Positions 1 through 21,878 of a stretch of DNA of 21,878 nt are shown here, one piece after another. Source of the DNA: Acidobacteriota bacterium (lineage in GTDB: Bacteria; Acidobacteriota; UBA4820; DSQY01). Under the pieces are notes generated by a model. It had not been told where the DNA came from. It worked only from the letters and a program-made list of their open reading frames with translations, and made no database searches. Both the position numbers and the translations under genes were made by a program. Within the stretch, counting starts at the first letter, position 1. Each line of letters opens with the position of its first letter. The DNA is taken from NCBI GenBank assembly GCA_049967655.1, contig JBMFSH010000038.1:1-21878 (forward strand), in the 5' to 3' direction.

Positions 1-125
1 TCGGGCTTCGCTCGCGGTTCGGGGCGGCAAGGCCATGGCCCTCCCCGTCCAGGAGACAACGCCTTTCCCCCGTGAACCCGAGCGGTAACCGGAGGCACCC
101 GCGTTTCTATCGCGGAATTTGGGTG

Positions 126-134
126 TGCTAGGAT
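126..134 (+). promoter_or_regulatory. Putative extended -10 promoter (TGcTAGGAT) for the ORF at 156
   Basis: TG-n-TAnnnT pattern about 20 nt upstream of the ATG; no clear -35. Confidence 0.3.
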
Positions 135-155
135 GCTAGGCAGGGGAGCGGGACC

Positions 156-497
156 ATGGGATACGCGCTGGACCAGGCCGCCGAGCATCTCATCCACGCC
201 CTGTGTGAGGCGGTGGTTCTCAAGCGGCGCCTTGCCCCGCCGCCGGATTCCAGGGAGGCCATCATCTGCCACGACCTCATCGAAGATCTCGCCGCCGGCC
301 TGGGCCACCACTGCGGGATCAGCGACCAGAGGGTCGAGGGAAGCGAGGCCCTCGGGCGCTTCATCTGGAACGTCCTGCGCTGCAGCGAGACATGGCACAT
401 CGCCAGGGTCTTCCAGAAGACCCCCGGCATGGAGGCCTACCTCATGGCCCCCTACTTCAGTGCCGGAGACCTCCAGAAGGCGAGGGGATCCCCTTAG
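156..497 (+). CDS. Hypothetical protein, 113 aa, His/Cys-rich
   Basis: Purine-rich RBS (GGGGAGCGGGACC-ATG), G/C-ending codons, protein-like composition; no recognised family. Confidence 0.65.
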   Translation: MGYALDQAAEHLIHALCEAVVLKRRLAPPPDSREAIICHDLIEDLAAGLGHHCGISDQRVEGSEALGRFIWNVLRCSETWHIARVFQKTPGMEAYLMAPYFSAGDLQKARGSP

Positions 498-542
498 TTC
501 CGGACCAATTCGTGGTCTATGGCACGCGCGGCTTGCGGTGCC

Positions 543-1607
543 TCAGCCGCCGGCTCCGAGCTGCGGCGGCGGAACCCTCTTCAGATCGCAGAATCCCACC
601 ATCCTCTGGCTGGCCTCGTCCCAGAGGTGAAGCCGCAGGGATTCCAAGCTCCGCCACAGCGTCAGCGGCTCGACGCCCTGCAGCGCGGGGAATGCGTCGA
701 GGCACCGCTGGAGGTTGTAGTTCGGAATGCGCGGCCGGATGTGGTGGACGTGGTGCAGGCCGATGTTCCCGCTGAACCACTGGAGGACCTTGGGCAGCTT
801 GTAGAAGGAGCTTCCCTGTAGCGCCGCCTGCAGTGGGTCCCAGGCCTCATGGCGGGCCCAGTAGTTCTTCTCGAACTGGTGCTGGACGTAGAAGAGCCAG
901 ATGCCCCCCGCGCCGCCCATGAGGAGGATGGGCATCTGGATGAGGAGGTAGGTCCTCAGTCCGATGGTCCAGGTGGCCGCGCCCGCGATGGCCACGAGGA
1001 GTAGGTTCGTGAGCAGAACGCTGGTGCGCTCGGGCCGCTTCGCGCCTTTGGGAAAGAAGCGGAACGAGATGAGAAACACCCAAACCGGTCCCAGCACGAA
1101 CATGACCAGGGGGTGCCGGTAGGCTCGGTAGCGCAGCCGCCTCAGCAGCGGAGCCGATCGGTACTCCTCCACCGTCATCGTGGTCACGTCGCCGACGCCG
1201 CGGCGGTCCAGATCGCCCGCGGTGGCGTGGTGGGCGTTGTGGGCTAGCCGCCAATCCTTGAAGGGAGTGAAGGTCAGCACTCCGGCCACGGTGCCCAGGA
1301 CGGAATTGGCCCGCCGGGACCGAAAGAAGGAGCCGTGACAGCAGTCGTGGAAAATGATGAAGATGCGCACCTGCAGGCCCGCCGCCACCAGGGACAGCAG
1401 CAGGACGATCCCGTAGGGGGCCCCCCGCCGGACGAGCAGGACCATCACTGCCCACAGGGCAAGGTAGGGCACGAAGGTGTCGAGCATCTGCCAGAGCGCT
1501 CTTCTCAGGCTCGGCAGCTCGTAGCGGGACATGGCCCTGAACCACTCGGGCTTGGCCGAGCGGCCCCCTTGGGCCTGCGAGGAGGCTGAACTATCGGAAT
1601 ACACCAT
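543..1607 (-). CDS. des: Membrane acyl-lipid (fatty acid) desaturase, Bacillus Des/DesA-like
   Basis: Three His boxes (HDCCH, HNAHH, HHVHH), a QHQFE motif, hydrophobic segments and an AGGAG RBS. Confidence 0.92.
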   Translation of the reverse strand: MVYSDSSASSQAQGGRSAKPEWFRAMSRYELPSLRRALWQMLDTFVPYLALWAVMVLLVRRGAPYGIVLLLSLVAAGLQVRIFIIFHDCCHGSFFRSRRANSVLGTVAGVLTFTPFKDWRLAHNAHHATAGDLDRRGVGDVTTMTVEEYRSAPLLRRLRYRAYRHPLVMFVLGPVWVFLISFRFFPKGAKRPERTSVLLTNLLLVAIAGAATWTIGLRTYLLIQMPILLMGGAGGIWLFYVQHQFEKNYWARHEAWDPLQAALQGSSFYKLPKVLQWFSGNIGLHHVHHIRPRIPNYNLQRCLDAFPALQGVEPLTLWRSLESLRLHLWDEASQRMVGFCDLKRVPPPQLGAGG

Positions 1608-1875
1608 GATTATCTCCTGACCATTCCCTCGCGCTCCCTCGTTGAAATGGTGAAGCTCGGTGGGTGGCGCATCATAATGAGCAACAATGCCATGGGGGCC
1701 ATGTATTCCCCGCGCGCCCCATCAATCTCGCGGGGAGCCAACGCCGATGGTGCAGCCGCGGCGCGTCAGCGCTGCTGGGCAGCGCCCAGGCCGACCTTCC
1801 ACCGGGAGCACCTCGGTTCGCGGGGAGAGGCCGGCCCGGGAACCTCCACTTTGCTCTGTCGCAGAGGAGGAGCGC

Positions 1876-2322
1876 CTACCGCGGCGGGCCCTGCCTGGGC
1901 CAGAGGGGGACGCCGGTGGCCGGGTCCCGCAGCTTCAAGACCGCTCCGCCCTTGGTCACCTGCGCTGCGACCATCATCTCCCGGCCCTGCATGGCCATCT
2001 TCGATCCCTTGATGCTGACCTCGTCCCCAGGGGTCAGCTTGACGGTCTGTTGGTCCAGGTAGGCGGAGGGCCCGAGGTGGACGAGCAGGGTCCCTTCCGC
2101 CGTCTTCAGCTCCAGCACGACGAAGCTGCGGTCTCTGAACTGCCGCTTCTCGATGGTCTGGACCGTTCCCGTCACGGTCTGCACCGTGTCCGTGTCGTAC
2201 ATCAGGCGAGGCCCGCCGCGGCCGCCGCGGCCGCCCATGCCGCCGCCCCACTGGGCCCACGCGCCGAGCCCGCACAGAAGCCAGCCCACCACCGCCGTCG
2301 CTACAATGACTTTTCGATTCAT
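1876..2322 (-). CDS. Exported OB-fold-like protein (MamS/MamX-like domain)
   Basis: Start moved to MNRKVIV (RBS GGAAGGAG); signal peptide ending AWA; Gly-rich linker; motifs VHLGP, GDEVSIKGS and LRD..G.PLW. Confidence 0.75.
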   Translation of the reverse strand: MNRKVIVATAVVGWLLCGLGAWAQWGGGMGGRGGRGGPRLMYDTDTVQTVTGTVQTIEKRQFRDRSFVVLELKTAEGTLLVHLGPSAYLDQQTVKLTPGDEVSIKGSKMAMQGREMMVAAQVTKGGAVLKLRDPATGVPLWPRQGPPR

Positions 2323-2417
2323 GCTCGCTCTCCTTCCCTCGAACGCCCCGTGACGCTCCCCTGCGGAGCAGTCGCAGGAAGCCATGGACAGCGCGGAAGG
2401 GCAAAAGGATTAACGGA

Positions 2418-2475
2418 TGGGCTCTCCGCAAGCCGCGATTGGCTTTCCGCAGAGTGTGTTTGGTTTACCGCAGAG
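2418..2475. repeat. Three imperfect direct repeats at a 21-bp period (candidate operator array)
   Basis: TGGGCTCTCCGCAAGC (2418), TTGGCTTTCCGCAGAG (2439), TTGGTTTACCGCAGAG (2460). Confidence 0.65.
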
Positions 2476-2490
2476 GGCTTTTGGCCTCGG

Positions 2491-2967
2491 TCAGCCCAGC
2501 TTTTTCTCGAAGCAGGCGCTGAGGGGCCGCTGGGCGTACTTGCCGTAGCGGGGGATCCGGTTGTAGCTGCACTTCACAAAGAGGTGGATGGCTTCGGGCT
2601 CCCGAAGCCCCGTCACGAGCCGCACGGTGTGATAGCCCAGCGCCGCCGCCTTCTCCTCGGCCTTGCGGAGGAGTTCGTAAGAGAGCTTGCGGCCCCTGGC
2701 TTCGGGGCGCACGTAGAGGTGGCCGGCCTCGGCCACGCCCGCCTCGTCTCCCTCGAAGGGGCCGAGGGCGATGGTGCCCACGGCCTTCCCGTCCAGCCTG
2801 GCCACCAGGAAAGCGCTGCGGGCCTGGCGCGCCGCCTCGGCGGACCAGGGCTTGGGTCCCTCATCCCCGTACCGGTTCTTGAGCTCCTGCGTGAACTCGG
2901 CGATGAGGAGCTGGGCCTCCTGAGAAGCCGCATCCTCACTGTTCACCACCACCTGAGCGTCGGCCAT
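2491..2967 (-). CDS. GNAT family N-acetyltransferase
   Basis: Motif A LYVRPEARGRKLS, plus VRLVTG and AIHLF..CSY; start moved to MADAQ after RBS AGGAGAGG. Confidence 0.88.
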   Translation of the reverse strand: MADAQVVVNSEDAASQEAQLLIAEFTQELKNRYGDEGPKPWSAEAARQARSAFLVARLDGKAVGTIALGPFEGDEAGVAEAGHLYVRPEARGRKLSYELLRKAEEKAAALGYHTVRLVTGLREPEAIHLFVKCSYNRIPRYGKYAQRPLSACFEKKLG

Positions 2968-3151
2968 GGCCACCTCTCCTACAAACACCCCCGATTACAA
3001 ACGGCACCCCCCGGAGCTTGGAACGCCTCCAGCCTAGGCCCTGCCGCCCGAGAATGCAAGGGCACAGGCGCGAGCCCGGAAGGAAAGCGCCACTCCAGTG
3101 CGGCTACGAGTGGGTTCCCCCCTCGCCTCTGCCGGATGGGGTCCGGTGCGC

Positions 3152-3889
3152 TTAGTCCTTGGCGCGTCCCCCGAAGGGGTCGCGGGTGGGAGCGATGAGG
3201 ATCTCCTCGACGCAGGCGATGGCGGGCTGGTCGATGGCGGCCAGGGCCGCCTCGGCCACCATCTCGGCCGACATCATCTTGTCCAGGGGAAGGGCCGCCT
3301 TGCCCCGGAGGGGCTCCCAGGCGTGCGTGGCCGTGGGCCCGGGCAGCAGGGCGGTGACGCGGATGCCCCGCTCGCGCACCTCCTCGCGCAGCGCGGCCAG
3401 AAACCCCATGAGGCCCCACTTGCTGGCGCAGTAGGCCGTCTCGCCAGGGAAGCCTTTGCGGGCCGCCACGCTGGAGACGGCCACGATGTGGCCTCCCCCC
3501 TGCTTGGTGAAGTGGGGGAGCAGGGCGCGGCTCAGGAAGAAGAGGGAGGTGAGGTTGGTGTCCATCACCGAGCGGAACTCCTCGGTGGAGGAGTCCTCCA
3601 GTCGCGTGACGCGGAAGATGCCCGCGGAGTGGACGAGCACGTCCACGGCGCCGAAGGTCCTGAGCGCCTCGGCCACTACCTTCTGGGCCTCCTGCTCGCG
3701 CGTGAGGTCGCCGGCGATGGCCACCACGCGCTGGCCGCGCTTGGCCATCTCGCGCTCCATAGTCTGGAGCCGCTTGGCGTTGCGGCCGGTCAGCACCACC
3801 GTGTGGCGTTCCTGGGCGAGCCGGCGGGCGATGGCCTCGCCGATGCCCGAGGTGGCTCCCGTCACCAGTGCTATTTTTTTGTTGTCCAT
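3152..3889 (-). CDS. Short-chain dehydrogenase/reductase (classical SDR)
   Basis: TGATSGIG Rossmann motif, HSAG (NAG variant), catalytic Ser and YCASK; start moved to MDNKK after RBS AAGGAGG. Confidence 0.92.
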   Translation of the reverse strand: MDNKKIALVTGATSGIGEAIARRLAQERHTVVLTGRNAKRLQTMEREMAKRGQRVVAIAGDLTREQEAQKVVAEALRTFGAVDVLVHSAGIFRVTRLEDSSTEEFRSVMDTNLTSLFFLSRALLPHFTKQGGGHIVAVSSVAARKGFPGETAYCASKWGLMGFLAALREEVRERGIRVTALLPGPTATHAWEPLRGKAALPLDKMMSAEMVAEAALAAIDQPAIACVEEILIAPTRDPFGGRAKD

Positions 3890-3990
3890 CTGCTCGCCTC
3901 CTTGCGCAGCGCCGCTCCTGACTCCGCAACCCCGGCCACCGATTGTAACCCGGTCGGAGTGCAGGTAACAGTTTCCGGACCCCAAAGACG

Positions 3991-4016
3991 GAAAGGGCGG
4001 GCCGCAAGGCCCGCCC
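3991..4016 (-). terminator. Intrinsic terminator downstream of the fadL-SGNH pair
   Basis: 9-bp stem GGGCGGGCC-TTGC-GGCCCGCCC followed by a short U-tract (TTTCCGTCTTT) on the minus strand, about 30 nt after the SGNH stop. Confidence 0.65.
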
Positions 4017-4043
4017 TCCGAAGAGCTGCACCACTCTCGGGGA

Positions 4044-5291
4044 CTAGCGCTTCATCCAGTGGTCCACGATGGGGGCCAGGCTGCCGGTGGGAGCACCCAA
4101 GGGCAGCACGGGCTTCGCCGAAGGGAAGCCGAGAGAATCGGACAGGTTCACCTTGGTTAGGTTCACCGGTTTGATGCTCGTGTGGTAGAAGGCGTTCACG
4201 GTCTTGATCGCCTCGTTGGCCAGGATGGCGTAGCCGGTGGCGGTCGGGTGGACGCCGTCCAGGCCGAAGAGGCCGCCCAGGTAGGCGGTGGTCAGCTTCG
4301 TTCCGTCAGGAAGCTTGTAACCGTGCTTCTTGGCCTTGTTCAGGAAGGCGTGGAAGTCGAAGACGGGGAAGCCGAAATGCGCCGCCGTTTGGGCGATGAC
4401 GGCGTTGTCCGCGTCCACAATGGCCTGGAGCTTGGGCACATCGGAGGCGTAGAGGACCTCGCCGGGACCCAGGGGGCCAGGTGCTGTGCCAGCCAGAATA
4501 GCGTGAATGTGTTGGTGGCTGTAAGGAGTGACGTAATCCTTGGGGCCGATGCCGAGGGGGGCCAGCGGGATGCCCATGGCGGCCAGGGCCGAACCCTTCG
4601 TGAGGGCCGGCACCACGGTCACGTCTGGGATGTTGAAGATGAGCATCTTGGCGCCCGTTTGCGCCATGGAGCCCACGATGGCGGGAAAGACCTGCGCGAA
4701 GACGGAGGGCGGCACGGTGTAGTTCGGATTGCCCGTGAGGGCTCCGCCCAGCACGTCGTTGGCGCCGATCCAGAGCAGCACGAAGGTGGGCTGGAGAGTT
4801 GCCGCAAGGCCCACCTGACTCTTGGGCGTCTGGCCCTGGAGATAGACCGAGGGGAAGCCGAGGATGATGTCGGTGATGCTGGAGGGGGGGATCTGGGGCA
4901 CCTTCGTAAGGCAGTCCACGGAGGTTTGCCCGGGTACCGCCAGGTCGGTGGGCTGGCTCGTGGGATTCAGGAGCGTGCCCATCTGAGTCGACACCTCTCC
5001 TACCATGGGGAAGCCCGTCAGGGCGTCAAAGCCCTTGAGTTTCAGGGCAGGTGGCATGCCGGGGTAGGAGATGAGGGGAAGGGTCATGGGATGGCCCGCC
5101 TGCTGGGCGAACCGCGCGGCCCACCCGACGTCTTGACCATACTGGTTGAGGGAGCCGTTGTAGTACCCCGCCGTAAGGCTGTCGCCGAGGGCGACGATGC
5201 GGCTGAAGTCGGGCGCGGTGCCCTGGGCGAAGACGGACCCCGCGATCAGGAGGCCCGCCGCGATGATCCCAAGAACTCTGCGAAGGCTCAT
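4044..5291 (-). CDS. Secreted SGNH/GDSL hydrolase (lipase/acylhydrolase)
   Basis: Signal peptide; blocks GDSL, AVPG, WIGAND and DGVHP; RBS AAGGAGGAG. Confidence 0.9.
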   Translation of the reverse strand: MSLRRVLGIIAAGLLIAGSVFAQGTAPDFSRIVALGDSLTAGYYNGSLNQYGQDVGWAARFAQQAGHPMTLPLISYPGMPPALKLKGFDALTGFPMVGEVSTQMGTLLNPTSQPTDLAVPGQTSVDCLTKVPQIPPSSITDIILGFPSVYLQGQTPKSQVGLAATLQPTFVLLWIGANDVLGGALTGNPNYTVPPSVFAQVFPAIVGSMAQTGAKMLIFNIPDVTVVPALTKGSALAAMGIPLAPLGIGPKDYVTPYSHQHIHAILAGTAPGPLGPGEVLYASDVPKLQAIVDADNAVIAQTAAHFGFPVFDFHAFLNKAKKHGYKLPDGTKLTTAYLGGLFGLDGVHPTATGYAILANEAIKTVNAFYHTSIKPVNLTKVNLSDSLGFPSAKPVLPLGAPTGSLAPIVDHWMKR

Positions 5292-5304
5292 GTCAGGCTC
5301 CTCC

Positions 5305-6570
5305 TTAGAACTTGTAGGTGACGCTGAAGCCGCCGATGCCGACGTACATGTCGTGGTAGCTGCCAGGGACGTAGGGGGTGGTCAGAGGCACGTTCTGGTT
5401 GTGGAGGCTCACGTACATCAGGAAAGAGTCGACGGCCCAGGGCCCGCGATGGTAAGAGACGCCGCCCGATACACCGATTCGGTTGCTGTCGGGCAGCTTG
5501 GGATTGACGAACTGAGAGGGGATGGCGCTGGCATCGTAAAACGCACCGGCATTGAGGAGCCAACGGTCGGTGAGCTTGTATTGGTAGCCCAGCATGAACT
5601 TCCAGGCGTTTTTCCAGTTGTCGGGCTGGACCTGGTTCTGGGCCTTGCCGTAGGGCGGGTTGAAGAAGAGGGCTGTCTTGTTGCGGATGTCCCACTGGAC
5701 CCATCCGGCGTCGAATTCAAGGCTCCACTTGGGGGCGAGGTACACCACACCGGCGCGGTAGGAATTGGGAAGGGGGAGCTGGAGGCTCGCCTCGGCGTAG
5801 GCTGGAAAGAGGCTTTGGAACTTCGTAGGGATTCGGTAGAAGGTCACGGGGCCCGTCTCGCTCCGCAGCACCTTGCTGTGAAACTGGAAGCCCACCTGCC
5901 AGTGGTCGTTGAGCTTGCCCAGGAGGCCTACGCCCCAAGACTTGCCGTTGTAATCATCGAGGTTGGCCACGGCCATGCCGGGAGCGGGCGTGTAGGTGTA
6001 GGGAGGCTTGTTGATGGGGATGGCCGGGAAGAAGAGGCGCGTCCGCTGGTAGAGCTCGGAGCGCACGTTGCTCACGCTGAACCCCAGGCCCCACTTTGGG
6101 CTCAATTGGAAGGAGAGCGCGGCCGTGTAGTAGACGGCCTTGTCCAGAGTCCGCTCTGCCAGTGCGGCACCCGGCCAGTTGGAGGTCCACTCGGTGGCGA
6201 CGGCGTGCGGGGCGTTAACGCCGAAGCCCAAGGTCACGGGCTGGTTTGGAATCTTGTACGCCAGGTAGAAGTATCCATCGCCGTAGTTCTTGGTGGCCGG
6301 GTCGGAGCTGCCGATGCCGTTCGGCCCGCTCCACTGGCCGTGGTTGTGATAGACCATGCCGCCCACCATCACGCTCGTGGGCTGGAAGGCTAGGCCGCCC
6401 AGATTGAAGTAGAGGGCGCTGGGGTCGTTGGCCTGAGCGGTGAAAGCAGTCCCCTGGGCTGCGGCCAATGCTCCCTGCTCCTCCAGCAGCGTGCCCGAGG
6501 CCCACAGGCCCGTGGTGAGGCCGAGCGCCGCCGCCGCCAGCAACCATTTCATACTCCTCGCTTTTTCCAT
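5305..6570 (-). CDS. fadL: OmpP1/FadL family outer-membrane transporter for hydrophobic compounds
   Basis: Signal peptide, hatch motif ANDPSALYFNLGGL, P.LPDSNR motif, C-terminal YKF; start moved to MEKARS (RBS GGAGG). Confidence 0.85.
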   Translation of the reverse strand: MEKARSMKWLLAAAALGLTTGLWASGTLLEEQGALAAAQGTAFTAQANDPSALYFNLGGLAFQPTSVMVGGMVYHNHGQWSGPNGIGSSDPATKNYGDGYFYLAYKIPNQPVTLGFGVNAPHAVATEWTSNWPGAALAERTLDKAVYYTAALSFQLSPKWGLGFSVSNVRSELYQRTRLFFPAIPINKPPYTYTPAPGMAVANLDDYNGKSWGVGLLGKLNDHWQVGFQFHSKVLRSETGPVTFYRIPTKFQSLFPAYAEASLQLPLPNSYRAGVVYLAPKWSLEFDAGWVQWDIRNKTALFFNPPYGKAQNQVQPDNWKNAWKFMLGYQYKLTDRWLLNAGAFYDASAIPSQFVNPKLPDSNRIGVSGGVSYHRGPWAVDSFLMYVSLHNQNVPLTTPYVPGSYHDMYVGIGGFSVTYKF

Positions 6571-6721
6571 TGGCACCTCCTGGAATCCGTCCACCAACTC
6601 CCAAATGATCGAACAGAACGTACTCAGCCTACACCAACGCGCTGCGAAAGGACAGGGTCGGCTGGACCCTCGGCGCAGTGAAACGTTCCAGTGACCCTCG
6701 AAGCGGTTCCCCCTGGCCATG

Positions 6722-6750
6722 AGAGTAATGTCCGAGTCGGGGGGTGTCAA
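6722..6750 (-). promoter_or_regulatory. Sigma70-type promoter for fadL-SGNH
   Basis: TTGACA-N17-TACTCT on the minus strand. Confidence 0.7.
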
Positions 6751-6982
6751 GGGGCCCTGGCCCAGGGAAAGCCCTCACCTGAAGGTGCAGGATCCCTTCT
6801 CGGTCACCGCGGGTCAATGAGGATGGGCCTTCAGGAGGCTGGTCCCCATGGGAGGTCCGCCCCTCCTCAACGCCATCGGCACTGCTCGGCCGTGCTCCGG
6901 CGCCGTTCATGAGGTCGGGCGGGCCGCGTAGGGACCCGGACATTCACCGGCCCATTCGGCCGGTCGCCGGGGGGGATGGGCA

Positions 6983-7011
6983 TTGCGGCGCTTCGTTGCC
7001 GAATGCTACAC
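6983..7011 (+). promoter_or_regulatory. Sigma70-type promoter for the ald-like operon
   Basis: TTGCGG-N17-TACACT with an extended -10 TG. Confidence 0.55.
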
Positions 7012-7183
7012 TAAACACAGAAAAGGGGGACCTTTGCAGCGAAGGTCTTCGAGGCATGTCCCCTGAGCATCGCGGCGGAGGGGCTGGGGACCTTCAGAGT
7101 GACCATGCTCTCCAGATGGAGCCCGGCAACTCGCGATCACGGTGCCGGGAAGGGAAAAATGGGCCTTGCCGAGGGGGTGAGCC

Positions 7184-8308
7184 ATGCGTTTCGGTGTTCC
7201 CAAGGAATGCGCGATTCAGCCGAACTGTGACGAACGCCGGGTGGGGCTTTCGCCCGCCGGCTGCCGGGATCTGGTGGCCATGGGGGCCGAGCTGTACATC
7301 GAGAGCGGCGCGGGAGTGGCGGCGGGCTTTCTGGACGAGGCCTACCGAAGGGTGGGGGCCCAAGTGGTCTACTCCCGGGAGGAGGTCTTCGGCCGCTCAG
7401 ACATGGTGGTGAAGATCGGGAGGCCCACGATGGAGGACCTGGAGCTCATGTCTTCGGGCTCCGGCATCATGGCCTTCCTCCATTTGGCCCTGGCCGGCGA
7501 CGCCTACACGGCGAAGCTCGCGGAGCGCGGCGTGACGGCCATCGGATACGAAATCATCCAGGAGGGTGATGGGACGCTGCCCGTCCTCAAGATCTCCTCC
7601 GAGATCGCGGGCAAGATGGCCCCCCAGATCGCCGGCAGGCTTCTGGAGACCGGGGCCGGCGGCATGGGCATCCTGCTGGGTGGAGCCCCGGGCATTCCTC
7701 CGGCGGACGTGGTGATCGTGGGAGCCGGAGTGCTGGGCTACCACGCGGCGCGCTCCTTCCTGGGGCTGGGGTGCTCCGTTTACGTCTTGGATATTTCGCA
7801 GATCAAGCTGGAGGCCGTCGACCGCGCCTTCGAGGGGCGGGTGGTGACGGCTCACGCCACGACCGAGAACGTGGAGAAGTTCTCCGCCTTCGCCGAGGTC
7901 CTGGTGGGGGCGGTTCTCGTGCCGGGCGAGATCGCCCCCATCATCGTGACCCGCGAGATGGTCCAGCGCATGCGGCCGGGCAGCGTGATCATCGACTTCT
8001 CCTTCGACCAGGGGGGCTGCGTGGAGACCACGCGCATGCAGGGTCCGGCCGGCGGCGTCTTCGTGCGCGAGGGGGTCCTCCACTTCGCCGTGCCCAACTG
8101 CCCCTCCTACGTGGCGAGGACCTCCACCTACGCCTTGACTTACGCCCTGCTGCCCTTCCTCAAGAGCATGCAGGAGAAGGGAGTCAAGGAGGCGCTCCGG
8201 ACCTGGGCCGACCTGCGCCGCGGCTGTTACGTCTACGAAGGCAACGCGGTGAGCCGCCACGTCACGAGCAGTCCCGCCGACCTGAAGCAACTGCTGGGGG
8301 AGGGCTGA
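7184..8308 (+). CDS. ald: Alanine dehydrogenase family protein (AlaDH/PNT fold), divergent active site
   Basis: Motifs GVPKE..ERRV, FLHLA, SEIAG, GAGVLG, GAVLVPG, DFSFDQGGC.ET and VPN.P; the usual KVKEP reads KIGRP. Confidence 0.85.
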   Translation: MRFGVPKECAIQPNCDERRVGLSPAGCRDLVAMGAELYIESGAGVAAGFLDEAYRRVGAQVVYSREEVFGRSDMVVKIGRPTMEDLELMSSGSGIMAFLHLALAGDAYTAKLAERGVTAIGYEIIQEGDGTLPVLKISSEIAGKMAPQIAGRLLETGAGGMGILLGGAPGIPPADVVIVGAGVLGYHAARSFLGLGCSVYVLDISQIKLEAVDRAFEGRVVTAHATTENVEKFSAFAEVLVGAVLVPGEIAPIIVTREMVQRMRPGSVIIDFSFDQGGCVETTRMQGPAGGVFVREGVLHFAVPNCPSYVARTSTYALTYALLPFLKSMQEKGVKEALRTWADLRRGCYVYEGNAVSRHVTSSPADLKQLLGEG

Positions 8309-8311
8309 GCC

Positions 8312-9607
8312 ATGGCTTGGATCGACGGATACAGGGCGAAGCTCTGTTCGGCCGATGAGGCCGTGTCGCGCATCAAGTCGAACGACTGGGTGTGGCTGAG
8401 CGGCAACGCCGCGGCGCCCTTCTTCCTCATGGAGGCCCTGGCCCGCCGGGCCGGGGAGCTGGAAAACGTCACCCTCTCCCACGTGCTCCTCATGGGCGAG
8501 GACCCCCTCTCCAAGCCGGGCATGGAGAAGGCCTTTCACCACAACTCCCTCTTCGTTGGACCGGCGGACCGACCTTCGGTGAACGACGGGCGCTCCGCCT
8601 ACGTGCCCATCCACCTGCACATGATCCCCAAGGCCATCCGCACCGGGGCCTGCCGGGTTGACGTGGCCATGATCCAGTGTTCGCCTCCCGACGAGCACGG
8701 CTTCATGAGCCTGGGGCTGGAGGTAATGGCCCAGAAGGCTGCTGTGGAGGTGGCCAAGACCGTCATCGTCCAGGTGAACGACCAGATGCCCAGGACGCTC
8801 GGGGACTCCTTCCTCCACGTCTCGAAGGCCGCCCACATCGTGGAGCACAGCTTTCCCCTGCTGGAGCTCCGCGGGAAGGAGGCCACGGAGGTGGAGCGGA
8901 AGATCGGCGCCCTCATCGCCGAGATGATCCCCGATGGCGCGACCCTCCAGATGGGCATCGGCGGCATCCCCGATGCCGTGCTCACGCTCCTGGAGGGCAA
9001 GCGCGACCTGGGAATCCATACGGAGATGATCTCGGACGGGCTGGTGCGGGCCATGGAGCAAGGGATCATCACCGGGAACAAGAAGACCCTGCACCCGGGC
9101 AAGGTGGTGGCCACCTTCATCCTGGGTACGCGGAAGCTCTACGACTTCGTCCACGACAACCCGCTCTTCGAGGTCCACCCCGTGGACCACACCAACGATC
9201 CCTTCATCATCGCCCAGAACGACAACATGGTGGCCATCAACTCGGCCCTGGAGGTGGACCTGACGGGCCAGGTCTGCTCGGACTCCATCGGCACCTACAT
9301 CTACAGCGGCTTCGGGGGGCAGCTGGATTTCATCCGCGGCGCCGCCGCCAGCAAGGGGGGCAAACCCATCATCGCCCTTCCCTCTACTGCCAAGCAGGGC
9401 ACCGTGTCGCGCATCGTGCCCAAGCTCAAGGAGGGGTCGGGCGTGGTCACCACGCGGGCCGACGTCCACACCGTGGTCACGGAGCACGGAGCGGCCAACC
9501 TCTGGGGGAAGAACCTGAACGAGCGCGCCAAGGCCCTCATCGCCATCGCGGACCCCGCCTTCAGGGAGATGCTGGAAAAGGAGGCCAGGGAGCGCCACCT
9601 TATCTAA
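8312..9607 (+). CDS. Acetyl-CoA hydrolase/transferase family (4-hydroxybutyrate CoA-transferase-like)
   Basis: LQMGIGGIP, catalytic Glu in GIHTEM, GFGGQLDF, VVTEHG and LIAIADP.FR; starts 3 nt after the ald stop. Confidence 0.92.
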   Translation: MAWIDGYRAKLCSADEAVSRIKSNDWVWLSGNAAAPFFLMEALARRAGELENVTLSHVLLMGEDPLSKPGMEKAFHHNSLFVGPADRPSVNDGRSAYVPIHLHMIPKAIRTGACRVDVAMIQCSPPDEHGFMSLGLEVMAQKAAVEVAKTVIVQVNDQMPRTLGDSFLHVSKAAHIVEHSFPLLELRGKEATEVERKIGALIAEMIPDGATLQMGIGGIPDAVLTLLEGKRDLGIHTEMISDGLVRAMEQGIITGNKKTLHPGKVVATFILGTRKLYDFVHDNPLFEVHPVDHTNDPFIIAQNDNMVAINSALEVDLTGQVCSDSIGTYIYSGFGGQLDFIRGAAASKGGKPIIALPSTAKQGTVSRIVPKLKEGSGVVTTRADVHTVVTEHGAANLWGKNLNERAKALIAIADPAFREMLEKEARERHLI

Positions 9608-9634
9608 TGGCCACGTGGGATGGGCCCCTGGGAA

Positions 9635-9662
9635 GTGGAGGGTGGAGGGTGAAGGGTGGAGG
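9635..9662 (+). repeat. Four tandem GTGGAGG heptamers (one variant GTGAAGG)
   Basis: Read directly from the intergenic sequence. Confidence 0.8.
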
Positions 9663-9733
9663 TCAGGGAACGGGCCAGCAGAATGTCTGACCGAGGGTAA
9701 GCCAGCAGGGAGACGGCGGCCGTGGGAGGCATC

Positions 9734-9961
9734 ATGCGAGTGGAAATCGAATACTGCGGCGTCTGAAACTACGAGCCGAAGGCCGCCGGTCTGGCGGCCA
9801 AGATCAAGGCGGAGTTCGGCGCGGAGCCCCGGCTCATCCGCTCCTCGGGAGGCGTTTTCGAGGTAACGATAGACGGAGTCCTGGTTCACTCCAAAAAGGC
9901 ATCGGGGCACTTTCCCAATGAGGGCGAATTGATCCGCCGGCTCCGAGAGAGGGTCGGCTGA
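9734..9961 (+). CDS. SelT/SelW/SelH (Rdx) family selenoprotein, 75 aa, Sec at codon 11
   Basis: RBS GGGAGG; translation MRVEIEYCGV-U-NYEPKAAGLAAKIKAEFGAEPRLIRSSGGVFEVTIDGVLVHSKKASGHFPNEGELIRRLRERVG; CxxU, GGVFEV, SK and FP motifs; in-frame TGA at 9764-9766. Confidence 0.93.
9781..9799 (+). promoter_or_regulatory. Bacterial SECIS element
   Basis: GGCCGCC-GGTCT-GGCGGCC hairpin starting 14 nt after the TGA; the apical GGUCU resembles the E. coli fdhF SECIS tip. Confidence 0.82.
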
Positions 9962-9982
9962 GAGGGGTCCGGGAGACCGGCC

Positions 9983-10459
9983 GTGGATATGAACACCGTT
10001 ATCGGAGTTGTGGAGCGCAATGCCGACAAGCTGGCCGCGCGCTGGCTGGAGCGCCTCCGCAAGGAGGCGGGGATGGAGGATTACGCGCGAGAGCCGGCAC
10101 CCCTCCTGCTGGACCACGTCCGCGACGCCTACCAGGAAATCGGCACCTATCTGGACCAGCCGAGGCACCAAGTCATCGCCGAGCACTTCCGGGCCACGGG
10201 AAGGCGCCGGAGGGAGAGGGGGCTGCCGCTGGCCGAGGTGATCAGGGCCGTGCAGCTCGCCCGCACGGTGCTGTGGCAATACGTCATCGAGCAGGGGATC
10301 TTCGATTCCACCGTTAACCTCTACCAGGCCTTGAACCTCTACAGGCAGATCGTGGGTTTCTTCGATCAGGCCGTGCTCTACGCCGTAGAGGGGTACTTCG
10401 AGACGGCGAGCGGAGAACCCGGAAGAACGGATGACGAGGGAAGGGGCGGGGCAGAATAA
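9983..10459 (+). CDS. Stand-alone RsbRD_N/HisK_N-like all-helical (globin-like sensor) domain protein
   Basis: Pattern LAARW..., G..R...G.PL.EV..A....R..LW, ...FFD.A.....GY; GTG start (alternative ATG at 9989). Confidence 0.7.
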   Translation: MDMNTVIGVVERNADKLAARWLERLRKEAGMEDYAREPAPLLLDHVRDAYQEIGTYLDQPRHQVIAEHFRATGRRRRERGLPLAEVIRAVQLARTVLWQYVIEQGIFDSTVNLYQALNLYRQIVGFFDQAVLYAVEGYFETASGEPGRTDDEGRGGAE

Positions 10460-10507
10460 GGCCGCCGACCCCTCTCCCTCCTCCGGGCTCCTCGCATCAC
10501 CTCCGGA

Positions 10508-11914
10508 TCAGCTCGCCACCGAGGGCAGGTGCGAGAGCGCCTCCTCGATGGCCGCTTCCGGGTAGCCCCCGTTGTTGATCTTGCCGTCGATGAAGGCCTC
10601 GTAGGCCGACAGATCCAGGAGGCCGTGGCCGCTGAGGGAGAACAGGATCGCGGCGGTGCGCCCCTCCTCCTTCAATTGGAGCGCCTTCTTCACCACCGCC
10701 GCCACGGCGTGGCCCGATTCCGGCGCGGGGATGATGCCCTCGGTCCTGGTGAACAGCATGGCGCTCTCGAACACCTCCCGCTGCGGCACCGTCTCCGCCT
10801 TCATGAGGCCCCTCTCCACGAGCGCGCTGACGATGGGCGAGGCTCCGTGGTAGCGCAGCCCCCCGGCATGCACGGCGGGGGGGACGAACCCGTGGCCGAG
10901 GGTGTACATGCGGAGGATGGGCGTGAGGCCCGCCGTATCGCCGAAGTCGTAGGCCATGCGCCCCTTCGTGAGGGTGGGGCAGCTTTCGGGTTCCACGGCA
11001 ACGGCGGTCACGGGCCGCCCCTTCAAGGCCTCCCCCACGAAGGGGAGGGCCAACCCCCCGAAATTGGAGCCGCCGCCGTGACAGCCGTAGACGTAGTCCG
11101 GGTAGTCCTCCACCAGGGCCATCTGTTTTTGCGCCTCCTGTCCGATGACCGTCTGGTGGAGCAGGACGTGGTTCAGCACGCTGCCGAGCGAGTAGTGGGT
11201 GTCCTCCCGGCCCGCCGCCTCCTCCACCGCCTCGCTGATGGCGATGCCCAGGCTGCCGGGAGAGTCGGGATGTTCGGCGAGGATGGCCCGCCCCGAGGCC
11301 GTGAGCGGCGACGGGCTTGCCAGGACCTCGGCGCCGTAGAGGCGCATGAAGGTCTTGCGGTAGGGCTTCTGGTCGAAGCTCACCCGCACCATGTAGACGC
11401 GGCACTGGAGGTCGAAGAGGCGCGAGGCGAAGGCCAGGGCGCTGCCCCACTGACCGGCCCCGGTCTCGGTGGTCAGGCGCTGGATGCCCGAGATCTTGTT
11501 GTAGTAGGCCTGCGGAACCGCCGTGTTGGGCTTGTGGCTTCCCGCGGGCGAGACCCCCTCGTGTTTGAAGTAGATGCGGGCCGGAGTGCCCAGGGCCTTC
11601 TCCAGCCTGCGCGCCCGGATCATGGGAGTGGGGCGCCACATGGCCAGCACATCGAGCACCGGCTCGGGGATGGGAACGAGCCGGTCGTGCCCCATTTCCT
11701 GCTCGATGAGCTGGGGCGGGAAGATCCGCGCCATCTCGTCGAAGGTCACGGGCAGGCCCGTGGCGGGGCTGATGGGCGGGGCCAGCTCGAAGGGAAGGTC
11801 CGCCAGGACGTTGTACCAGTGGGTCGGGATCTCGCGGGTGGGGAGGAGGACGCGGTCCTCTCCCGAGGCCTGGTTGGGTCTTCCTGTTCCGGTCGTCGTG
11901 TCTGCGTGCGCCAT
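10508..11914 (-). CDS. trpB2: Tryptophan synthase beta chain type 2 (TrpB2)
   Basis: PLP-lysine motif GSHKPN, TETGAGQWG, GGGSNF, HAGGLRYHG, PAPES.HA and LSGHG; N-terminal IPTHWYN typical of TrpB2; start at MAHAD after GGAGG. Confidence 0.95.
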   Translation of the reverse strand: MAHADTTTGTGRPNQASGEDRVLLPTREIPTHWYNVLADLPFELAPPISPATGLPVTFDEMARIFPPQLIEQEMGHDRLVPIPEPVLDVLAMWRPTPMIRARRLEKALGTPARIYFKHEGVSPAGSHKPNTAVPQAYYNKISGIQRLTTETGAGQWGSALAFASRLFDLQCRVYMVRVSFDQKPYRKTFMRLYGAEVLASPSPLTASGRAILAEHPDSPGSLGIAISEAVEEAAGREDTHYSLGSVLNHVLLHQTVIGQEAQKQMALVEDYPDYVYGCHGGGSNFGGLALPFVGEALKGRPVTAVAVEPESCPTLTKGRMAYDFGDTAGLTPILRMYTLGHGFVPPAVHAGGLRYHGASPIVSALVERGLMKAETVPQREVFESAMLFTRTEGIIPAPESGHAVAAVVKKALQLKEEGRTAAILFSLSGHGLLDLSAYEAFIDGKINNGGYPEAAIEEALSHLPSVAS

Positions 11915-11941
11915 GGGATCCTCCAATTCTCTTCGGCCAAC

Positions 11942-11969
11942 AAAAAAGCCCTCCGCTTCCGGAGGGCTT
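11942..11969 (-). terminator. Attenuator terminator upstream of trpB2
   Basis: Minus-strand RNA AAGCCCUCCG-GAAG-CGGAGGGCUU-UUUU, ending about 28 nt before the trpB2 start. Confidence 0.9.
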
Positions 11970-12022
11970 CGTACGCGTTCGCTTGGTACGATGAGGCTAC
12001 GGAGCCGCCTCGCGCCCTCCGG
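11959..12022 (-). promoter_or_regulatory. Antiterminator of the trp attenuator
   Basis: Leader segment CCGGAGGGC (12022-12014) is fully complementary to GCCCUCCGG (11967-11959) in the terminator 5' arm. Confidence 0.8.
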
Positions 12023-12089
12023 TTGCGCCGACGCACCACCACCAGCCGAGGATGGAGTTCGTGATCGGGGCTGAACCGAAGGGCATCAT
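11997..12089 (-). CDS. trpL: Trp attenuation leader peptide, 30 aa: MMPFGSAPITNSILGWWWCVGATGGREAAP
   Basis: Three consecutive TGG codons (12044-12036), GGAGG RBS, located between the promoter and the terminator. Confidence 0.88.
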   Translation of the reverse strand: MMPFGSAPITNSILGWWWCVGATGGREAAP

Positions 12090-12113
12090 GGCCTCTGGGC
12101 CTCCAACGCGGGA

Positions 12114-12143
12114 AGGCTACCGCAAGGGGCGGGAGCTTGTCAA
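12114..12143 (-). promoter_or_regulatory. Sigma70-type promoter for trpL-trpB2
   Basis: TTGACA-N18-TAGCCT on the minus strand, just upstream of the leader RBS. Confidence 0.65.
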
Positions 12144-12236
12144 GCAAGGTGCCCCGCCTGGGAAGGAAGAGGGACCATCGGAACGGGGAGAGGCGGATGG
12201 GCCGCCGCGCCAGCCTACCCCCCCCAGCATTCGGCG

Positions 12237-12264
12237 CTCCACCCTCCACCCTCCACCCTTCCAC
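12237..12264 (-). repeat. Tandem GGTGGAG heptamers (three perfect plus one variant)
   Basis: (CTCCACC)x3 followed by CTTCCAC on the + strand; same unit as 9635-9662 in the opposite orientation. Confidence 0.8.
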
Positions 12265-12416
12265 GCCCTTGGGTTCGTTCCTGGAATGAACTAACCTACC
12301 CATACTGCCGGCAGCCCGCCGTGAATGGCCGGCGGGGAATGGGGAGAGGCTCCGGGCCGTTGATGCCGTGATGAGTGATAAGGGTGAAGGCTCGGCATGA
12401 AGACGCAGGAGTAGGC

Positions 12417-14339
12417 ATGGCCGGTGGAGAAGTACCCGAGACGCGGAAATCCCTCTCCGAGGTGCACGGCAGCGTCCGCGTGCCGTGGACCGGCAACCTG
12501 CTGCGCCGCATCTTCGCCGTGGCCGGGCCGGCCTACCTCGTCAGCGTGGGCTACATGGACCCCGGGAACTGGGCCACGGACCTGGCCGCCGGGGCCCACT
12601 ACAACTATGCCCTGATCTGGGTGCTCCTGATGTCCAACCTCATGGCCGTGCTGTTGCAAGCCCTGGCGGCACGGCTCGGCGTGGTGCGCGGCCTGGACCT
12701 GGCCCAGGCCTGCCGAAGGGAGTATTCGCGTCCCGTGAACGCGGCCCTGTACGTGCTCTGTGAAATAGCCATCACCGCCTGCGACCTGGCGGAGGTCATC
12801 GGCTCGGCCATCGCCCTGCAGCTCCTCTTCGGTCTGCCCATGGTGTGGGGCGTGCTGATCACGGGGGCCGACACCTTCGCGCTCCTCTTCCTGAGCCACC
12901 TTGGGATCCGGAAGATGGAGGCCTTGATCCTCGGCCTCATCACGGTTGTCGGCACCGGCTTTCTCGTCGAGATCCTGCTGGCCAAGCCCGAGTGGGGCGG
13001 CGTGGCAATGGGATTCTTCCCGATCCTGCCCGACAAGGCGGCCCTCTTCGTCGCCATCGGCATGCTGGGGGCAACGGTCATGCCCCACAACCTCTACCTC
13101 CACAGCTCCCTGGTCCAGAGCAGGACCATCGGGGACACCCTGAAGGAGAAGTGGCAGGCCATCAAGCTCAATACGCTGGATTCCGCGGTGGCTCTGAATA
13201 TGGCTTTCTTCGTGAACGCCGCCATCCTCATCATGGCGGCGGCCGTCTTCTACCGCTCGGGGCACCGGGAGGTGGCGGAGATCCGGGACGCCTACCGCTT
13301 GCTGGAACCCATCCTCGGCATGGCGGTAGCACCCGTCGCCTTTGCGGTGGCCCTTCTGGCCTCCGGCCAGAGCTCCACCATCACGGGCACCCTGGCGGGC
13401 CAGATCGTGATGGAGGGTTTTCTCAACATCCGCATCGCGCCCTGGCTGCGGCGCCTCATCACTCGACTGCTGGCCATCGTCCCCGCGGTCCTGACGCTCA
13501 TCTACTTCGGCGAGCGGGGCACGGGCCCCCTCCTGGTCCTTTCTCAGGTCGTCCTTTCCCTTCAGCTCCCCTTCGCCATCATCCCGCTCGTGCACTTCGT
13601 CTCCGACAGGAAGCAGATGGGCGAGCTAGCCATCGGCCGGCCTACGAAGGTCCTGGCGTGGATCACCGCCTCCGTCGTGGTCGTTCTGAACGCCAAGCTG
13701 GTATCCGACTGGCTCGCGGAGTGGACCCACGCCGCGGGAGACCGGGCTTTCTGGATCCTTCTGGTGGCCGTCCCGCTCAACCTGGCCGTCGGCGGTCTTT
13801 TGCTGTACGTTACGATTAAGCCCTGGTTAGGGGGTCTGGCACGGCGCGCGCCAGCGGCCCCGCGGCTGGGAGTGCACGCTCCCTCGGAGGGGCTGGACCT
13901 GGAGATGGCCGCCAGTCCGTACAAGAAGATCGCGGTTGCCCTGGACTTCTCGGGCCGGGACGGAGCGATCCTGAAGGAGACCCTAAAGATGGCCGGCGAC
14001 GGTCGTCCAGAGCTGGCGCTCATGCACGTCGTCGAGAGCGCCGGCGCTCGTTTCCTGGGAAAGGACTCGGCGGACGAGGAGAGCCAGCAGGACGCCGCGC
14101 GCCTGGAGGGCTACGCCGAGGCGCTGAGAGCGAAGGGCTTCAACGTCGCGACGAAGCTCGGCAGGGGCAAGCCGGTGCCCGTGCTGGCGGCCATGATCGA
14201 GGAGTTCGGCCCCGACCTGGTGGTTCTGGGTGCCCACGGCCACCGCTTCTTGCTCGACCTCTTCTTCGGCTCCACCGCCGACGCGCTCCGCCACCGCATC
14301 AGGGCCAGCGTCCTTGTGGTCGGGAAAGGACGACCCTAG
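12417..14339 (+). CDS. mntH: Nramp family Mn2+/Fe2+ transporter with a C-terminal universal stress protein (USP) domain
   Basis: DPGN and MPHNLYLHS metal-site motifs, GQSSTITGT; USP motifs from about 13920 (KIAVALDFS, LMHVVE, DLVVLGAHGH, FGST); start moved to the ATG after AGGAG. Confidence 0.93.
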   Translation: MAGGEVPETRKSLSEVHGSVRVPWTGNLLRRIFAVAGPAYLVSVGYMDPGNWATDLAAGAHYNYALIWVLLMSNLMAVLLQALAARLGVVRGLDLAQACRREYSRPVNAALYVLCEIAITACDLAEVIGSAIALQLLFGLPMVWGVLITGADTFALLFLSHLGIRKMEALILGLITVVGTGFLVEILLAKPEWGGVAMGFFPILPDKAALFVAIGMLGATVMPHNLYLHSSLVQSRTIGDTLKEKWQAIKLNTLDSAVALNMAFFVNAAILIMAAAVFYRSGHREVAEIRDAYRLLEPILGMAVAPVAFAVALLASGQSSTITGTLAGQIVMEGFLNIRIAPWLRRLITRLLAIVPAVLTLIYFGERGTGPLLVLSQVVLSLQLPFAIIPLVHFVSDRKQMGELAIGRPTKVLAWITASVVVVLNAKLVSDWLAEWTHAAGDRAFWILLVAVPLNLAVGGLLLYVTIKPWLGGLARRAPAAPRLGVHAPSEGLDLEMAASPYKKIAVALDFSGRDGAILKETLKMAGDGRPELALMHVVESAGARFLGKDSADEESQQDAARLEGYAEALRAKGFNVATKLGRGKPVPVLAAMIEEFGPDLVVLGAHGHRFLLDLFFGSTADALRHRIRASVLVVGKGRP

Positions 14340-14547
14340 CGGTTTCATCTCTAGGATGCGGGGCGGTCCTGGCGGTAATCTTCCGCGGTGATTCCTCAGG
14401 GTCCTCTCGGAGTTCGGCCAGCTTTGCTCCTCAGGTGGGCTCCCGCCGGGACCTCCTCACCCTCCAATTAGCCATCGGATCCCGCTTCGGGGCCACCTGG
14501 CCCCCCGGTGGAATTAAAGCGCGAGCCGGCCGGTTAACCAGCGTGAA

Positions 14548-15882
14548 TTGGCTCAGGCGAAGGGCGGCCCTGACAAGACGGTGCCGACGCCCGCCGAAGA
14601 CTGGCGGCAAGCCAGCGTAGACGTGGTCATCCCCGCCCTGAACGAGGAGCGCACCATCGTTCTGTGCCTGGCCTCGGTATTGAAGCAGACCCTCAGGCCC
14701 AGGCACGTGATTCTCGTGGATGACGGTAGCAAGGACCGCACCCTGTCGCTGGCCCAAGCCTTCTGCGAGCAGAACGGACTGGAGCTGATCGCCATCCAGC
14801 GGCAGCAGCCCATCGGCAAGACGCCGACGATCAAGCGCCAAGCCCGCGAATTCGATTCGGACGTGGAGTTTATCCTAGACGCCGACACGGTCTTGGAATC
14901 GGAGAACTACATCGAACGCACCGTCCAGGAGCTCTATCAAGCGGTGGGTATAGCGAGCGCGTGCGGAACCATTCTGCCCTTGCGCCAGAAGGACCGGAAA
15001 CGGTGGGTCCAGGAGGAGAAGGTGAAGGCCTTTCTGGAGAAGGTCCCCGATGCACCGGTTAATGGACCTTTGAGTTGGAGCGCGCGCCTCCGACAGGCTG
15101 TCACGGACACTTACCGCGACGTACTCTACACTTTCCTTCAGCGCTTCGTCTACCTTGGTCAAATGGTCTTCTTCGGAACCATCGTCAACCCCGTCGGCTG
15201 CGCCGTGGCCTACCGGCGCCGCTATGTCAAGGACATCTTCGACACTTACGAGCCCATCCTGGGGGACGACCTGACCAACTCGGAGGACATCTTCATCGGT
15301 TTCGCCATGACCAGCAGGGGTTACCGGAACATCCAGCTCCGCGACGTGTTGGCGCGGTCGGTGGAGCCCGAAGCGCAGCGCCTTCCGAGGCAGATCTACC
15401 TATGGTCCTCCTCCTTCTTCCAGAGCTGCTATTACTTCAACGACTTGTTGCTCAGCCCCTTCAAAGCTTTTAGGCGTCTCAGGCATCGGAGGGATGCCCG
15501 AAAGAGCAAGGAGCTCCAGGAAAAGAGGAAGATCGCCGAGCCCTACCGCCAGTCTTTCGGGGAGCCGTACACCAAACGCTACGGCCGGCCTATCGGATGG
15601 GTTTTGCTCATGTCCGCCATTGAGAAGGTGGGGTTCCCGTCGGCCCTGATCATCATGCTCGGGCTGGGGCTCTGGTACCCACTGCTCCTCACGGTTCTCT
15701 TGGAGACGCTGATTTCCATTACGATTCTCGCCGTTGTGGCGTCGGAACACCGCTTGGCTTACGTGGGCAAGGGGCTTCTCATCACGCCTATCCGTTACGT
15801 CAGTCTGCTGTCGGATTTTGTGACCATGCTGATCTTCGCCTCGCACCTCTGGATCCTTCGGCACCGGGGGTGGCGCAAATGA
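14548..15882 (+). CDS. Family 2 glycosyltransferase, processive synthase-like, with C-terminal TM helices
   Basis: VIPALNEE, VDDGSKD, GK, DADT, GCAVAYRR, SED and QIYLW; TTG start with no clear RBS, so the start is uncertain (in-frame TAA at 14515). Confidence 0.85.
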   Translation: MAQAKGGPDKTVPTPAEDWRQASVDVVIPALNEERTIVLCLASVLKQTLRPRHVILVDDGSKDRTLSLAQAFCEQNGLELIAIQRQQPIGKTPTIKRQAREFDSDVEFILDADTVLESENYIERTVQELYQAVGIASACGTILPLRQKDRKRWVQEEKVKAFLEKVPDAPVNGPLSWSARLRQAVTDTYRDVLYTFLQRFVYLGQMVFFGTIVNPVGCAVAYRRRYVKDIFDTYEPILGDDLTNSEDIFIGFAMTSRGYRNIQLRDVLARSVEPEAQRLPRQIYLWSSSFFQSCYYFNDLLLSPFKAFRRLRHRRDARKSKELQEKRKIAEPYRQSFGEPYTKRYGRPIGWVLLMSAIEKVGFPSALIIMLGLGLWYPLLLTVLLETLISITILAVVASEHRLAYVGKGLLITPIRYVSLLSDFVTMLIFASHLWILRHRGWRK

Positions 15883-17696
15883 TTATCCTGCGAAGACCCT
15901 GGTTGGTCCTTATGGTCCTTCTCTGGACCCTGGCAGCGCTGGGCCAGGAGGAGCTACCGCAGGCCGGTCTCAAGGCGGAGATGGAGGGACATTGGTCCAC
16001 GGCCATCTCCGTCTATGAGTCGGTGTTGGCCGGGCATCCTAATCGTGCCGATTTGTGGGTTCGCATCGCGGAGATCGAGGGGAAAGAAAAGCATCCCTCC
16101 CAGGCCGCCGAGGCGTTAGAACGCGCCGTCGCTCTGAACCCCACCGACGACGCCCTCCTCTTCAAGCTCTCCCAGGCCTACGCCGAGAGCGGAAACAAGC
16201 GGGAAGCGCTGGCCTCCGTGCGGAAGGCCCTTGCCCTCAAGCCCGATGAGCCTCGCTACCTCTCCGCCGGCGTCCGCCTGGCTACCTGGAACGACGACTA
16301 CGCCTACGCCTTGGAGCTCAACCGGCATTTGCTCCTGCTCAATCCTACCGATGCCCAGGCCCAGTGGGATTCGGCGCGGCTGGAAAGCTTCCAGGGTGAG
16401 CTCGACCGCTCGGCCCACGATTATGCCGCCTATCTGAAGCGCTACCCTCACGAACGCCAGGCGCTCATGGAGTACGTATCTGTGCAGACGTGGCGGGGCG
16501 ACTACGCGGCGGCCCTGGCGCTGTTGGAGCGCTATAGCCATGATTTCGGGGCCGACCAGCCCTATCGGGATCAGAAGGCGCTCGTTCTCGCCCTGGCCAA
16601 TCGTTCCAAGGAGGCCCTCGCCATAGCCGATCCCGGTCTGGCCGCCCATCCTGCCGATTTCAAGCTTGCCTGCGCCAAGGCCATCGCCTTAGCCAACGGA
16701 CGTCAGCCCGAAGAGGCTCTCCAGGGCCTCCAGACCGTCCAAGCCTTGCAGCCGAACGACCCCCTCGCGAAGGGCGTGCGCCTTTTCGTGACGACGCCTC
16801 TGCGCTCCACCCTCGAGGCTGATGCGGGCTACAGCCACGATTCGGATGATCTCTCTCTCTGGTACTATGCTCTGCAAGCGAAGCTGGCACTGAGCCCCGT
16901 TACTTTCGTGAAGGTCGGGGGATGGTGGGACGGGCTTTCCGCCCAAGCCGGCTCGGGTCTGGAACAGCTCAACGGGGACGAGAATTCCTGGCAGCGGAGT
17001 GCGTGGGTGGGACTCACCCATCGCTTCTCCCCCACCTTCGCCTTGGATCTCAATCTGGGAGGAGCGAGCATACAAAACGGGCCCACCCTGACCACCTATC
17101 AGGTGGCCGCGGACTTTCAGCCCACTGATACGGTGGCGCTGAGGCTGACGCGCGGCTATGGGTTTTACGTGATCTCGCCGCGGGCGCTCTCTGAAGACAT
17201 CCGCCAGACTATCAACCGCCTCGATTTGCACGCCGATTTGGGGCTTCTCTACCACCTCGACGCCGAAGGCAGCTTCGATACCTTCTCCGATGGCAACCGG
17301 CTGTGGGACATTGCCCTCGCCCCCCGCCGCCAAGTGTTGCGGACGGGCCACTTCAACCTGGACATGGGCGTGCGCGGTTGGTGGTTCGGCTTCCAGGAGG
17401 ATCCCGGGCACGGCTACTACGCTCCCAACCTCTATCAGCGCTACGCCTTGACCCTCTTTGGTTACTGGAAGATCGACGATAACGACGGCATCGGCCTGGT
17501 TCTCGCGCCGGGCGCCCTGAAAGACAGCACCATGAACCACTTCCGCTTCGGAATGGACGCTTCGATCGAGGGTACCTTCGGCATCTACCGCAACTGGATG
17601 CTTCGGGTGGGCGTGAGCCACGTGGACAACAGCCGTGTCTTTAGCGGTGCCTACCGAGGAACCTCGGCTACCTTGGCCCTCGTGCGCCGATTCTGA
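15879..17696 (+). CDS. Exported TPR-repeat protein with a C-terminal outer-membrane beta-barrel (PgaA/BcsC-like architecture)
   Basis: Signal peptide, many TPR-like repeats (ALALKP, LLLNP, QALQP), amphipathic beta region with a GYYAP motif and terminal Phe; ATGA overlap with the GT2 stop. Confidence 0.8.
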   Translation: MIILRRPWLVLMVLLWTLAALGQEELPQAGLKAEMEGHWSTAISVYESVLAGHPNRADLWVRIAEIEGKEKHPSQAAEALERAVALNPTDDALLFKLSQAYAESGNKREALASVRKALALKPDEPRYLSAGVRLATWNDDYAYALELNRHLLLLNPTDAQAQWDSARLESFQGELDRSAHDYAAYLKRYPHERQALMEYVSVQTWRGDYAAALALLERYSHDFGADQPYRDQKALVLALANRSKEALAIADPGLAAHPADFKLACAKAIALANGRQPEEALQGLQTVQALQPNDPLAKGVRLFVTTPLRSTLEADAGYSHDSDDLSLWYYALQAKLALSPVTFVKVGGWWDGLSAQAGSGLEQLNGDENSWQRSAWVGLTHRFSPTFALDLNLGGASIQNGPTLTTYQVAADFQPTDTVALRLTRGYGFYVISPRALSEDIRQTINRLDLHADLGLLYHLDAEGSFDTFSDGNRLWDIALAPRRQVLRTGHFNLDMGVRGWWFGFQEDPGHGYYAPNLYQRYALTLFGYWKIDDNDGIGLVLAPGALKDSTMNHFRFGMDASIEGTFGIYRNWMLRVGVSHVDNSRVFSGAYRGTSATLALVRRF

Positions 17697-17790
17697 GACA
17701 GCGCCAGGCTAACCACGCGCTGAAAGGAACGGCCATTCGCGTACGTTCACAAGGCTGAGGGACGGTCCCGTGAGTTTCGGGCGGTGAGGT

Positions 17791-18090
17791 TCAGATCCCC
17801 AGGCCGCTGAGGGTGTCGACGACCTGGGCCACGGCCCAGGCGAGGTCGGGGTGGCTGGTCTCGAACAGGGCCATGGAGTCTTCCAGGCGCTCGCGGAGTG
17901 ACTGCTCGCGCTGGAAGGGGGGCTCGCCCGGTTTTTCGAGGAGCTCCCGGGTATCCCGCATGAGTTCGCGAAGCAGCTCCCGGGTCGGCTCGTCCACGTT
18001 CCTGGCCTGCTGGAGCTGGTCGTGAAGCGCCTGAAGCTTCTCCCTGAGCTCCTCGGGGTTTTGGGCGGGGACTTGCTTCTCATCCGGCAT
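17791..18090 (-). CDS. DUF4404-like small helical protein
   Basis: L..LH..L, FE.SHP.L and C-terminal LS.LGI pattern; start at MPDEK after AGGAGG. Confidence 0.75.
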   Translation of the reverse strand: MPDEKQVPAQNPEELREKLQALHDQLQQARNVDEPTRELLRELMRDTRELLEKPGEPPFQREQSLRERLEDSMALFETSHPDLAWAVAQVVDTLSGLGI

Positions 18091-18159
18091 GGAAGGCCTC
18101 CTTTTCTTGTTCAAGTATGAGGCCTCGGAGCCCCAGGAGCCAGCACCGGCCCGGTGCCC

Positions 18160-20577
18160 CTACATGAGGACGTAGGGATCCACCTCCACCAGCATGTCGC
18201 GTCCGCTGTGTGGGCCGAGGGGGCTGTCCAGCAGGCCCGCGAGGAGGGTCTGGAGGCGCCTGCGCTCCCGGCTCCTCAGCAGGATGTGTTTGCGGTAGCG
18301 CCCCTCCAGGCGGGGAATGGGAGGGTCCACCGGGCCGAGGAGCCTGACCTCGCGGTCGGCGGAGGCGCGTAGGTGCCGCTCGGCCTGGCGGGAGAGGCTA
18401 TCGACCTTGGCGGGGTCTGCGTGGCGGAACTCGATCCGCGCCAGGGCCGCGGTGGGAGGGTAACCTACCGTTTTCCTGTACCGGATGTCCTTATCGTAGA
18501 AGCTCACGAAGTCGTGGGTGGTGGCGGCCTGGACGGCGTAGTGCTCCGGATGGAAGGACTGGAGGACCACCCGGCCGGGAAGGCGGCCCCGGCCGGCGCG
18601 CCCGGCGGCCTGCGTGATGAGCTGGAAGGTGCGCTCGGCGGCCCGGAAGTCGGGCAGCCCCAGCAGGAAATCGGCGGAGAGGATGCCCACGAGCGTGACG
18701 TTGGGGATGTCGTGGCCCTTGGCCACCATCTGCGTGCCCGCCATGACGGAGATGCGTCCGGCCTCGAAGTCCCGCCAGAGGGTGTCGAAGGCACGGACGG
18801 TCCTCACCGCGTCGCGGTCCATGCGGGCCACCCGCACGCCGGGGAGGGCCTGGGCCACGGCCTCCTCGACCTTCTCCGTGCCCTCGCCCAGAAACTGGAG
18901 GATCTCCCCTCCGCAGAAGGGGCACTGCTGCGGGACCGGCGCCTGGCGGCCGCAGTAGTGGCACTTGAGGTAAAGGGCCTTGCGGTGGAAGGTCATGGCC
19001 ACGGCGCAGGCCTCGCACTGGATGGTCCGTCCGCACTGCCGGCACAGGACGAAGGTGGCGTATCCCAGCCGGTTCCTCAAAAGGACCGCCTGGCGGCCCT
19101 GGGCGAGCTCCTCCTGGAGCGCCCCGGAGAGGGCGCGGGAAAGGGTCGTCTTGGCGCCCGTGGCGCGGAACTCCTCCCGCATGTCCACGATCTGGACCGG
19201 GGGCAGGACCGCCGTTCCGGTCCGCTCGGGCAGGGTGAGCAGGCTGTATTTTCCGGCCTCGGTGGCGTTGTAGTAGGACTCCACGGAGGGGGTCGCCGAG
19301 CCAAGGACAACGGGAACTCCGGCCAGCATGGCCCGGATCACCGCCATGTCCCTTGCGTGGTAGCGGGGGAAGTCCTGCTGCTTGTAGCTTCCGTCGTGCT
19401 CCTCGTCCACCACCACGAGCCTGAGGCCGGGCAGGGGAGCGAAGAGGGCCGAGCGGGGGCCGATCACCACCTTGGCGCCGCCCCTGGCCACGCGCAGCCA
19501 CTGCCGAACCCTCTCGTGTTCGGTCATGGAGGAGTGGAGAATGGCCACGGCGCTACCGAAGCGTTCGATCAGGCGCCGGGCCAGAAACGAGGCCAGCGAG
19601 ATCTCGGGTACGAGGTAGAGCGCCGTTCCACCGGAGGCCAGGGCCTCCTCCATGAGCCTCAGGTAGACCTCGGTCTTCCCCGATCCCGTGACGCCGAACA
19701 GGAGAAAGGCTCGGTGGCGGGCCTCGCGCAGGGAGTCGCGCACGGCGCCCACCGCCTCTTCCTGGGCGCCGTTGAGCACGTGGGGTGAGGGGTGGCCGGG
19801 AAGCCTCGCCGTGAGGAGGTCGAAGAGCTCCACCCAACCCGCCTCCGCCATCTCCGAGAGGACGTGCTGGGGGATCTTCGCGGCGTGCGCCACCTGGGAC
19901 ACGGTGGGGAAGCCGCGCTGCTCGAAATCGAGGAGCGCCGAGAGGGCCCGGGCGAAGAATTTCGGCTGGCCCGGATCGGAAGCCATGGCCCTCGCCTCAT
20001 CGGCAGAGATCAGGAGCGCCACGCGGTCCTGCCCCGCGTAGCGGCGGCGGGCGGTCCACTGGGTGTGCTCGATCACCAGCTCCTGGCGCACCGCCTCCTG
20101 GACCCAGAGCGTCGCGGAGGGCCCGAGAAGCGCCTTCAGGGCCGCGAGGCTCCGAGGGCCGCCGCGGAGGGCCTCCGCCAGCGGCGCGAGGGCGTGTCCG
20201 TCCGGCAGGCCGCCGCTGGACACCCATTCGTAGCTCGAGCGGGCGGAGGGATTGAGCCCCGAGGGATAGGCGCAGTGGAGAACCGAACCCCAGGAGACCA
20301 GGTAGTAGTCGGCGATCCAGCGGGTCAGGGCCAGGATGTCGGGCGGAAGGAGCGGGCTTCGGTCCAGCACCTCTTCCAGGGGGCGGAGCGTCTCTGGCGG
20401 CGTGCTCCCCGGATCCTCCACCACGATGCCGATGTGGTGGGTCCTGGCGAAGGGGACGCGCACCCGGCAGCCGGGCCCGGGGACGGGCTGGCCGGCCGGG
20501 ATGGCATAGGTGAAGGTGCCGCGGACGGGGATGGGGAGGGCGACCTGCACGCTGTACCCCCGGGCCCCACCGGTCAT
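18160..20577 (-). CDS. priA: Replication restart helicase PriA (primosomal protein N')
   Basis: GVTGSGKT, DEEH, SATP, four CxxC pairs, GTQMVAKG and QAAGRAGR; start at MTGG overlaps the lpxK stop (ATGA). Confidence 0.96.
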   Translation of the reverse strand: MTGGARGYSVQVALPIPVRGTFTYAIPAGQPVPGPGCRVRVPFARTHHIGIVVEDPGSTPPETLRPLEEVLDRSPLLPPDILALTRWIADYYLVSWGSVLHCAYPSGLNPSARSSYEWVSSGGLPDGHALAPLAEALRGGPRSLAALKALLGPSATLWVQEAVRQELVIEHTQWTARRRYAGQDRVALLISADEARAMASDPGQPKFFARALSALLDFEQRGFPTVSQVAHAAKIPQHVLSEMAEAGWVELFDLLTARLPGHPSPHVLNGAQEEAVGAVRDSLREARHRAFLLFGVTGSGKTEVYLRLMEEALASGGTALYLVPEISLASFLARRLIERFGSAVAILHSSMTEHERVRQWLRVARGGAKVVIGPRSALFAPLPGLRLVVVDEEHDGSYKQQDFPRYHARDMAVIRAMLAGVPVVLGSATPSVESYYNATEAGKYSLLTLPERTGTAVLPPVQIVDMREEFRATGAKTTLSRALSGALQEELAQGRQAVLLRNRLGYATFVLCRQCGRTIQCEACAVAMTFHRKALYLKCHYCGRQAPVPQQCPFCGGEILQFLGEGTEKVEEAVAQALPGVRVARMDRDAVRTVRAFDTLWRDFEAGRISVMAGTQMVAKGHDIPNVTLVGILSADFLLGLPDFRAAERTFQLITQAAGRAGRGRLPGRVVLQSFHPEHYAVQAATTHDFVSFYDKDIRYRKTVGYPPTAALARIEFRHADPAKVDSLSRQAERHLRASADREVRLLGPVDPPIPRLEGRYRKHILLRSRERRRLQTLLAGLLDSPLGPHSGRDMLVEVDPYVLM

Positions 20578-21614
20578 GGCTCCGCTCCGACCAGCTTCCG
20601 CAAGATCCGATCCAGATGACCGTCCGGGTCTTCCACCCTCGCCTCCAGGCGCGGGAAGAGGAGGGGAGCGGGACCCGACCAGAGCGGCGCCCATTTCACG
20701 TGGTCCTTCTCGGTGGTCAGGACGGCGCGTGCCTGCGTCCGCACGGCTTCGTCGAGGAGGCGCTGGAGCCGGGAGGCGTTAGGCCGCGCGTGGTCAGGCC
20801 AGGCCAGGCTCGCTTCGAGCCTCAGGCCGGCCTCCCGGGCCTGCTGGAAGAAGGCGCCCGGGGTGCCGATCCCGGCGAAGGCTACCAGGGGGAGGCCCCT
20901 TAACGCCTCCCAAGAGCCGAACGGGGAGGCGGGCTCGGGTGCGGAGGCCCAGTCGAAGCGAACGCCTACGCGGGGGACTCCCTTCAGCCGGGAGGCCAGA
21001 GGCGCGGGCAACTCTGTGATGTTTCCCCTAGTCACCACCACGAGATCCGCCCTCCTGGCCGCCCGCAGCGGCTCCCTCAGCCGCCCCACCGGTGGGGCGT
21101 GGAGGTCCCGAGGGCGGGAGGCGTCCACGAGGAGGAGATCGACTTCGCGCCGAACGCGCACGTGCTGGAAGGCGTCGTCCAACAGGAGAACGTTGGCGCG
21201 GTCAGCGAGGAGTGCCGCGCCCTCCTCACGCCGTTCGGCCACGGCCACGGCCACGCCCGGCAGACTCCGGGCCAGAAGCAGCGCCTCCTCCCCCGCGGCC
21301 TCGGGAGGGCTGTCGGGTGTCACCAGGTAGGCCCCGACGGTGGCCCGCCCGTACCCCCTGAGGAGCACGGCGGGTCTGCACCCCATGGCCTGGAGGCGGC
21401 GGGCCAGGTGGATCGTGAAGGGGGTCTTGCCGGTTCCTCCGAAGGTGAGGTTGCCGACGGAGAGCGCAGGGAGCCCGAGGTTGATCCCTCGGCCGCGGCC
21501 TCCCGTCAGGCTCGTCTTGGCGGCCGACATGGCCAGAAAAAGGACCCCCAGGGGCCAGAGCGCGTAGGCCCACGCGGGTACTTTCTCCGAGTTCCGAGCT
21601 TCTCCATCCGCCAT
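20574..21614 (-). CDS. lpxK: Tetraacyldisaccharide 4'-kinase
   Basis: SVGNLTFGGTGKTP, LRGYG, LDDAFQH, GRLREP, FAGIG, WPDH and TTEKD. Confidence 0.95.
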   Translation of the reverse strand: MADGEARNSEKVPAWAYALWPLGVLFLAMSAAKTSLTGGRGRGINLGLPALSVGNLTFGGTGKTPFTIHLARRLQAMGCRPAVLLRGYGRATVGAYLVTPDSPPEAAGEEALLLARSLPGVAVAVAERREEGAALLADRANVLLLDDAFQHVRVRREVDLLLVDASRPRDLHAPPVGRLREPLRAARRADLVVVTRGNITELPAPLASRLKGVPRVGVRFDWASAPEPASPFGSWEALRGLPLVAFAGIGTPGAFFQQAREAGLRLEASLAWPDHARPNASRLQRLLDEAVRTQARAVLTTEKDHVKWAPLWSGPAPLLFPRLEARVEDPDGHLDRILRKLVGAEP

Positions 21615-21762
21615 GGCAGCACCCCCGCGGCGCCGAGCGAGCGGACGCCGCCGGTCTCAGGATACCCCACTCGGCGGGCGCGGAGAGAAGCAAAAGGCTG
21701 GTACTGGGAGACAATGAGGCGGCGAGGGAAGGTGGGGCAGTTTGGGTGATGGGTGATGGATC

Positions 21763-21876
21763 CTACCTGTTCAAAATAGACTGCCCTGCCGGCTCTAAAC
21801 TACGGCTGGGTCTGGGCCGCGCCTTTGGCGCGGCGCTGGGGGCCTGGTCCGGGCGCGTCCACGCCAGCGTGGCCGC
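21763..21876 (-). CDS. Possible 3' end of a gene entering from the right edge
   Basis: Open frame AATLAWTRPDQAPSAAPKARP...ILNR* with mostly G/C-ending codons; too short to identify. Confidence 0.25.
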   Translation of the reverse strand, partial: AATLAWTRPDQAPSAAPKARPRPSRSLEPAGQSILNR

Positions 21877-21878
21877 GC

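Follow-up and report, generated by a model that had tools for sequence, protein, structure and literature searches.

The stand-alone trpB2 gene of this Acidobacteriota genome raises the question of which signal sets its expression, and of what that signal says about a TrpB paralogue whose role has been argued over, with indole salvage, serine deamination or a second function set out in the discussion of PMC1854888. Within the window, by which we mean the whole 21,878-nt stretch of DNA analysed, an earlier note had read positions 11942-12143, just upstream of the gene, as a Trp attenuator. We come to the same view: the element is very probably a ribosome-mediated Trp attenuator that admits the polymerase into trpB2 only when charged tRNA-Trp is scarce.

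The controlled gene (10508-11914, minus strand, with a GGAGG Shine-Dalgarno sequence at 11924-11920) encodes a stand-alone tryptophan synthase beta chain 2 of 468 aa. Its product scores 639.5 bits with TIGR01415 (cut-off 518.85) and 154.7 bits with TIGR00263, the trpB1 model (cut-off 392.45), in agreement with the earlier assignment to TrpB2. The best PDB matches are 6HUL_B, 4QYS and 6HTE, and the closest named protein relatives, at 95-96% identity, come from two Acidobacteriota MAGs (L065, L066). By layout trpB2 is monocistronic, with mntH divergent on one side and an ORF convergent on the other, and it sits outside the trp operon (the TrpB2_o type), apart from a complete operon that contains trpB1. 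On the plus strand, the neighbour at 12375-14339 encodes an NRAMP/MntH transporter whose C-terminal extension resembles, by eye, a universal-stress-protein domain; 7184-10459 carries alanine-dehydrogenase-like and acyl-CoA transferase genes, both below NCBIfam cut-offs, and ends in the convergent ORF of 158 aa, for which no NCBIfam match was found.

All the elements that had been named upstream of trpB2 are borne out at their coordinates on the minus strand. A predicted sigma70-like promoter, TTGACA-N18-TAGCCT, spans 12143-12114 (TTGACA box 12143-12138, spacer 18 nt, TAGCCT box 12119-12114). A consensus promoter scan returned no site, missing this one because its weak -10 box agrees at 3/6 positions only; in 13/13 homologous leaders with enough sequence TTGAC is kept, 88-116 nt ahead of the last Trp codon, and the leader promoter of one relative (G028) reads TTGACA-17-TATAAT. 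Shine-Dalgarno-like sequences GGAGG (12104-12100) and AGAGG (12096-12092) would serve the ATG ATG of the leader, either of which may be the start of a trpL-like ORF of 30 codons (12089-11997) with the product MMPFGSAPITNSILGWWWCVGATGGREAAP. GGAG likewise stands 5-8 nt ahead of the leader ATG in G018, G022, G014, G010, G024 and G028. The sensor is a run of three tandem Trp codons, TGG TGG TGG (12044-12036). Farther along the ORF, within codons 23-26, lies segment 2 (CCGGAGGGC, 12022-12014), the predicted 5' strand of an antiterminator; these 9 nt are complementary to segment 3 (GCCCTCCGG, 11967-11959), the 5' arm of the terminator, which is followed by segment 4 (CGGAGGGC, 11955-11948). Segments 3 and 4 and a U6 tract (11947-11942, 28 nt upstream of the trpB2 ATG at 11914) make up a GC-rich intrinsic terminator at 11970-11942, with a hairpin of 11 pairs at 11970-11945. 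Between segments 2 and 3 are inner hairpin A, GAGGC/GCCTC (RNA GAGGC/GCCUC, 12011-12007/11997-11993), which encloses the stop codon, and inner hairpin B, TCGTAC/GTACGA (RNA UCGUAC/GUACGA, 11991-11986/11974-11969). The folding z of the leader is -2.8. In three metatranscriptome contig sets we found short pieces inside trpB2 only, the leader being uncovered, a result that speaks neither for nor against the switch.

The class was surveyed in 30 genomes, 14 of which had a trpB2 start. A complete leader precedes 12 of these 14 trpB2 loci; in G006 a contig end cuts the leader and the terminator is retained, and in G023 (64% complete) trpB2 has no leader. The same element recurs in G237 and G264, genomes of another family. 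Alignment and spacing were based on 14 complete genome leaders, related genomes not counting as independent observations. In all 14 the antiterminator core GGAGGG (GGGGGG in G022) starts exactly 15 nt past the last Trp codon, and in 12 of them 13 codons lead from that codon to the stop. The homologue set comprises 36 distinct leaders (41 minus 5 duplicates): at least three Trp fall within five codons in 35/36, all 36 have a start in frame and reach their stop 15-24 nt past segment 2, and the stop codon also lies within a predicted inner helix of varying sequence in 36/36, a count taken without a shuffle control. The leader ORF is about 26-37 codons long; at its N-terminus the peptide varies from homologue to homologue, and past the Trp run a GG(R) end, with Cys or Tyr, recurs. 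The frame of the Trp run, the start, the stop and the 15-nt spacing are kept across genera, including at 39% GC. The conservation of Trp codons in homologous leaders, on which the earlier note had let its reading hang, is thus found, together with that of frame, spacing, antiterminator and terminator. Those TrpB2 proteins that are full-length and whose genes carry this leader, 30 in all, form one clade (127-sequence FastTree, support 0.999, midpoint root). The trpB2 of G028 (L015, L280) runs in two reading frames around L015:680 and is divided between two contigs, through a frameshift or an assembly error.

Covarying stems, which were also expected, are evident for the terminator but not clearly for the antiterminator. 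In the 14-leader alignment 98.6% of terminator cells are paired, two pairs have double-sided changes, and the covariation score was reached by 0/500 shuffles. Segments 2 and 3 pair in 96% of cells, and one double-sided and six one-sided changes preserve the pairing; 178/500 shuffles equal the percentage paired and 31/500 the covariation score. This weak signal is due to the near invariance of the antiterminator core. Individual changes run through all the segments concerned: in G028 one position is altered jointly in segments 2, 3 and 4 (C/G/C to G/C/G), and in G022 an A-to-G change is found in both segments 2 and 4, with G-U pairs kept.

A gene-blind DNA pattern, which required two tandem TGG and neither a third Trp codon nor a start or stop, gave 54 matches in metagenomes, of which 27 were CRISPR repeats and were removed before counting. 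The other 27, with a U tail, lie upstream of trpB2 in 26 cases and of a trpB2 stub in one. In the CRISPR matches (L225, L226, L229-L231 and others) the repeat shares a GCCCTCC/GGAGGGC stem with the terminator, probably by coincidence. In the stub case (L244:1251-1336, minus strand) the same leader stands ahead of a 46-residue trpB2 remnant followed by a DAHP synthase gene, which suggests that a deletion placed the attenuator in front of a new gene.

Could such a combination arise by chance? The whole genome has 35 small ORFs with three tandem Trp codons and 8 small ORFs with two that have a terminator-like hairpin within 100 nt, another of the 8 being the trpE leader; the triple run joined to a terminator occurs in this leader only. 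Upstream of 85 Acidobacteriota trpB2 loci, a small ORF with tandem Trp codons is present at 36 in the sense direction, at none in antisense and at a mean of 0.7 (maximum 2) in shuffled sequence, 49/85 loci having none under the filter used.

The leader has the features of a classical attenuator, namely an ORF with a ribosome-binding site, conserved tandem Trp codons, a terminator and a predicted antiterminator exclusive with it. To see how these would operate as a switch, folding at equilibrium is of no help, because the 3:4 helix always wins (in the full leader its probability is 1.00 even with a stalled ribosome) and segments 1 and 2 may pair across the blocked stretch. We therefore used a footprint model in which -15 to +12 nt around the A site are blocked and pairing across the ribosome is, by assumption, forbidden; once such pairing is permitted, 1:2 prevails in several cases, one of them being the window when the ribosome occupies the first Trp codon. 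Under the model a stall at the Trp run would leave segment 2 free, as the earlier note had anticipated: a ribosome placed on the last Trp codon gives a predicted probability of 2:3 of at least 0.99 in 14/14 leaders, and in the window it is 1.00 on any of the three. With footprint edges of 9, 12 or 15 nt, the predicted value in the window has dropped to 0 by the time the A site has moved 3-5 codons beyond the run.

Two parts of the original picture have to be modified. The stalled state had been drawn as a three-way junction; both inner hairpins are in place, but the junction appears in 10/14 predicted folds of that state only and the hairpin B sequence is confined to the genus, so the junction is not a defining feature. 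Furthermore, a ribosome reaching the stop at 11997 had been expected to disrupt segment 2. Termination is indeed predicted in that position, but not through direct masking, as the footprint reaches a single nucleotide of the 9 in segment 2. The earlier list of helices had missed one beside the start codon, in which segment 1 (12085-12074), the predicted anti-antiterminator or protector strand, pairs with 12024-12013. This 1:2 helix belongs to the minimum-free-energy fold of the naked leader, with a probability of 1.00 in the naked RNA and of 0.99 upstream of a ribosome that has reached the stop. Against shuffles the duplex reaches p = 0.005 in the window and p <= 0.05 in 13/36 homologues, and it lies above the shuffle mean in 30/36. 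The terminator state is the more stable one in every leader (-38.2 versus -34.3 kcal/mol in the window), from which it follows that readthrough would depend on folding order, that is, on kinetic control.

The probable course of events would then be as follows. When Trp is short, a ribosome would stall on any of the three Trp codons and segment 2 would stay free, so that the 2:3 antiterminator could form before segment 4 is made and trpB2 would be transcribed. When Trp is ample, the ribosome would pass over segment 2 and sit on the junction at the stop codon; segment 2 would re-pair with segment 1, the 3:4 helix would form and transcription would stop near 11942. Termination is also expected when the leader goes untranslated. 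TrpB2 would in this way be made under Trp shortage and condense free indole into Trp; this indole may have leaked from TrpA, have been released earlier by the cell's own tryptophanase-family enzyme, or come from neighbours. With trpB2 off at ample Trp, a futile cycle with the tryptophanase-family enzyme would be avoided.

The remainder of the genome, which is 99.3% complete, bears on both the regulation and the physiology. No match to TrpR or TRAP (trpR, mtrB) was found in this 99%-complete genome, and control by either was rejected on this basis; a T-box riboswitch was likewise rejected, Rfam giving no T-box match at E <= 10 across 11700-12500. The earlier remark that there is no trpA is true of the window, but not of the genome, where trpA, trpB1 and trpE are all present in a complete operon, trpE-G-D-C-F-B1-A-aroF (aroF being the DAHP synthase gene), on contig C10. 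Because of this operon indole need not come from outside, and the view that it is probably scavenged loses its necessity. The operon is preceded by a promoter-like site, a leader with two tandem Trp codons and a U7 terminator of its own; this unannotated leader (L003, about 10903-10716, minus strand; G000:C10) has predicted 1:2, 2:3 and 3:4 helices. A similar attenuator stands upstream of trpE at 19/21 loci of the family, the remaining 2 being without upstream DNA. The genome also has trpS, whose upstream region gave no match in the genome-wide scan for small Trp ORFs with a terminator-like hairpin. A tryptophanase-family gene scores 652 bits with NF009709, above the subfamily cut-off and below the equivalog cut-offs of both TnaA and TPL; its RHFTA motif presumably points to tryptophanase. 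Such a gene was found in 29/30 genomes of the class.

Does TrpB2, then, recapture free indole, or does it take part in de novo synthesis? The second possibility, in which the attenuator is real and TrpB2 is mainly a second or backup beta subunit using indole from the operon's TrpA, concerns physiology only and is compatible with the mechanism described above; we consider it a minority reading. The genome does have trpA and trpB1, and the trpE and trpB2 leaders are predicted to answer the same signal. Moreover, G005 and G013 (97-98% complete) have the operon trpE-G-D-C-F-A-aroF, and since trpB1 is absent from it and from elsewhere in these genomes, no beta subunit other than the leader-controlled TrpB2 was found there. 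Judging from gene content, their de novo synthesis of Trp would depend entirely on TrpB2; the TrpA of their trp operons (L278, L279) is divergent, with 37-39% identity to that of the window genome. G028 argues against it: this genome (88% complete) keeps the leader and trpB2, and trpA, trpE and trpB1 were not found there; its family has trpA in 0/4 genomes and trpE in 0/4. The stand-alone TrpB2 of Thermotoga maritima, which does not associate with TrpA according to the account in PMC1854888, also tells against a backup role. As to a Trp role of TrpB2 in general, trpA was not found in 8/10 selected other Acidobacteriota genomes with tandem-Trp leaders, 7 of these being at least 91% complete. 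Taken as a whole, the lone TrpB2 of G005 and G013, the genomes in which trpA was not found, the 36/85 loci with a tandem-Trp ORF and the near-universal tryptophanase-family gene of the class would fit the formation of Trp from free indole when Trp is short.

In biochemical terms, the production of Trp from indole by TrpB2 is already favoured: the enzyme is described as making Trp from indole and O-phospho-L-serine, with a very low KM for indole, in the sections of PMC11535334 and PMC11917138 that deal with it. The Trp leader supports the view, at the level of the genome, that TrpB2 serves Trp supply from free indole, and the conserved Trp-codon sensor is direct evidence from the genome that TrpB2 is handled by the cell as a component of its Trp supply.

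Two further explanations would touch the mechanism of the attenuator itself. It is very unlikely that the decisive agent is the peptide encoded by the leader, its RNA once released or some protein factor, whether through a tnaC-like arrest or in a trans role like that of rnTrpL/peTrpL. The logic of tnaC is the opposite of being on when starved, and on when starved is what the helices here imply; the N-terminal peptide, moreover, varies, and a gene for TrpR or TRAP is not found. The length of the leader ORF and the recurrent GG(R) end with Cys or Tyr would favour an active peptide, but the RNA sequence of segment 2 accounts for the conserved GG(R), and also for the GGA-to-GGG change in G022. 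Trans roles have been published for the Sinorhizobium meliloti trpL in the reports PMC6614838 and PMC7298713. That the element is merely a constitutive premature terminator or a small-RNA gene with an incidental Trp run, as TGG repeats in DNA of 66% GC and a terminator that is the most stable state might suggest, is hardly credible given the reading frame and spacing kept across genera and in AT-richer leaders, the 36/85 sense against 0/85 antisense ORFs, and an occurrence upstream of trpB2 almost without exception.

Trp leaders of other kinds precede trpB2 elsewhere. In other Acidobacteriota we observed a second type, in which two tandem Trp codons overlap a GGGCGG...CCGCCC hairpin and the stop comes immediately after, followed by a C/U-rich tract and no intrinsic terminator (L163, L165, L168, L181, L186, L190, L194, L196, L199-L204, L206, L208, L210, L215, L216). 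This type may be Rho-dependent, and trpA was not found in the 6 genomes with it that were tested. In G202 and G333 the same setting contains WRW. The Ignavibacteriales and FCB-group MAG loci L075 and L083 have leaders with three tandem Trp codons and a different triple, with a distance of 13 nt, common to both, to a predicted antiterminator of 10-12 bp; in the tree their TrpB2 proteins branch as near sisters to the clade that holds the window protein. Further leader ORFs with two or three tandem Trp codons before trpB2, mostly candidates, were seen at L074, L080, L094, L097, L108, L115, L123, L158 and L213, in Thermodesulfobacteriota, Marinimicrobia, 'Proteobacteria', Bacteroidetes and other Acidobacteriota, at scattered positions in the tree. 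We did not accept the TGGTGG runs at L120 and L140 as leaders, and L129 was left out, its upstream DNA being too short.

A broader reading, to which we would give an even chance, takes these cases together. Trp-codon leaders would have been set on stand-alone trpB2 repeatedly and in differing designs, at seven separate positions of the 127-sequence TrpB2 tree, one design being terminator-less, possibly Rho-dependent and found in trpA-less Acidobacteriota. This would amount to a comparative-genomic demonstration of TrpB2 as a Trp-starvation enzyme that recaptures indole and, in the class, of a regulated Trp-indole cycle with the near-universal tryptophanase-family enzyme.

How does the element compare with known systems? 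The mechanism is a textbook one; what is new is the target, a stand-alone trpB2, and the lineage, Acidobacteriota, in a leader family that has no Rfam model and acts on a TrpB paralogue of disputed physiological role. In Rfam no leader family matched at its gathering threshold, the best being Phe_leader with 27 bits against 55, on the terminator only; Trp_leader gave no match at E <= 10 at the window leader, and none of the leader families was found in 20 related loci. In the open literature, to which our search was confined, we found no description of a leader peptide on a gene of the TrpB2 class.

The enterobacterial trpL (Rfam Trp_leader) has an ORF containing tandem Trp codons, 1:2, 2:3 and 3:4 helices that exclude one another and a terminator ending in a U tail, and it goes together with TrpR and with trpE as the target. 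The present leader shares the tandem-Trp ORF, the exclusive helices and the U-tailed terminator before a Trp gene. It differs in that no TrpR was found and the target is a lone trpB2 rather than trpE; that segment 2 is inside the 30-codon ORF, 15 nt past the Trp run; that segment 1 is beside the start codon; and that the stop codon lies within the inner hairpin of the antiterminator.

As in the trp attenuators of Corynebacterium and Streptomyces presented in PMC1262725, double or triple UGG codons are followed by a GC-rich poly-U terminator, and antiterminator and terminator share a conserved triple of complementary sequences. The actinobacterial triple is given there as gGCC-rGCy-GGCC (PMC1262725). 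Here it is instead GGAGGGC / GCCCUCC / GGAGGGC. We take the 'trpB2' of Corynebacterium diphtheriae to be a numbered TrpB1-type paralogue. It appears in the text of PMC1262725 as 'trpB2A', an operon with trpA.

A precedent for a predicted sensor of uncharged tRNA-Trp on a TrpB paralogue apart from trpE is the T-box upstream of a 'trpB-like' gene in Dehalococcoides, as listed in PMC2494555. The sensor is a T-box riboswitch there and a translated leader here; in the single Dehalococcoidia locus that we scanned (L082) no T-box was found. With this precedent and the biochemistry that already favours Trp from indole, the increment made here is moderate. The gene itself resembles the stand-alone TrpB2_o of the 'i1_o2' species treated in PMC1854888, being of the TIGR01415 class and outside the operon that contains trpB1. 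The passages on stand-alone TrpB2 in PMC1854888 and, for the enzymes of T. maritima and Bacteroides thetaiotaomicron, in PMC11535334 name no regulatory element of the gene.

A parallel in design comes from the trpE leader of the same genome and family, taken here at about 10853-10716 of L003 (minus strand), which likewise has tandem Trp codons, a stop inside an inner hairpin, predicted 1:2, 2:3 and 3:4 helices and a U tail, U7 in its case. The two differ in the sequence of the triple, and in the trpE leader the antiterminator strand begins nearer the Trp codons.
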